IMG/VR virus record: IMGVR_UViG_3300031111_000001
Location: 50,563 to 114,562 of that record
Strand: one strand, 5' to 3'
Length of the DNA: 64,000 nt
Source of the DNA: a virus
The notes beneath the pieces were generated by a model, which searched no databases, was not told the origin of the DNA, and saw nothing but the letters and a program-made list of their open reading frames with translations. The position numbers and the translations under genes were made by a program. Every line of letters begins with the position of its first letter. Position 1 is the stretch's first letter. Below, in pieces: positions 1-64,000 of the stretch.

Positions 1-544
1 CGGAAGCGATCAGGCCACTGCTGCTGCGGTCAAAGGACGCGCACTTGGAAGCGTTCAGGCCCAGCTTCGCGCCCTCGGCCTTCCCGTCGATCCCGGCAGC
101 GAGGAAGATGAAGTCCCAATTGTACTTCTCCTTCTGGTGCCGGACCATCTCGTTGATGATGGTCGCGCCGTACTCGCGAGACTGATTCTCATGGCCGTCC
201 GTGAGGACCACGAACAGGACGCGGGCGGGCCGCTCGTCTTCGGGCAAAGCGTTCAGTTCGTTGCCCACCCTGGTGATCGTGATGCCAACGGCGTCCAGCA
301 GGGCGGTCATGCCACGGGGCTGGTACGTCTCGCCCAGGATCAGGTCGGGGCAGTCCTTGATGGGCTTACGGGTGTAGATCACCTCCACCACATCATCGAA
401 CTGCGTGAGGGACAGTTCGGCCTCGTCGGGGCCGGTGCGCTGTTCGTCGAGGAAACGGTTGAACATCCCCACGGCCTCCGGGGCAATGCTGCCCATGGAG
501 CCAGAACGGTCCAGAATCACGTTGATCAGAGTCATGTCTTTCAT
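1..544 (-). CDS. vWA domain protein (3' end runs off the window)
   Basis: Manual translation from ATG 544: MKDMTLINVILDRSGSMG...PRGMTALLDAVG...FVVLTDGHENQSREY; MIDAS DxSxS, T and D motifs; not in the ORF track because truncated. Confidence 0.85.
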   Translation of the reverse strand, partial: MKDMTLINVILDRSGSMGSIAPEAVGMFNRFLDEQRTGPDEAELSLTQFDDVVEVIYTRKPIKDCPDLILGETYQPRGMTALLDAVGITITRVGNELNALPEDERPARVLFVVLTDGHENQSREYGATIINEMVRHQKEKYNWDFIFLAAGIDGKAEGAKLGLNASKCASFDRSSSGLIAS

Positions 545-546
545 GG

Positions 547-1938
547 TCAATTGTCCATCCAGTTGTACTTGTTATTCATGATGGCCTTGAGCATGACGTT
601 GGTGGGCGTCAGGCTTTCCAGACCCGCTTCCATGATCGCCTTCATCACCGCCGGGGAGTACCCGCTGACGAGGGCAGCACCAGACTGATGCTGGCGCACG
701 GGACAGTTGCCGGGCCGGGCGTTCAGGTTCCAAAACACGACGTTCGGAAGCTCGTAGCCGTACCGGGTAAACTCGGCAGTAGCGTTGGTGAAAAGGTGGT
801 TGCTGCCCGTGACACAGGAATCGAACTCCATGTCGGAGAAGATGATCAGCGTCCTGGGCATGTCCTCGGCGGGCACCTTATTCCCGACGGCCACCTTGAG
901 GATTTCTCCCATGGCCTTCTCGATGTTGGTGTTCATGCCCCAATGGGCACGCTCCAGATTCGCCTTTTTGGCAATGATGTCTCGACCATGCAGGGTGTGG
1001 AACTGCGGATTCTTAGAAAAGGTCAAGACCAAGTCCTTGAAGGCCCCGGTCTGCCGGGTGGCGATGAACAACCCCATGGCAACAGAAACGTCGAGGGCAG
1101 AGAGATTGGGAGAAATCTGCGCCCACATGGACCCGGAGACATCAACCATCGGCAGCACGCCGTTCAGGTTGGCCGGGAACGGAATGGCATCCCACTGCGC
1201 CTGGACGGCCTTCCGCTGCGTGCCCTTCAGCACGTCGTGGGGGAAGATTGCACTGGCGTTGATCTTGGCCTCGCCCTTCTCCAGAGCGTTCAGGTACGCA
1301 CCGTAGCGGTCACCGCAGTTGCGGGTGAACGCCTTCTGGTAACGGGCCGACGCGACGGACGGAACGTGGTTGAACTCGATCTTGTCCCACTCCCCGGCGC
1401 ACATCTTCTGCTCGACGGTGTTGGACAGGCCCACCAGCAGCTTGCGATACTGCTTGGGGGCCAGACCCATGAACTCGCGCAGGGCCACGGCATTGTCGCC
1501 CTTGCGGGGCATCCATTTGGCACACAGGCCGTCACCGGCTTCCAGTGCCTCGGCGATGAAGGGGAAGATGTCGTGTTCGCGCAGTTCGTCGTCCCCGAAG
1601 TGCAGGAGGTCATCCCAACGGCCCACGACGGGCACCAGCGGGATCAGTTTTTCGACCACTTCGGGCCGCTCATGGCAGAGCGTGTCCATCAGGTTGCGGA
1701 AGGTCTGGCGCTCACCGGCACCACCACGGCAGTCTCGCGCCCAGAGCAGGGTGCGGATGGCCTTGTCCTCGTCCGCGACAAAAGCGTCCCAAAAGGGATC
1801 GGAAACGTCCTTGCCACGGCTGGCCCCGATCATGAAGAACAGATCGACAAGCGGGTTCAGGGTGGTGGAGAACGCCTCCATTCCGTTGGCAGTGTGGGAG
1901 TCACGGATGTTGTTGACGCCATTGACAAACTGGTTCAT
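547..1938 (-). CDS. DUF2828 family protein (TROVE/Ro60-like helical domain + C-terminal vWA)
   Basis: Motifs RDCRGGAGER, GRWDDL, AKWMPR, YRKLL, VEQKMCA-W-I-F-VPSVA, VDVSGSM, FSDMEFD, VFWNL, SGYSP are typical of DUF2828; RBS AAGGA upstream. Confidence 0.85.
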   Translation of the reverse strand: MNQFVNGVNNIRDSHTANGMEAFSTTLNPLVDLFFMIGASRGKDVSDPFWDAFVADEDKAIRTLLWARDCRGGAGERQTFRNLMDTLCHERPEVVEKLIPLVPVVGRWDDLLHFGDDELREHDIFPFIAEALEAGDGLCAKWMPRKGDNAVALREFMGLAPKQYRKLLVGLSNTVEQKMCAGEWDKIEFNHVPSVASARYQKAFTRNCGDRYGAYLNALEKGEAKINASAIFPHDVLKGTQRKAVQAQWDAIPFPANLNGVLPMVDVSGSMWAQISPNLSALDVSVAMGLFIATRQTGAFKDLVLTFSKNPQFHTLHGRDIIAKKANLERAHWGMNTNIEKAMGEILKVAVGNKVPAEDMPRTLIIFSDMEFDSCVTGSNHLFTNATAEFTRYGYELPNVVFWNLNARPGNCPVRQHQSGAALVSGYSPAVMKAIMEAGLESLTPTNVMLKAIMNNKYNWMDN

Positions 1939-1983
1939 CTTGTTTTCCTTTTCAATGGAGGTTGTAATTGCTGAAATGAACCA
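1931..1983 (-). promoter_or_regulatory. DUF2828 mRNA leader hairpin carrying the UUCAGCAA motif and pairing with the start codon
   Basis: Minus strand TGGTTCAT-TTCAGCAA...AAGGAAAACAAG-ATGAACCA-G; 1983-1976 is complementary to 1938-1931, which includes the ATG. Confidence 0.75.
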
Positions 1984-2000
1984 TAGACAGTGGACAATAC

Positions 2001-2143
2001 AGAGTGGTGGGTTTGCATACGCGCTCTACCAGACTAAGCTACATCCCCCTGGCCCGAAGGCTTTAGTGTCGGGAGACGACAGGATTTGAACCTGCGACCT
2101 CGTCCTTCATATGGATTGCGGTTTTAGTTGCTGAAACCACTCT
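2001..2143 (-). ncRNA. Y-RNA-like unit A with circularly permuted tRNA-like domain
   Basis: AGAGTGGT-TTCAGCAA...T arm GCAGG-TTCAAAT-CCTGT; closed acceptor CGTCTCCC/GGGGGATG; D arm TA-GCTT-AGTCTGGTA-GAGC...ACCACTCT-G. Confidence 0.8.
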
Positions 2144-2152
2144 AAAAGAAGC

Positions 2153-2211
2153 GGGATGGATAACTTGAATGAATCCATTTCATTTTGTTGTTTGATTGCT
2201 GAAACCATCCC
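2153..2211 (-). ncRNA. short Y-RNA-like unit B
   Basis: GGGATGGT-TTCAGCAA...CCATCCC-G; 7-bp terminal stem. Confidence 0.7.
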
Positions 2212-2219
2212 AAACAATA

Positions 2220-2399
2220 CGGAGTGGGTTCTGTAATGCCCCTAGTGTATGGGGCCTCACCAGTGGCATCGGATGTGCCTTACAGTACGGCAAGCGAACT
2301 GGTGCCGGATTCCCACCGGATGCTCAGATTGCATTATGGATTTCAGTTCTCAAGAGACGTTGTTCCCGTGTTTTCTTGTAGAAGACTGAACCCACTCCG
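2220..2399 (-). ncRNA. Y-RNA-like unit C with divergent permuted tRNA-like domain
   Basis: 12-bp terminal stem CGGAGTGGGTTC/GAACCCACTCCG; motif variant TTCAGTC; CCGG-TGGGAAT-CCGG, CACCAGT/ACTGGTG and GCCCC-ATACACTA-GGGGC in T-acceptor-D order. Confidence 0.65.
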
Positions 2400-2407
2400 A
2401 AAGAAAC

Positions 2408-2537
2408 GGAGTACAGTTTTTGCATTACAAAGGTTCTACCAGTTGAACTACCTCCCGGTACTGTGGTTGGTCGGGAGGGGTGGACTTGAACCACCAACCG
2501 TTTGTTCCTATTGCGTTTGGCTTGCTGCATGTACTCC
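2408..2537 (-). ncRNA. Y-RNA-like unit D with circularly permuted tRNA-like domain and internal CCA
   Basis: GGAGTACA-TGCAGCAA...ACAAA-CGGTT-GGTGG-TTCAAGT-CCACC-CCTCCCG-ACCA-loop-CGGGAGG-TA-GTTC-AACTGGTA-GAAC-C-TTTGT...TGTACTCC-G. Confidence 0.85.
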
Positions 2538-2547
2538 AAAAATTTGT

Positions 2548-2621
2548 CGAGAGGTGCCGGAATTGAACCGACGTTGCCGGGTAAGGCCGCCCAGTATCCT
2601 CGCCAACTGGATGAACCTCTC
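2548..2621 (-). tRNA. tRNA-like RNA with aberrant 8-nt anticodon loop (identity unassigned)
   Basis: GAGAGGT-TC-ATCC-AGTTGGCGA-GGAT-A-CTGGG-CGGCCTTA-CCCGG-CAAC-GTCGG-TTCAATT-CCGGC-ACCTCTC-G; full cloverleaf, no encoded CCA. Confidence 0.7.
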
Positions 2622-2626
2622 GATTC

Positions 2627-2702
2627 TGGGGAGATCGGGCAGAATCGAACTTCCACTCCACGGGTCACAACCGTGTGCTTTGACCATTAAGCTACGAACT
2701 CC
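2627..2702 (-). tRNA. tRNA-His(GUG)
   Basis: Cloverleaf with G-1:C73, anticodon loop TTGTGAC, T loop TTCGATT, encoded CCA; one mismatch each in the acceptor and T stems. Confidence 0.9.
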
Positions 2703-2724
2703 ATAACGATCCCCCAAAAAAAAC

Positions 2725-2788
2725 AGGATGGGCTACTTGTCAGGTGGTTAGACCAGAGTTTTTCGCATTTGTTTGCTGAATCCATCCT
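2725..2788 (-). ncRNA. short Y-RNA-like unit G
   Basis: AGGATGGA-TTCAGCAA...CCATCCT-G. Confidence 0.7.
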
Positions 2789-2796
2789 AGCGATAC

Positions 2797-2852
2797 AGAG
2801 TGCTTACGTTTTTGCTTAACAGGCAATTGTTTTTGGTTGCTGAATGCACTCT
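2797..2852 (-). ncRNA. short Y-RNA-like unit H
   Basis: AGAGTGCA-TTCAGCAA...GCACTCT-G. Confidence 0.7.
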
Positions 2853-2854
2853 TA

Positions 2855-3125
2855 AAGATTCGCGGCCATACATCCAGTGGTTCGCGATACCACTACATCA
2901 TGATGCAGGGAGGGTCCGTTTCCATCACCGTTGTGTCACCGGGGCTCTACGGTGCGAGTGGGTGAACTATTCGCACCGTACCGCAAAAGTGGTGCGGCTT
3001 GCCTACCGCACTTGCCGGGGCTTAAACCGGATCAGGATAATCGGGAGCAGATCGGCCACATGCGCGGGCCATAGCGTTCAGCTTTCAACTTCCTTTTGCT
3101 GCTCAACCGATTTTCGTTTACTCCT
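2855..3125 (-). ncRNA. candidate structured RNA at the 5' end of the RNA operon
   Basis: Bulged stem AATCGG-TT-GAGCAG/CTGCTC-CCGATT (3039-3112); 10-bp hairpin 2948-2980; GTGCGG/CCGCAC hairpin; no convincing ORF. Confidence 0.4.
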
Positions 3126-3134
3126 TTCATCGAG

Positions 3135-3166
3135 TTAGTCGTACCGACGCCCGTGTCTGGATGAAT
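3135..3166 (-). promoter_or_regulatory. phage-specific promoter TCATCC-N17-CGACTAA, copy 1 (upstream of the RNA/DUF2828 operon)
   Basis: 32 bp identical to 6510-6541; same motif at 15062, 20326 and 20547. Confidence 0.75.
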
Positions 3167-3455
3167 GATTTTCGAAGTTTTTGAATATTTTTGAATAAAA
3201 TTTAGCTGCCAAATTTGCTTTGCATTACCGCAAGAGCGGCAATAAAGAAAATCATACCAATGAAGAATATCGGAGCAGAGCCTCCAGGGATCACCAATTC
3301 GGTTCCGCAATCAATTAAAATACTATACATTTGGCTTCCTTGTTGTCTTAGTAGGCTGGCGATCTACCACAAGGAGTTGGAACCATAATTCCAACCCCTT
3401 GGGGTGGCCGGGAATATCCCGTCCCGGCCAATCGGGCTTCGGAGGAGGGTGTGGG

Positions 3456-4703
3456 CTACTTGCCCACGGTGGGGTCCAGGGCGAGTTTCTTCGCCATGTC
3501 CACCTGAATCATGTTCAGGATGCCCATGATCTCGCTGTCGGAGCCGGTGCCACCGTTGGCACCACCGGACACGATCACGGTGTCGGGCACCTGACGCTTG
3601 GCGATGGCTCCAGCCATGTTCGCATAGACGCGCTCGTAGGTCGCCAGCTTCTTGTCGAGGGCACCGTCAGCGGCGATCCGCATCTTTGCGGCCTGGGCAT
3701 CACCCTCGGCACGCAGAATGGTGGCCTTTTTGTACTCTTCAGCGGCCTGACGATCCAGCTTGGCGACTTCCAGTTCCTGCGCGGCCTTGGTTTCGGCGAC
3801 TTCCTTGGCCTGTTCGGCCTCGGTCACCTTCTGGGCCTTGATGACCTTCTGCGCCCACTCGGCCTTGGCCGCATCGGCAGCACCCTGACGCTCGGTGGTC
3901 AGCTTATCCTGCTCGGCCTTCTTGGCATTGGCGATGGCGGTCTGCACGTCCATGGTGATCTTGCGCTGCTGCTCGATCTGGGCCTGGACCTTGTCGTCGT
4001 ACCGGATGTCGTTCACTGCGAAGTTGTAGAAAGTGATGCCAAACGCGGCGATAGGCGACTCTTCCTGACGCTTCCAGCCGCCGGGGGACTTGGGATCGGC
4101 GATGCGTTCCGTCAGGGTGACGGTCTTCGTCTCGCCGGTCAGTTCGTCCGTGATCTTCGTGTCACGGGTGGTGGTCGCATAGATGCCGAACTTGGCCTGA
4201 TCCTCGATGAAGTTTACCAGTTGGCTGCGCTTCTCGGCGTAGGACTCGCGAGACGACACCAGCGGGCCGGATGCGAAGATCGCCTTGCGCACGACGGTGC
4301 GGATCAGGTTGTCCTCGATACCGGGCATGGAGCGGTACTTTTCGTGCAGCTTCAGCATGTTGACGGGGTCAACGGGCAGATCGTAGCGCACGGAGCCGCT
4401 GACCATGGCCGTACCGGCATCGTTGAAGGTGATCTTCAGGGACTGGTCGGCGGTGCCGCCCTCGTCGGTCTGGGACGAGAACCAAAGCTGGTTCGACTTG
4501 GTGTAGTAGGTCAGGTCACCGAAAAGCTGGGCCTTGGGGCCAGCGGTAACCCATGGCGTCAGTTCGCCCGTGGTGATGGCCTGCTTGACACAGATGTTTC
4601 CGGCAGGGACATTCTCGATCAGGGAGCCGCCCATGGCGACGACCACGACCAGAATGATGCCGAACACAGCGGCCATCACACCCTTCTTGGGGGTGAATTT
4701 CAT
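3456..4703 (-). CDS. SPFH/Band-7 domain membrane protein
   Basis: N-terminal TM helix, Band-7-like core, long Ala/Glu/Lys coiled coil. Confidence 0.8.
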   Translation of the reverse strand: MKFTPKKGVMAAVFGIILVVVVAMGGSLIENVPAGNICVKQAITTGELTPWVTAGPKAQLFGDLTYYTKSNQLWFSSQTDEGGTADQSLKITFNDAGTAMVSGSVRYDLPVDPVNMLKLHEKYRSMPGIEDNLIRTVVRKAIFASGPLVSSRESYAEKRSQLVNFIEDQAKFGIYATTTRDTKITDELTGETKTVTLTERIADPKSPGGWKRQEESPIAAFGITFYNFAVNDIRYDDKVQAQIEQQRKITMDVQTAIANAKKAEQDKLTTERQGAADAAKAEWAQKVIKAQKVTEAEQAKEVAETKAAQELEVAKLDRQAAEEYKKATILRAEGDAQAAKMRIAADGALDKKLATYERVYANMAGAIAKRQVPDTVIVSGGANGGTGSDSEIMGILNMIQVDMAKKLALDPTVGK

Positions 4704-4757
4704 ACAGTTGTTCTCCTTGATGGTTGTTGAGGCGAAGGTGTTGTGGCTGTCGGGCCA

Positions 4758-5051
4758 CTAGGTGATCTTGGTGATCTTCTTCTTGGCGTCGGCCAGGGTG
4801 TCGCTGATGCTCTCGGTAACCTCTTCGGCGAGGTCTTCGGCACGGTCCTTGACGGCGTCCACGGTGTTCTTGAGCTTTTTCTGCACGTCGATCTCGGACA
4901 GCGCGATCTCGGCCTCCCGTGCCAGCTTGTTGGACTTGCTGAACAGCGGAAACAAGGCCTCACCCTTGATCATGGGCAGAGCGATCTGAGTGACGAAGAA
5001 GATCGCAAGCAGGGCGAGGCCCGCCAGCATGAAGATGTAGTACATCTTCAC
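4758..5051 (-). CDS. small membrane protein with coiled coil
   Basis: N-terminal hydrophobic helix, RBS AGGAG. Confidence 0.7.
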   Translation of the reverse strand: MKMYYIFMLAGLALLAIFFVTQIALPMIKGEALFPLFSKSNKLAREAEIALSEIDVQKKLKNTVDAVKDRAEDLAEEVTESISDTLADAKKKITKIT

Positions 5052-5227
5052 TCTCCTTTGTTTTTGGGTTTGCGGAAAATCCAGAACAGAAGGCCCGGAA
5101 TGGCGAACGCCATATAGAGAGTGCAGACCTTGTAGTGCTGGACCTGATACTCGGCCATTAGATCGGGGTTGAAGACGCCGAAGACAATCAGCAGCAGCCC
5201 CACGAAGAGATAGAGAATGACCGGCAT
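5048..5227 (-). CDS. small two-TM membrane protein (59 aa)
   Basis: Manual translation MPVILYLFVGLLLIVFG...; stop overlaps next start. Confidence 0.55.
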   Translation of the reverse strand: MPVILYLFVGLLLIVFGVFNPDLMAEYQVQHYKVCTLYMAFAIPGLLFWIFRKPKNKGE

Positions 5228-5314
5228 GGCCTAGCCCCCTTTCTGGCGATTGATTGCAGGTTGAAGGATCATTCAGGCCTTTCCGCTGCGAAGGTGTTGT
5301 GTATTTCCTGCGCT

Positions 5315-5836
5315 TTAGCCAAACGAAACCACCAGTTCATGCTCCTTGAGCGCATGGTAGGAGGCTACGGCGTCAGCGATGTGTTCAAAGCGATTCTTGA
5401 ACTTCGGCCATTGGAAATCGGGGTAAAGGGCGCGGACAGCGTCCATCATCTGGTCCTTCTCAGCACCGCGAAGGCCAGTTAGAGCTTTCTTTCCGGCCAA
5501 AGGGGTAGACCATGCGTGTTTGATCTCCCGCATGGAGACGACCACGGCCACTACAGCGGTTGCCATCGCCATCTGGGTGGCCGCACTGGCTGATTGCGCA
5601 CCGCCCGTTGGGAGTTCCCCGATGATTGCCTGGGGTTTGTACTTGTTGATGACCTCGATCAGCCCGGCGGCAAGCCCCTGCGATCTACGGACATTGTCAT
5701 CGGCGACTCGAAACTTGCTCTTGGAAAGCCCAAGCTCGTTCTTCTTCGTCTTGATGCACCCGCAGTCAATGGGCTTGCCGCCGTCGAAGGCACACCATCC
5801 CGTGTTGGCGAAACCAACGTCCAGGGCGATCAGCAT
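5315..5836 (-). CDS. ruvC: RuvC-like Holliday junction resolvase
   Basis: MLIALDVGFANTGW, IIGE, KKALTG-A-K-QM and EHIADAVA motifs; start trimmed to ATG 5836. Confidence 0.85.
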   Translation of the reverse strand: MLIALDVGFANTGWCAFDGGKPIDCGCIKTKKNELGLSKSKFRVADDNVRRSQGLAAGLIEVINKYKPQAIIGELPTGGAQSASAATQMAMATAVVAVVVSMREIKHAWSTPLAGKKALTGLRGAEKDQMMDAVRALYPDFQWPKFKNRFEHIADAVASYHALKEHELVVSFG

Positions 5837-6456
5837 TCCTTGCGGTTGGCCGGGAGCATGCAGAGCAGCTTGATCTTCTCGGCGTCGAGGACTTTGCCGC
5901 TCTCGACGCTGTACCACTCGTTGCAGAGGATGCAGCGGGCACCCGTGCCATCGGCGACGAGCTTGCCGCCACAGGGGCAGAGCTTCATGAGGTGGCCGTA
6001 CATGCCCTGAAGGATGGAGTTGGTGATGTCCTGGGAGCCATAGGCAAACGGCTTGTCCTCGACGATCTCGCCGTCATCCTCCAGGCCCGGATGAACCTTG
6101 TCCTTGTAGCACTCGCCGTCGATCTCGCAGGCGGTGCCCTGATCGACGACGCCACGGCACAGACACTCGCCGTCGTCGCACGCGGAACAGTCCACTTCGA
6201 CGTTCTCGATCTCGCAGACCTCGTCCTTCATGAGGGTTTCGGTGGCTTCGTGGCTGGACGGGGACAGGATAAAGTTGCCCTTGTCGTAGTTGATCATGAG
6301 GCCGCGAACATCGTCCAGCAGGGACTCGTTGATGACCATGGGCCTGCCGGTGCGTTTCTTGTAAAGGCTGGCGAGAGCGGCCAGCAGTGCCACCTCCAGG
6401 GTGAGTTCCTTTCCGTTCACGACGACCTTGTCGCCGTAGATCGCTTCGATCTGCAT
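5830..6456 (-). CDS. hypothetical Cys-rich (Zn-ribbon) protein
   Basis: RBS AGGAG; CSAC, CPCG and CILC motifs. Confidence 0.7.
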   Translation of the reverse strand: MQIEAIYGDKVVVNGKELTLEVALLAALASLYKKRTGRPMVINESLLDDVRGLMINYDKGNFILSPSSHEATETLMKDEVCEIENVEVDCSACDDGECLCRGVVDQGTACEIDGECYKDKVHPGLEDDGEIVEDKPFAYGSQDITNSILQGMYGHLMKLCPCGGKLVADGTGARCILCNEWYSVESGKVLDAEKIKLLCMLPANRKEC

Positions 6457-6509
6457 CGTGTCTCCTTGAATGTTGTTGTGCTGCGAAGTGTTTCAGTCTG
6501 CTCGTCGGA

Positions 6510-6541
6510 TTAGTCGTACCGACGCCCGTGTCTGGATGAAT
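6510..6541 (-). promoter_or_regulatory. phage-specific promoter, copy 2
   Basis: ATTCATCCAGACACGGGCGTCGGTACGACTAA, intergenic, upstream of ATG 6456. Confidence 0.75.
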
Positions 6542-6581
6542 ATTTCAGAAGAAATTTTAATTTTTCTTCTAGTGACCTGGA

Positions 6582-8477
6582 CTAATAGGAAAAAGTTCCT
6601 CGCCGTCCAGTTTTAGAAACGGTCAAAATGTCGCCCACAAGGCTCTTGAAATGGGACTGGTGGGTGATCAGGAAGACGTGGGGGATTTCCTTCGTGATCC
6701 TGAAGCAGAGGTCCATGACCGGCTCCGCAGAGCCTGAGTCCAGGCTTTCAAAAACCTCGTCGAGGAAAATGAAGTTCAAAGAACTCGCGGCCATAGACCG
6801 CACCAGCGCATTGAAAGACACCGCCAGGGCAAGGTTGATTTTCTGCCTCTCGCCGCCAGAACTCCCGACAAACGATGACGCGCCATGCTCGTTTTTGACC
6901 TCGATATCGAATTTCTCGCGCACTTCACCGGACTTGAGTTTCTTCAGCGTGGACACCGTAATCTCGATGTCGTCCAATAACATGGCGTTATCGTAAATGA
7001 TTCTATTCAACTCCGGGGTCACGGAGTCGAACACGTAGGATTTCAATCCGCCGTTCCCGAAGGTGGCCTCCAGCATGTTGACTAGGGCCATCCGTTCTTC
7101 CAGCGGAGAGAGCAGGGCGTTGTGTTCGGACAGCTTGGATCGGGCAGCGTCTAAATTCGCCTTCTGAGCGTCTCTAATGGGGCGATGCGGACACGACTCC
7201 GTTTCAATGGCTTGGAGCCGTCTACGGGCCTCTGAGAGCCTCTGGGAGGCATATTGAAGGTCAGACTCCAACTGCTGTCGGCGGGCCACGTCGGCACCGT
7301 TCTGAATCACCTGCTCACGGGCCTGGGCTGCTTCGGCGGCTCTGGCGGCAAGCTGCTCTCTGAGGTTGGTGAGATTCGCAACAGATGTCGCGACGGTAGC
7401 CGTCTCGATGTCAAGCGCAGCTACTTCGGCCTCCAGCTTGTCGGACTCGTCCTGAAGCCTCTTGAGCATGGCCGCGATGTCCTGCGGGCCGAATGCGCGA
7501 CCACATGCTTCGCACTTCGCGCCGTCGTTGGTGAGCGTCGAAGCCGTCTCGGCCACCTTGCGCTGTCTGGTCAGAACGCCTTCCTGCTTGAGGGTCAGGG
7601 CGTATTGTTCCTGAGACACCCGCTCGATCTTGGCGTTAAGCTGCTGGGCCAAATCATTGAACTTCGACACGGTTGCGTCGGCGACAGCAAGGTTCTGCCG
7701 GTACTGCTCGACATTCGCCGGGCACTGATCCAGGGCTTCCTTGGCTCGGCGCTCCTCAAGCTCCAGTCGGCCCTTGTCGCTATTCGCCTCCAGCACCCTG
7801 GAGCCGAAGTCCGTTTGCCAGACGGCCATGGCCCGTTCAGCGGCCTCCAGGCTCTGCTCGGCGTTGGTGATCTCGTATTCCGTGATTACCCTTATGGTGT
7901 CCCTTATCCGGGTGATCTCGGCCTCCAGACGCTTCTGTTCGGCCTTGATCTTGGCATGATCCTCGGAGAAGAACGTCAGGCCCAGAGCCTCCTCAAAAAC
8001 CGTTTTGAACTCCTTGTCTGTGGACGCGGCAAACGCCTTCACGTCGCCCTGGCCGAAGTGGGCCACCTTGGAGAACGTGCCCTCGGACATGCCCACGATC
8101 TGTTCGATCATGATCTGCGTGTCGAAGGACGTGCCCTTGGTGATCTCCTGCCCGGCCTTCCAGATACGCAGGGAGTTCTTCAGCTTGGCGTCCTTCCGGG
8201 TACGGATGATCACCACGTCGTCGAAGTGAAACTCCACCCGGCAGTCCTTGTCGGCCTCCTCGTTCACTACGGCATCACCCTTCAGGCCGCGCTTCGTGGT
8301 CCCCCACAGCGCCCAATGGATCGCCTCGTAGATGGTTGATTTCGAGGCACCGTTGGAAATAGAGGTCGGGCTGGAGTTGTTGATGCCCTCGATCAAGACC
8401 AGACCCGGCTTTGTAAAGGTAAGTTCCCCTTTGCCGATGCCCATGAAGTTCTGTATTTTGAGTAGTTTGGCGATCAC
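6582..8477 (-). CDS. sbcC: SbcC/Rad50-like (gp46-type) recombination ATPase
   Basis: Walker A NGASKST, coiled coil with CEAC zinc hook, SGGE signature, FLDEVF Walker B; GTG start 8477. Confidence 0.9.
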   Translation of the reverse strand: MIAKLLKIQNFMGIGKGELTFTKPGLVLIEGINNSSPTSISNGASKSTIYEAIHWALWGTTKRGLKGDAVVNEEADKDCRVEFHFDDVVIIRTRKDAKLKNSLRIWKAGQEITKGTSFDTQIMIEQIVGMSEGTFSKVAHFGQGDVKAFAASTDKEFKTVFEEALGLTFFSEDHAKIKAEQKRLEAEITRIRDTIRVITEYEITNAEQSLEAAERAMAVWQTDFGSRVLEANSDKGRLELEERRAKEALDQCPANVEQYRQNLAVADATVSKFNDLAQQLNAKIERVSQEQYALTLKQEGVLTRQRKVAETASTLTNDGAKCEACGRAFGPQDIAAMLKRLQDESDKLEAEVAALDIETATVATSVANLTNLREQLAARAAEAAQAREQVIQNGADVARRQQLESDLQYASQRLSEARRRLQAIETESCPHRPIRDAQKANLDAARSKLSEHNALLSPLEERMALVNMLEATFGNGGLKSYVFDSVTPELNRIIYDNAMLLDDIEITVSTLKKLKSGEVREKFDIEVKNEHGASSFVGSSGGERQKINLALAVSFNALVRSMAASSLNFIFLDEVFESLDSGSAEPVMDLCFRITKEIPHVFLITHQSHFKSLVGDILTVSKTGRRGTFSY

Positions 8478-8716
8478 AAAGTCACCCTGATCACCGGCAC
8501 CCAAATGTTGCGAACCCATTCGGCGGCGCGACCATCAGCCCCATTGACCAGCAGGAACTGTGTATCGGTCTTAGAGACGCCCAGGACTTTCTCCAATTGG
8601 TCATCGTTGATACAGACGGCATCCTTGATACAAAACGCCTTCCGTGCCAAAACAGCCTCCTTGTAGGACGGGGCGATGATAATGGTTCGTTTTTCGGGAT
8701 TGATCATATACTCCAC
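8474..8716 (-). CDS. hypothetical protein
   Basis: Overlaps both neighbours in the operon. Confidence 0.6.
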   Translation of the reverse strand: MEYMINPEKRTIIIAPSYKEAVLARKAFCIKDAVCINDDQLEKVLGVSKTDTQFLLVNGADGRAAEWVRNIWVPVIRVTL

Positions 8717-9165
8717 CAGTCTTTCTGGACGTTCTTCATGCGGGCTGCGCCAAGTCCGCGATCCACAAACAGGTTCCCACCGTAGTCGTGAGCTACAACC
8801 TTGCCATTAAGCAACCCGAAGTTTTGGTACTTGAGATCGGTGAAGAAGTTAGGGAGCTTCTTCGGGGCCATATCTGGTGGCAGAGGATGTGTCCGATGCT
8901 GGATCAGCACTTGTGCGCAGGGCGAAACAGCAACGCAGGGGGCGAACCACTGCGCCCACTTCGTGTACTGGACCTGATCCCATACATCCCATTCAATCGC
9001 GTTTTGGAATCGGTTATGGGAACTGAACTCAATCTTCACAACGAGGTTCTTGGGATCAAGCGCGTACTCATAGACGTGTCGGAAGCAGCCACCCCCGATG
9101 AAACACCCCACGAACATTCGCAGGGCGTCATCGAGGCAGACTTTGGGTTCGTCGAGGATGTACAT
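8704..9165 (-). CDS. minimal protein-kinase-like protein
   Basis: IGGGCFRHVY Gly loop, VVKI, helix C Glu, DLKYQN catalytic loop, DYG; TGATG coupling at 9165. Confidence 0.7.
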   Translation of the reverse strand: MYILDEPKVCLDDALRMFVGCFIGGGCFRHVYEYALDPKNLVVKIEFSSHNRFQNAIEWDVWDQVQYTKWAQWFAPCVAVSPCAQVLIQHRTHPLPPDMAPKKLPNFFTDLKYQNFGLLNGKVVAHDYGGNLFVDRGLGAARMKNVQKDWWSI

Positions 9166-9389
9166 CACCCGCTCCCAAGAGCCGCGCACGTACCACCAAC
9201 AAAAATCCCCAGCGGTAATGCAGCCACGATGGCTCCCCAGCCGAACTGGTGCCCCATGATGGCCGACATCAACCCGCCGATCACTGGCGTGAAAATCAAC
9301 GTGAGTACCAGTGCCACGATCATGAACGATCCAGAAGGCGGATCGATGGGAATATCGCCTTCGGGGCTAATGAAAATAGGAACAAACAT
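9165..9389 (-). CDS. small membrane protein
   Basis: Two hydrophobic segments. Confidence 0.6.
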   Translation of the reverse strand: MFVPIFISPEGDIPIDPPSGSFMIVALVLTLIFTPVIGGLMSAIMGHQFGWGAIVAALPLGIFVGGTCAALGSG

Positions 9390-9391
9390 GG

Positions 9392-10765
9392 CTACTCCCT
9401 GTCCAGTTTCAGCACCCGGAACGTGGGGAACTGCAAGGCCCAGACGCCGTCCTCGTTAGGCTCGTCGGAGAAGGTCTGGAACTGGATTTCGGCCAGCAAC
9501 CCCTTCAGGCGGTCCCGGTTGGCGTACATCCAGTCACGGGTGGGTTTTTCCTGCCAGCCCCAATCCCCGCCGTCCCAATCGAGCTTCTGGGCGATCTTAT
9601 TGCCGTCACGGTCCAGGCTGAACTCGGAAAACCCGGAGCCGCACTCGCACCGCACGAAGCGCTCCTCATATTGTCCATCGACCTTCCACTTCACCGTGCC
9701 GCTGATGACGATGGTGCCGCACGTATTCGCGAAGCGACCATCAGGTTCGCCAAGCTGCACCTCTTCAATGATGAAGTCGGCTTCGTGGAAAGGCTTGTAC
9801 TTGAGAAGCTGGTTGCTGCGCTTCCACTCGTAGGGAATATCCGGGTGGCGCAACATCAAGCCTTCGAAACCTTCCTTGTACATCGCCAGCATGAAGTCTT
9901 CGATCAACTGCGGCTTATTGACCACTTTGAAGTACTCCAGCGGGCGCAGGTACTCGTACTTGCTCCAGTCGATTTCGCGGAGCTTGTTGATCATGTCGTC
10001 GGTGGTTTTGATCTCGTCGCCACCAATGGCGAAGACATTGAAGAAGATTTTCTTCTTGTTTTTCTCGGAGACGTTGCGATTGCCGCGCACGAAGCTCTGG
10101 ATGCGCTGGAACGGAATCTGACGGTTGAAGAGTTCGCCGTCGATGAACTGGAGGTCGTATTCGGCTGCAAGAGCGGCCAATTCGGACACGACGTGACCAA
10201 AACCGAAGAAAGGATGGCCCTCACGGGAGCGGATGACGTTGACGCCCTCCAGCACTTCGCCGTCGATGTCCCAATAGCCGCGCAGGCCGTTCAGTTTACG
10301 GCTACACCACCAGTGGTCCACGCCCTTGTACTTCTTTTCGGAATCGTACTTGTTGGCGAGTTGGACGGTGAAGATCGGGATGAAACCATGCCCCAGAACG
10401 GTGTTGACCAGCTTCGCGCCGATGCCAACCTTGAGGTCTTTCTTGATGATTCTGGAAAATACGTCCTGTGCAATGCCGTTGCATTGGCCCAAGAACCTTT
10501 TGACAGCGTCCTTGGCGTTGTTGCCGGTGAGCTTTCGGGTGGTAAGCTGGTAGAAAAGCTGGCAGAAGTCCTGATAGGCTTGGTCGAATGTTAAACCACC
10601 CAGCGCGGGAGGATCGACTTTCGGCAGCTTCTTCATAAAGGTCGGCGTGAACGGGTTCAGGGCCATGACCAACGCGCTATGCACGCGAGGAGAGGCCGAC
10701 CTGATCAGATCGGCCTTGGCGTTGGTGCCGGGGGTGGAAGTGGCTTCGACTAGGAATCGCTCCAT
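9392..10765 (-). CDS. lig: ATP-dependent DNA ligase
   Basis: Motif I KLNGLR, IDGEL, FNVFA, EGLMLR, KRS-LLK-K, CGSGFS, LQFPTF; start trimmed to 10765. Confidence 0.9.
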   Translation of the reverse strand: MERFLVEATSTPGTNAKADLIRSASPRVHSALVMALNPFTPTFMKKLPKVDPPALGGLTFDQAYQDFCQLFYQLTTRKLTGNNAKDAVKRFLGQCNGIAQDVFSRIIKKDLKVGIGAKLVNTVLGHGFIPIFTVQLANKYDSEKKYKGVDHWWCSRKLNGLRGYWDIDGEVLEGVNVIRSREGHPFFGFGHVVSELAALAAEYDLQFIDGELFNRQIPFQRIQSFVRGNRNVSEKNKKKIFFNVFAIGGDEIKTTDDMINKLREIDWSKYEYLRPLEYFKVVNKPQLIEDFMLAMYKEGFEGLMLRHPDIPYEWKRSNQLLKYKPFHEADFIIEEVQLGEPDGRFANTCGTIVISGTVKWKVDGQYEERFVRCECGSGFSEFSLDRDGNKIAQKLDWDGGDWGWQEKPTRDWMYANRDRLKGLLAEIQFQTFSDEPNEDGVWALQFPTFRVLKLDRE

Positions 10766-10767
10766 CG

Positions 10768-10920
10768 CTACTTCACCTCGGTGTTCTGGAAGCAAAAGTT
10801 GCAGCGGACAACCCGCGTGCCCCACCACTCGATAACCTCCCAGACTGTGCTGGGGTGGGTGGTTCCGCAGTGCGGGCACTTGAAGACTTTCTTTTTGTCG
10901 AAGGTTTTCTCAAAGGGCAT
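10768..10920 (-). CDS. small Zn-ribbon protein (50 aa)
   Basis: Manual translation contains CPHC...CNFC; fills the gap between sbcD and ligase. Confidence 0.6.
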   Translation of the reverse strand: MPFEKTFDKKKVFKCPHCGTTHPSTVWEVIEWWGTRVVRCNFCFQNTEVK

Positions 10921-11975
10921 TATACTTTTTCTCCACATAGTTCGTTGTACATGGACAGCAGTTCCCTTTTGTGAGGGACAAGATCGGGCTTCATGTCGAT
11001 GTATTCCCCAAGCATTTGTGTCGGGGTACTCAGGCCAATGGTTTGTGAGTGCGCTGTTGCGAACTCTTTTTCGTACCTAATGGCGAAGCCTGGACAGTTG
11101 TTCTGCTGGCAATATTCCTTGATCTTTTCCGATAGCCGCTTATTTTTGATCTTCCATGTCGTGAATATATTCTCGACAGTGACGTTCCGCATTTCCTTGA
11201 CGTTCGACACGGACACAGTCTGGAAGGAGGGATGTGATTCGATTTTGTGATGCAGCAGTTGGTCGTCGTCCGTCAGGACGTAACAAAACCGGGTACTCCC
11301 GGCATCGCCGAAGTTGTGCTGCACCAACGCTCCAGGGCTGAAGACCTTAGAGTGCGTGGGGTTTATCATCGGGTAGTGATAGTGCCCGGCAATCACCCAA
11401 GCATTAGTCACTGACTCCAAATAGGAGGCGGTGAGTTTGGTTTCCGGCATGTTGCCGTGGGGCCTGAAGTCATCCACGCCCTGGTGGATCAGAATGATCC
11501 GTGGGTTGCCTTTGGCGATCCGCTCGTACTCGCGCCGGAAGTCATCCAGATCGTGACAGTAGGGGATGGCAGCAATCTTGCCGATGCTGGTATCCAGGGC
11601 CACGGGCTCCATAACGATATGGATACGGAATTGACCGCGTCCGAAACCATCAAGCATGTCCAGACTGGACACGTCGTAGTTGTAGTTTTCCAGGTCATGG
11701 TTGCCGACAGAAATGATAGGCTCCATTCCGTGGTCCATGGCGTAGATTAAACAACGCTTGACGACTTTACCGACTGAAGGACGAATATGAGCGCGTGTGT
11801 GAAACACATCGCCGGGAATCAATAAATAATTGCAGTTGTGATTTGCGCCAAATCGCACGGCTTCTCGAAAGGCTGCTTCGATAAGAAGGAGGCGAGAAGG
11901 GAACCCTCCCGCCTCCATTTTTGAGAACGCCTTGAAACCGTGGAAATGCGGATCACTAAGAACCAGTGCTGGCAT
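10920..11975 (-). CDS. sbcD: SbcD/Mre11-like nuclease (gp47-type)
   Basis: SDPH, PGDVFH, GNHD, HQG and GHYH metallophosphoesterase motifs. Confidence 0.9.
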   Translation of the reverse strand: MPALVLSDPHFHGFKAFSKMEAGGFPSRLLLIEAAFREAVRFGANHNCNYLLIPGDVFHTRAHIRPSVGKVVKRCLIYAMDHGMEPIISVGNHDLENYNYDVSSLDMLDGFGRGQFRIHIVMEPVALDTSIGKIAAIPYCHDLDDFRREYERIAKGNPRIILIHQGVDDFRPHGNMPETKLTASYLESVTNAWVIAGHYHYPMINPTHSKVFSPGALVQHNFGDAGSTRFCYVLTDDDQLLHHKIESHPSFQTVSVSNVKEMRNVTVENIFTTWKIKNKRLSEKIKEYCQQNNCPGFAIRYEKEFATAHSQTIGLSTPTQMLGEYIDMKPDLVPHKRELLSMYNELCGEKV

Positions 11976-12960
11976 CGTCGTCCTTGAACGACTCAGCGAT
12001 GAACTTCTGGTACTCCTCCGGGTTACTTTGGAATAGTTCGGTCAAGTCCTTTGCGCGGTACTTTTTCCCGTCCCACTCCAACCATCCCTGCGAGTCACCC
12101 AGCAACCCAAGCTCGTTGGCGAATTTGAGGTGGGAGCCGATGAAATCGATCCCCGTCTCAAACAGGTTGATGTACTCGCCCGTGACCAGCGGCGGTGCGG
12201 TCTTGTTCTTCTTGCCCAGCGCCCGAATGATTTCCCCGAAAGCGTTTTCGCTTCCTTTGAGGGTTTTGATCTTGGTAAGCTGGATACGCACGGATGCGTA
12301 GAACTTGGTCGCGTTGCCACCGGGAGTCTTCGTCTTGTCGCCCATCATCTGGCCCACGTTGTCGCGAGTCTGGTTCAGCAGGATCAACGTGACGTTCATC
12401 TTGTTGATCATGCTGGCGAGTTTGGGCAGGGCCGAAGACATGACGGTGGGAAGATTGATGCGTGTGTTCATCTTCTCTTCCCCGAAGGCGGTTTCCTGCT
12501 GGCTCTTGGTGACCATCGCCGCCACAGAGTCCACCACGATGGTGATGTGGCGCTGGGAATCACTGTTACGCACGATGTTGATGATCTTCTCGATCAGGGC
12601 GAAGCTCTCTTCCGCAGTCGTTGGCTGCTTGTACAGCCACTTGTTCGGATCGTCGTCCAGACCAAATTGCTTGGCCCGGCTCAGAGAGAAGCTGTGTTCA
12701 TGATCGAGGAAGACGCAGAAGCCACCAACACGCTGGGTTTCAACCATCGCAACGGTGGCGATGGCCGTCTTACCGCAGGACTCCTTTCCGTAAATCTCGG
12801 TGATGCGCCCCACAGGGAACCCACCGTGATATCTGCCGGAAAGCACTTTGTTCAGTTGGACAAGGCCAGTGGAGAGCCACTGGTTCACGTCCTGATTATC
12901 GTCGCTGAGTCCGCATTCCTTTTGGATTTCATCCACAAGACTCATGGGTTTCTTAGCCAC
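11956..12960 (-). CDS. recA: RecA/UvsX recombinase
   Basis: GRITEIYGKESCGKT, IVVDSVAAM, NQTRD, TPGGNATKFYASVRI. Confidence 0.95.
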   Translation of the reverse strand: MAKKPMSLVDEIQKECGLSDDNQDVNQWLSTGLVQLNKVLSGRYHGGFPVGRITEIYGKESCGKTAIATVAMVETQRVGGFCVFLDHEHSFSLSRAKQFGLDDDPNKWLYKQPTTAEESFALIEKIINIVRNSDSQRHITIVVDSVAAMVTKSQQETAFGEEKMNTRINLPTVMSSALPKLASMINKMNVTLILLNQTRDNVGQMMGDKTKTPGGNATKFYASVRIQLTKIKTLKGSENAFGEIIRALGKKNKTAPPLVTGEYINLFETGIDFIGSHLKFANELGLLGDSQGWLEWDGKKYRAKDLTELFQSNPEEYQKFIAESFKDDDASTGS

Positions 12961-13022
12961 TATGGCCTCCTAATGGGGGCCGCAGAGCGGGGGCCTTGCG
13001 GCCCCCTTTCAGATTGCTCTGG

Positions 13023-14027
13023 TTACTCCTGACAGGCACCCAGAATGGATGCCTCAAGGTCGGTGTCAGCCGGGGTGGACGCCACGGGAGGCGCGGCGTC
13101 AGGGGCCGGGGCGGGAACGCCATAGCCCGGAGGCAGTTCGCCCAACTGACTGGAGGCGGGAGCCGCCGGGGCGGCAGGAGTCGCATCGTAGGTCGTCGGG
13201 GCCTGGGCAGGGGCCGCAGCAGGAGCAGCGGCAGGGGCAGCAGTGCCGGGAGCGGCGTTCTGTTTGCCGCCCCGGCGGGCCTCGATGTTCCGGTTCATGA
13301 TCTCGATGGTTTCCAGAGCGGCCATGTGTTGGTCGTAGAGCTTGCGAATCGGCTCCATGTCGCCACCGGGGCCAGCCATGAACTGGCCCTTGGTCAGGAC
13401 CGGCTCAAAGTAGGTGATGCCGCCGTTCTTCTTCATGACGCTGGAAACGTCGATGGAGAGCATGTAGGGCTGCACCGGCTGGGGGCCGTTGGCGGTCTGG
13501 ATGGAGAAGAACGAGCGATCACGCAGCATATCGAAGAACGGCTTGTAGCCGCTGCGCTTGGCGTAGTGAATGCACTGGACGTGTTCGCCGTCCTCGGTGA
13601 TAGCGATGCAGAAGATGACCATCTGCGCGTTGCAGCGAGGGTTGGCGGTTTCGGCACGGTGAGGGCAGGTCTTGCCGCACTTGTAGCCGTAGTTCACGCC
13701 GAAGGCACCCTCGGAGAAGTCCTTGAACAGGACGCAGGAGCAGTTCTTCTTCTGGTCGGACGGGTGGTACAGGCTGTAGCTGTGACGCAGCGCAAGAATG
13801 ATGATGGACTTCACGGCCTTGCCTTCGTCCACGATGTTCTGCTGCTGGTCCTTCTTCATGCCCACAATCCACGTTCCGGGGCGGTGGGAGATACCCAACT
13901 CGTTCTGGTTGATTCGCAACTGCGGAATGGATGCACGCTGCTCCACTCCGGTATCGCTCTGCGCGGCCATCTTGTTCAGTTCGGCCACCATGGCAGCGTC
14001 AACGGTGGCGGGGACGTTGGTCGTCAT
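13023..14027 (-). CDS. putative single-stranded DNA-binding protein
   Basis: Position next to recA; beta-rich core, Pro/Ala low-complexity linker, acidic C-tail; function inferred. Confidence 0.5.
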   Translation of the reverse strand: MTTNVPATVDAAMVAELNKMAAQSDTGVEQRASIPQLRINQNELGISHRPGTWIVGMKKDQQQNIVDEGKAVKSIIILALRHSYSLYHPSDQKKNCSCVLFKDFSEGAFGVNYGYKCGKTCPHRAETANPRCNAQMVIFCIAITEDGEHVQCIHYAKRSGYKPFFDMLRDRSFFSIQTANGPQPVQPYMLSIDVSSVMKKNGGITYFEPVLTKGQFMAGPGGDMEPIRKLYDQHMAALETIEIMNRNIEARRGGKQNAAPGTAAPAAAPAAAPAQAPTTYDATPAAPAAPASSQLGELPPGYGVPAPAPDAAPPVASTPADTDLEASILGACQE

Positions 14028-14078
14028 TAAATACTCCTTTGGTTCTGGAATCTTCTTTTGGATTCTGGGTTTTTGGTT

Positions 14079-14531
14079 CTAGTCGAGCAGTTGGTCGAGG
14101 GCGAAAAGGCCGTTCACCACTTCGTTGCGAGGGCAATCGCCAAACTCACGGCCCTGCGGGCCAAGCTGGTCATGAAGGCCGAAAGCCTGGACCAGGGCGC
14201 GACAAAGGTTGGACTTCTGCGGTGTGAACAGGATCAGAATGCTGCCGTCGCGCTTCTTCATGAAGAAGGCGGTCAGCCTCTTGCGGTTGATCAGGTCCAC
14301 CAGTTCGGTGCCGGAATAGACCAGCCGAAACTCCGGGGGACGGAGGGGCTGATTCTCGCGGGCGTCGTACCAAGTGGCGGTCATGGAACCGCTGGTAGCG
14401 AGACAACGATCTCCGACGAAGACCATGCGGAGGCCCATCTTTTGGCGTTCGGCTCCAAACAGGTTGCGGAGGTGAATGTTCCCGTTGAATTCGTGCTGGT
14501 TGGAGGGGTTAATAGCCGACCGGCGATTCAC
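14079..14531 (-). CDS. hypothetical protein
   Basis: GTG start with GGAG RBS; same strand as operon. Confidence 0.6.
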   Translation of the reverse strand: MNRRSAINPSNQHEFNGNIHLRNLFGAERQKMGLRMVFVGDRCLATSGSMTATWYDARENQPLRPPEFRLVYSGTELVDLINRKRLTAFFMKKRDGSILILFTPQKSNLCRALVQAFGLHDQLGPQGREFGDCPRNEVVNGLFALDQLLD

Positions 14532-14625
14532 CTCACTCCAACGACGTTCTTCGCCACAATTCCGTCGATTTGTCGCTCGATCAGTACTTGGTAAAAAGAC
14601 TTTTGACTCATTGTACTCTCTGGTT

Positions 14626-15048
14626 TTACACCGGAGCAGCGGGATAGGCCGTTTGCAACGACCTCTGCTCGGCGCGTTGGTTGTAGGACAGTGCGACCAG
14701 CAAATCCTTCCGGGCGTAGTACGTGTCCCTTAATGCTTTCATTCGTCCCAATTGGGCCTTGGCGTTGACTACGTTTTGCTGGGCTTGCTGGTATTCCGGG
14801 TCAAGTTTCATATGCTGATCAATCAGCTTTTCGGTGATCTTGACCCCCTCTGCCTCAAGTCGCTGTCGGACCCGGATCGCGACAGCGGCCTCCACGCGCC
14901 CAAGGACATCCTTGTGCGCCTCGACCAGAGCCTCCGCTTGTGCGTAAAGCTCTGCGATGTAAAGGAATTTTGCGGACTGATCTGCGACCTCGTCGTCGAT
15001 CCTCAAGCGATCAACACCAGCGGAGGCCCGCAGTTCGTCAATGTTCAT
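14626..15048 (-). CDS. UvsY-like recombination mediator
   Basis: 140-aa helical protein with KITEK-I...DPEY...RKDLL pattern typical of UvsY-like proteins, near recA. Confidence 0.6.
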   Translation of the reverse strand: MNIDELRASAGVDRLRIDDEVADQSAKFLYIAELYAQAEALVEAHKDVLGRVEAAVAIRVRQRLEAEGVKITEKLIDQHMKLDPEYQQAQQNVVNAKAQLGRMKALRDTYYARKDLLVALSYNQRAEQRSLQTAYPAAPV

Positions 15049-15061
15049 CCCGTTCGTCCTC

Positions 15062-15091
15062 TTAGTCGTTTGGTCACCCGTGTCTGGATGA
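15062..15091 (-). promoter_or_regulatory. phage-specific promoter, copy 3
   Basis: TCATCCAGACACGGGTGACCAAACGACTAA immediately after the dnaE stop, upstream of the UvsY-like gene. Confidence 0.7.
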
Positions 15092-18000
15092 CTATTTCTT
15101 GAGGTTGAAGATTTTTTTCAGAATCTCCAAAGTTTCCATGTATTTCTCGTTGGGGCCAGCGTTGAACTTGGCGTTCTGCGGCGAGTAGGTGAACAGCACG
15201 TAGCAATCCAACTCCTCGTTGAAGATGCACCTGTTCGCCATATCCCCAATCTTCGCGGAATCCGCGCCCAGAACCTTTTGGAACTGTGCGGAAGAACACA
15301 CGATCAGCTTGGGCTGGACGGCTTTGATTTCGGCCTTCAAGAAGACCTCTGGGCACCTCTCGCAACACTCCTTCGGGGCGTTGTTGATCAGCCCGAAGTT
15401 GCACTTGAGCGGGGAGGTGTAGTAGACCTTCGTGGTCTTGATTCCGATGTAGTCGAGGCACTCCAGCAACCACCTCGTCACCTTGGACGAGAAGTGGGCC
15501 GTCTCATGCTGGGTGGGGTTGTTGATCCACATGATGGCCGGTTTGTAGGCTGTCACGGGCATCAAGGGTGTCAGTTGGGAGTGCTGGGCAGCGCAGTTTG
15601 TGATCCCGTCCACAATCCCCTGGATCATCCCCTTGTCCACCGGGGGACGCTTTTCGTTGATCTCAAACTGCGGAAGCGTCTCAAAAAGCGAGAGCAGCTT
15701 CTTCAGGTTCAAGATGCGCCGGTCGTCGTCGATCTCGTACTCACCCAGGCTGTGGAAGGCGTCGGCCATAAAAAGGGCCTCACGGACGCGCTTGTTGCAC
15801 TGCCGCTTGGTGATGCGATCCTCAAAATCCTTCGTGCTGAGAAAAACACCACCCTTGTCACGGACTTCTATGATGTGTTCCACGGCCTTGGTGCCCACAC
15901 CCTTGATGCAAGACAAGGGGGCGATGATCTCGCCATTGTCGATAATGTAGTCATCGCCAGCGGATCGGTTGATGTCAGGGAACTGCACGGGAATCCCCAT
16001 GCGCTTGCATTCCTTAATGTAAACCGGCAAGTTGTCCCTTTTGGTCGTTTTGGACAATAGAGCGCACATGTACTCCACCGGATAGTGGAGCTTCAGATAC
16101 ATGCTCCACGCGCTCAGATGTGTGTAGCAACAGGCGTGCGACTTGTTGAAGGAATAGTTGGCAAAGGACACCATCTTACCGAAAGTATCCTCGGCAACCT
16201 CTTTGTTGATCCCGTTGGAAACGCAGCCGGTGACAAAGTGTTCCTTGTGCTTGTTGAACTCGTCCGCACCCAGCTTTTTGCCCACGATCTTGCGCATCTT
16301 GTCGGCTTCGGCGAAGGTGAATCCGCCCATATCAACGAAGATTCGCATCATCTGCTCCTGATAAATCAGGACGCCCTTGGTGGGCTTCAGGATGGCCTCG
16401 ATCTCCGCGCAGGAATATGTCTCGTAATCGTCCCCACGGGCGATCCGGGCATACCGCTCAGTCTCACCAGACTCCAAAGAGCCGGGCCGGTTCAGTGCGG
16501 TTATGTCAGTGACCTCGTTGAAGTTCTGCGCGTTGATGGCCTTGAGCCACCGCCTGGACGAATCGGACTCAAACTGGAAGATGCCGATGGAATCTCCCTC
16601 GGAGAATGCCTTCATGACCTTCTCGTCGTTCAGGGGCAGCTTGGTGAACTCGATGTCCACCCCGTGGCCGTCCTTGATCAGCTTCGCGGTATGGTTCAGC
16701 ACAGAGAGCGTACCCAGTCCCAAAAGGTCCATCTTGATCAACCCAAAGGGCTTCTCACACGTTCTCTTGTCCCAGCAGATGGCCTCCGTATCCTCCTTGT
16801 GAACGATGGCCGCACAGTCGATCAGAGGCCGCTTGGCGACGATCAGACCAGCCGCATGCACGCCCATCTGGCGAATCCTGCCATTCAGCTTCAGGGCCTG
16901 TTCCACGATGATCGGGTAGTCCTGTTTGAACTGGATCAGTTCAGGGATGTGGTCGAACGCTTCGGCGTCCGTGTAGGTGCCCACAACCTTGCCGGAATCG
17001 TCCTTGAGAGTGCCTGCTTCGATCAGCTTGGACAGCTTGTTGACCTTGTCCAGCGGAATGCCAGACAGCCTGGACACGTCTCGGAAAGCCGACTTCGCCT
17101 TCAGGTAGGAGAACGTCGAGATCGAAGCCGTCTTGTCGTGACCGTACTTGCCGCGCACGTACTCAAACACCTCGGCCCGCCGATCATCTTGGAAGTCGAT
17201 GTCGATGTCGGGGTAGTCGATGCGCTCCGGGTTCAGGAACCGCTCAAAGTACAGTTCGAATTCCAGCGGATCGACTTGCGTGATGTCGAGCAGATAGCAG
17301 ACCAGAGAGCCGCAGGACGAACCACGGGCGGGGCCAACCATGATCCCTTGTTCGCGGGACCAGCGGATCACATCCTCCACAACGAGGAAGTACGTGGTGA
17401 AGTCTTTGCCCTTGATGACCTCGATCTCGTAGAGCAGCCTCTTCTGGTACTCGGCGTGGCGTTCGGCGGGAATCACCCCGGCGATCTTGCGTCTCCACCC
17501 CTCCATCAGCTTCTGGCCGAAGATTTTCTCGTCGGCTTCCACGTAGGGACTGGGCAGTTCGATGGGGAAGTCGGGCATTTCCACGGCCCAGCACTTCTGG
17601 GCGACCTCCACGGTATTCTTCATGGCAGTCATCCAGACCTCGTCGGGCATGTAGCCCAAGGCCCGGAAGTCAGCCGCCATTTCGGCGATGGACTTCATGT
17701 AGAAGGTGGTGCCCATGCGCCACCGCTTGGGATCGTTGATGCTCCGATTGGACTGGATCGCCAGTAGAATATCGTGCGTCTGGGCGTCCTCGGCGCGGGC
17801 ATAGTGGGCGTCGTTGGTGGCGACCAGCTTGGTGCCATACTGCTGCGAAAGGGCCATGGCCCGCTCGTTGACGATCCGCTGAAGGTCACCACGGCCCCCA
17901 CGGTCATCGATGATGACGTGGGGCATGACTTCCATGTAGAGGTCTTCGCCATACGCCTGATGGAGCATGGCGAAGATGTCCATGAAGTCGTCGCGGATCA

Positions 18001-18400
18001 GCGGGCCGATGCAGCATGCCGTGGTGACCACGCAGTCCTTGAAGTGCTTGATCTGATCAATGGTCAGGCGGGGCCGGTAGTAAAACTGCCGGTTCGCGAT
18101 GGTCAGATGCTTCATGATGGACTGAACACCGCTCCAGTTCTTCGCGAGAACATTCAGGTGGATGCGCTTCTCGCCCTTCTGGCCCTCTTTCGTTTCGGCG
18201 CAATAGAACTCGCAGCCGATGATGGGCTTCATGCCACGCGCCCTGGCCTTGCTGTAGAACTCGGGCAGACCAGAAATACAGGCATGATCCGTCATGGCGA
18301 CGGTGTTCACGCCCAACTCCTGTGCCCTGTCCAGCATCTCGTCGATCTTCATCAAGCCGTCGAGGGCGCTGTATTCTGTGTGATTGTGTAAATGGATCAT
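15092..18400 (-). CDS. dnaE: DNA polymerase III alpha subunit with C-terminal UDG-like domain
   Basis: PHP HLHNHTEYS-LDG, TDH, TNDAHY; RGSSCGSL; ERFLNPER-DYPDIDIDF; HAAG; KMDLLGL; YSFNKSH. Confidence 0.95.
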   Translation of the reverse strand: MIHLHNHTEYSALDGLMKIDEMLDRAQELGVNTVAMTDHACISGLPEFYSKARARGMKPIIGCEFYCAETKEGQKGEKRIHLNVLAKNWSGVQSIMKHLTIANRQFYYRPRLTIDQIKHFKDCVVTTACCIGPLIRDDFMDIFAMLHQAYGEDLYMEVMPHVIIDDRGGRGDLQRIVNERAMALSQQYGTKLVATNDAHYARAEDAQTHDILLAIQSNRSINDPKRWRMGTTFYMKSIAEMAADFRALGYMPDEVWMTAMKNTVEVAQKCWAVEMPDFPIELPSPYVEADEKIFGQKLMEGWRRKIAGVIPAERHAEYQKRLLYEIEVIKGKDFTTYFLVVEDVIRWSREQGIMVGPARGSSCGSLVCYLLDITQVDPLEFELYFERFLNPERIDYPDIDIDFQDDRRAEVFEYVRGKYGHDKTASISTFSYLKAKSAFRDVSRLSGIPLDKVNKLSKLIEAGTLKDDSGKVVGTYTDAEAFDHIPELIQFKQDYPIIVEQALKLNGRIRQMGVHAAGLIVAKRPLIDCAAIVHKEDTEAICWDKRTCEKPFGLIKMDLLGLGTLSVLNHTAKLIKDGHGVDIEFTKLPLNDEKVMKAFSEGDSIGIFQFESDSSRRWLKAINAQNFNEVTDITALNRPGSLESGETERYARIARGDDYETYSCAEIEAILKPTKGVLIYQEQMMRIFVDMGGFTFAEADKMRKIVGKKLGADEFNKHKEHFVTGCVSNGINKEVAEDTFGKMVSFANYSFNKSHACCYTHLSAWSMYLKLHYPVEYMCALLSKTTKRDNLPVYIKECKRMGIPVQFPDINRSAGDDYIIDNGEIIAPLSCIKGVGTKAVEHIIEVRDKGGVFLSTKDFEDRITKRQCNKRVREALFMADAFHSLGEYEIDDDRRILNLKKLLSLFETLPQFEINEKRPPVDKGMIQGIVDGITNCAAQHSQLTPLMPVTAYKPAIMWINNPTQHETAHFSSKVTRWLLECLDYIGIKTTKVYYTSPLKCNFGLINNAPKECCERCPEVFLKAEIKAVQPKLIVCSSAQFQKVLGADSAKIGDMANRCIFNEELDCYVLFTYSPQNAKFNAGPNEKYMETLEILKKIFNLKK

Positions 18401-18433
18401 ATACTTGTTGTCCTTCAGGGACGCGCTTGGAAG

Positions 18434-18856
18434 CTACTCAAACAGCAAGTAGTCGTTCTGCCGAAGCAGTTCTTCAAACTTGTCGAGTAGGTCTTCGACG
18501 TGTCTTTCAGCTTGGCGAATGCCGGTTATTTGTTCAGAGGGGACGTTCTTGTTGAACAGCCGCGCAGCATGGTTTTTGAGTCCCTGTGCGGCGGCGATAA
18601 TGATTTTTTGTTCGTTCTGAGTGAACGTGCGAAGCATCCGCTCAATATCCATGATGGCGATCAGAGGCTCCTCAAAAGAGGGGCAGGCGAGGCACATGCA
18701 GACGCCTTGCGCGTCAAACACGCTTGTCTCGCCCCAGCGAAAACGACCACCACGGATGGCGTCACGTTCATCGAAATAGAACTTGATGCAACTTTCGGCA
18801 CTAGAGAAGCGGATTTCTTCGATAACGAAAGTGTTAAATGCCTGTTCTTGCGACAT
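18434..18856 (-). CDS. hypothetical protein (possible sigma region-4-like C-terminus)
   Basis: Between helicase and dnaE; DIERMLRTFTQNEQKII pattern. Confidence 0.55.
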   Translation of the reverse strand: MSQEQAFNTFVIEEIRFSSAESCIKFYFDERDAIRGGRFRWGETSVFDAQGVCMCLACPSFEEPLIAIMDIERMLRTFTQNEQKIIIAAAQGLKNHAARLFNKNVPSEQITGIRQAERHVEDLLDKFEELLRQNDYLLFE

Positions 18857-18857
18857 G

Positions 18858-20264
18858 CTATATGATCCTAAAACCCTCCTCTTGTTGAACGAGTCTGTAC
18901 CTACGCATAGAATGCTCTTCTAACTTGTGATGAAACCTGTCGATGAAATCGATTATGACGCAGTAGTTCTGTTCCTCCTTTGGCCGCATGGCGCGACCTG
19001 TCCGTTGGAAAAGCGCTGGTGCAGATTTGGTCCCTCCAGCCAGCACGACTGCCCCAATACAATCTGTGTCTACACCTTCGTCAAAGATGTTGGTGCAGAT
19101 GATACAGTCCCTTTTGCCACTCGCTAAAGCAGCAATTGCTTCTTCTCGCTCACCTGTGTTGTCTTCTCCATCGACATATTGAGCATTCACTCCTGCGTCT
19201 GTGAACATTTCCAGCAGTGTCCTGCCGTGTTCTTTTTCGACGACGATCACAAGAGCTTTTTTGCCCATTCCAATGAGCGTTTTTGTTTGGTCAATGATCA
19301 CGCGGTTGCGGTATGCATTCCCGATGATGCCCTGCTCGTAAATGTCTCTCCAGTTGCGCAGTCGCTTCAGGCTTTTCGGCTCGTCAATGTAGTAGAATTT
19401 GAATAGCGGACGGGCGAGATACCCACGCTCGATCAATTCTGTGGCCGTGACCTTCGCGATGATGGGGCCAGTAATGCCCTCCAGCATCAGGTTGGCTTCC
19501 TGATCATCATGCATGAACGGCGTAGCCGTGAGGCCAAAGCGGAAGTGCGCATTGTGGCATGCGTTGGCGGCACGCCAAAAGTAGGACGCACCAGCCCGGT
19601 GCGCCTCGTCGATGAAGAGGCATTGATACTTGGCAAGCTCGTCGTTGATCTGCCTTGCCTTTTTTGGGTTTTTGCCCATTCGCTGGATGGTTTGAACCAT
19701 TGCGAAAGTGATCTTGCCCGGCTCATAAACACCGTCGCCAATCAGACCAAACTGGTCGGCGAACTCCGGTAGCCGGGAAAGATACCTGCGATGCGACTGG
19801 CGCATCAGGTTGACCCTGTGCGTCAAAAAGATCGTGGGCACCCCTAGAGCCTTTGTAGCGGCTGCGGAAACCTCCGTCTTCCCCGATCCAGTAGCAAGAT
19901 GAACGATCCCTCGCTTCTGTTCCAGCATGTCTTGCAGGGTTTTCTCTTGATAATCCCGCAAGGTGGTGCCGTGCAGCGTATGGTCGCCAAGCCGTCCAAC
20001 CGGGTTATTGCGCTCGTCTGCGATCTCGTACTGGACATTCGCAGCATGGAGCGCGGCCACAACTCTGGGAGTAAAGCCAGTAAGGAAGTGGAAATTCTGG
20101 GTGTTGTAGTAGGATTGGATGCCGTCCCATTGGATACCTCGCTTCCGGGCTATGTGTTCGGCTCCCTTCACTTTGTACGACAGTGTCTCGTACAAAATCT
20201 TCTGGGCTTCCCAGTCTTCCCCCACAACCCGCGTGAAAATGTCTCCGACTACGAGTCGAATCAT
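18858..20264 (-). CDS. superfamily 2 DEAH helicase (UvsW-like)
   Basis: LRDYQ, ATGSGKT, DEAH, TATP, FDEGVD, QRTGRAMR. Confidence 0.9.
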   Translation of the reverse strand: MIRLVVGDIFTRVVGEDWEAQKILYETLSYKVKGAEHIARKRGIQWDGIQSYYNTQNFHFLTGFTPRVVAALHAANVQYEIADERNNPVGRLGDHTLHGTTLRDYQEKTLQDMLEQKRGIVHLATGSGKTEVSAAATKALGVPTIFLTHRVNLMRQSHRRYLSRLPEFADQFGLIGDGVYEPGKITFAMVQTIQRMGKNPKKARQINDELAKYQCLFIDEAHRAGASYFWRAANACHNAHFRFGLTATPFMHDDQEANLMLEGITGPIIAKVTATELIERGYLARPLFKFYYIDEPKSLKRLRNWRDIYEQGIIGNAYRNRVIIDQTKTLIGMGKKALVIVVEKEHGRTLLEMFTDAGVNAQYVDGEDNTGEREEAIAALASGKRDCIICTNIFDEGVDTDCIGAVVLAGGTKSAPALFQRTGRAMRPKEEQNYCVIIDFIDRFHHKLEEHSMRRYRLVQQEEGFRII

Positions 20265-20325
20265 TCTGGGGTGGACCTCCTCGTCCTGCGACGAGCGAGA
20301 TTCAGCGGCGGGTGCTGTCGTAGAG

Positions 20326-20357
20326 TTAGTCGGTCTGGGCTACGTGTCTGGATGAAT
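20326..20357 (-). promoter_or_regulatory. phage-specific promoter, copy 4
   Basis: ATTCATCCAGACACGTAGCCCAGACCGACTAA upstream of the helicase. Confidence 0.7.
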
Positions 20358-20546
20358 TTTTTTTCTGGCTATCAACGCGCATGCGCGATCTTACAGTCTT
20401 ATATAAATATATATTATATATATAATTATTAAGAATATAAGAACTCTTAGTCTCTGTTCAAAACTGCTTCGCAGTTTTTCGCGACGAGACTAAACGTGCG
20501 CTGGGGCGCTCGATTTTTGGCCGCGCAAAAACTTTTTTCGAGAAAT
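20358..20546. other. candidate replication origin (AT-rich unwinding element)
   Basis: Almost pure A/T tract about 20399-20440 between divergent promoters of the replication genes. Confidence 0.5.
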
Positions 20547-20578
20547 TTTCATCCAGACACGGGACTCGCTTCGTCCAA
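20547..20578 (+). promoter_or_regulatory. phage-specific promoter, copy 5 (divergent)
   Basis: TTTCATCCAGACACGGGACTCGCTTCGTCCAA; same spacing, -10 variant CGTCCAA. Confidence 0.65.
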
Positions 20579-20607
20579 TCAGACGAACACACCAGCAAGG
20601 AGCGAGT

Positions 20608-21240
20608 ATGGATGAACGCATGCTGTACGAGAAAAAGTGGCATGATTATAGACTTTTATCACCAGAGGGCGCGAACTTCGTGTTTTTACAGGAGTTTATC
20701 GCAGCCTACAGGGCCTACTCCGAGATTCGAAGGGGCACCAGCTACATCAACCCCCTGAGTTACAAGCGAAAAAAGAAAGACCCAGAGACAGGAAAGCCGA
20801 AAACCACCAGCGTTTCTGTGCCGGTGGCAGAGGCCCCGTACCGCTGGCCGAGTTGGAAGGTGTTGGTCGAGCTTCGCCAGTGGGCCGACAGCCGGGGCAT
20901 GAAGTACGACAACTTCTGGGCCTGGGCGTTCAAGGCGACCATCGAGTGCCGCCACAGGTTTTTTGCCATCAACTACTGCAAAAGCAAGTGCGTACTGGGT
21001 AAAATTGCGGAATACGCCAAAGAATCCAAACTGATCCCTCTGTCGAAGCTGCCTCTCTTCAAACCCGAGAACTACCGGGGCTTTGAGGCACAGAACGACT
21101 ATTATTGGTACATCGTGTCCAGCGTGCGCGAGAAATATCTTGGCGAATACGTCGAGAAGCTCCGTACCGCAGCAGAAGATGGCCTGATCAGTTGGGATTT
21201 CTTGCAAACCTTTACCAAGGAGTTCAAGGAAAAAGTATGA
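20608..21240 (+). CDS. putative replication initiator/helicase loader
   Basis: Between the candidate origin and DnaB, coupled ATGA; function inferred from position. Confidence 0.5.
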   Translation: MDERMLYEKKWHDYRLLSPEGANFVFLQEFIAAYRAYSEIRRGTSYINPLSYKRKKKDPETGKPKTTSVSVPVAEAPYRWPSWKVLVELRQWADSRGMKYDNFWAWAFKATIECRHRFFAINYCKSKCVLGKIAEYAKESKLIPLSKLPLFKPENYRGFEAQNDYYWYIVSSVREKYLGEYVEKLRTAAEDGLISWDFLQTFTKEFKEKV

Positions 21241-22544
21241 ATCAGCAGTTTGAGGAGAAGGTGTTGGCCTGTTTCTTGCGCTTGAAGGAGTTCACGGCCA
21301 TCACCGCACCGTTCCTGCAACCATCACTCTTCACCGATACGGTATTTCACAATCTCTACAAAATTGCTCACAACTTCTGGACGCTTTACGACGCCCAGCT
21401 TACAGAAGCTGGATTTTCCAAGGCGATGTCCAATCTTTTGGAAAGAAAGGTCATCGATAAGACGGAAGTCGGGGCCTACGTCGCCCGGTACAAACGTCTG
21501 CTCCAGGCTGATGTGAGTGACCACAAGTTCGTTATGGACGAATTGACGAACTTCGTGCGGCACCAGCGCACCAAGGCTCTGATTGAGAAGACCGTCAAGG
21601 AGTACCTGCCAAAGGGCAGGATCGACAACTTTCTTGCGGACGCCGAGGGCATTCGGGCAATCAGCGGCATTGGCCGTGTAGACGACGTGAGCTATTGGGC
21701 TGAAGAGCGGATCAAGCAGAGGTTTGAGAGGCGTGAGAGGGAAAAGATCGAGTGCATCCGTGGAATCACCACGGGCATCAAGCGGCTCGACGATGCCCTC
21801 CATAAGAGTGGCTGGTTGAAGCGAGAACTGTACGCAGTTCTTGGTGATTCCAAAGCCGGTAAGACACAGTTCCTGCTGTGGTGCGCGAATGCCGCAGCGT
21901 GGGCTGGATACCGCGTCGGGTACTGGACTTTTGAGACATCCACGGAGGTGCTTGAAGACCGCCTGGATGCCTTGAACGTCAACGTCCCGATCAGAAATGT
22001 CACCTCTCAGAACAAGGCCATCATCGACAAGATGATGGCGAACAGACCCACCGGGAACATTCACTTCTTCGAATATCCCACGAAAACCTGTACCCCGGCG
22101 AACATTCGCAACGACCTGCATCGCATGGCCGTGGCCGGGACTCCCATTCAGTTCGGCATCTTCGACTACCTCGACATCTCTAAGTCCGAACGCAGGTATG
22201 ACAGCAAGTGGGACGAGCAGGTTGCCGTTTTTGAGGACACTAGAGCAATTCTAGGCCGTCCTGAGAAAGGGGGTTTTGATATCCCCGGTCTGACCGGCAT
22301 TCAGGTTGGTCAGAAAGGCAGTGGAAAACAGATCGTCAGTGCGTCAGACGGCGCAGGGGCTTATGAGAAAATTGCCGTGGTGGATGGCGCATTGACCATC
22401 AGCGGCACAGAAGAGGACCGCAGAAATAACGAATTGTACATCAATTTGAGCCGGTTCCGTAACGCCCCGCCAATCACGCTAAAGATCAAAACCGATTATG
22501 AACGCGGACGCTTCTACAAAGAGTTCGTACAAACAGCAATTTAG
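21237..22544 (+). CDS. dnaB: DnaB-like replicative helicase
   Basis: GITTGIKRLD, Walker A GDSKAGKT, TFE, FDYLD, RFRN; start trimmed to 21237. Confidence 0.85.
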   Translation: MNQQFEEKVLACFLRLKEFTAITAPFLQPSLFTDTVFHNLYKIAHNFWTLYDAQLTEAGFSKAMSNLLERKVIDKTEVGAYVARYKRLLQADVSDHKFVMDELTNFVRHQRTKALIEKTVKEYLPKGRIDNFLADAEGIRAISGIGRVDDVSYWAEERIKQRFERREREKIECIRGITTGIKRLDDALHKSGWLKRELYAVLGDSKAGKTQFLLWCANAAAWAGYRVGYWTFETSTEVLEDRLDALNVNVPIRNVTSQNKAIIDKMMANRPTGNIHFFEYPTKTCTPANIRNDLHRMAVAGTPIQFGIFDYLDISKSERRYDSKWDEQVAVFEDTRAILGRPEKGGFDIPGLTGIQVGQKGSGKQIVSASDGAGAYEKIAVVDGALTISGTEEDRRNNELYINLSRFRNAPPITLKIKTDYERGRFYKEFVQTAI

Positions 22545-22547
22545 GGG

Positions 22548-22581
22548 TTGACAGAGTAGGAATTTTCGCTTACCTTCGCAA
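22548..22581 (+). promoter_or_regulatory. sigma70-type promoter
   Basis: TTGACA-N17-TACCTT, overlapping the ACCTTCGCAA element. Confidence 0.65.
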
Positions 22582-22677
22582 TCATTCAACGGCAACCACC
22601 TTTGGGCGGGGCCGTCTTCGTTTGGCCGAAGTGTAGCGATTTTTAATTACCAGCGCAACCAAAACAAGGAGAAGCAT

Positions 22678-24084
22678 GTGAGTATTATCACCTTCAATTA
22701 CAACGGAAATCGCATCCGGGGGATCGAGCAGGACCACAAGGTCGGATTTTCCATGCGTGACATCATCCGTGCCCATGGCCTGGACCTGAAGGCCGACGGT
22801 ATGCGGATAGCAGCGGCTCTGAACCAGTGCCCCGATAAGGGCGGTTCTTTCACCATGTCTCGCTCCAATTGCCCGGAACTGTTCGACAACGTCGGCAGGC
22901 GCGGCGGTACGCAGCGCAAGATGTTGACCCTGGAGTCCATGAATATCCTCGCCAAGGCCAAGACGCCCTACGGCAGGGCCATCAAAGCCATGCTCCCGTG
23001 GGCCGAGCGGTACTCCGTACTCACCCACGGCCAGCCCGTTTTCAAGACCGGCCCGACCACCACAGCCAAGAAGACCGGCAAGGCCGTGCCCTTCACGGCC
23101 AAGGGTGAGATCATCCCGGCCAACGCCGCCGATCTGGTCACCATCGTGGACGGCAAGCCCATGACCACCTCTCTGATCGTGGCCGAGAAGTTCGGGAAGG
23201 ACCACAAGACTGTGCTGCGTAATGTGCAACTGTGCGAATGTTCTGAGCAATTCGCCCAGCACAATTTTGTGCCCGGCTCATATTTGGATAAGAACAGCCA
23301 GTCCCGCAAGATGACCCTCATGACCCGCGACGGCTTCACCTTCCTCGCCATGGGCTTCACCGGCAAGAAGGCTGCGAAGTTCAAGGAGGACTACATCGCC
23401 GCCTTCAACATGATGGAGCAGCGCCTCATGAGCCAGACCACGGCCCCGGCCACCCTGGACATGACCACCATGATCCCTGCGCTCACCAATGCCATCGCCC
23501 CTGTGATTGCCAACACCATGGCCGACGCCATCGCCAAGCGTGAGGACAGCCTGGGCCGTCGCATGGACGAGATCAACCGGCTGAACCGCGAAGCCGCCCA
23601 AAACGATCTCGCCCGGCTGGGCAACCACTTCAGTGCGCTGGGCGTCAAGCTGGACCAGACCACGGCTGACCACGCGAACCTCAAACGGGAAATGACCTTG
23701 GCCCTTCAGACCATGGCCGAGCGCGAGAAGATTCGCCGGGCCACCGAGATCAAGCGGACCAATCGGCTCCGGTTCACCAACGCCGTGGTCGCCGCCGCCA
23801 CCCGTGACGGGGCCAACCCGCAGGACTACTACAACAAGGTCTACGACACCATGGAGGCCCGTGGGTACATCAATCTCAGCGGCAGACCCCGCAAGATGCC
23901 CAAGGTGGAGTTCGTCGAAATGTGGGGCATGCTTCCCAAGGCGTTCGCCGTCATGGCCGAACTGCTCTACGGCGACGAGGCGTTCGACGTGCTGATCACC
24001 AATACCTACGACATGCCGCCGAACGCCCCCACGGCCCAGGCCACCACTCCCGGTGCCATCGCCAGCGGCACGCTGATCAACTAG
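22678..24084 (+). CDS. Rha-family phage regulatory protein (Bro-N-like N-terminus)
   Basis: TTSLIVAEKFGKDHKTVLR...MTRDGFTFLAMGFTGKKAAKFKEDYIAAFNMME is the Rha domain signature. Confidence 0.9.
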   Translation: MSIITFNYNGNRIRGIEQDHKVGFSMRDIIRAHGLDLKADGMRIAAALNQCPDKGGSFTMSRSNCPELFDNVGRRGGTQRKMLTLESMNILAKAKTPYGRAIKAMLPWAERYSVLTHGQPVFKTGPTTTAKKTGKAVPFTAKGEIIPANAADLVTIVDGKPMTTSLIVAEKFGKDHKTVLRNVQLCECSEQFAQHNFVPGSYLDKNSQSRKMTLMTRDGFTFLAMGFTGKKAAKFKEDYIAAFNMMEQRLMSQTTAPATLDMTTMIPALTNAIAPVIANTMADAIAKREDSLGRRMDEINRLNREAAQNDLARLGNHFSALGVKLDQTTADHANLKREMTLALQTMAEREKIRRATEIKRTNRLRFTNAVVAAATRDGANPQDYYNKVYDTMEARGYINLSGRPRKMPKVEFVEMWGMLPKAFAVMAELLYGDEAFDVLITNTYDMPPNAPTAQATTPGAIASGTLIN

Positions 24085-24173
24085 GGGCATTTTTGCGCCC
24101 AAAGCGGAGGTGGGTTCGCTCACCTCCGCAACCAAAATCCTTCGCAACACAAACAATTAACAAGGAGAATTTT

Positions 24174-24407
24174 ATGGCCTCTTCCAGTGGCGGCATGGGC
24201 CTTTGCAGCGTCCTGCTTGTCGTCTTCATCGTCCTCAAACTGGTCGGCGTGATCGCGTGGTCGTGGTGGCTGGTTCTGACCCCTCTGTGGGTTGGCATCG
24301 CCCTGTGGATCATCATCATCATTATCGCCCTCCTGTTCACCAACAAGATCAAGAAGCACGGCAAGAGCCTCTTCGACGAGTTCGACAAGGCGGTGAGCCG
24401 TGGCTGA
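24174..24407 (+). CDS. small phage membrane protein
   Basis: FIVLKLVGVIAWSWWLVLTPLW motif; RBS AAGGAG. Confidence 0.75.
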   Translation: MASSSGGMGLCSVLLVVFIVLKLVGVIAWSWWLVLTPLWVGIALWIIIIIIALLFTNKIKKHGKSLFDEFDKAVSRG

Positions 24408-25503
24408 ACTGATCGTGGAGGTCGTCGCCATCGACGACATCAAGGAGCATCCGAACGCTGACCGCCTGGAACTGGCCGAGGTCAAGGGCTGGCAATGCGT
24501 CGTCGGCAAGGGTCAGTTCAAGCCCGGCGACTACGCCGTCTACCTGCCTATCGACTCGATCCTGCCGGATGATTTGGAGCAGAGGCTGTTTCCGCCCGAC
24601 GCCAAGGTGAAGCTGAAGAAGTCCCGCATCCGCACGGCGAAAATCCGTGGCGCGATCTCACAGGGCATGCTGGTCGATCTGGAAGTGTGCGGCCTGGACC
24701 CGGCCCAGTGGAAGCCCGGCATGTCCGTCATGGAGAAGCTGGGCGTCACGAAGTACGAGCCGCCGACGAAGGACGCGCCGGGCTACGTGAAGGCCATCGA
24801 AGGCAACCGGAAGGGCTTCCGCAACCCGAACCCCTTCTTCGCCAAGTACACGGACATGCAGCACCTCCAGAACCGGCCCAGAGCCATCGCCCCGGCAGAG
24901 GACGTGATGATCACCGAGAAGATTCACGGCACGTCCTTCCGCTGCGGCTGGGTGGAGGGCTACCCGGTTACCCTCTGGCAGAAGATCAAGGACTTCTTCG
25001 GAATCCTGGGTCACCAGTTCGTGGTCGGCTCCCGCAACTGCGAGATCACGGCCCGGAGCAAGACCTTCTACGGCGACGATGTCTACTCCAAGATCGCCAA
25101 GCGGTACATGCTCAAGGAACTGCTGGGTATGGGCGTCGTGATCTACGGCGAAATCTACGGTGACGGCATCCAGAAGGGCTACTGCTACGGCATGCTGGGG
25201 GACATCGACCTCGTCGTCTACGAGGTCAAGGTCCGCGACAAGTGGATGAACCCCGACGAGGCACGCGAGTTCTGCGAACTGTACGGCCTCCCGTTCGTCC
25301 CGGTCCTGTACCGTGGCCCGCTGGGCGAAACCGACATCAAGGAGCATATGGGTGGCCCGTCCGTGCTGAATCCGGTCCAGAAGGTTCGCGAGGGCTGCGT
25401 GGTTCGCTCCATCACCAACGACAAATGCTACGCGGGGCGCACGGTCTTCAAGTGCATCAACCCCGAGTACCTGCTGTCCAAGAACAACACTGACTGGCAC
25501 TAA
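24400..25503 (+). CDS. RNA ligase, DRB0094/Rnl5 family
   Basis: N-terminal OB-like HPNADRLELA...IRGAISQG; motif I TEKIHGTS; YGEIYG, FVPVL, REGCV, FKCINPEYL. Confidence 0.9.
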   Translation: MAELIVEVVAIDDIKEHPNADRLELAEVKGWQCVVGKGQFKPGDYAVYLPIDSILPDDLEQRLFPPDAKVKLKKSRIRTAKIRGAISQGMLVDLEVCGLDPAQWKPGMSVMEKLGVTKYEPPTKDAPGYVKAIEGNRKGFRNPNPFFAKYTDMQHLQNRPRAIAPAEDVMITEKIHGTSFRCGWVEGYPVTLWQKIKDFFGILGHQFVVGSRNCEITARSKTFYGDDVYSKIAKRYMLKELLGMGVVIYGEIYGDGIQKGYCYGMLGDIDLVVYEVKVRDKWMNPDEAREFCELYGLPFVPVLYRGPLGETDIKEHMGGPSVLNPVQKVREGCVVRSITNDKCYAGRTVFKCINPEYLLSKNNTDWH

Positions 25504-25516
25504 GCCGAGGAATATC

Positions 25517-25810
25517 ATGAAGATCACCCCGAGCAGCAAGAGTGACCTGTGTCGCAAGGAACTGAAACATCTGGAGCCTTTGGCGACCTTCGTCAGGGAG
25601 TACCACGATCTGGACGCCATCCTGAAGGGCACCTACGGGAAGCGGTTCTCCGTCTATATGGTCCTGCCGCCGTCCACCTACACGGCGGCGTCCGTCAAGT
25701 TCGGCAGCGTCATGTGCATCAACCTGCGCACCGGCAAGCTGGCGAACATCGGCGATCAGACCGCCGTCAACCCCGTGGTTTGCGAGTTGCTCTTCAACAA
25801 GGTGTTCTAG
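25517..25810 (+). CDS. hypothetical protein
   Basis: RBS GAGG; in operon. Confidence 0.65.
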   Translation: MKITPSSKSDLCRKELKHLEPLATFVREYHDLDAILKGTYGKRFSVYMVLPPSTYTAASVKFGSVMCINLRTGKLANIGDQTAVNPVVCELLFNKVF

Positions 25811-25941
25811 TGGTCATCTTCCCATGGGCGCACATGCTTCTGAAACGCTGCATGTGCGCCCATACTTACCAGCGGCGGTACGACAGACAAAACCCAGAAT
25901 ACATTTACGAACAATGCACGAAATGTGGGAGAAAACGATAA
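25810..25941 (+). CDS. small Cys/His protein (43 aa)
   Basis: C-x-H...CTKCG; overlaps both neighbours. Confidence 0.5.
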   Translation: MVIFPWAHMLLKRCMCAHTYQRRYDRQNPEYIYEQCTKCGRKR

Positions 25942-27122
25942 TGGACCCGAGGCTCAAGCTCACCATCCCCGCCCATGAGATCGAGAGTGAGGCATGGGAT
26001 CAGATTAAGGCGATCCTTGCCCTGCCGTGCCTGAACACCATGGCCGTCATGCCTGATGCCCATTCCGGTTATGATTGCCCCATCGGCGGGGTGGTCCTGC
26101 TGCACGACTATGTTTCCCCCGGCTTTGTGGGATTCGATCAGGGCTGCGGCATGACCCACGTCAACACGCACCGTCAGGTCGAGGAAATCTGCCCCGAGGG
26201 CATGCGCCAGTGCATCTTTGACATGCTGGTGAGCACGATCCCCACCGGATTCGCCATGCATGGCACGAAGAACCTCTACGCCCGCTTCGGCCCGAAGCCG
26301 TTCAAAACCGCCGGGAAGGGTGGCCTGTGGGTGCAGCGCATCCATGAGAAAGAGGCCAAGCAGTTCGGCACGCTGGGCGGCGGGAACCACTTCCTTGAGG
26401 TCGGCGTCAACGACTTCGGCGAGGTCGGCGTGACCATCCACAGCGGCTCCAGAAAGCCCGGCTGGCTGGTCGGCAAGCACTACATGGACCTCGCCAAGGC
26501 CGAAGGGGAGCAGTACGGCAAGCTCCACCTGTTCCCCATCAAGTCCGAGCAGGGGCAGGCGTTCCTGCATGACATGGCGTGGTCCCTGAACTACGCCCTC
26601 GCGAACCGGAAGGTCATGATGGCGACGGCCCTGCGCGTGCTGGGTTTCAGCCCCGCCGAGGTGGCTGAGTTCATCGAGGGCGGCGACATGATCAACGAGA
26701 ACCACAACCATGCCGAGTACTACGTTTGGAAGTACCCCGAGGAACCGGGTGGGCGCATGGTGGCTCACCAGATGGTCCTGCACCGCAAGGGTGCGACTCC
26801 CGCCGAACTGAACCAGTACGGCGTGATCCCTGCCAACCAGCGGGACGGCGTCTGGATCACCCGTGGCCTGGGTAACAAGGATTTCCTTGAGTCGGCCTCG
26901 CACGGTGCTGGGCGCACCATGTCTCGCACCGCCGCGAAGAAGACCCTGGACCCGGAAGAGTTCAGGCAACAGATGCTGGGCATCGTTGCCCGCACCGACC
27001 TGGGCGTCCTTGACGAGGCCCCCGGCGCGTACAAGGACATTCGCGACGTTCTGAATGCACAGGATGGCATTCTGGTGGACGTGGTGGACCACTTCAAACC
27101 TCTGATCGTTTTGAAAGGATAG
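25941..27122 (+). CDS. rtcB: RtcB 3'-phosphate/5'-OH RNA ligase
   Basis: MPDAHSG, DQGCGM, GTLGGGNHFLE, HSGSR, HNHA, HRKGAT, SHGAGR, DEAPGAYK. Confidence 0.95.
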   Translation: MDPRLKLTIPAHEIESEAWDQIKAILALPCLNTMAVMPDAHSGYDCPIGGVVLLHDYVSPGFVGFDQGCGMTHVNTHRQVEEICPEGMRQCIFDMLVSTIPTGFAMHGTKNLYARFGPKPFKTAGKGGLWVQRIHEKEAKQFGTLGGGNHFLEVGVNDFGEVGVTIHSGSRKPGWLVGKHYMDLAKAEGEQYGKLHLFPIKSEQGQAFLHDMAWSLNYALANRKVMMATALRVLGFSPAEVAEFIEGGDMINENHNHAEYYVWKYPEEPGGRMVAHQMVLHRKGATPAELNQYGVIPANQRDGVWITRGLGNKDFLESASHGAGRTMSRTAAKKTLDPEEFRQQMLGIVARTDLGVLDEAPGAYKDIRDVLNAQDGILVDVVDHFKPLIVLKG

Positions 27123-27125
27123 GCC

Positions 27126-27347
27126 ATGGAAATCGAACTGAACTGGAACAAAATTCCCTTTGGTATCCGGCTGATCATCATCGGCATCATCGCGTTTTTG
27201 ATCGGCCTGTGGACCCTGATCCCTGTTTGTAGCTGGCTTGGCGGAACCATCTTCGCGTGGCCCATGTACAGCACTGCTGGAGTGGTGCTGGTCGGTTCTG
27301 TGATCACTACCATCGTCGGCGCGGCTCACTTCATGGATAATCTCTAG
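27126..27347 (+). CDS. small membrane protein
   Basis: Two TM segments. Confidence 0.65.
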   Translation: MEIELNWNKIPFGIRLIIIGIIAFLIGLWTLIPVCSWLGGTIFAWPMYSTAGVVLVGSVITTIVGAAHFMDNL

Positions 27348-27356
27348 GAGTCCAAT

Positions 27357-27536
27357 ATGAAAATCAACAAGCTCTTTGCCAGCGGTCTGGGCTGCATGTT
27401 TGGCGGCATCTGGACGTTCGGCTTTGTCACCCACATCACTGGCTCCGGTTCCCTGATGATCGCGTCCCTTGCCACTGCCGCCGTATTGGTGATTATGGGT
27501 GTCAAGTTGGTGCAGAAATCAAACATTTTCAAGTAG
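27357..27536 (+). CDS. small membrane protein (59 aa)
   Basis: Manual ORF with RBS AGGAG; hydrophobic. Confidence 0.55.
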   Translation: MKINKLFASGLGCMFGGIWTFGFVTHITGSGSLMIASLATAAVLVIMGVKLVQKSNIFK

Positions 27537-27601
27537 ATTTCGCTTGACATTTGTGAAGGAAAATACTATTACCTTCGCAACGCAATCAAAACGGAGATCA
27601 C

Positions 27602-28978
27602 ATGAATCTGAGCAACCAAAGACACGTCGCCGGGCACCTGATAGCGATTCTGAAAGCCGCCGGTCATGACGCCTACATTGTTGGCGGGGCCGTCAGGGAC
27701 AAGCTCCAGGGCAAGCTCCCCGAGGACGTGGATGTCGCCACCAGCGCAACACCGGAACAGGTCCAATATGCCTTGGGACAGTTTTTTATCGATACCAAGG
27801 TGGTGGGAGAATCCTTCGGGGTGGTTTTGGCTTCCGGCATCGAGATCGCCACGTTCCGTAGGGATATCCACAACGGCATCGGCGACAAGAATTGCACCGT
27901 GGAGTACGCCAAAACCATCGAAGAAGACCTTTCCCGGCGCGACTTCACGATCAACGCCATGGCCCTGGACCCGACGAGAAATGAGATCATCGATCCCTTC
28001 TGTGGATGGGACGACCTGAACCGCAAGACTCTGCGCTTTGTCGGTGAGCCGAGCGATAGGATTCTGGAAGACCCCAACAGGATGATCCGCGCTGCTCGTA
28101 TGATGGCAAAGCTGGGGATGAAGTCTGGCATTTGCCCGGCAACCCTGAAGGCTATCGTGGAGCATCGTGATTTGGTCCGCACGCACGTTGCCCCGGAGCG
28201 CATCCGGTTGGAGATCATGAAGGCTATGAAGCTGGAGCGGCCCAGCTTGTTCTGGTGGTGGTTACGGGCCTTCGGGATTCTGGAGATTATCCTGCCCGAA
28301 CTGGACGACCTCTGGGACTGGCCCGGCGGCAAGCATCACAAAGAGACTGTCTGGGAACACTCCATGCTGGTGGGAGACGCCATTAGCCCGAAGTTTCCGT
28401 TGGTGCGTCTCGCCGGATACCTGCACGACATCGGGAAGGCTCCCTGTTGGTGCCCCGTGGATGGAAATTTCCTTGGGCATCAGGTGGCCGGAAGCAAGAT
28501 GGCCGAGGACCGGCTGCTGGAACTGAAGTTCTCCCTGCGCGAGACGGAGCGCGTCGTCACCCTGATCAGGATGCACATGCGGTCCATCTTCCAGTCTGGC
28601 CCCAAGGCCATCCGGCGGCTGCTGGTGGACCTCCAGAACGGTCACGTCAGCTACTGCGAGTTCGTCCGTCTGGTCATCGCTGATCACAACGGGAACCTGG
28701 GCCAAACGCCGTACAGCTTCAGGGAGATCAAGAAAATCATCTTGGCCCTGGAAGCGGAGCAGATCAACTTCTTCGCCGCGAACCGGCCCAGCGACCTGAA
28801 GATCAACGGCAACGACGTGATGAAGACCCTGGACCTCAGGCCCGGCCCGCAGGTTGGCATGGTTCTGCGGAAGCTGTTCGGCTACGTGGACGAAGACCCA
28901 GAGCGCAACGAGCGTGGGCACTTGATGTCTGTGTTGAGCGAGTGGAACTATCCCTACGACTATCTGGAGGCTGCGTAA
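27602..28978 (+). CDS. CCA-adding enzyme/poly(A) polymerase family nucleotidyltransferase with HD domain
   Basis: VGGAVRD, DVD, DLSRRDFTINAMA, EDPNRMIRAAR, ERIRLE, HH-VWEH, LHDIGK. Confidence 0.9.
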   Translation: MNLSNQRHVAGHLIAILKAAGHDAYIVGGAVRDKLQGKLPEDVDVATSATPEQVQYALGQFFIDTKVVGESFGVVLASGIEIATFRRDIHNGIGDKNCTVEYAKTIEEDLSRRDFTINAMALDPTRNEIIDPFCGWDDLNRKTLRFVGEPSDRILEDPNRMIRAARMMAKLGMKSGICPATLKAIVEHRDLVRTHVAPERIRLEIMKAMKLERPSLFWWWLRAFGILEIILPELDDLWDWPGGKHHKETVWEHSMLVGDAISPKFPLVRLAGYLHDIGKAPCWCPVDGNFLGHQVAGSKMAEDRLLELKFSLRETERVVTLIRMHMRSIFQSGPKAIRRLLVDLQNGHVSYCEFVRLVIADHNGNLGQTPYSFREIKKIILALEAEQINFFAANRPSDLKINGNDVMKTLDLRPGPQVGMVLRKLFGYVDEDPERNERGHLMSVLSEWNYPYDYLEAA

Positions 28979-29475
28979 TGCCTAGCATCACCAAAGACAC
29001 CGCTCGTCAGTTGGGTTTGGCATCGCTCATGCTTATGGCCGGGGCATTCGCCTTCATCTTCTTGATGGCTTCGATGCAGAACCACATTGCTGCCGCAGCG
29101 TCCAAATCCATGACCCACATGGAAGAGCGCATCGATGACATGCGGCTGGAGTTCGTGCGGAAGATCGACAAGATCATGGCAGCGGAAAAGGGTGTCGCTA
29201 CGGTTACGTGCTACACAGCCAGCCGGGACGAATGCGATAGCACCCCGGACATCGGGGCCATCAACCGCAAAGTCATCCCCGGCAGAACCGTGGCAGTGTC
29301 GAGGGACTACACCAAGTACCTTGGAAAGAAAATCTACATCGAAGGCATTGGTGAGCGCGTGGTCGAAGACCTCATGAACGCCCGGTACAAGAACCGCGTG
29401 GATGTGCTGGTGATCACCAAGAGCGAAGCCTACAAATTTGGTGTGCAAAAAAGGATGATAGCGTTCTATGATTAG
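28978..29475 (+). CDS. membrane-anchored 3D-domain protein (peptidoglycan-acting)
   Basis: TM helix; VTCYT, TVAVS, G-KIYIEG-G-R-VED, RVDV, A-KFG. Confidence 0.8.
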   Translation: MPSITKDTARQLGLASLMLMAGAFAFIFLMASMQNHIAAAASKSMTHMEERIDDMRLEFVRKIDKIMAAEKGVATVTCYTASRDECDSTPDIGAINRKVIPGRTVAVSRDYTKYLGKKIYIEGIGERVVEDLMNARYKNRVDVLVITKSEAYKFGVQKRMIAFYD

Positions 29476-29689
29476 CAACAAAAACATCGCAAATGTCATC
29501 GCGTACCTTGAGGGCATCATCGACGAAGGACGCCCCAAGGACAAGTACGGCGAGGTTTTCGACTACGTCGGAAGCCATGTTGATGACGCCTACACTCTGG
29601 GCCGGGACGATGGAGCGAAGCATGGTGCGTGCGCCGTCGCGGAAACTGTCTTCGAAATGCTCAACCTTAACCCCAAGGAAATCAAATAA
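29468..29689 (+). CDS. hypothetical protein
   Basis: Coupled ORF. Confidence 0.6.
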   Translation: MISNKNIANVIAYLEGIIDEGRPKDKYGEVFDYVGSHVDDAYTLGRDDGAKHGACAVAETVFEMLNLNPKEIK

Positions 29690-29955
29690 TGAAAACCAGA
29701 GTACAGGTGGCTATTTTTCAAGGAACATACAAGAGTTTGGAAGTCGTCATGAACAACAAACTCCACCAGCTTTCCATGGATAACACGGCGATCATCGACA
29801 TCAAGGTGACCCGTGCCAACGACAGCTATGTCTTGGGCGTCATCACCTACACCGAGAAGCTGGCCGAGGCTGATCCCGAGATCCTGCGGCTGGTGCGCGA
29901 CGTACAGAATTTTGACGAGGAGGCCGACGATGGCGAGTATCGCGAAGCGGCTTAA
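29689..29955 (+). CDS. hypothetical protein
   Basis: TAATG coupling. Confidence 0.6.
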   Translation: MKTRVQVAIFQGTYKSLEVVMNNKLHQLSMDNTAIIDIKVTRANDSYVLGVITYTEKLAEADPEILRLVRDVQNFDEEADDGEYREAA

Positions 29956-30820
29956 AAGCCTGGAACTGGTCCCCGGAATGCCGCACTTCGTGCCCGACAA
30001 CGTCCAGTACGAGGTGATCGTCGGTAGCATGGCCTACGGCGTCAGCACCGACACTTCCGACATGGACGTGTACGGCTTCTGCGTCCCGCCCCGGCACATC
30101 GTTTTCCCGCATGAGAACGGCGTGATCCACGGCTTTGACGAACAGGTCCAAGGCTTCGCCCAGTATATGCAGCACGGGATCATCGACAAGGACGCCCGGA
30201 AGGAATACGACCTGACGATCTTCAATATCGTCAAGTACTTCAAGCTGTGCATGCAGAACAACCCCAACATGATCGACAGCCTGTTCGTGCCGCAGACGTG
30301 CGTCCTGCACGCCACCCGCGTGGGCCAGATGGTCCGTGAGCAGCGCAAGCTGTTCCTCCACAAGGGCGCGTGGCATCGCTTCAAGGGGTACGCCTTCAGC
30401 CAGATGAAGAAGATGAAGACGAAGAATCCCGAGGGCAAGCGCAAGGCCATGGTGGAGGAGTTCGGCTACGACGTGAAGTTCGCCTACCACGTCGTGCGGC
30501 TCCTGAACGAGGTCGAGCAAATCCTCACAGAACACGACATCGACCTCCAGCGCAACCGGGAGCAGTTGAAGAGCATCCGGCGCGGCGAGTGGAAGCTGGA
30601 AGACATCGAGCGCCACTTCGCCGACAAGGAACTGGAGCTTGAGAAAATGTACCTCGCGTCCACGCTCCAGTACGGCCCCGACGTGGACAAGCTCAAGCAA
30701 CTGCTGATCGACTGCTTGGAGCAGCACTACGGATCGCTGGGGAACGCAGTGGTGGTCCCTGGCCGGGACGGGATGATCTTGAACGATCTTGAGGCTCTTT
30801 TGCGGCGTTACCGCAGCTAA
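29930..30820 (+). CDS. RlaP/YcgL-like nucleotidyltransferase
   Basis: GSMAYG-STDTSDMDVYG, NPNMIDSLF, KFAYHVVRLL, LKSIRRG; start 29930. Confidence 0.85.
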   Translation: MASIAKRLKSLELVPGMPHFVPDNVQYEVIVGSMAYGVSTDTSDMDVYGFCVPPRHIVFPHENGVIHGFDEQVQGFAQYMQHGIIDKDARKEYDLTIFNIVKYFKLCMQNNPNMIDSLFVPQTCVLHATRVGQMVREQRKLFLHKGAWHRFKGYAFSQMKKMKTKNPEGKRKAMVEEFGYDVKFAYHVVRLLNEVEQILTEHDIDLQRNREQLKSIRRGEWKLEDIERHFADKELELEKMYLASTLQYGPDVDKLKQLLIDCLEQHYGSLGNAVVVPGRDGMILNDLEALLRRYRS

Positions 30821-30849
30821 TTTTACTTACCTTCGCAATAGGAATCAAC

Positions 30850-31317
30850 ATGTTCATCGAGCGGTTTGAACAGGCCCCCATCGCGGAACTGGCCCGCATG
30901 TATTGTGGCGTCTACAACGACGAGTTCTGGGGAGCCAACTGGAGCCTCGACGCCGCCCAGGCCCGGCTCATGAGCCTTCGCGGCAAGGGGCACACCGGCT
31001 ACGTGGCGTGCATGGACGGCCCACAGGTCAACCTGAACACCAAAGCGCCGTGGCAAACCATCGGCATGGTCGTCGGCGTTCAGGAGTACTGGCACTTTGG
31101 GGCCTTCTTCATCATCAAGGACTTCTGTGTGGCGAAGCAGTGGCAGCGCATGGGAGTGGGCAAGAAGCTCATGGAAGCACTGCTGAACACGCTCAAAAAC
31201 ACCAACGTCAACAAGGTGTGCGTCATGACGAGGGGTGGCTCCGACTGCATCGATTTCTACAAGAAGCACGGACTCCATACCATCAACTCCATGCACTTCA
31301 TGGGCTGCGATCTGTAG
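30850..31317 (+). CDS. GNAT acetyltransferase
   Basis: FCVAKQWQRMGVGKKLM motif A; FYKKHG. Confidence 0.85.
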   Translation: MFIERFEQAPIAELARMYCGVYNDEFWGANWSLDAAQARLMSLRGKGHTGYVACMDGPQVNLNTKAPWQTIGMVVGVQEYWHFGAFFIIKDFCVAKQWQRMGVGKKLMEALLNTLKNTNVNKVCVMTRGGSDCIDFYKKHGLHTINSMHFMGCDL

Positions 31318-31325
31318 GAGATCAA

Positions 31326-31682
31326 ATGCAAAATCATATCAATGCTCTGGCCGACATGATTGGCAAGAATGTGTTCTTGGTGGACACAACCACGCCCGAC
31401 ATCATTATGGGCATCTTAAACAGTATCACCATCGACGGTGGAGATGGCGTGTCGGTGATGATCAACGTCGATGGAGACGACTGGCAGGCAGGTGCCGATG
31501 GGGTTTTCGGTTCGTTTGACGCGGCCCGCAAGGCGTTGTCCGACCACTACCGCGAAATGGCCGAAGCCGCCGAAGGGCTGGAAAACCGCTTCGTTGCCCC
31601 CGAGGTTACCGGCGAGGAAGAGGCCCAGCAAGAAGACGACCTGGAGGACGCCCTGTTGGGTGCCGTGAAGGACGACGAATGA
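31326..31682 (+). CDS. acidic hypothetical protein
   Basis: RBS AGGAG; start 31326. Confidence 0.65.
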   Translation: MQNHINALADMIGKNVFLVDTTTPDIIMGILNSITIDGGDGVSVMINVDGDDWQAGADGVFGSFDAARKALSDHYREMAEAAEGLENRFVAPEVTGEEEAQQEDDLEDALLGAVKDDE

Positions 31683-32236
31683 TCGTTGTAAACCTCTACG
31701 GAGGCCCTAGTGCCGGGAAAAGTACCGTCGCCCTGGGCCTGACCCATCTACTGAAGATGGAACACCTTGAGGCCGAGTTTGCAAACGAATACGCCAAGGC
31801 TCTGACTTTGGAGGGCCGGGCAAACATTCTCAAAAGGGACCAACTGTACATCTTCGCCAAACAGCATCGGAAGCTCCAGCGGTTAGAGGAAGCCGGTTGC
31901 CGAATCGCCGTGACCGATTGCCCGCTATTGCTGTGCTGCGTCTACTTTGGCCCTGGCAACCGATACCCGAGGAGTGCTTTCAATTCTTTGGTGATTGGTA
32001 CTCACGACACCTACGAGAACTGGAACTTCTTTTTGAAGCGTGACCCGCAGAACCCCTACCAGCAATTTGGACGCTCACAGAGCCTGGAAGAAGCAGAGGC
32101 ACTGGATAGTATGATCCGCTCTACTCTGCGACGAATGCGTGTTGGGTACGATGTGTTGGTGGGGGATGAAGAAGCAGTTCCGACAATCTTCAACGCGGTA
32201 ATGAGCCGCATCGAACACAACAAGGAAGTAGCATGA
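31679..32236 (+). CDS. P-loop kinase, NadR/AAA_28-like
   Basis: NLYGGPSAGKST, EYAK, TDCPLL, GRSQ. Confidence 0.8.
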   Translation: MIVVNLYGGPSAGKSTVALGLTHLLKMEHLEAEFANEYAKALTLEGRANILKRDQLYIFAKQHRKLQRLEEAGCRIAVTDCPLLLCCVYFGPGNRYPRSAFNSLVIGTHDTYENWNFFLKRDPQNPYQQFGRSQSLEEAEALDSMIRSTLRRMRVGYDVLVGDEEAVPTIFNAVMSRIEHNKEVA

Positions 32237-32475
32237 GCGAACCCATCAAAGACAAGGCCGGAAACGAACTGAACGTGGGCGATCTGATCGCGTCTGCCGT
32301 GTGCGTCTACCAGAATTGCGCCCTGCGTATTGGCAAGATCATTCGGTTCACCAAGACCGGCTTGATCACGATCACCAAGGAGAAGGACAGCATGCAGATG
32401 TGGGACTCCAAGGACTACTGCACCGTCCGTCCCGGCAACAGCATCCTGCTTGCAGAGGCTGCAAATGTCCTGTGA
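32233..32475 (+). CDS. hypothetical protein
   Basis: Coupled ORF; KDKAGNELNVGD. Confidence 0.6.
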   Translation: MSEPIKDKAGNELNVGDLIASAVCVYQNCALRIGKIIRFTKTGLITITKEKDSMQMWDSKDYCTVRPGNSILLAEAANVL

Positions 32476-33535
32476 GGTTTTTTTCGACCTGAACAACCTC
32501 GCGCACCGGGTCTTCTTCGGCATGAAGGAGATCAAGGCGCAGGGGCCGTATCCTGAATATGCGCTGTGGCACTACATTATGTACACGCAGATCAACGACT
32601 TCCTCTCGACGGTGCCCGGCGATCTGTCCAAGGTGATCCTGGCCGTGGACGACCAGAGGAACTGGCGCAAGCTGATCTACCCGCCGTACAAGGCCGACAG
32701 GGCCGGGAAGCGTGCCGCCCAGGCAGAGCGCGATGTCAAGGCCGGGAAGCAGCCCGTGGACATGGAGAAGTTCTATGCGGAATACGAGAAGTTCATCGTG
32801 TACGCCCAGACATACCTCCCGTTCCACACCCTGCGCCAGAGATTTGCCGAGGCTGACGACATCATCGGCATCCTGGCCTTGCGGAACTCCGACACAGACC
32901 CTGGATGTACGTCGATTATCGTCAGCGCGGACGAGGATTATCTCCAGTGCTTCCGTAGCAGGAAGATGGGCCGTGGCCCCGTGTTGATCTTCGATCCCCT
33001 GAAGCGGCAGTACCGGGAGTGCGAGAACACCGAGCGGTTCCTTGAGGAGCGGTTCCTCATGGGCCAGAAGAAGGATAATATCTTCAACTGCCTGACACCC
33101 TCGACGTGGGATAAGATGTCCGAGCGGAAGGGTAGCAGGAAGCCCGCCTTCGGCGCGACGGCTGCTGAAAAGGCCCTGGCTGGCGCTCACCGGCTGCTCT
33201 GTCCGACGCACGATCCCAAGAACAGACGTGAACTGGTGTCCGAGTTCATGGACAAAAAGGCAGCGGTCAAAATCAAGCGCGACAAAGAAACCGGCAAGAT
33301 GGTGAAGCCCAACTTCTACCGGGGGTGGCGGCACCGCGTCAGACGCAACCGGCGTCTGATCGATCTTCGCCAGATTCCGCAGCCTCTGGTTGACGCGGTT
33401 CTGGCCCAGGATGCCGCCTATGCCGTACCCGGCCCGGAAATGCTGGAGGCGTACTTCGCCGCCTACAATTGGCCTTCTATTATCCCGCAACTTCAAACCA
33501 TCCAGCAGCGTTACGCTGGACTTTACAGGAGCTAA
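32465..33535 (+). CDS. 5'-3' exonuclease/RNase H (FEN family)
   Basis: FDLNNL, NWRK-IYPPYKADR, EADDIIG, SADEDYLQ, GQKKDNI, RNRRLIDL. Confidence 0.9.
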   Translation: MSCEVFFDLNNLAHRVFFGMKEIKAQGPYPEYALWHYIMYTQINDFLSTVPGDLSKVILAVDDQRNWRKLIYPPYKADRAGKRAAQAERDVKAGKQPVDMEKFYAEYEKFIVYAQTYLPFHTLRQRFAEADDIIGILALRNSDTDPGCTSIIVSADEDYLQCFRSRKMGRGPVLIFDPLKRQYRECENTERFLEERFLMGQKKDNIFNCLTPSTWDKMSERKGSRKPAFGATAAEKALAGAHRLLCPTHDPKNRRELVSEFMDKKAAVKIKRDKETGKMVKPNFYRGWRHRVRRNRRLIDLRQIPQPLVDAVLAQDAAYAVPGPEMLEAYFAAYNWPSIIPQLQTIQQRYAGLYRS

Positions 33536-33536
33536 C

Positions 33537-33833
33537 ATGGACCGTGAACAGTGTCGCAAAGAAGTGAGGGATGTCTGTGACAACCTCCACAAGGAAATCT
33601 GGACTTTTGGCCTTCAGCTTTCGGGCTGGATTTTTTGCATCATCATGGCAATCATCACGCTGATCACCGGCAAGTTCCTGCTGACTGTGGGTTTCGTTCT
33701 GGTCTGGATCATGTGGACTGTCAGCCTGAAGAAGTCCCTCACCGAACTGGCCGCGATCCCTGGCTGCAACAGGGACGGACGGCCCCGTTTCCTCTCCGGG
33801 GGTGATTCCACCTCCGGGGGTGGTTTCGCATAA
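33537..33833 (+). CDS. membrane protein
   Basis: RBS AGGAG; two TM segments. Confidence 0.6.
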   Translation: MDREQCRKEVRDVCDNLHKEIWTFGLQLSGWIFCIIMAIITLITGKFLLTVGFVLVWIMWTVSLKKSLTELAAIPGCNRDGRPRFLSGGDSTSGGGFA

Positions 33834-33850
33834 GGGAGGGTGGTGCCCTT

Positions 33851-34822
33851 ATGAGTGAATTCGTCGATTACCTCGACGAGAACTTCGGAATCCGCACGGT
33901 GGCCGGGGGTAAGCAAGTTCAGCTTACCTCCGGGCCGTGCCCTTTCTGCGGCGAGGATAGGCGCGATCTTCGGGTCTATTATGATCCGAGGTGTGAGGAT
34001 ATCCGTGCCCGGAGGGGGTTTTGCCACCATTGTGATGCCGGGTTTTCCGCAGTCGAGTTTGTGGCTGCTTTTGAGCAGTGTTCCATCAGGGAGGCCATCG
34101 CCATCCTTGGCGGGAACGAGGATGGCTTCAAACGCTCTCAGGAGGCCCAGGACGGCTCCGAAGAGTCTAAGATGATCTATCCCCCGCTTTTAGAAGTAGA
34201 AGCCGTCCCAGAGGCTCTGGAGTACTGCGAGAGTCGTGGAATCACCAGAGAGATCATCCGGCAGCAGGGCATCTACTTCGCGGAGCAAAATACACTGCGT
34301 CCTGACGGGAGGATAATGTGGTCGGCCAACCGGCTGATCTTTGTGATTTATGACCGGGCTGGGCAGCCCGTGGCTTGGCAGGGCCGGGATATCACCGGCT
34401 TGGCAAGACAGAAGTATCTCTTTCCAGATGGCTTCAAGAAGGCCGAGTATCTCTACAATATCCATCGGATAAAAAATCGACCAGAATATTTAATACTCGC
34501 CGAAGGCGTGATGGACTCCATTGGATGGATTCGGGCGGAATTGGATTCAGTTGTTTCCACGTTTGGAAAAACCATTTCTGGGGAGCAACGAAGGATTCTT
34601 GCGGAAGTAGCACCCAAGCGTCTCTATGTGGCCTGGGACAGTGACGCCCACTGGAGCAAATATGAACTGGTCGAGTCTGTGCGCCACCTCTACGAGGACA
34701 TCAGGATCATCGACCTGCATGATCAGGATGCAGACGAACTGACCAGAGAACAATTAAATACGGCCCTGCACGATGCAAAGCCGTATTCATGGGAAGATAA
34801 GGTGTTGGGCCAGTTGGCCTAG
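33851..34822 (+). CDS. DNA primase (Zn finger + TOPRIM)
   Basis: CPFC...CHHC, WQGR, KY, EGVMD, WDSD, DAD. Confidence 0.9.
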   Translation: MSEFVDYLDENFGIRTVAGGKQVQLTSGPCPFCGEDRRDLRVYYDPRCEDIRARRGFCHHCDAGFSAVEFVAAFEQCSIREAIAILGGNEDGFKRSQEAQDGSEESKMIYPPLLEVEAVPEALEYCESRGITREIIRQQGIYFAEQNTLRPDGRIMWSANRLIFVIYDRAGQPVAWQGRDITGLARQKYLFPDGFKKAEYLYNIHRIKNRPEYLILAEGVMDSIGWIRAELDSVVSTFGKTISGEQRRILAEVAPKRLYVAWDSDAHWSKYELVESVRHLYEDIRIIDLHDQDADELTREQLNTALHDAKPYSWEDKVLGQLA

Positions 34823-35289
34823 CAGCCCTTCGTGGACATCTTCAGTACCACGTCGAACAGGCCTTCAGTGTCCATGCGCTCCATCTTGTTGCCGAGGGCC
34901 TGTTCGACTTCGTCGATCATGGCTTCGGACCCCATGGGGCGCATGAGGCGCACATTGTACCACACATCGGGGTACAGTAGGGCTGTCGCCAGCATCAGGA
35001 AGTAGCCGGTGTGCAACTGATAATGCTGGGCGAACTTCTCCATTTCGTAGTTCGGAATCTTTACGGTTCCGCGCTCGACGCTGGAGATAAAAGACGGGTA
35101 GTCGTAGCCCATCTTTTTGGTCATTTGCCGCTGTGATAGCCCGGCAGGACCGCCGATGCGTTCACGACGTGCCGACAAGGCTGCACCAAGGGCGACCATG
35201 TTGTTTTCCACGATCTGCCGCAACTTCTTCTTGTCGTGCAAGATGTCGCGTTTCACGCTCATTTGGTTGGCTTGTTTCTTGGTGGTCAT
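34819..35289 (-). CDS. XRE-type HTH transcriptional regulator
   Basis: GLSQRQMTKKMGY-YPSFISSVERG-VKIP HTH; start trimmed to 35289. Confidence 0.75.
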   Translation of the reverse strand: MTTKKQANQMSVKRDILHDKKKLRQIVENNMVALGAALSARRERIGGPAGLSQRQMTKKMGYDYPSFISSVERGTVKIPNYEMEKFAQHYQLHTGYFLMLATALLYPDVWYNVRLMRPMGSEAMIDEVEQALGNKMERMDTEGLFDVVLKMSTKGC

Positions 35290-35714
35290 GACTTTTTGTC
35301 CTTGTTTTGTTCGCGAAGTTTTTTCCTGCGCTCCTTGCGGCAATCTGCACATTCTATGATTCGTTTTTTCTTGTGCTTGTTCTTCATTTGGAATGTGCGC
35401 GTTTCAAAGATGGTGCCGCAGTCGCATCGGACCTCTACCTTCCGGTCCCCAAGGTAGCGGAGGACTGTTAGTCTTCCGTACCGCTCTCCTTGGTTGACGC
35501 TAGGAGCAAGCCCCTTACCATCGGGGGCGAGGTTGTCAGTGAAGCGGCCAGTCTTGCATCCACAACTGGATACATTGCCTTGCTTCACATCTTCAGCGGC
35601 GACTATGAATACGTTGCCACAAGAGCAGCGGAACTGTCCTATGGTTTCGTTTTGCATGACCTCAAGGGTCAAGTCGCCATGTTGTTCGCCTATTTTCATT
35701 GCTTTTCCTTTCAT
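35286..35714 (-). CDS. protein with two HNH-endonuclease-associated Cys repeats, no nuclease domain
   Basis: GEQHGDLT...RCSCG...SCGC and GERYGRLTV...RCDCG...CADC. Confidence 0.65.
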   Translation of the reverse strand: MKGKAMKIGEQHGDLTLEVMQNETIGQFRCSCGNVFIVAAEDVKQGNVSSCGCKTGRFTDNLAPDGKGLAPSVNQGERYGRLTVLRYLGDRKVEVRCDCGTIFETRTFQMKNKHKKKRIIECADCRKERRKKLREQNKDKKS

Positions 35715-35746
35715 TAAGTACTTACATACATTTGTCGTTCGATGTG

Positions 35747-35780
35747 AGTAAGCAATAGCTTACTTCGGAATTTGTGTCAA
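35747..35780 (-). promoter_or_regulatory. sigma70-type promoter with overlapping palindromic operator
   Basis: Minus-strand TTGACA 35780-35775, N17, TATTGC; palindrome AGTAAGC-AATA-GCTTACT 35747-35764 covers the -10. Confidence 0.55.
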
Positions 35781-35948
35781 TGTGTTTTTTGAACTTTTCT
35801 TACGGTTCACCGAAATTTTTTCCAATAAGGGTTTCTACAGATTGCGGGGAGACAACCCTGAAATCTTAGAAATTTTTATCGGAGGCCCAAAAAGACATTG
35901 ACATCTTCCGGGGTGTAGCGTAGTCATATCACCTTCGCAATCACAGGA

Positions 35949-37883
35949 GTGGGCATGAGTTTGGTTCTTGGTCTTGCACGGAAGCAGGCCCTCATAAATA
36001 TTACACAAGTTCTGTCGGAAACCGAAAACCTTCAGGTGACCTTCTCTGGAGGGGACGCCTACACGGACGGCAAGCGCATCAATATCCCCGCCATGCCCGA
36101 CGAGGCATGGTCCGATCTGGGGCTTTTTGTGCGGGCCAGAGGGTATTCTTATCATGAAGTGGGACACTGTCTATACACTGATTTTGATGTGTTTGATCGC
36201 CTACAGGGGACAGACTTGTTCGACATCGTGAACCTCTTTGAGGACATCCGCATTGAGCGGTCGATGGCCCAGCGATACCGGGGCGCAGCCGAATCCATGG
36301 AAGAGTTAATCAACCAGCTATATCCTCAATTGGATCAAGAGTCCATTTGGACCGCAGTTGGGGTTGAGGGGCGGCGTCAGGTCTGCGGCTATGACATTGA
36401 CGCACTCAGCTACAAGCAAGCCCTGGAGGATATCGCGCCGGGGTTGATTGCCGAAATTGGAGGGCTTGATAGCACGGAGGACGCGCTTCGCCTAGCAAAA
36501 AAGTATAAGGACTTGTTCAAAAATCCCCCGCAGTCAGGTTCCAAACAACAGGGAACCCCCAGCGCTTCCAGTGGTAACGGGCAAGGGGCCGAAGCGCAAG
36601 ACGCCGAAGCCAGCGGCAATACAGACCCAAATGGTAGGAAAAGTCAAGCCCAAAAAGCCGCCGAATCTCAGCAAGGCGATGGAAAAGACCAGAAGGGCAG
36701 TGCGGACAAACAAGGCGACAAAAAAGCGGAGGCCAAGCCCGGCCAGGGTGACAGCCAAGGGAAAGACGGCCAGGACCAATCCAAGGGCCAGGACGCGGAC
36801 AAACAGGGCAAGGGCCAGCAGTCCTGCCAAGGGAAAGACGGCAATCAGTCCTGTGGCAAAGACCAAACCGAATCCAAGGACGAACCCGGCAAGCGCGGGG
36901 CCGAACCAGAGTTCAACGAGTGGTGCGGGAGCTTCAGTGGCGGCGTGAAAAACGACAACAACGCCGTCCAGATCGCTGCCGAGCAGATCGCCGAAGCCGC
37001 CCGGATTGCCCGTGCCGCTGGGGAATACATCGTCTATTCTGAGGGATATGATAGGGTGGAATTGGTCAAGGAAGGCCCAACCATCCTTTTCGACGAACTG
37101 AAGGATGCCCTTGGCCCGCTGAACGTCCACCGCCAGAGAATCGTCAATCTCTTCCAGACGAAGACGGCGGCGCGCTGGCGACAAAACATCCCCGCCGGAA
37201 GAGTCAATTCCAGACGGCTGGCAGGGCTGCGCACCGGCAACCTGAACGTCTTCAAAACGAAGGTGAAATCGGACGAGATCGACACTGCCGTGACCTTCCT
37301 GATCGACTGTTCCGGCTCAATGCAAGGGGCCAAGGTGTACCGGGCCATGCAAGCGGCGGTCTTCTTTTTGGAAACGCTGGCATATTCTAAGGTGTCTTGT
37401 GAGGTGCTGGGATATACCACATTGGGCCTTAGAATCCCAGGCGCACCGGCAACACTTGGTGGCGGCATGGACTACGCCCGGCTAGAGTGCCTGCGGCATT
37501 ACATCTTCAAGAACTTTGACGAGCCGTACAGTGGCACTGTGCGGAGACGCCTTGCGGGCTACCAGCACATGAGAATGGGCCGGAACGGTGACGTTTGCTC
37601 CATAAGGTGGGCCTTGTCGCGCCTTGCTCCCCGCAAAGAACACCGCAAGGTATTGGTGGTTCTCTGTGACGGATTGCCGAATGTGGCCGGAAACCGAGCA
37701 ACACAGTACGATACGCTTAAAAAGATGAACAAGGAGGTTCATGAAAGATCGGGAATAGAGCTTGTTGGCATCGGTATAGGCAAAGACATCAGTCAGTTCT
37801 ACCCGAACTGCATCAACATCAAGAACAATGACAACATTGCGGAGGTCATTATGGGCCAAATCCGCAGGATACTTGCGGTCTAA
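35949..37883 (+). CDS. CobT-like vWA domain protein
   Basis: AYTDGKRINIP, HEVGH, EDIRIE, low-complexity linker, IDCSGSM, LCDGLP. Confidence 0.85.
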   Translation: MGMSLVLGLARKQALINITQVLSETENLQVTFSGGDAYTDGKRINIPAMPDEAWSDLGLFVRARGYSYHEVGHCLYTDFDVFDRLQGTDLFDIVNLFEDIRIERSMAQRYRGAAESMEELINQLYPQLDQESIWTAVGVEGRRQVCGYDIDALSYKQALEDIAPGLIAEIGGLDSTEDALRLAKKYKDLFKNPPQSGSKQQGTPSASSGNGQGAEAQDAEASGNTDPNGRKSQAQKAAESQQGDGKDQKGSADKQGDKKAEAKPGQGDSQGKDGQDQSKGQDADKQGKGQQSCQGKDGNQSCGKDQTESKDEPGKRGAEPEFNEWCGSFSGGVKNDNNAVQIAAEQIAEAARIARAAGEYIVYSEGYDRVELVKEGPTILFDELKDALGPLNVHRQRIVNLFQTKTAARWRQNIPAGRVNSRRLAGLRTGNLNVFKTKVKSDEIDTAVTFLIDCSGSMQGAKVYRAMQAAVFFLETLAYSKVSCEVLGYTTLGLRIPGAPATLGGGMDYARLECLRHYIFKNFDEPYSGTVRRRLAGYQHMRMGRNGDVCSIRWALSRLAPRKEHRKVLVVLCDGLPNVAGNRATQYDTLKKMNKEVHERSGIELVGIGIGKDISQFYPNCINIKNNDNIAEVIMGQIRRILAV

Positions 37884-37931
37884 GTGTAGTAAAACCGAAC
37901 CACCATCGCAATCATTTTTCGGAGTACAACA

Positions 37932-39083
37932 ATGGATACGAAACGGATCAGGGAGGTCATTGAAAGTTCGCCTCAGTTCAATGGCCCGGAGGTCGTCTGC
38001 AAGGTCTGCGGGTTCAGCGGGCCGACGATCCTCCAGCATCTGCTTAACAATCATTGCGGGACACGACTGGAAGACTATGTCGAGCGGTTCCCGTCCGCGC
38101 CGCTGGCGACGGCAGAGGGCCGCAAGCAAATTACGGCCCTGCTGGACAAGATTGAGCGAGGCCAGCGCAGCTACAAAATCAAGGACACCTTTGGCTGCGA
38201 TATCTGCACCACCGGCACCGTGAAGACCGCCATGGGCCGCATCAAGCCGTGCAAGGCAACCCCGGCGCTGCTGCCGTACTACAAGTTCCGGCCCGACCTC
38301 TTGAAGGTGGTTTTGTTCGCCCTGGAGGAACCCCGCCAGAACCTCTATTTGTACGGCCCGAGTGGCGGCGGCAAGACCTCCGTGGTCGAACAAGTTTGTG
38401 CCCGGCTGAACCGTGGCGTGGTCCGCGTGAACCACGATTCAGATATTGGCCGCGCCGAGATTGTGGGCCAGTGGGTTCTGACCGGCAAGGACTCCATGAG
38501 CTTCGCCGAAGGGCTGCTGCCTATCGCCATGCGCAGCGGCTACGTCTACATCGCCGACGAGTTCGACGTGGTGGACCCGGCTATCGCCATGCTCTATCAG
38601 GCCGTCCTTGAAGGAAAGCCCTTGACCATTCTGGAAACTGCCGAGGTCATCGAGCCGCACCCTGAGTTCCGCTTCATCGCCACCGGCAACACCGCCGGGG
38701 CGGGGGACTTGACCGGGCTGCACCACGGCACCCGGCCCATGAACGAGGCCACCATGCAGCGGTTCACGCTTTTTGAGTGCGTGGACTATCCGACTGCCGT
38801 GGAAGAGTGCGACATTCTGGAAGGGGTCTGTGGGATGAATGATCCCACCTTGCGCCAGAAGATGGTCGAAGTCGGTAATTTGATCCGCAAAGCCTACAAA
38901 GAAGACAAGATCAGCGTCACGTTCTCCACGCGCATCCTGATCAACGTCGCTGACAAGCTGTTGGCCTTTGGTTCTTTGCGTCGGGCATACGAGCTTGCTT
39001 TGCTCAACCGCCTGAACGCCGTGGACGCCAAGACTGTGGAAGAAGCCATTAACGCTGTATGGGGGAGCGAAGCCAATGCCTAA
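37932..39083 (+). CDS. CobS/MoxR-type AAA+ ATPase with N-terminal Zn finger
   Basis: CKVC...HL..H; GPSGGGKT; ADEFD; HPEFRFIATGN; STR. Confidence 0.9.
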   Translation: MDTKRIREVIESSPQFNGPEVVCKVCGFSGPTILQHLLNNHCGTRLEDYVERFPSAPLATAEGRKQITALLDKIERGQRSYKIKDTFGCDICTTGTVKTAMGRIKPCKATPALLPYYKFRPDLLKVVLFALEEPRQNLYLYGPSGGGKTSVVEQVCARLNRGVVRVNHDSDIGRAEIVGQWVLTGKDSMSFAEGLLPIAMRSGYVYIADEFDVVDPAIAMLYQAVLEGKPLTILETAEVIEPHPEFRFIATGNTAGAGDLTGLHHGTRPMNEATMQRFTLFECVDYPTAVEECDILEGVCGMNDPTLRQKMVEVGNLIRKAYKEDKISVTFSTRILINVADKLLAFGSLRRAYELALLNRLNAVDAKTVEEAINAVWGSEANA

Positions 39084-39738
39084 GAACTGCACCATGATCA
39101 AAGACATGCCTGATACCGAAGTTCTGACTCTGGTAAAACGCTATGCCAGATACCACCACAACACCCACAGCAACTATCTTGGCCGTATGCAGTATGACGA
39201 TCTGCTTTCCTACATGCTGGAGGCTGTGTTCATGCTCTCCAAGAAGTATATGGAGGAGAACGAGGAGTTGCCCAATAAGAGCTTCATCGTGTCGGCTTTG
39301 AGCTACAGGGTTATTGATTTGGTGCGCGAGTACATCAAGCAGGACCGCCGGGAGTCTTTCGCCTGCGAGATTTACGTTGGCACCGACGATCCCGAGATTA
39401 TCTACGGCCTGATCGAGTGTGATCTCGACAGCAATATCCGGCTTATGGAACTGCTGCGGCATTTTGAAGGGCGCGAACTGCTGATCGTCAAGGAGATTTT
39501 GGCCCCCTCCGAGGCCGTGGCAGACTATTACGAGGCATATATGGCAAAGTTCCCGTCTTGTGACAGGGACGGCCTGGGCACCACTGACAGGGCCTTCAGG
39601 CACGCCTTGGGGGCCGTGTATGGGATCACGAAGAACGAGTTCTATTACGCCAAGAAAGGGATCAGGGAGAAGCTGCTGGCCCTACAAAGGGCCGACGAGC
39701 TTCCCAAAGACACACGGCGGTACACCCCGGCGGCGTAA
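39076..39738 (+). CDS. phage sigma70/ECF-like RNA polymerase sigma factor
   Basis: Region 2-like LVKRYAR...YDDLLS...FIVSALSYRVIDLVRE; region 4-like FEGRELLIV...YGITK...IREKL. Confidence 0.6.
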   Translation: MPKNCTMIKDMPDTEVLTLVKRYARYHHNTHSNYLGRMQYDDLLSYMLEAVFMLSKKYMEENEELPNKSFIVSALSYRVIDLVREYIKQDRRESFACEIYVGTDDPEIIYGLIECDLDSNIRLMELLRHFEGRELLIVKEILAPSEAVADYYEAYMAKFPSCDRDGLGTTDRAFRHALGAVYGITKNEFYYAKKGIREKLLALQRADELPKDTRRYTPAA

Positions 39739-39843
39739 TTTCGAAAACTTGAAAAAAGTGCTTGACATTTTTGGCGGGCTTGTGTAGAACCTTTCCTAAC
39801 GCAACCGGGGATCAACCCCGACACCCAAACCAAGGAGAATTCC

Positions 39844-40668
39844 ATGCACAGCCATCACGCCTACCGCAACCGCCCCGAGATCGCCCTGGACCGCATCGCC
39901 ATGAACCCGGCCTTCACCGCCGTGGCCCCGCACGCCAGCCGATCCGAGAAGTATCAGATGATCCCTACCATCGAGGTGGTCGAAGAAATGGTCAACAAGG
40001 GCTTCAAGCCCGTGGACGTTCAGGTCAGCGGCGTGCGCGACGTGGCCCGCCGTGGCTACCAGAAGCACATGGTCCGCTTCCGCAACCCGAACCTGACCAC
40101 GGGCGAAGAGGAACTGGACGTGGTCCTGATCAACAGCCATGACGGCACCACGGCCTACAAGGTCATGGCCGGTATCTACCGGCTGGTGTGCAGCAACGGC
40201 CTGATGGTCGGCACCGACATCTGCGGCTTCTCCGTCAAGCACATGGGCTTCAATCCGCAGGACGTGATCGACGCCAGCTTCAAGGTCGTCGATCAGGCCG
40301 AGGGCATCATGGCCCACGTCGCAGAATTCAAGGCCATCGAACTGGCCCCCGAAGAGCGTCTGGCTCTGGGCACCGCCGCCGGGCAGCTTCTGTACCCCGA
40401 CAACACCCGGCCCGACGCCCGTCAGTTGACCTACAGCCACCGCAACGTGGATCAGGACCACCTCTGGGGCGCGTACAACGCCATTCAGGAGAACTGGTCG
40501 AAGGGCCGCACCAACTACCGGGGCGGAAATGGCCGCTACCGCAAGAACCGCGCCCCCAAGGCCATCGACAAGCAGACCGGCCTGAACGCCGCCCTGTGGA
40601 CCCTGACCCAGCGCATGGCCGACATCAAGACCGGACGCCCGGTCCAGGCCGTCGAAACGGCGGCGTAG
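39844..40668 (+). CDS. DUF932/DUF945 family protein
   Basis: SRSEKY-IPT, KHMVRFR, LINSHDGT, AGIYRLVCSNGL, LWGAYNAIQEN. Confidence 0.9.
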   Translation: MHSHHAYRNRPEIALDRIAMNPAFTAVAPHASRSEKYQMIPTIEVVEEMVNKGFKPVDVQVSGVRDVARRGYQKHMVRFRNPNLTTGEEELDVVLINSHDGTTAYKVMAGIYRLVCSNGLMVGTDICGFSVKHMGFNPQDVIDASFKVVDQAEGIMAHVAEFKAIELAPEERLALGTAAGQLLYPDNTRPDARQLTYSHRNVDQDHLWGAYNAIQENWSKGRTNYRGGNGRYRKNRAPKAIDKQTGLNAALWTLTQRMADIKTGRPVQAVETAA

Positions 40669-41020
40669 GGCTCTTTATCGGGGCGAGGAGTGTTCCTCGC
40701 CCCATCCCACAACAAGGAGCAGAGTAATGAGGTAGTGCTAATCCCTAACATCCATCCATCAGACACCCAATCAAGGTTTCATCCAGCAAAGGCCCGCTGA
40801 AACAACCACCAGTCGCCATAATGCAAGAGGTCTTAATGCATCCACCTTAGATACTTCGAATTTTTACTGAAAAGGAAAACAAAATACACCATGGCCCCGG
40901 AACGCCTGGATTGTTCCGGGGCCAACTTCACAAACAAAAAGTAAGAAACTGCTTGACATTTCTTCCGGGTTCTTGTAGAACATATCTCAACGCAACGAGA
41001 ACCCAAACGAGGAAAACACC

Positions 41021-41505
41021 ATGGCCGTCTACGAAAACGAACTGGAGTTCCCTGGATGAATACCATGATACCCTTCCGGGGCGAACTCAGCGCCCTGCGC
41101 AACAACGACGCGAAGAGCCTGGAGTACTACCAGTCCATGCGGGCAACAATCCACGAAGCCATGGCCTATGATGTCCAGTTGTTCGACTGGTTCGACGAAG
41201 AGGACGAGGCCATCGAGATCGCCCGGCAGTGGCTGGCCCTGCGCCCCGGTGAGACTGGCCCGATCTTCTGGGAAATATGGACCGATGGCGAAGAGGGCGC
41301 TTGTTTTTGGGAAGTGTACGTGTCGCAGGAGAAGGCCATCATCGCCCGTGACGAGGCCATCGCCGAGGATATTGCCAAGGGCTACAGATGGCCCTACGCA
41401 CGGGTCATCCGTGCCCTCAAGGCCGACGACAAGGGGCGGCTGGCGTCCAGGGATGGCTGCTTCCACCCCTGCATCCGGCCTTGGGAATACTGGGCCTGGG
41501 ACTAG
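41021..41505 (+). CDS. hypothetical early protein; 5' end apparently frameshifted (intact ORF 41056-41505)
   Basis: RBS+ATG at 41021 opens a 12-aa ORF; removing two single C's gives a continuous reading frame. Confidence 0.55.
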
Positions 41506-41514
41506 GAGAACGAC

Positions 41515-41820
41515 ATGAGAGCGCACATCCGAATCGAGTACGAAATCTGGGACGGTTCCCCGGAGTCCACCGAGGCCGTCAAGAAGCTCACCGGCTTCCA
41601 GACCGAGAACGTGGGCGGGACCATTCTGGTGGCCTGGGCCGACGATCCGAACCACGACGGCATCCGGGCCGTCTACGGGGACGCCATCGTCAAGCTGCCC
41701 AACGGCGAGATCACGGTCTTCGACAGCGAGTCTGACGTGGTCGCCGACCTCGAAATGAGGGCCAGCCGTGGCTTGCACCGGCTGATTCCAAACTCCATCG
41801 AAGGGACTTGCCAGAGATAA
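41515..41820 (+). CDS. hypothetical early protein
   Basis: RBS AGGAG. Confidence 0.65.
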   Translation: MRAHIRIEYEIWDGSPESTEAVKKLTGFQTENVGGTILVAWADDPNHDGIRAVYGDAIVKLPNGEITVFDSESDVVADLEMRASRGLHRLIPNSIEGTCQR

Positions 41821-41911
41821 ATTTCACCTCGTCTCCGAGGGGTTACGGGTAAGTTGCGTAGGGTGGGCCGGGTTGTCTGGCCCACCCGCTCCCGTTCAAA
41901 AAGGAAAGGGT

Positions 41912-42187
41912 ATGCCGGATATCGAAATTGTTGATCAACAAGGGAACGTGCTGGGGACCATGCCAGTCAAGCTGGGGATGATCACCATGCACGGCAAGGT
42001 GTCTAGTATCTCCAACTCCGGGCAGTCATTTTGGGTTGGCCGGGAGCGCGGGAAGTATCGCTGCGGGGTGAATGTCGGCGGCACACTTGCTGATGGTGGA
42101 GGAGGGCTGACGTGTATTTCGCCGACTGAGGCCAAACGCTGGGGCTGGAAACAAGGAGCGAATCATGGACAACTGGCTGGAGCTTGA
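41912..42187 (+). CDS. hypothetical early protein
   Basis: RBS; start 41912. Confidence 0.55.
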   Translation: MPDIEIVDQQGNVLGTMPVKLGMITMHGKVSSISNSGQSFWVGRERGKYRCGVNVGGTLADGGGGLTCISPTEAKRWGWKQGANHGQLAGA

Positions 42188-42311
42188 AATCATTGAACTG
42201 GTCAACAAGGCAGAGGATCAGGGCATGTCGTGGGACGACATCATAGCCCAGGTCGAAATGGCTTTCGAGTACGCCCGGCTGCGCGAGAGGGAAGTTTCGA
42301 AAAGAGAGTAA
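42165..42311 (+). CDS. hypothetical acidic protein (48 aa)
   Basis: Manual ORF, RBS AAGGAG. Confidence 0.55.
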   Translation: MDNWLELEIIELVNKAEDQGMSWDDIIAQVEMAFEYARLREREVSKRE

Positions 42312-42388
42312 AAACTACTTGACATTTCCACCGGGCTGGGGCATAAAGGGTTCAACGCAACGACGAACCCCAACCCCGGAGAAAAGAC

Positions 42389-42721
42389 ATGACGAAGATT
42401 TACGCTGCCAGCAAGACCGAGTTCGGACACACCTCCACCCATGAATACTACTATCAGGACGGCGCGGCCCATTGGGTCAACAACAACGCTCCGGTGCCCA
42501 TGGATGTGGCGGCTGACTACGAAATCAAAATCGACGCCGAACGCCAACAAGCCGCCATCGACGCGCACACTGCCGCCTTCTTGGCCGAGTACAGAAAGAA
42601 CAGGGCCAACATGACCGACGAGCAGCGGGCCGAGGAGCAGTTTGAAGCCCGTGCCGCCTTTGGTCCCAACACTGACGTGGTCAATATTGTGACCGGCGAA
42701 AAGTTCAACACGGGCAAGTAA
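42389..42721 (+). CDS. hypothetical early protein
   Basis: Behind promoter 42319, RBS GGAG. Confidence 0.7.
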   Translation: MTKIYAASKTEFGHTSTHEYYYQDGAAHWVNNNAPVPMDVAADYEIKIDAERQQAAIDAHTAAFLAEYRKNRANMTDEQRAEEQFEARAAFGPNTDVVNIVTGEKFNTGK

Positions 42722-42861
42722 GGGCTTGACAGCCCGGCGCAAATCGGGCATAAGGATTTTTCACACACCGGGAGCTTCCCTGCGGGGAGGCTCCCCTTGC
42801 GTTGCCCGATATGTACGAACTTTTGCTTATCATCGCAATCAGTTTCAAACAAGGAGTGAAC

Positions 42862-43137
42862 ATGCCCCGAACCCCCAACGTCGAAATTGCCCAAGAGGTG
42901 CTTGACCACCTGACCGCCCACCATTGGGAAATCGGCATCGCCCTGGCCGAGGAGGGCAAGCGCGGCTGCTTTGGCAAGGCGTACTCCGACACCGCCCAGT
43001 GCCACGGCTGCGAACATCACGACGAATGCAAGGCCACATTCGACGCGAGGCCAATCTTGAACGAAACCGAGGCCATTATCCAGATTAAGGAGGACATTGA
43101 GCGTGCCACCCGGAACAAAGAAGAAGGGGAAGCCTAA
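42862..43137 (+). CDS. Cys-rich hypothetical protein
   Basis: GCFG...CHGC...C; RBS AAGGAG. Confidence 0.65.
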   Translation: MPRTPNVEIAQEVLDHLTAHHWEIGIALAEEGKRGCFGKAYSDTAQCHGCEHHDECKATFDARPILNETEAIIQIKEDIERATRNKEEGEA

Positions 43138-43396
43138 GAAATCCGCTGACGGCGAACTTTGGTTCAGTTGTTTTTCTGCCAAATTCGACAGTAAGTGCCC
43201 GGATTGTGGAAAGAAATTACCGGAAGGAACTATGGTCTGGGGACATAAGTCTGATGACGCCAATTGGTACGTCGTTTGTGAAGATTGCTACATGAAAAAC
43301 TACAAAGGCAAGTCGGTCGTAACCAAGAAGACCAGCAACAACACCAGAGAAAACAACGCCTTGGAGGCAATCAAGCTGAAAGCAAAGTGGGCGTAG
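43097..43396 (+). CDS. Zn-finger hypothetical protein
   Basis: AKFDSKCPDCG...CEDC. Confidence 0.65.
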   Translation: MSVPPGTKKKGKPKKSADGELWFSCFSAKFDSKCPDCGKKLPEGTMVWGHKSDDANWYVVCEDCYMKNYKGKSVVTKKTSNNTRENNALEAIKLKAKWA

Positions 43397-43563
43397 AAAA
43401 GATTCACAATGGTGAATTTTCTGCTTGACAAACACGCCTGAATGTGAGAGAACATATTCACGACGACGGGGAAGACACAACGGGACGACGAGTCCCGCTT
43501 TTTACCCCCCGAATGTATGAAGAAAATTTACCTTCGCAACACCTTCAGACAAGGAGCTTCGAC

Positions 43564-43929
43564 ATGCTGAACCGCACCCGCTTCAACCGTTCCACCCGCC
43601 GTGAACTGGCCTTCCGCACCATGCGTGGCGTGAACCCCAGAGGCCCCGAAGTTTCCCGTGCCAAGCTGGAAGGCTTCCTGCGCGAACAGGGCCAGGGCGG
43701 CAAGGTCTTCTCCGTGTCCTTCTGCAAGCTCAATGGCCAACCCCGTGACATGGTCTGCCGCCTGGGCGTCAAGAAGGGCGTCAAGAATCCCGGCCAGCGT
43801 TCCACCGCCGAGCAGGACTGCCTGCCCTACATCACGGTCTTCGACATGCAGTGCGGCGGTTTCCGCAACATCAACCTGTCCACCATCTACGGCATCCGCG
43901 CCGGGGGCCAGGACTTCTCCGTCTGCTAG
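43564..43929 (+). CDS. WYL_2/DUF2693-like SH3 beta-barrel protein
   Basis: FSVSFCKLNG-R-M-C...TVFDMQ-GGFRNI pattern. Confidence 0.7.
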   Translation: MLNRTRFNRSTRRELAFRTMRGVNPRGPEVSRAKLEGFLREQGQGGKVFSVSFCKLNGQPRDMVCRLGVKKGVKNPGQRSTAEQDCLPYITVFDMQCGGFRNINLSTIYGIRAGGQDFSVC

Positions 43930-44008
43930 ATCGTTTCATTCCTTCCTTCGCAACTGGCCCCGTCCTGCGAACGGACGGGGCCAAAACCTACCACACTATG
44001 GGAGCCAC

Positions 44009-44179
44009 ATGGAAACGACCGCCAACTGCGATGGCAAAAACATCTTCGAAGTCCTTCAGGACATGGGTAACGCCGTGGAAGACGCGAGGGATAGTCTGCT
44101 CGTCGGCGTCACCCCAAAAGAGGCCGTGGCCGCACTGGTGAACCTGATCCAGCAGGGGCTGATGCCGTTGATCAAGTGA
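44009..44179 (+). CDS. hypothetical protein
   Basis: RBS GGAG. Confidence 0.5.
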   Translation: METTANCDGKNIFEVLQDMGNAVEDARDSLLVGVTPKEAVAALVNLIQQGLMPLIK

Positions 44180-44241
44180 TCCAGAAAGCGCCCCTCTTGG
44201 CTTGGGGAGGTCTGAGACGGGGCAGGGTATCAAAGGAACAG

Positions 44242-44274
44242 AAAAGGCCCTCAGAATTGATCTGAGGGCCTTTT
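44242..44274. terminator. bidirectional intrinsic terminator
   Basis: AAAAGGCCCTCAGA-ATTGA-TCTGAGGGCCTTTT between convergent genes. Confidence 0.85.
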
Positions 44275-44296
44275 CTGTGGGTCTGAATAAATGGGT

Positions 44297-44806
44297 CTAG
44301 TCCTCTTTCGGCTTAGTGTACCCGCCCGCCTTTTTGCGGCAGATCGAGCAGAGGCCATCGGGCCTTGGCTTGTAGACCCGGCGGTCGCAGCCTTCGTTCG
44401 TGCAAAACACTGGCGGCGTCGGTTCTTTGCGGGGGACTGGAGAGTCGCCCTTGGGTGGTCTGCCGATTTTTGGCTTGTACTCCTTGAGCCAGTTCGGATG
44501 GATCAGACGGACCCGGCCTTTGAGGACCGACTTGATCTTGCCCTGGCTGGTCAGCCAGCGCAGGTAGGCCACAGTGCTATCCATCTGCTCCGCAGCATCG
44601 CGCAGCGTCAAATATGTGTCGGGCATGTAGGGGTACTGCGGCAGCGGCCCACACGCATTGGGCCAGCGTTTGTCCACGTCCTCGCGCACTACAAGACGGA
44701 TGCCCTGGTGCGTCTCCATGCGGACTTTGTTGTTCTCGACAGCCCGCCACACGGAGGATAGCGAGGTGCCGGTGTAGTCCACCGCTTCTTTGATGGTCAG
44801 TAGCAT
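44297..44806 (-). CDS. tandem excisionase-like HTH DNA-binding protein with C-terminal Zn finger
   Basis: LLTIKEAVDYTG and YLTLRDAAEQM repeats; GRP AT-hook-like; CTNEGC...CSIC. Confidence 0.75.
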   Translation of the reverse strand: MLLTIKEAVDYTGTSLSSVWRAVENNKVRMETHQGIRLVVREDVDKRWPNACGPLPQYPYMPDTYLTLRDAAEQMDSTVAYLRWLTSQGKIKSVLKGRVRLIHPNWLKEYKPKIGRPPKGDSPVPRKEPTPPVFCTNEGCDRRVYKPRPDGLCSICRKKAGGYTKPKED

Positions 44807-44880
44807 TGAGGCTCCTCTGAAATGTTTGCAAACCACTTAACCTTTTTGACGGTTGCCGTCAAGAACTTTCTGGAGAGATT

Positions 44881-45132
44881 ATGAGCGAAAAAGTAGTAAA
44901 CCCTGAGCCGGAACCCATCAGGCACCCGCACAATTTCTTGCGCACAACCATTGTTTGGACCGTGCCCTTGCGCGGCGAGGACCATACCGACAAGCTGCGC
45001 GACGTGGCCCAGGCCGAGGCCGAGCGCCTGCGCGAGGGTATCCCGCAACAGACTGACCAGGGCGATAGCGCGGAGGTATTGAAGGTGGAGTTGATCTCCA
45101 CGGACGGCAGAACCGTCTTGGCTGAATATTGA
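44881..45132 (+). CDS. hypothetical protein
   Basis: RBS GGAG. Confidence 0.55.
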   Translation: MSEKVVNPEPEPIRHPHNFLRTTIVWTVPLRGEDHTDKLRDVAQAEAERLREGIPQQTDQGDSAEVLKVELISTDGRTVLAEY

Positions 45133-45261
45133 TTATGATCCCGGTGCCGGAAGGTGCCGGGATTTTATTTTGGAAAAGTTAAAAAAGTGGTTGACTTTCT
45201 TCTCGACCCGTGAGAGGTTGTTTTCACGCAACAGAGCAACACCAACTACGGAGACACCGAA

Positions 45262-45528
45262 ATGGCGACCTACACGATTACCTTCAAAAATACCAGCGCG
45301 ACCTTCTTGTTGGTCGGCGACTACCATCAGGTCATCAGTGAACACGAAGACAAGAAAGATGCCCTGGACGCTCTGGAGAGCTTCACGCTCGTCGAAATGG
45401 AGCAGGGCAAGTGGGGCATTGTTCAAGTGGTTGAGCCCGGCGAAACGATCACCAGCCACGGCCAGCGCACTGCTTCCATCGAGCAGAGCGATGAAGACTT
45501 GTTCGACAAATATTTCAGGAAAGATTAA
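45262..45528 (+). CDS. hypothetical early protein
   Basis: Behind promoter 45191. Confidence 0.7.
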   Translation: MATYTITFKNTSATFLLVGDYHQVISEHEDKKDALDALESFTLVEMEQGKWGIVQVVEPGETITSHGQRTASIEQSDEDLFDKYFRKD

Positions 45529-45613
45529 AAAACTACTTGACTCTTTTGTCGGGTTGGGGTAGAACAATTTTCAACGACGCAACGAACTACCCCAACTCGA
45601 ACAGGAGAACAAC

Positions 45614-46087
45614 ATGCCCAAGACCGAACTTTCCATCGACAAGCTGCGCGAGTTCAAGACCATGCTGACCGACGCCCTCAAGAACTCCCAACACCGCATG
45701 GCCGAGTTGGTGGAGTTCATCGAGCGGGCCGACCGCACCGAGCAGCCCATCGACGAGCAGTACGTCGTCCAGCGCCTGGAAGCCAACGTCTGGAAGACCA
45801 TGTTCCGCTGGGACAAGGAAACCAATCAGCTTCACTTCGGCATCGACAGCCACTTCGACGCCGAACTGACCGACGTGCCTGTCTTCTCCAAGGACCGCGC
45901 CGAGCGGTACGCCGCCGGGCTGAAGCGCGACAGCGAAAAGAACGGCGAACCTCGCGTGTACCAAGTCATTTCCGTGCGGGAGCTTCAGCAAAACCGCATC
46001 GACGAGGCCGACGAAGGCCGGAAGGCCCTGATGAAGACGCTGGGCAACATCAACGGCCAGATAGCCATGGCTGAAGAAGGCAAGTAG
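45614..46087 (+). CDS. hypothetical early protein
   Basis: Behind promoter 45537, RBS AGGAG. Confidence 0.75.
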   Translation: MPKTELSIDKLREFKTMLTDALKNSQHRMAELVEFIERADRTEQPIDEQYVVQRLEANVWKTMFRWDKETNQLHFGIDSHFDAELTDVPVFSKDRAERYAAGLKRDSEKNGEPRVYQVISVRELQQNRIDEADEGRKALMKTLGNINGQIAMAEEGK

Positions 46088-46134
46088 CAACCACAAGGGG
46101 CCGGGCAACCGGCCCCCACCCAAGGGAGAATATC

Positions 46135-46278
46135 ATGAAAATCATCGCGATCACCGAGCAGCATCTCAATATGCTCATGCGGGGCCAGCTTGTTTTGGGC
46201 ATCGGCTACGGCGTCCTGACCTGCGTGGCCCTGTTCTGCGGCACCATGGCCTACCTGACCACCACCGGCATCATCTAG
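46135..46278 (+). CDS. small membrane protein (47 aa)
   Basis: Manual ORF, RBS GGAG. Confidence 0.5.
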   Translation: MKIIAITEQHLNMLMRGQLVLGIGYGVLTCVALFCGTMAYLTTTGII

Positions 46279-46289
46279 GAGCGCGACCA

Positions 46290-46979
46290 GTGACCCACTA
46301 CATCCTCAGAAACCAGATCGTCAGTTACATCAGCCCCAACCGACTCCCTGGCCTCTGCAAGCTGGACATCTTCCGGCGCTATGAGAAAACTGTGGTGGTC
46401 ATGACGGAAGTGGCCGACAACACCGGGCAGAGCGTCACGAACGCCTCCGAAGTCATTGCCATGTCCATCATGAACACCTTCCGGCTCAATCCTGACCTGA
46501 CCATGTTCGTCGAGCATTACGGCCCAGAGAGCTTCGACGGCAACCTGGATCGCGAGGACACCTACACCGTCGTGACCTACGACGTGGCCGAACTGAAGCC
46601 CGGCGAGTACGACCTGTCCCGCCCGTCGTGGCACAACGCCAAGCGCAAGGATAACGCCCCGGAGGCCGTGGAGTACGCCTTCAGCTTGATCGGCGATCCC
46701 ATCGTCGGCATCACAGTGGGCCGGGCGCATATCCTGAACCCTGACGGCACTGACACCTCCATTGAGTTCACCGAGGAACCCACCCTGGAGTGGTTGCAGG
46801 AACAGGTTCAGGGGCACATCGAGATCACATGGTGCGGCTTCAACAATCTCCGATCCATGATGGTCGTCAACGACGAGGGGCTGCTGATCAACATGAAGCC
46901 GAACCCCAAAGCCTCGATCCTCGCCGGTCAACCCATCGTCGGCCCCGCCGTGGTGCTGGAAGGTTTTATGCTGCGGTAG
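46290..46979 (+). CDS. two-domain protein with C-terminal DUF3846-like domain
   Basis: TLEWLQEQVQGHIE...VNDEGLL-N-KPNP-AS...IVGPAVV. Confidence 0.7.
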   Translation: MTHYILRNQIVSYISPNRLPGLCKLDIFRRYEKTVVVMTEVADNTGQSVTNASEVIAMSIMNTFRLNPDLTMFVEHYGPESFDGNLDREDTYTVVTYDVAELKPGEYDLSRPSWHNAKRKDNAPEAVEYAFSLIGDPIVGITVGRAHILNPDGTDTSIEFTEEPTLEWLQEQVQGHIEITWCGFNNLRSMMVVNDEGLLINMKPNPKASILAGQPIVGPAVVLEGFMLR

Positions 46980-47072
46980 CGAAAAACTGCTTGACATTTC
47001 TTTCGGGTTGTGAGAGGGTTTCTTCAACGCAACGAGAAACGCCTCTCACAACCCGAACCAAGGAGAACCCCC

Positions 47073-47897
47073 ATGGCCCGCCGCAACCGCTACCTGATCG
47101 TCAAGCAAGCCATCGCCCAGACCATGAAGATCGACGAAGTCCCCATGGGCGACGTGAAGCCGGTCACCATGGACGGCAAGGGCAATACCCTGAACCCCGT
47201 CTTCTTCGCCCATATCGATGGCAGCGCCTACTTCGTCGGCTCCCACGCCGAGCGCGAAGAGATCGCCCCCGTCATCACCAAGTATCTGGGCTGCTCTATG
47301 GACACCTGCAAGAGGGTGGTCGTTCCCATGAACGGCGCGGCTGGCGACGGCTGGCACGTCTACCACTTCATCCCCTACACCGCCGCCGAGCGCGAGGTGA
47401 CCTACAGGGCCATACTGGCCAAGCAGCGCGAGGCCATCATGGTTGCCATTGACCGCCTGGGCGACTATGCCGAGAGCGTCTTCGATATGTTCGACAAGCT
47501 CTATCAGAGTGGGGACTATGAGTCGGCCATACGCTGGCATGCCCATGGTCCGATCTGGCATGAGTACTGTCGCGCCGAGGCCAATGCCCTTGGGCAGATA
47601 ATGCGCGATTACGACACCCGATACATGACGTGGCAGCAGTGCCGGAATTACATCGCCAGCCATATCCAGCAGATCAAGGACGAAGTGGGGACCACCGCTT
47701 TGTTTAATGGCAGCAACATCAACCACAATATCACCAATCTGCACCGTTTCAACCTCCTGCGCAAGCTGCTGGAGGAGACTTCGCCCCTGCGCCACATCGA
47801 GCGCGAGTTTCTGCGGCTGCGCCCCATCATCAACAGCCTGAACGCCTGTTTGCTCCAGCAGGGCAAGACACCCATCGATCTGGGCTACGACGATTAG
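47073..47897 (+). CDS. hypothetical early protein
   Basis: Behind promoter 46991, RBS AAGGAG. Confidence 0.75.
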   Translation: MARRNRYLIVKQAIAQTMKIDEVPMGDVKPVTMDGKGNTLNPVFFAHIDGSAYFVGSHAEREEIAPVITKYLGCSMDTCKRVVVPMNGAAGDGWHVYHFIPYTAAEREVTYRAILAKQREAIMVAIDRLGDYAESVFDMFDKLYQSGDYESAIRWHAHGPIWHEYCRAEANALGQIMRDYDTRYMTWQQCRNYIASHIQQIKDEVGTTALFNGSNINHNITNLHRFNLLRKLLEETSPLRHIEREFLRLRPIINSLNACLLQQGKTPIDLGYDD

Positions 47898-47989
47898 AGG
47901 CCTGATGGGGCGGGTTTCAGCCCGCCCCTTGACATTTCTCAACGTGCAGCATAAACGCCTCACCTCCGCAACGCGGGAAGGGAAATAGC

Positions 47990-48415
47990 ATGTCGCAGCA
48001 ACTTGCCGAAATAAATCTCAATTTGAACGCACAGGCGATTGCGGTTCTGGCCGCTCTGTCTGGTATGCAACCTGACGGGATCGCCCGGTGGGACGACAAG
48101 ATCAAGGGGTACGACTTTAAGTCCAAGACCACGGCGTGGTACAATGGGCGGGAGCGCGGCTTCTGCTTGGCCGCCCGGAACTATCTTGGCACCAGCCCCT
48201 GCATCCACATTTGCGTGGCCGAGTGCCGTTCCGGCGACCAGATCGTAGTCTATCGCGAGATCACCGAACACCCCTTTCTGAATCACATGGACCTGAAGGA
48301 TGAAAGCTACGATACTGCCGAGTATTTCGACTACCTGCGCATCGACGAGGTGGTCCAGTACATCCGTCAGCTTTTGCGGGACTACTTCGACGCCCTGGCC
48401 GAAGAAATCTCATAA
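47990..48415 (+). CDS. hypothetical early protein
   Basis: WYNGRERG...AECRSGDQIVVY; own promoter. Confidence 0.75.
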   Translation: MSQQLAEINLNLNAQAIAVLAALSGMQPDGIARWDDKIKGYDFKSKTTAWYNGRERGFCLAARNYLGTSPCIHICVAECRSGDQIVVYREITEHPFLNHMDLKDESYDTAEYFDYLRIDEVVQYIRQLLRDYFDALAEEIS

Positions 48416-48709
48416 AACAACTTGACAAAACTATCGGGCTGGGGTAGAACTTTTCCAACAGATGCAGTTCTACCCCGGCCCCATGGGGGCAACGTGGAAC
48501 AGATCAGCAGCACCAACACCGGGAGCCTAACCGCACAAGGACGCGAACTGCTGAACAGAATGATCGCCGACCAGAAAACCATGCGCGGCCATGCCGACCA
48601 CGAAGACGTGACCGGCGAACCGTGGGCGCAAGCCCTGGTGGACGCCGTAATGGCCCCGAAGTTCAAGGGGGAACTCTGGAAGGCGGTATAAAACGCAACG
48701 GGAGAAACC

Positions 48710-49054
48710 ATGAACACCCACGGAATGACCGAAGAAGAACTGAACCGAGACGGCGGCTACGAAAAGTGGCGGGCCAAGGACAACGCCTTCCTGTGCGGCC
48801 AGGGCCACGCCGAGCAGATTGAGAAGGCGTCCAATGGTCTGAACGAGTTCAACGCTTTCTGTGAAGGCTTCGCCGCAGGGTTTCTGCGGATGCACCCCAC
48901 ACTCCAGCAGAAGAACATGCGCCTGATTCTGGCCGTCATCAAGGCCCTGGCCGAGAATGAGTGTGTGGACGCCCGGAACGAAGCAGCCCAGCAGCTTGCC
49001 CGGAAGATCGACGAAGTGGTAGGCCTGAACGGCGTCTTCCTCCCCTACATCTAG
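48710..49054 (+). CDS. hypothetical protein
   Basis: RBS GGGAG; HPTLQQ motif. Confidence 0.7.
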   Translation: MNTHGMTEEELNRDGGYEKWRAKDNAFLCGQGHAEQIEKASNGLNEFNAFCEGFAAGFLRMHPTLQQKNMRLILAVIKALAENECVDARNEAAQQLARKIDEVVGLNGVFLPYI

Positions 49055-49064
49055 GAGCCCCACC

Positions 49065-49298
49065 GTGCCCGACAAACTCAAGATCGAAGACCTGAAGGGT
49101 TATGAGGCCCAGGCTCTGTTGGCCTCCATCGATAGCACGCGCCTTTGGGTTTCCGTTACGGACGACAACGTCATCTATAAGATCGAAGACCTGACCAAGG
49201 GTGTGATTGTCGATGCGGCCCGCACCCTTGAAGAGGCGGTCGCCAAGTTCAACAAAATCCACAGAGAAATCGAAGCCCGGAAGCGGGCAGGGAGATAA
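49065..49298 (+). CDS. hypothetical protein
   Basis: RBS AGGAG. Confidence 0.6.
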   Translation: MPDKLKIEDLKGYEAQALLASIDSTRLWVSVTDDNVIYKIEDLTKGVIVDAARTLEEAVAKFNKIHREIEARKRAGR

Positions 49299-49300
49299 CC

Positions 49301-50398
49301 ATGAAGAGAATCTACCGCTTCGATTCCAAGGCCGAGCGCAATGAGGGCCTGTTCAAGTGGCTCTGGTATCGCACCTTCGGCGAGAAGTTCACCTTCGATC
49401 CGAACCTGACCACGGCGCAGGAGATCATCGACACGGCCAAGTCCGAATACAACATGACCATCGAGCAGATCGGCCCCGAAACCATGCTGGTCACGGGTGT
49501 CGAGGGCGGAGTCAGGACCACCGGGGGCGACGGACGGCTGGACCGGGCCGAGTATCGCCACCCGTCCTACGTCATGTGCAGTCTGACCCGTGGGTTCGGG
49601 GGTGAGAACCGGGCCTTCGGGTCCAACATCACGCACAACAGCCACGTCACCCTGCGCATCCAACGTGGTGTTCTGTACCGTAGTGATCTGCATCACGAAC
49701 GCTACGGGGCCGACCACAGCAAGCCCACCTTCGTCGAGGTGCGGTTGACCCCCAACCAGTTCGCCGAAATGATCACGAACATGAACGTGGGCGACGGCGT
49801 GCCCGGCACCCTGATGCATGAGAACGGCAAGCGCATCCGCTTCCAGCCGCCCTACGAGGAAACCATCGTCTCCGAGGGCCAGAAGGGTTTCAGAGAAATC
49901 TGCGGCGATGTCCACAAAAAGTTCGCCAAGTTGGAAGAGGAAATGGATGTGATCCTCGCCAAGAAAAACATCGGCAAGGCCGACCGGGAACGCCTTTCCA
50001 ACATCACCGACATCGCCCGCCGAATGCTCAAGGACAGCTTGCCGTTCCTCGCCTCCCAGATCGAGGAGTACGGCGAGACGGTGACCACCCAAGCCAGGAC
50101 CGCCGTGGACAACGCCATCACCACGGCCATGATCAATCTGGGTGGCGAGAAGCTGGCCGAGAAGCTGTCCCATGGCGTGTTGACCCCGAACGGTGCGGAT
50201 CGCATGCTGGCCCTGGACGTGACGCCGCAGGAAACGGCCCTGGCGTCCCCCGAGAGCGATTCTGTGGGGGAATCCGAACTGGTGGCTGATCTGGAGTCCT
50301 TGGGGGCCGTAGAGTGCCACGAATGCAAGCGGTGGGGATTCCCCGGCCACGTCTGTCATGGTTGCGGCGCGGACCTCCCCGACGAGGAAGACGCATGA
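49301..50398 (+). CDS. hypothetical protein with C-terminal Zn ribbon
   Basis: 365-aa ORF; CHEC...CHGC. Confidence 0.75.
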   Translation: MKRIYRFDSKAERNEGLFKWLWYRTFGEKFTFDPNLTTAQEIIDTAKSEYNMTIEQIGPETMLVTGVEGGVRTTGGDGRLDRAEYRHPSYVMCSLTRGFGGENRAFGSNITHNSHVTLRIQRGVLYRSDLHHERYGADHSKPTFVEVRLTPNQFAEMITNMNVGDGVPGTLMHENGKRIRFQPPYEETIVSEGQKGFREICGDVHKKFAKLEEEMDVILAKKNIGKADRERLSNITDIARRMLKDSLPFLASQIEEYGETVTTQARTAVDNAITTAMINLGGEKLAEKLSHGVLTPNGADRMLALDVTPQETALASPESDSVGESELVADLESLGAVECHECKRWGFPGHVCHGCGADLPDEEDA

Positions 50399-50619
50399 TC
50401 ATCCGACTCCAATGTCTGTGCGTGGCTCTGGTGGTCCTCATTGCGGCCATCCTGAAGCCCAGCGAAGTGAAGCGGCTGATGATGGATGCTAACGCCGAGG
50501 CCCGGCGGCATGAGCAGCAGATGCTACTCGACAAGGTCCACTTCAAGTTCGGCATGAACGTGACGGAATGCACCGCCTGTGGCGGCAGGGGCATCATCGA
50601 AGACAAGGAGAAAGTATAG
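50395..50619 (+). CDS. small protein with N-terminal hydrophobic helix
   Basis: ATGA coupling; CTACGGRG. Confidence 0.55.
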   Translation: MIIRLQCLCVALVVLIAAILKPSEVKRLMMDANAEARRHEQQMLLDKVHFKFGMNVTECTACGGRGIIEDKEKV

Positions 50620-51374
50620 TGGCTGGCAGACACCCCTTCGGACCCATCGTGAAGCGTCGGAAAGACTACTTGGTGAATCCGGTGACCGGGAAGCCCGAGA
50701 ACATCAGTATTCCGATTCGCATGAACCAGAACATGACCTTCGGGATCGAGGTGCCCGACGACCTGTTCAATATCATCGCGCCATTCACGGAGCGCATGGA
50801 TGACGCCCTGCGGCCCACCGGGGCCAGAGTGACCATGACCAGCGGAGGGTTCGGGAAAGACCGTGCCCGCATGCTGGTCACCAAGGACGGCGAAAAGTGT
50901 CTGACGGCCTTCAAAACCCTCCATGGGCTGGCGAACCAGATCAGAGAAGAGCGCGTGTCCGAGAAGGTCATCGTGGTCCGCTTCAACGGCGTGCTGCCGA
51001 ACAGCGATGTAATCGCCCTGGCGCAGGATAGCGGCATGGACAACAGGGCCGCAAGCGACTTCATGAGCAAAATGAAGATCAGCTTCCATGATGGCTCCCC
51101 GCTGCTGTTTCTGAACACGTACATCGCGTGGCGCGTCGGCGACAAGCTATACACCGACGATACACTGCGTTTCCCCGTTCATCGCGACAAAGGACACTTC
51201 ACTGTTCTGCCCTGGACCGAGCAACGGGAAGCATTCTTCAATAACGCCGTCAATGCGCTGCGCGATCTGACTGCTGGCGTGATGTCGTTTTTCATGAACC
51301 TGGACGATAAGCTGCCGCAGATCGACAGCGGCAACCTGAAGGCCATCGGAACCACTGCAAAGGAGAGCGCATGA
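50619..51374 (+). CDS. hypothetical protein
   Basis: GTG start with AAGGAG RBS. Confidence 0.7.
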   Translation: MAGRHPFGPIVKRRKDYLVNPVTGKPENISIPIRMNQNMTFGIEVPDDLFNIIAPFTERMDDALRPTGARVTMTSGGFGKDRARMLVTKDGEKCLTAFKTLHGLANQIREERVSEKVIVVRFNGVLPNSDVIALAQDSGMDNRAASDFMSKMKISFHDGSPLLFLNTYIAWRVGDKLYTDDTLRFPVHRDKGHFTVLPWTEQREAFFNNAVNALRDLTAGVMSFFMNLDDKLPQIDSGNLKAIGTTAKESA

Positions 51375-51700
51375 ACATGACCGACTTCTTGTGGCTGATT
51401 GGAGGGGGAACTGGCACGTTCGTTGTTTTGGCCCTGTGGGCCATCGTCCTGATCTGCCTGTTCTTTGCCCCCTTGATCATTTGGCGCAACGGAAACCGCA
51501 CAAACCGGCTGCTGGCCCTGTACATGCTGCACTGCGGCGTGCCCGCCAACAACATCTACGCCGTCTATAAGTCCCGTGGCAGTGACCTTCCGTCTGGCGT
51601 GTACGAAATGCGCAAGCGGCAGATCGCAGAAGAGAAAACCGCCAAAGCAGCAACCAAGGCCGCAGCGAACGAAGCCAAGGCGGCAGGGGAGTCCGAATGA
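51371..51700 (+). CDS. membrane protein
   Basis: N-terminal TM; coupled. Confidence 0.65.
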   Translation: MNMTDFLWLIGGGTGTFVVLALWAIVLICLFFAPLIIWRNGNRTNRLLALYMLHCGVPANNIYAVYKSRGSDLPSGVYEMRKRQIAEEKTAKAATKAAANEAKAAGESE

Positions 51701-51876
51701 GCAGGGAAGACCGGGAGTACATCGAACACCTCGACGACATGCTGGTGAACGACATCGACGCCCTGGCCGAGGAAATGGGCTGGGACATGGTGGAGTGCCC
51801 GGAGTGTAGCGCGGGCGTGGACACCAGCAAGCACAAGAAGTGCCCGGAGTGCGGGGCCGAGATCAAGACCGAGTAG
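51697..51876 (+). CDS. small Zn-ribbon protein (59 aa)
   Basis: Manual ORF, CPEC...CPEC; terminator-like hairpin follows. Confidence 0.6.
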   Translation: MSREDREYIEHLDDMLVNDIDALAEEMGWDMVECPECSAGVDTSKHKKCPECGAEIKTE

Positions 51877-51922
51877 TTTCAGCAAGGGGGCCGCAAGGCT
51901 CCCTTTTGCATTGTGAGGGCCT

Positions 51923-54900
51923 ATGCGATTTGAAGAAAAGTATTTCATCCAAGATCGGGAAGCGAGAGACGCACTAGACGAACATTTTGAAGGCAAGGGT
52001 TACGTTCTTTTCGTTCACTACTACAGGAACCAGTACATTTGCACGGTTGCACACTACTACAACATCACGATGGTCAATATTCACATGGACAGGGGCAAGT
52101 GGCTGGTTGTGGAACTGACGAGCCATCGCATGATGATCAACTGGAAGCCTGACACAGGGCGCGACGGTGGCGGCTGGGAGAACACGCGAGGCATTCAGTA
52201 AACTTGCAAAAACTACTTGACATTTCCACCGGCATATGAGAGGTTGTTTTCAACGCAACGAGAAACCAACCCGGAGACAAACATGACCTACCTCGCCATC
52301 TGCCACCGCACCAACGGCCCCGACATCGATCCCTGCGAAACCCTGGAACAGGCCAAGGCAGCTTTTGATGGCTGGATGGAAGACATCGAATCCGGGCTGC
52401 TGGACGACTGCACGGCCCTGCGCATCGTTCGCGAGATCACCGAGGAAGAAAAGGCCAACGGCATTCATCAGTATGACATCGATCCCATCCAGATCGCTTA
52501 TTTCGACTAGGAGATAGCCATGGAAATCAGCAAGAACGTCTGGGAAGACATCGCGAATCAGACCCACGACATGATCCAGATCATGGAGTGCTTCGACTGG
52601 ATCAGCGACAACGGCGGGATCGCCGAGGGCCACAAAGTGGACGATCCCAACGAGATCAAGCAGATCATCGAGGGCAACGACGCGCTGATCGAGGAGTCTA
52701 CCCGGAGCGCCGCCAAAGAGATCATCAGCAACGAGATTAAGGCCCACTTCACCATGCGGAACGTAAGGATTAGCAGATGACCCAGAAAGAGATCGACACC
52801 CTGGTCCGCACGTTTGCTGACGCCATTGCCGACATGGCCGCAGGGCACGAATACCTATACCCCGAGGATGTGATGGACCAGTTCGCCATTGCCATGGACG
52901 AGGTGGCCGGGGAGGGCTGGTTTGAATACGCCGGGCTGAAGGATACAGAAGCCTTTGGCGAATACTGCGCGTCCGTCCATGGAGTGTAGCGTGATCCTCA
53001 ACGAACGTCAGCGCAAAGCACTGGCCGCTTTGCACACGATCCCGAATACAACCCTGCATCAGGACAGCGAGACTGCTGCATGGCGATTCTGGCATCCCGA
53101 GAGCTACAACGTCAGGCTGTCCTTGACGTGCCGGGATGTTATGAAGCTGGTGGCCGCAGGGCTTCTTCAGAGCGATCCGATCTACCATACGAAGCATCTT
53201 TTTTTGACCGAGGCCGGAAAACTGCTTGACATTTCTTCCGGGTTGTGAGAGTGTTCTTTCAACGCAACGAACACCAACCCTGGAGAAAATCATGCAGTAC
53301 AAGGGCCACACCATGAAGCAGGTGCCCGCCGACGAGTTCTTCGGTACCGTGGGCCAGTTGGACGTGCATCCCCACATCGTGAATCCCTACAGCTACGACG
53401 AGAAGACCGGCTACACCAGCGAGTGGAAGACCCGGCAGGGCACCTTCGTCGGTCTGTCCTTCGGCGGCACCGTCCACATGCGGTGGGAGAAGTCTTATTT
53501 CGTGCCCGTGACCACGGAGGGGAATTAACATGCGCTGGCAGCAGAAGCTCACCAAGACCCAACTGAAGCACCTCAAGGACTGCGGGATCACCACGCTGAC
53601 CGCGTTCATCCGCTGCCGCAAGCAGCAGCTTTCCGACATGCGGAAGTTCGACGCGAATCCGCAAAATGCCGAGCGCAGCGCGGAAACCGTCGTGGGGTGC
53701 TGGGACTGCCGGGAGATCGCCAAGCGGCTGCAAGTGTGTGACTTCGCCCCGGAGGCCAAGTAGCCATGATCACCATCGAAATTGACACCTTCGAAGACGA
53801 CGGCGATTCCGGCTGGGTTGTCTCCGACAGCGGCGACGAATACGATCCCGTCTATTTTTACGAAGGCGAGGGAGCGACGGCCCAAGAGGCCATGGACGAG
53901 GCCGAGGATCGCGCCACCGTGTACGAGGACGACGGCCTGGAAATCACCATCGTGAGGCGGGGCTAATGTTCCGCACCGCACTCAGGCACCAGCGTTTCCG
54001 TGGCCGCAACCTCGACGCCGGAAAAGAACACCCCGAGTGGTCCCAGCGCAGAACTGCCGAGAACTTCGGACGCCGCTGGCGGCATAATTCCGTGACTCAC
54101 AAGCTGCATATGGGAGATTAGCCATGACCACCAAGAAGTGCCCCAAGTGCAAGGAACACGATCTGCTTTGGCACTGCATCCACGGGATACGCCTGAAGCG
54201 CGAGGACGAGAACGGCAAAATGGGCTATGACGTGCGCTGCCCGAAGTGCGGCGACTTCACCCTGCCAGCCCCGAAGCGAGGATAACCAGGATAACCATGG
54301 ACATCGAGCGCAAGGAACAGACCGAGAAGCGGGCCATGACGCAGAGCATGGGCTGGTGGCGCTGGAAGTGCCCCTGCTGCGGCCCTGCGGCCAAGACGGA
54401 CGAACGTGCCCAGGCCCATCGCAAGGTGCGCCGGGCGGTCAATCAAGAACTTCATGAAGCCGTAAAGGAAGCCAATATGCCCCTGCCCATGACCAACCTC
54501 CGGGCCATCATGCCCGAACTGGAAGCCGCCGAGCGCCATGTGCTGGCTATCGCCGACATACCCGGCCTTGCCGATATGAACAGCGACGACATCACGGCAG
54601 AATACAACCGGCGGCAGGACGCATACAACGAGGTCGCCCAGCGCGCCGCCCTGGCCCTGTGGGAGGACACGAAGGACCGCAACAGCAAGTCCTCGATCAT
54701 GATGGTCTTCGGCACGCCGAACAGGGAAGGCCGGTGCCCCGGCCCCGGATCGTTCAAGGTCTTCCTGCGGGATAAGGAGTAGTCATGTCCGACTTCAGCA
54801 AAGACACCCCCGAAGAATTTGTCGAGGATGCGTGGTACTGCCTTCAGGATTTCCTCAAGGCCCACGGCGACGAACTCGACGGCGACTACGGCAAGGACAT

Positions 54901-56858
54901 CGTGGACATCCTGCGCAGCCTCCGAGACAGGGCGCAGCACCTCACCCTGAACGTCATCAGGAAGAGGTAGCCATGGCGTTCACCAAACAAGACGCCCTGG
55001 ACATGCTGGCCGAGCATTGCGACATCCAGTCACCAGCCGAGCCGGGTGAAGGCCCGGTTGCGGCTGCGGCCAGGGAGCATCAGGACGCTATAGACTCCCT
55101 TGATGCTGCCCGGATGATTATCCGGGGCTACTTCGACAGCGTGCTGGCCGAGATCAGGGCGAAGAAAGCTCAAGAAACTACTTGACATTTCTGCCGGTTT
55201 GTGGGAGGGTGATTTCAACGCAACGAGATCACCCCAAACCGGAGACATCACCATGAAGAAGATCACCCCCAACGCCACCCTGATCGCAGCCATCAAGAAC
55301 GTCAACCCCATCGAGCGCAAGAACGCGATGATCGTGGCCGAACGTCTGGTCAATGAAAACTTCACCAAGCTGACCGCCTTTAACGACTTCGACGAGGCCA
55401 CCAACATCGAAATGGCGATGGACTCCGCTGCCTCCGAAATCACCTACTGCTTCGCGTAAGGGGGCGTCACCATGGAATCCATCATCGTCAAGTGCTGCAT
55501 GAACGGCTCCGACGTGACCAACTTCACGGACGGCAAGCTCTACAGGGCCACCAAGCCCCGGCCTGATCTGGCCGTGTACGAGATCAAGGACGACAACGGC
55601 CACGTCAAGGTTATCCTACCCGGCGAGAAGTCCCCGCATCTGGTGCGGCAGACCGACTTCAGGGGCTGGAGGACGCAGAAGCCTGTGGGCGTCTTTGAGG
55701 TGGTCACCCCCGAGTTCAAGTGCATCGAGTCCGAACAGTTCGCAGCCGGGCACATGCTGCCCATGGGCACGGGCTGGCGGGCCGAGGACCACGGGACGTG
55801 GCGCATCAAGGGCGTCGGCGGCATGGGCGAGTTCTTCAGGGGCTCCCTGGCCGACTGCAAGGCTTTCGTCGAAAGGATCGGGAGGTAGGCATGTCCGAAC
55901 CCATCTGGCAGAACCCCAAGGACATGCGCGTCTACAGGATTATCACCGAAAACGGAGACACATACGACTGGCAAGCCCTGGAGGCTGATCTGCGTGACCT
56001 GACCGGCTGGCGTCCCATGGGTCAGGATAACGTCGAAATCTTTCAAGACATGATTAAGCAGCACCAAACAATCCGCAACGTGTGCGGCAGTTTACTGTTG
56101 ATCACCAGGGTAGGGGTGTAGCCATGGGCTGTGGAGCAGACGCCATGCGCAACACGTTCAAGGACGACGAGATCAGGCAGCTTCGCCTGATCATCACCGG
56201 GCTGCACGCGACCATCCGTGAGGCCATCCAGGCCATCGACGAGGGCGACACGGACGAAGCCATCGAAATCCTGCAACTGGCCGTGGGAGACAAGCGAAAT
56301 GAGCATGATTGAGATCGTCGAGAGGGCAGGGGAGTTCGCCCACGGCGGCGACCCCATCCAGGCCGCAGCCGAGTGGGCCGAGTACGAGTTCACCGAAGAA
56401 GAGGCCGAGCGATGGCTCAAGTCCCGCTGCTTCGATCCGTGGTCAGCCAGCATCCTTGAGGACTGCGGCATCACCCCCGAACAGGTTGCCGCCGAGACGG
56501 ACCAGGGCATGGGCGACTATACGGACACCATCGGCTACAAGTACAGTAATATGGACTTGCCTCTGACGACTGTCGAGCGTATCGTGCGCCAGAACCACTG
56601 ATCCGCAGGAGCATCGCCATGAGCATCCACAAGAACTACAACCGCCTGTCCGTCGCAGAATGCGGGTACGTGAACGATCTGTTCAATCGTCTCATTCCAG
56701 AAATGCGCGAGGCCGGTATCGCGGTCAAGGGTGACGACAGAGCCGAACACGCTGTCGAGGCTATTGCCACATGGATCGTGGAGAGCGACGAAAAGACGCC
56801 CGTGGAGTCAAGAGACATATGGGAACGCGCCCGTGAGCAGGGTGATCTGGAAGGCTAA
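51923..56858 (+). other. run of small hypothetical early genes: 51923-52201, 52283-52510, 52520-52780, 52777-52989, 52991-53248, 53292-53528, 53530-53763, 53766-53966, 53966-54121, 54124-54285, 54297-54782, 54785-54970, 54973-55185, 55253-55459, 55472-55888, 55891-56121, 56124-56312, 56299-56601, 56619-56858
   Basis: Tightly packed or coupled + strand ORFs with SD sequences behind early promoters; many strongly acidic; none recognised. Confidence 0.7.
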
Positions 56859-56982
56859 TGTACACCATCCAGTGCCCAGAGTGCGGACAGCGCATAACCA
56901 TCACCCCTGATTGTCAGATTGGTGACAAAGAGCAACATCTTTACATGACCGAAGCGGCACTCAAGCAGCAGGGAGCAGAGAC

Positions 56983-57669
56983 ATGGACGAGTATTTGAAG
57001 GAAGCCATCGGTATCGTCAAGGCCCAGGCCAGCGTGCGCAACATGACCGAAGGCGAGATCACCGGCATGGTGCAGACCGTCGCCAAGGGCATCAAGGGGA
57101 TCGTGGAGGGCACACAGCCGACCACGCCCACTTTCACGGAAGCCCTTGGCCCCAAGCGGGCCATCAGGGAACGGTCTATCATCTGCCTGGAGTGCGGCAA
57201 GAGCTTCAAGATCATCACCAAAAGGCACCTCGCCATCCACGGCATGACCACGGACGAGTACAAGGCGAAACACGGCTACCCCCGTGCCACCGCGCTGATC
57301 TGCAAATCCCTCGCCCGAGATCGGCGCAAAAAGATAAACGACATGGCCCTGTGGGAGCGCACGGGCCGTTACCAGAAGGCCCAGGCCAAGGCCGAAAAGC
57401 TGACCGCCAAGGCCAAAGCCAAGGAGAAGGAGAAGGCCCAGGCCAAGCCGAAGGTCGAGACGAAGACTCGCAAGGCCAAGCCGAAGGCCACCGAGCCGGG
57501 CCGGATCACTTGTCTGGAGTGCGGACGCACCTTCAAGGCCATCACGGAGAGCCACCTCGCCACCCACGGCATGACCATCGAGGAGTACAAGCAGAAGTAC
57601 GGGTACACCACCACGGCCCCCTCGATCCTGGCCGGGCATGATCAGCGCGAAGACAAGACCGAAGCCTAG
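56983..57669 (+). CDS. mucR: MucR/Ros-family regulator with duplicated Zn-finger domain
   Basis: ICLECGKSFKIITKRHL-IHGMT-DEYK-K-GY twice; N-terminus EAIGIVKAQASVR-MT resembles Desulfovibrio-type MucR. Confidence 0.85.
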   Translation: MDEYLKEAIGIVKAQASVRNMTEGEITGMVQTVAKGIKGIVEGTQPTTPTFTEALGPKRAIRERSIICLECGKSFKIITKRHLAIHGMTTDEYKAKHGYPRATALICKSLARDRRKKINDMALWERTGRYQKAQAKAEKLTAKAKAKEKEKAQAKPKVETKTRKAKPKATEPGRITCLECGRTFKAITESHLATHGMTIEEYKQKYGYTTTAPSILAGHDQREDKTEA

Positions 57670-57680
57670 ACTCCACAAAC

Positions 57681-57720
57681 AGGTTGCGCAGGAAATGATT
57701 TTTTCCTGCGCAACCTTTTT
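57681..57720 (+). terminator. intrinsic terminator
   Basis: AGGTTGCGCAGGAAA...TTTCCTGCGCAACCT followed by a T-run. Confidence 0.75.
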
Positions 57721-57756
57721 CTTGACATTATTGCGATGGTAATGTAAAACGACCTC

Positions 57757-58053
57757 ATGATTCAGAGCATAAACCACAAGGGCCTAGCGGCCTTACACAG
57801 GCGAGGGAGCAGCAAGGGCGTCCAACAAAACCATGTCCGCAAGCTGCACACCATCCTCAAGAAGCTGGACAAAGCCCGACATCCATCTGACATGGGTTTC
57901 CCCGGCTCCGGGCTGCACCGCATGACGCATGTCAGCGAGTGGGCTGGGTTCTGGTCGGTCAAGGTGAACGGAAACTACCGCATCCTGTTTCAATGGGAAA
58001 ACGGCCACGCCCGCAACGTCTGCTATGAAGATATCCACCGAGGGAGGCCATAG
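57757..58053 (+). CDS. higB: HigB/RelE-ParE family toxin
   Basis: MIQSINHKGL...L-KLD-A...PG-GLH...WSVKVNGNYRILFQW...YEDIH. Confidence 0.85.
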   Translation: MIQSINHKGLAALHRRGSSKGVQQNHVRKLHTILKKLDKARHPSDMGFPGSGLHRMTHVSEWAGFWSVKVNGNYRILFQWENGHARNVCYEDIHRGRP

Positions 58054-58310
58054 TGCAATACACATCCAACGCCGAATGGCCCGACTGCGTGAATCTGGGC
58101 AAGACGCCCAACGTCTCTACAGACGAGCATGACAACGCGGCCCAGGCCCAGAGCGTCTGCGACAGGCTGGAGCGCGAGGGCTTGGGCGGTGAACATCAGA
58201 TTTTCCCCATCCGAACGTGGGTGGAACAAACCACCTCCGGGGGTGGTATTGAACAGGGGGGTGGTTTTGCAGAAGGGGGTGCCCCCATAGACGACGAGCA
58301 GGGCACCTGA
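58053..58310 (+). CDS. hypothetical protein
   Basis: RBS GGAGG; no HTH. Confidence 0.55.
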   Translation: MQYTSNAEWPDCVNLGKTPNVSTDEHDNAAQAQSVCDRLEREGLGGEHQIFPIRTWVEQTTSGGGIEQGGGFAEGGAPIDDEQGT

Positions 58311-58603
58311 GAGGCCGCAGGAGCGTGTTTAACAGAAAAGACGACTAAGGGGTTGCGGTGAACCACCAGAACGCGATACAGACGATTTGTGAGTCCCAGC
58401 GGCGAGTGAGCGGCCAGGGGCCACGGCACCGGGGTGGTTTTACCCTGCCGCCCCGGTGTCTCTTGACTGAAGGCGAATTGGATATTATCAGACTTTCACG
58501 GGTTTCTCCACGGTTTGGGTTACCCGTTGCGTTACCCCGGCAGGGCGTCGTGTCCTGCCGGGGATTCTCATTCTGAATTCGCGAATCATGAATGGAGGGC
58601 ACC

Positions 58604-58813
58604 ATGGAAGATCAGCACGCACAGATCGCCGCCCTGGAACAGCAGCTTGCCGACGTGACCGCACTCAAGGATCGCCTTGGCCGTCAGGTTGACCTCGCCG
58701 TCGAGGGGCTGGACATCATCAGGGAAGCCGCGCAGGACGCCAAGGCCGACACCGTGATCGAGGTGGTGGACAACCTCTCCGCCGAGATCACCAGACTCCA
58801 GCAGGACCAGTAG
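58604..58813 (+). CDS. small coiled-coil protein
   Basis: RBS GGAGG; followed by terminator-like hairpin about 58855-58897. Confidence 0.6.
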   Translation: MEDQHAQIAALEQQLADVTALKDRLGRQVDLAVEGLDIIREAAQDAKADTVIEVVDNLSAEITRLQQDQ

Positions 58814-59319
58814 CAAAGAGCCACGCCCCAACACCACGCCAAACCAATAGCAAACGGCCCGGCCAGCCTCCTTCGGGAAGCCAGCCGGGCCGTTTCTCGT
58901 TTCCGTTGCCGAAAAAATTTGACCAGAGCAATATACATGCGCGAGGGAAAGGACCAGTTCGTCAGATTTATTCCGAATAATTCCTATTAGGCTATTTTCA
59001 GAAATCCTAGAAACTCTTTTTGGGCACTGCGGCCCTGTCACTTCTCCGTGTCACTTGCACGGGCCGTGCTACCATGCGCGGGGTGGCGTAACACGAATGC
59101 CTGACCGTTCAAATTGGATATCGTGTCACGTCCAGCCCGTGCCGTATCACGCCGTGGCATTACCTATCGGGCTTGTCGGATACCGTTGGGGCTATCCGAG
59201 CGGTCCCATGGGATATACCCGATAGGGCCGGGGCTGGCGCGGGGCTACCCGAGCAATTTTGTCGGATACCGCTGGAACCGTAGCACGATAAGCCCGGCAC
59301 GTAACACGGCCCGTCAATT

Positions 59320-59335
59320 TGGCACGGCATTTGCT
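59320..59335 (+). promoter_or_regulatory. sigma54 (-24/-12) promoter-like site
   Basis: TGGCACG-GCAT-TTGCT matches the consensus; second site TGGCACG-CTAT-TTGAT at 59551-59566. Confidence 0.55.
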
Positions 59336-59837
59336 TTTAAGGCCGGTTTTTCCTTGCGAAGTGAAGAAAAAAATCTTTTTCCTTGACAACGCAATAAAAG
59401 GGGCTGGCGGGCCGTCTGGCGCAATTGACACGCTCGCGCATACCTTTATATCAAACCTTTCTTTAAAATTGCAGCACGGACGATTTGACCCCGGAACCCG
59501 CGCCAGACGTGGGTTCCGGGGTTGTCAAGCAAAATAATGACTTTTTGCTTTGGCACGCTATTTGATTGTCAAAGAACAATCCCAGCCCCGTATATATGGA
59601 CAATGGGCAAGGGGAACAGGCCAGAACGGACAATACCTAGCACGGGCCGGGCAATATGGGGCAAAATAACAGAACAGGGGCTATTCTGCCGGTTGAATTT
59701 TCAATCATTGCGAGGGGTTGCGAAAAATTCACAATATATTGCAATAAGGGGTTGTTCTTTCTTTCGGCCTGATATAAGAATGTTTCCAGACGCCACCGGC
59801 CCGCCAAGGGCCACAACACAAAAGAGGAGCTAAAACA

Positions 59838-60454
59838 ATGACTTATGAACAACGCTTGATCAATTCCCGGCTTGCTGTCCTTACCGCAGGGGACGCCCGC
59901 GTGATTCGTGCCCATCAAGAAACAATCATCACAGCCGAAGACGGCCAGACGCGCAAGGGGAAGGAATACGGATACGCTTGCACAGACGACTACAGGCCCG
60001 GCTTTGTGGCCTGGGGAGCAACCCCGGCAGACGCGGCCCGCGCCGCTGGTTTTTGTCTGTCCATGCCCGCCAATATTGAAGCATAGCAACGCAACCCAAA
60101 CCGAAGGAGCTAGAACAATGTCCGAACAAGCCCGCCTTGCCTTGATCAAGTCCCTGTACGTGTCCTGTTCCAAGTATGGCGGAATGTTGGCCGCATTGAA
60201 TGACGCCCGCCACGCCATGCCCGCCACCATGGCCGACGATGAAACTGAAGGGGGCAATTAAAATGACCCGTACCGCATACGCTGCCGAACGTGCCGCCCG
60301 GAAAGCCCGTATCGCCATGCGCAAGGAATTACGCAAGGCCTTGAACGGGGCTACCCGTCCGAATACCCGCGCCATTGTGCGCGAGGAAAAACGCGAGGCC
60401 CGCGCCATGGCATGCCTAGACAGTGAATTTGCCAGACTGGACGCCCGGAGCTAG
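59838..60454 (+). other. three small hypothetical genes (59838-60086, 60118-60261, 60263-60454)
   Basis: SD sequences; shared leader AGGAGCTA(A/G)AACAATG before the first two. Confidence 0.6.
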
Positions 60455-60488
60455 AACAACCCAAAGCCCGAAAAAGGGGGACATAACA

Positions 60489-61307
60489 ATGATTAACTAT
60501 CGCGCAATTTTCCGGCCCATGAACGGAGAAAAGCAAGAAAAGATTGTATCGGCCCGTAATGTACTGGCCGCAAAAGGCAAGGCTTCCCGTCTGTTCTTTG
60601 TCGGGTCTACAGAATTTCTCGACTTGGCCGACTGGCAAGGGGACGTAATTTGTTCCAAGGATGTTTTCGGGTGGACCGACAACCCCGCATACAAGGAAAA
60701 GAAACAGGCCTTAGAGGATATCCGCACGGAACTAAACAACGCGGCCACGTATCCGGGGGACGCGGGAAAATACAGCATTCGGGGTTGCACCATTGAAATA
60801 ATGCGCGACGATGATCCTTGGAACCCTCGCGAGGAACAAGACAACGCGGGCCGTATGGTTTGTTTGCATCGGCGCTATACGCTTGGGGACGCGCATGAAC
60901 TGTATACGCCCGAACAAATGACGGCAGAAGTAAACACGGAACAAAAAAGGGGTGGCGTTGTGTTGCCCTTGTTCCTGTATGATCATTCCGGCTTAACCAT
61001 GAATACAACGGGTTTTGACTGCCAATGGGACTCCGGGCAAGTCGGATATATTTATATGACTGCCAATGCTATTCGCTTTGAATATGGAGTAAAGCGGATA
61101 TCCGCCAAAACCCGTGCCCGTGCCTTGAATTTGCTACGTGCCGAAGTCGCGACATATGACGCATACTTGCGGGGGGACGTGTACGGCTACACGATACAAC
61201 CCCCGGACGGCGAAGAAGAGTCGCGTTTCGGGTTTTATGGGCTGGAATATATGCTTGAAGAATTGACGTATACCATATATGCGGCCAGCCGGGCCGTGGA
61301 CGCATAA
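60489..61307 (+). CDS. hypothetical protein (WDSGQVG-motif domain)
   Basis: NPRE-DN-G-M-C-H-RY-LGD, LP-FLYDHSG, WDSGQVG, YL-GDVYGY, GFYG pattern seen in mobile-element proteins. Confidence 0.7.
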   Translation: MINYRAIFRPMNGEKQEKIVSARNVLAAKGKASRLFFVGSTEFLDLADWQGDVICSKDVFGWTDNPAYKEKKQALEDIRTELNNAATYPGDAGKYSIRGCTIEIMRDDDPWNPREEQDNAGRMVCLHRRYTLGDAHELYTPEQMTAEVNTEQKRGGVVLPLFLYDHSGLTMNTTGFDCQWDSGQVGYIYMTANAIRFEYGVKRISAKTRARALNLLRAEVATYDAYLRGDVYGYTIQPPDGEEESRFGFYGLEYMLEELTYTIYAASRAVDA

Positions 61308-61317
61308 GGGGGACGCC

Positions 61318-62187
61318 ATGAATAGCAATATCACATACCATGAATTACTAGCCGAATATCGCCTTATAGGTGACGACGGCGACGGCTACGGGACATGCAT
61401 GAAGTGGTTTTTTGCCGTTGCAAATGAACTGGACAGACGCAACCTTATCTGCCCGGACCATTGGCAATATCGGCCTTCACCATTCGGCCCGGAAAAGCCC
61501 GAAGATTACGAACAAGAAATATGCTCCCAAGCAACCGAAAAGGCCTTGATTGCATTCGGCAACATGCTGGAAAGATACTACAGGCTTTTGAAAGCCGCTG
61601 GAATGGACTATTAACGCAATGCGAGGGGACAACGCCATGACACGCAAGGAATATGAGGCCTATCTGGCCCGTTTTGAATCTTTTATGGAACAAAACGATA
61701 TATCAAGCTTTTCCGCACAAGGGGAACCATTCTTTTCCGCGTCGCCTTGCGAGGTATGCGGAAGCAAGTTAGGGGGCAACCGCTACCAGTGCAACGCCAT
61801 ACAAAGCGAAACAGGGGACATAATTACCTTCAATGCTTGTGTCGATTGCGTTTACTTCGTGGACATGGGCCAGCTTGACGATATGACCATGTTGTCCACT
61901 GAAGAAAGCGAATAGGCCCCATGAAATATCAATATCTTACATGCTGCGTTGATAGCACGGCGGAAGCAATTGACGCCATGACAGAACAGGCCCGGCAAAT
62001 CACGGCCCGGACATTCTTTAAGCACGTTTCCCGAGCCGAAGTGATAGACCGTTTTGGATATTCCCGCATGGGATTGAAGCCCGAAAACGACTATGCCGTT
62101 TCATTTTGGAAAAGCAAATACAAGGGCATGCCCTGTTATTACATGGAACATTCCCGCATTGAATATATCTGGACAGTCCAGAACTAA
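61318..62187 (+). other. three hypothetical genes (61318-61614, 61637-61915 with CEVC/CVDC Zn finger, 61921-62187)
   Basis: Packed ORFs with SD sequences. Confidence 0.65.
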
Positions 62188-62226
62188 CCACCATTCAACC
62201 CAAACAACGCAACGCAACCCAAACCA

Positions 62227-62949
62227 ATGGAGCAAAACGCCATGCTTGAATCTATCAAAACAACCGCCGTCAATAGCTGGAATGACGTTCTTTCCTTTTG
62301 CGCCGATATCGGCATGTTTTGTATCAATCGGCCCGTTTCAACCTGTGCGCATCGGACCCCGTTTTGCGTCAATTGTTACAATAATAAATTATACAAACTG
62401 TACAAAAACATGCAAGGCAGGGACGCCAAAAACGAATATGCATGGCGCAACCTGCCAGCCGTGGACCTTTTCAAATGCCTTTCTCGAAAGCACACAAGGC
62501 AGACAAAGCGCTTCCGCCTTATGTCCAGAGGTGAGGCCTTTTCGACTCTTGCGGACTTCCCCCGCGTTGCATCCATACTAGAACAGGCAAAAAGGGCCGG
62601 GGTTTTTGTTTGGGTTCCAACGCGGGCATGGCGCAACGCCGATTTTCTGCCTGAACTGTTCAAATTGAAAAAACAATACAGGGAGCATGCCCGCATCCTT
62701 TGCAGCACGGACCCGACAACCTTTGAAAACGTGGCCGATATGGCGCAATTGAATATTGCAGTAAATGATATGGGATTCAGCACCATGTTTTACGGGGACA
62801 ACGCCCGACGTTCATTTACCATCGGCGGTATCCAGCACGACATGGCGGAATGCAAAAAGACTCACAAGCATATAAAAGGGGCCTGTGCTACGTGCCGTAA
62901 TGCCTGTTTTTCCAGGGAGCAACGGCATATCCATTTGAAGCAACATTAA
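62227..62949 (+). CDS. GP88-like Cys-rich (radical-SAM-like Fe-S) protein
   Basis: TC-x6-CVNCY, FRLMSRGE, WVPTR, C-terminal C...CATCRNAC. Confidence 0.6.
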   Translation: MEQNAMLESIKTTAVNSWNDVLSFCADIGMFCINRPVSTCAHRTPFCVNCYNNKLYKLYKNMQGRDAKNEYAWRNLPAVDLFKCLSRKHTRQTKRFRLMSRGEAFSTLADFPRVASILEQAKRAGVFVWVPTRAWRNADFLPELFKLKKQYREHARILCSTDPTTFENVADMAQLNIAVNDMGFSTMFYGDNARRSFTIGGIQHDMAECKKTHKHIKGACATCRNACFSREQRHIHLKQH

Positions 62950-62968
62950 ACCGGGAAAGCAAAACGCC

Positions 62969-63169
62969 ATGCATGCCAGTACAAACAACCGGAACACGGC
63001 AGGGGCTTTGCAGTTCATACATGGTCGCAATACGTCTATCAGGGATGCCGCAAAAACCCTGTGCGCCGAAGGCAAGCAAAACGCCCGTTTTATTATGGTC
63101 TATCCTTCGGGCAAAACAGAATGGATACACAACGGGGACCGCGTAACAGTTCACAAACAATGGAACTAG
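62969..63169 (+). CDS. hypothetical protein
   Basis: Last ORF before terminator. Confidence 0.5.
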   Translation: MHASTNNRNTAGALQFIHGRNTSIRDAAKTLCAEGKQNARFIMVYPSGKTEWIHNGDRVTVHKQWN

Positions 63170-63200
63170 AACAAATTCCTTCCCACTAAAGGGAAAATAC

Positions 63201-63229
63201 AAGGCCGGGCATAAAACCCCGGCCTTTTT
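63201..63229 (+). terminator. intrinsic terminator
   Basis: AAGGCCGGG...CCCGGCCTT followed by a T-run. Confidence 0.75.
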
Positions 63230-64000
63230 GCGTCCTGAACCCGTCCACGGCAAAGGAAACAACCTGGAACCCTACCAGCACAAAGCCCCCTTATTCGGGA
63301 TTATTACGAATAAGAAATAAGAATAATTCCGAATAAATCCCCTATGCATGGGCATGGCCTATTTAAGGCACCCCATAGGCCCTGTATTGCGTTTTCAACC
63401 CAAACCCATACACGGACAAGGGATAGACAAGGGAAAGCATCACAAGGGCCTGTCAGGGGCATATATGAGTATGCTAGGCATGCCCATGCTACCAGTTCCA
63501 AGGGACAAGGGATAGACAAGAGGGAACAACCCCAGAAGAACAGGCATGCCGTGTTGGTAGGTTGCCCGTTGTCCCATGGGTTGCGTGCCAGTGGGTTGCC
63601 CTTTGGGGTTGCTTTGGGGTTGTCGGATGATTGCAAGGTGGCGTGCTGGTAGGTTGCCCGTTGGGTTGCTGGGTTGCGGGAAGGCCGTCAATTACGGCAC
63701 ATTGCGACAACCCCCGACTATTGGACCGGGGGGCCTGAAACGCCAAAGGGGGCAACAGAAAAGCCCGGAAAATGCGACACGATAGGACAGGAAAACGGCC
63801 CTTTTTTGCGTCCTATCGCCATGTAACGTAGCACGGTCCCAGCACGGGAACAGGGACAACCCCAGCACAGGAACAGGCCTGGAACAGGGACACCGTGGCG
63901 GGGCAACGCCCGGCCCGGCAACTGTCCCTTGTGCTGAAACGCAAAGGAATCAGCACAGGGGGCATACAGGAATAGTGAAGGATTGCAGGTGGTTAATATG
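63230..64000. repeat. non-coding region with short direct repeats (possible genome terminus)
   Basis: GGACAAGGGATAGACAAG at 63414 and 63503; TGGTAGGTTGCCCGTTG at 63555 and 63647; many GGGTTG units. Confidence 0.6.

What the first reader, a model, noticed from the sequence alone, without database searches (positions are those of the whole stretch)
1931..1983. The DUF2828 mRNA leader mimics the RNA units and sequesters its own start codon
The seventh copy of the motif is the 5' UTR itself. TGGTTCAT (1983-1976), followed by TTCAGCAA, pairs perfectly with ATGAACCA (1938-1931, start codon plus next five nt), followed by the conserved G, and the SD lies in the loop. Inference: free DUF2828 protein binds this mimic and represses its own translation, matching protein level to RNA level as ribosomal proteins do. 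This is internal evidence that the protein is the ligand of the motif.
Basis: partly seen in the sequence, partly recalled or inferred. Interest (0 to 1): 0.88.

Follow-up and report, generated by a model that had tools for sequence, protein, structure and literature searches.

The report
Partner-RNA handle covering Ro60-like gene's start
In this phage, the messenger for a Ro60-shaped RNA-binding protein begins with a true copy of the short "handle" carried by the small RNAs encoded just upstream, folded so that it pairs with the gene's own start codon; this probably lets the protein limit its own synthesis, but no binding has been shown.

Summary
On the minus strand, 1983-1976 pairs perfectly (8 bp, 10 with a G-U) with 1938-1931, which is the start codon plus five bases. 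An exact UUCAGCAA follows the 5' arm and the Shine-Dalgarno sequence lies in the loop. A covariance model built from 21 short units, without this hairpin, finds it at 39.2 bits (E 5e-8), as good as the model's own window seeds. No other ribosome-binding site in the 114.5-kb phage genome has one.

The protein (DUF2828+DUF7788) models as a full Ro60 ring plus vWA domain. Among 108 non-redundant homologous loci (41-51% identity), 52-59 carry a unit whose 3' arm ends 11-25 nt before the ATG, flush with the SD. Four are stripped-down units directly behind near-consensus promoters.

Pairing with the start codon itself is not conserved. The window is the only clear case of 115. One locus encloses SD and AUG in a unit's loop, and one has a motif-less look-alike.

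Best reading: an autogenous translational operator that mimics the partner RNAs (about 0.45). The main rival is a remnant of the last array unit that acts by structure alone. Binding and repression are untested.

The scan had already noted this RNA family, and leader copies of it, in other genomes.

The parts
1930..1984 (-). Leader unit (seventh copy): closing stem, CAGCAA motif, loop holding the SD, 3' arm holding the start codon, terminal G
   Evidence: R1 hit at 39.2 bits, E 5e-8; this hairpin was not in the seed
1976..1983 (-). 5' arm UGGUUCAU
   Evidence: Sequence; pair probabilities 0.90-1.00
1968..1975 (-). Exact UUCAGCAA motif directly after the 5' arm
1945..1950 (-). Shine-Dalgarno AAGGAA, in the loop, seven bases before the ATG
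   Evidence: Sequence; the MFE structure leaves most of it unpaired and pairs two of its bases in a weak 3-bp inner stem
1931..1938 (-). 3' arm AUGAACCA: start codon 1938-1936 plus codon 2 and the first two bases of codon 3
547..1938 (-). Gene for a 463-aa Ro60-like protein (DUF2828 + DUF7788/vWA)
   Evidence: Pfam; phrog_850; model pLDDT 88.9, and all 12 Foldseek hits listed at E <= 1e-4 are Ro60/TROVE
2000..2144 (-). Unit 6, with a tRNA-like module (weak YrlA match)
   Evidence: Scanner; Rfam YrlA 29 bits, below the threshold of 69
2152..2212 (-). Unit 5, short
   Evidence: 37 bits; seed
2220..2399 (-). Unit 4, 9-bp closing stem, variant motif UUCAGUCU
   Evidence: Read; not found by R1
2407..2538 (-). 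Unit 3, motif UGCAGCAA, tRNA-like module
2724..2789 (-). Unit 2, short
   Evidence: 39.3 bits; seed
2796..2853 (-). Unit 1, short
   Evidence: 48.1 bits; seed
3152..3164 (-). Copy of a five-fold repeated 13-mer, a likely phage promoter element; together with the sigma-70-like site at 3212-3184 these are the only candidate promoter signals found upstream of the array and gene
   Evidence: 5 copies against 0.19 expected; no promoter-like or terminator-like site on the minus strand between 3184 and 1938

Best explanation
The 55-nt leader hairpin (1984-1930, minus strand) is a working copy of the protein-binding 'handle' of the phage's Y-RNA-like units. The handle is an 8-bp closing stem with invariant G:C and U:A pairs, followed by an unpaired CAGCAA. 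Array and gene are probably transcribed together from about 3.2 kb. In the mRNA the handle forms with the start codon in its 3' arm and the SD in its loop. Free Ro60-like protein, once the upstream units are saturated, binds this handle and locks the AUG in the helix, which lowers its own translation. It probably also lowers translation of the vWA gene that starts within a few bases of its stop. Shown: the structure, its family membership, its uniqueness in the genome, the recurrence of a unit at this gene's RBS in other phages, and the Ro60 fold. Inferred: that the protein binds the handle, and that binding represses.
For: (1) R1, built without the hairpin, scores it at 39.2 bits, E 5e-8, equal to seed units 2 and 5. 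It keeps the invariant G3:C and U6:A pairs and the exact motif. (2) In the whole 114.5-kb genome R1 finds only units 1, 2, 5 and this one, so the only RBS with a handle is the protein's own. (3) The closing stem covaries across 92 hits: 93.8% of cells paired, 187 double changes against 56 in shuffles, and at most 46% paired when partners are slid. (4) 186 of 187 R1 hits in 163 homologous loci are on the gene's strand. (5) 59 of 108 non-redundant loci (52 by the strict ...CUG rule) have a unit ending 6-32 nt before the ATG, against 0-5 in shifted and reverse-strand controls. The distance from the unit's last G to the ATG is 11-25 nt, so the SD follows at once. (6) In L043, L041, L030 and L044 a 33-37-nt unit without any module sits 10-16 nt after a 10-11/12 sigma-70 promoter. 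Their module-bearing units lie 0.5-1.5 kb further upstream. These are cis copies in a 5' UTR. (7) In the window, pair 2 of the stem is U:A, where 71 sequences have A:U and 10 have G:C. The 5' arm has changed to match what the coding sequence (Gln codon CAG) imposes. Codon 3 is Gln only here and in L107 among 111 N-termini. (8) L118 encloses SD and AUG in the loop of a unit whose 3' arm is codons 10-13 (27.7 bits). (9) P(AUG paired) is 0.99, the highest of 115 leaders (median 0.44). (10) The protein model is a Ro60 ring plus vWA. Ro60 proteins bind the 5'/3' terminal stems of Y RNAs encoded next to them (PMC4201824, PMC12135203).
Against: There are no binding or expression data. Start-codon pairing is seen clearly in 1 of 115 leaders, so it is not a family trait. 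About 45% of loci have no leader unit; in cyanophage-like loci and in Felixounavirus the units lie after the gene. So autoregulation, if real, is optional. About 60% of leader units carry a T-arm or tRNA-like module and look like ordinary array members. Spacers between units are as short as the unit-to-SD distance, so genome compaction alone could place a unit against the RBS. The leader deviates at two near-invariant positions (pair 2, and CAG in place of CUG), which could weaken or abolish recognition. Part of the R1 score comes from an A-rich loop that here is the SD region. The folding energy is not exceptional.
Confidence: 0.45

Rival explanations
1. Remnant acting by structure alone. The hairpin descends from the last unit of the array. 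In this lineage its 3' arm was replaced by the start of the coding sequence. It now dampens translation constitutively, or stabilises the 5' end of the processed mRNA, and the protein plays no part.
For: In most homologues the gene simply follows the last unit, often a full module-bearing one. The SD context just before the window's ATG matches the spacer that follows the 3' arm in type-a loci, and a 4-bp vestige of an older 3' arm lies just before it (my reading). The start of the CDS happens to resemble the family's 3' arm consensus in 8 of 9 positions; L141's 3' arm differs from it by one base. An 8-10 bp stem of -6.7 to -10.4 kcal/mol can lower initiation by itself.
Against: The motif is exact and the stem is perfect, including a compensating change at pair 2; a decaying relic should not keep both. 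Stripped-down units behind their own promoters in four other phages argue for a function tied to the handle.
Confidence: 0.3
2. Either/or processing switch. The leader unit is cut out like the other units. Each primary transcript then yields either a seventh small RNA, which destroys the mRNA, or an intact mRNA.
For: It scores like the free-standing short units. It lies 11-15 nt after unit 6, the usual spacing in the array.
Against: Cutting after G1930 would remove the start codon. No homologue shows this cost, because their units end before the SD. No end-mapping data could be obtained.
Confidence: 0.1
3. Assembly or activation site. The handle recruits the newly made protein in cis, for co-translational assembly, mRNA protection, or helix opening that frees the AUG. 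Binding would then raise expression or have no effect on it.
For: [quoted passage not shown] The handle sits at the very 5' end of the mRNA in four loci, a good position for protection.
Against: A stem that holds the AUG, or abuts the SD, is the classical repressor geometry. There is no evidence for activation.
Confidence: 0.1
4. Chance complementarity next to a chance motif.
For: Folding energy z-score -0.73.
Against: E 5e-8 from a model that did not contain the hairpin. It lies in register with six units, on the same strand, next to the associated gene.
Confidence: 0.02

Closest known systems
Ro60 (Rsr, TROVE + vWA) with Y RNAs: bacterial and phage YrlA (Rfam RF02553; PMC4201824); Thermus phage phiLo Ro60 with Yrl1/Yrl2 (PMC12135203; PDB 9KOP, 9L5Y)
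   Same: A ring-plus-vWA protein fold. Small RNAs are encoded beside the gene on the same strand. A stem joins the RNA's 5' and 3' ends as the presumed protein site. Modules are variable and often tRNA-like.
   Different: Sequence identity to solved Ro60 proteins is 11-17%, and Pfam gives DUF2828/DUF7788, not TROVE. Units score 29-37 bits against YrlA, whose threshold is 69. The handle is a different stem with an unpaired CAGCAA. I found no report of a Y-like element in a Ro60 mRNA leader, nor of Ro60 autoregulation.
Autogenous translational operators that mimic the protein's main RNA ligand (ribosomal protein leaders, threonyl-tRNA synthetase operator, MS2 coat-protein hairpin over the replicase start, archaeal L7Ae). 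Named from my own knowledge.
   Same: A copy of the ligand's recognition element lies in the protein's own mRNA, over or against the RBS. The expected logic is titration of free protein against free RNA.
   Different: Binding and repression are not shown here. The protein family and the RNA family are new to this kind of control. The element sits before the SD in most relatives and over the AUG only here.
Dictyostelid Class I RNAs (Rfam RF01414; PMC7919456)
   Same: A short stem joins the 5' and 3' ends, a conserved motif containing ACAGCAA lies next to the 5' stem strand, the 3' end reads CUG(U), and the length is about 60 nt. Unit 1 matches the model at 25.2 bits.
   Different: The match is below the family threshold of 41.5. 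The leader hairpin gives no match at E <= 10. The paper reports the class as restricted to Dictyostelia and bound by an RRM protein.
E. coli phage Bas63 gp130 (PhageMaP preprint, PMC11482910)
   Same: It is reported there as Ro60-like by structure and next to tRNA genes, with the suggestion that some of those genes are Y RNAs. Felixounavirus phages carry homologues of the window protein. In phage adrianh I find three units between its tRNA genes.
   Different: No leader unit was found in the Felixounavirus locus. I did not examine the Bas63 record itself. The preprint links gp130 to countering the ppl defence system, not to autoregulation.

Membership tests
   39.2 bits, E 5e-8 in 64 kb; the seeds from the same window score 37-48 bits
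   Both pairs are present; both are invariant in 84 distinct sequences
   Exact UUCAGCAA at 1975-1968. The MFE fold pairs its first two U.
   Pair 2 is U:A, the only such case in 84 sequences, and the end reads CAG. Both deviations are dictated by the coding sequence.
   It overlaps the gene's first eight bases. 186 of 187 hits elsewhere are co-oriented with the gene.
Y RNA / YrlA (Rfam RF02553) | Score at or above the curated threshold (69 bits), with a tRNA-like domain | tested here: not met
   The leader gives no match. Units 3 and 6 score 29 bits.
Y RNA / YrlA (Rfam RF02553) | Bound by a Ro60 protein | not testable with these tools
   Needs pull-down or gel-shift experiments
Autogenous translational operator by mimicry | The element lies in the protein's own mRNA and overlaps the ribosome-binding site | tested here: met
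   AUG in the 3' arm, SD in the loop
Autogenous translational operator by mimicry | The element resembles the protein's primary RNA ligand | tested here: inconclusive
   It resembles the neighbouring units. That those units are the protein's ligand is inferred from co-occurrence and from the Ro60 fold only.
Autogenous translational operator by mimicry | The protein binds the element and represses translation | not testable with these tools
Ro60 / TROVE protein | HEAT-repeat ring plus C-terminal vWA domain | tested here: met
   Model pLDDT 88.9, pTM 0.88. All 12 Foldseek hits listed at E <= 1e-4 are Ro60; TM 0.53-0.65 for most of them, normalised by the query length.
Ro60 / TROVE protein | Sequence-level match to TROVE or to solved Ro60 proteins | tested here: not met
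   Pfam gives DUF2828 + DUF7788 only. phmmer against PDB sequences finds no Ro60.

The most novel reading that the evidence does not exclude
This would be the first autogenous translational operator of any Ro60-family protein. The phage would sense the balance between free Ro60-like protein and its Y-like RNAs through a handle copy in the mRNA, and here the handle has been rebuilt around the start codon itself. It would then offer a minimal 55-nt genetic read-out of the protein's RNA recognition code, for an RNA family that reaches from coliphages and mycobacteriophages to, possibly, the unexplained Class I RNAs of social amoebae.
Probability: 0.4. Interest if true: 0.75.

Novelty: new variant of a known kind. 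Interest (0 to 1): 0.6.

Why it matters
Ro60 and Y RNAs have been studied for decades because of their roles in autoimmunity and RNA quality control. I found no report on how Ro60 levels are matched to Y RNA levels. The phage branch of the family (DUF2828, present in more than 700 phage genomes) has no described RNA partner. A handle copy over the protein's own start codon gives a simple, testable assay for which RNA features the protein recognises. It also suggests feedback control of a phage ribonucleoprotein that one preprint links to counter-defence (PMC11482910). If it fails the test, the element still marks the 3' boundary of an unannotated RNA array.

Tried and rejected
(1) Energy as a criterion. 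The leader's MFE is not unusual (z -0.73), so I relied on family membership instead.

(2) Close relatives, for covariation between the 5' arm and the first codons. blastn of the array against phages found nothing. Protein-guided scans of genomes, IMG/VR and metagenomes gave at most 51% identity. A pattern scan for motif + SD + the first nine coding bases gave four hits in unrelated genes.

(3) A conserved switch in which the leader unit's 5' arm pairs alternatively with codons 9-13. The permutation test gave a mean of 4.18 against 4.04 (p about 0.04), and two stems of 6 bp or more against 0.77 expected (p 0.19). Rejected.

(4) A downstream true start that would make this an ordinary unit placed before the SD. 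Rejected: the N-terminus aligns from residue 1, and no SD or in-frame start follows.

(5) Known RNA families. Rfam has none for the handle.

(6) Sequence search of PDB chains: no Ro60 hit. The fold search was needed.

Full report
OBSERVATION. The gene at 547-1938 (minus strand, 463 aa) starts with ATG at 1938. On the minus strand, 1983-1976 is the exact complement of 1938-1931, which is the start codon plus five bases. UUCAGCAA follows the 5' arm at 1975-1968. AAGGAA at 1950-1945 is the Shine-Dalgarno sequence; it lies in the loop, seven bases before the ATG. G1930 follows the 3' arm. RNAfold extends the helix to 10 bp with one G-U. The eight pairs keep a probability of 0.90-1.00 when 91 to 431 nt of context are folded. 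The overall folding energy is not exceptional (z -0.73), so energy alone does not set the hairpin apart from chance.

SURROUNDINGS. The protein matches Pfam DUF2828 and DUF7788 and PHROG 850, 'RNA-binding protein'. An AlphaFold model built on 40 homologues (pLDDT 88.9, pTM 0.88) finds only Ro60/TROVE structures among its best Foldseek hits. These include Thermus phage phiLo Ro60, Deinococcus Rsr and Xenopus Ro60, with TM up to 0.65 over the full length, helical ring plus vWA domain. Sequence methods do not see this relationship.

Upstream on the same strand I read six units. Each has a closing stem of 7-9 bp, then (U/A)UCAGCAA or a close variant, then a variable body. Two units carry tRNA-like modules that match Rfam YrlA weakly, at 29 bits against a threshold of 69. 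A tRNA-His gene and a tRNA-like element lie inside the array. No promoter-like or terminator-like site separates the array from the gene on the minus strand. A 13-mer that occurs five times in the window (0.19 expected) has one copy at 3164-3152. Array and gene are therefore probably one transcript. The window lies in a complete 114.5-kb virus record with terminal repeats.

IS THE LEADER A MEMBER OF THE FAMILY? I built covariance model R1 from 21 short units: 18 from other phages and units 1, 2 and 5 of this window. The leader hairpin was left out. R1 finds the leader at 39.2 bits, E 5e-8, level with seed units 2 and 5. The best hit outside the array scores 13.5 bits. In the whole phage genome only these four elements are found, so no other ribosome-binding site carries one.

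On 92 hits from many loci, the 8-bp stem is paired in 93.8% of cells. It shows 187 double changes against 56 in shuffles, and at most 46% pairing when the partners are slid. That alignment is fitted to the model, which favours pairing. Pairs 3 (G:C) and 6 (U:A) never vary, and the leader has both. Pair 2 is A:U in 71 sequences, G:C in 10 and U:A in one, the leader. There the 3' base is fixed by the Gln codon CAG, and the 5' arm has the matching U. Gln at codon 3 occurs only here and in L107 among 111 distinct N-termini. Part of the score comes from the A-rich loop of the model, which here is the SD region.

HOMOLOGOUS LOCI. The 163 loci that I fetched are informative in another way. R1 gives 187 hits (108 at E <= 1 in the first set, 79 at E <= 0.1 in the second), and 186 of them are on the gene's strand, just before or just after the gene.

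Among 108 non-redundant loci with enough upstream sequence, 59 have a unit whose 3' arm ends 6-32 nt before the ATG; 52 do under a stricter rule that requires the ...CUG end. Shifted and reverse-strand controls give 0-5. The distance from the last G of the unit to the ATG is 11-25 nt, mostly 12-16, so the SD begins immediately after the stem. About 40% of these leader units are module-less (31-60 nt). The rest carry T-arm or tRNA-like modules.

In L043, L041, L030 and L044, a 33-37-nt unit begins 10-16 nt after the -10 box of a 10-11/12 sigma-70 promoter. Their module-bearing units lie 0.5-1.5 kb further upstream. In those phages the 5' UTR is essentially the handle followed by the SD.

Units also occur in cultivated phages. 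They lie in the leader of Stenotrophomonas phage DLP_6, between the tRNA genes after the gene in coliphage adrianh (Felixounavirus), and after the gene in Mycobacterium phage DuncansLeg.

IS START-CODON PAIRING CONSERVED? No. Over 115 distinct leaders, the probability that the AUG is paired is highest in the window (0.99; median 0.44). The other high values come from small local hairpins with the coding region.

Two loci are related cases. In L118, a homing-endonuclease-like ORF has been inserted between the array and the gene. A unit there (27.7 bits) has its 5' arm and CAGCAA in the end of that ORF, the SD and AUG in its loop, and its 3' arm in codons 10-13. L107 starts with the same twelve coding bases as the window. 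There a unit-like 5' arm pairs with the start codon and the SD is in the loop (z -2.48), but CAGCAA is absent and R1 does not find the element.

A general alternative pairing of leader 5' arms with the coding region is not supported. The nearest relatives have ordinary units before the SD. The 3' arm of L141 differs by one base from the window's first nine coding bases. The start of this gene family resembles the 3' arm consensus, which would make recruiting the start as a 3' arm easy.

MECHANISM. The best-supported reading is a translational operator. The handle forms in the mRNA, the AUG is held in a helix of -6.7 to -10.4 kcal/mol, and free Ro60-like protein binds it and strengthens the block. 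Synthesis would then fall once the upstream units are saturated. A vWA gene starts within a few bases of the stop and may be coupled to it.

Shown: the structure, its membership in the family, its uniqueness in the genome, the recurrence of a unit at this gene's RBS, promoter-proximal stripped-down copies elsewhere, and the Ro60 fold. Inferred: that the protein binds the handle, and that binding represses. I put this reading at about 0.45.

The main rival (0.3) is a remnant of the last array unit that acts by structure alone. In favour of it, most leader units look like ordinary array members, and compaction could explain their closeness to the SD. Against it stand the exact motif, the perfect stem and the compensating change at pair 2. 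The lesser rivals are an either/or processing switch, an assembly or activating site, and chance.

COMPARISON WITH WHAT IS KNOWN. Ro60 proteins with adjacent Y RNAs are known in bacteria and phages (PMC4201824; PMC12135203), and jumbo phages are noted to carry TROVE proteins (PMC7824862). A preprint calls Bas63 gp130 Ro60-like and guesses that neighbouring 'tRNAs' are Y RNAs (PMC11482910). Rfam 15 has no family for the handle. The five papers that mention DUF2828 are unrelated to this subject, and I found no report of Ro60 autoregulation. The handle resembles dictyostelid Class I RNAs in layout and motif (PMC7919456). Only unit 1 matches that model, below threshold; the leader does not match. 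Autogenous control by mimicry is a classical principle. The new points are the protein family, the RNA family and, in this phage, the handle built over the start codon.

EARLIER NOTES OF THIS SCAN. The scan had already recorded this RNA family in at least 36 other genomes. It had also recorded handle copies in the leaders of DUF2828 genes in other phages, with the same tentative reading.

VERDICT. This is a new variant of a known kind of control. It is interesting mainly as a compact, testable entry point to an undescribed phage ribonucleoprotein.

Noticed in passing
window 2548-2622 (-): A cloverleaf-like element between tRNA-His and unit 3. ARAGORN does not call it, and Rfam sees it only as a weak tRNA-Sec match of 19.8 bits. 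Its anticodon loop looks one base too long.
   Followed up: no
window 2-550 (-): A second vWA-domain gene (phrog_7371) starts within a few bases of the stop of the Ro60-like gene, so the two are probably translationally coupled.
   Followed up: no
window 3456-4703 (-); L170 203-1135: An SPFH/Band-7 gene lies upstream of the RNA array. Mycobacterium phage DuncansLeg also has a band-7-like gene, then a tRNA, then the Ro-like gene. This may be conserved neighbourhood.
   Followed up: no
window 3152-3164, 6527-6539, 15079-15091, 20343-20355 (-) and 20549-20561 (+): An exact 13-mer occurs five times against 0.19 expected. It is probably part of a phage-specific promoter.
   Followed up: partly
window 2865-3135 (-): About 270 nt of G+C-rich sequence lie between the putative promoter and unit 1, with another CAGCAA near 3100. 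This could be a further structured RNA or a small ORF.
   Followed up: no
L169 4216-4284, 4383-4442, 4838-4907: Escherichia phage adrianh (Felixounavirus) has three unannotated handle units between annotated tRNA genes, downstream of its DUF2828 gene.
   Followed up: partly
L118 828-1500: A homing-endonuclease-like ORF is inserted between the RNA array and the DUF2828 gene. Its last codons supply the 5' arm and the motif of the unit that encloses the RBS.
   Followed up: partly
window 2796-2851 (-): Unit 1 matches the Rfam model of Dictyostelium Class I RNA at 25.2 bits (threshold 41.5). The layout is the same: a terminal stem, ACAGCAA next to the 5' strand, and a CUG end (PMC7919456).
   Followed up: partly
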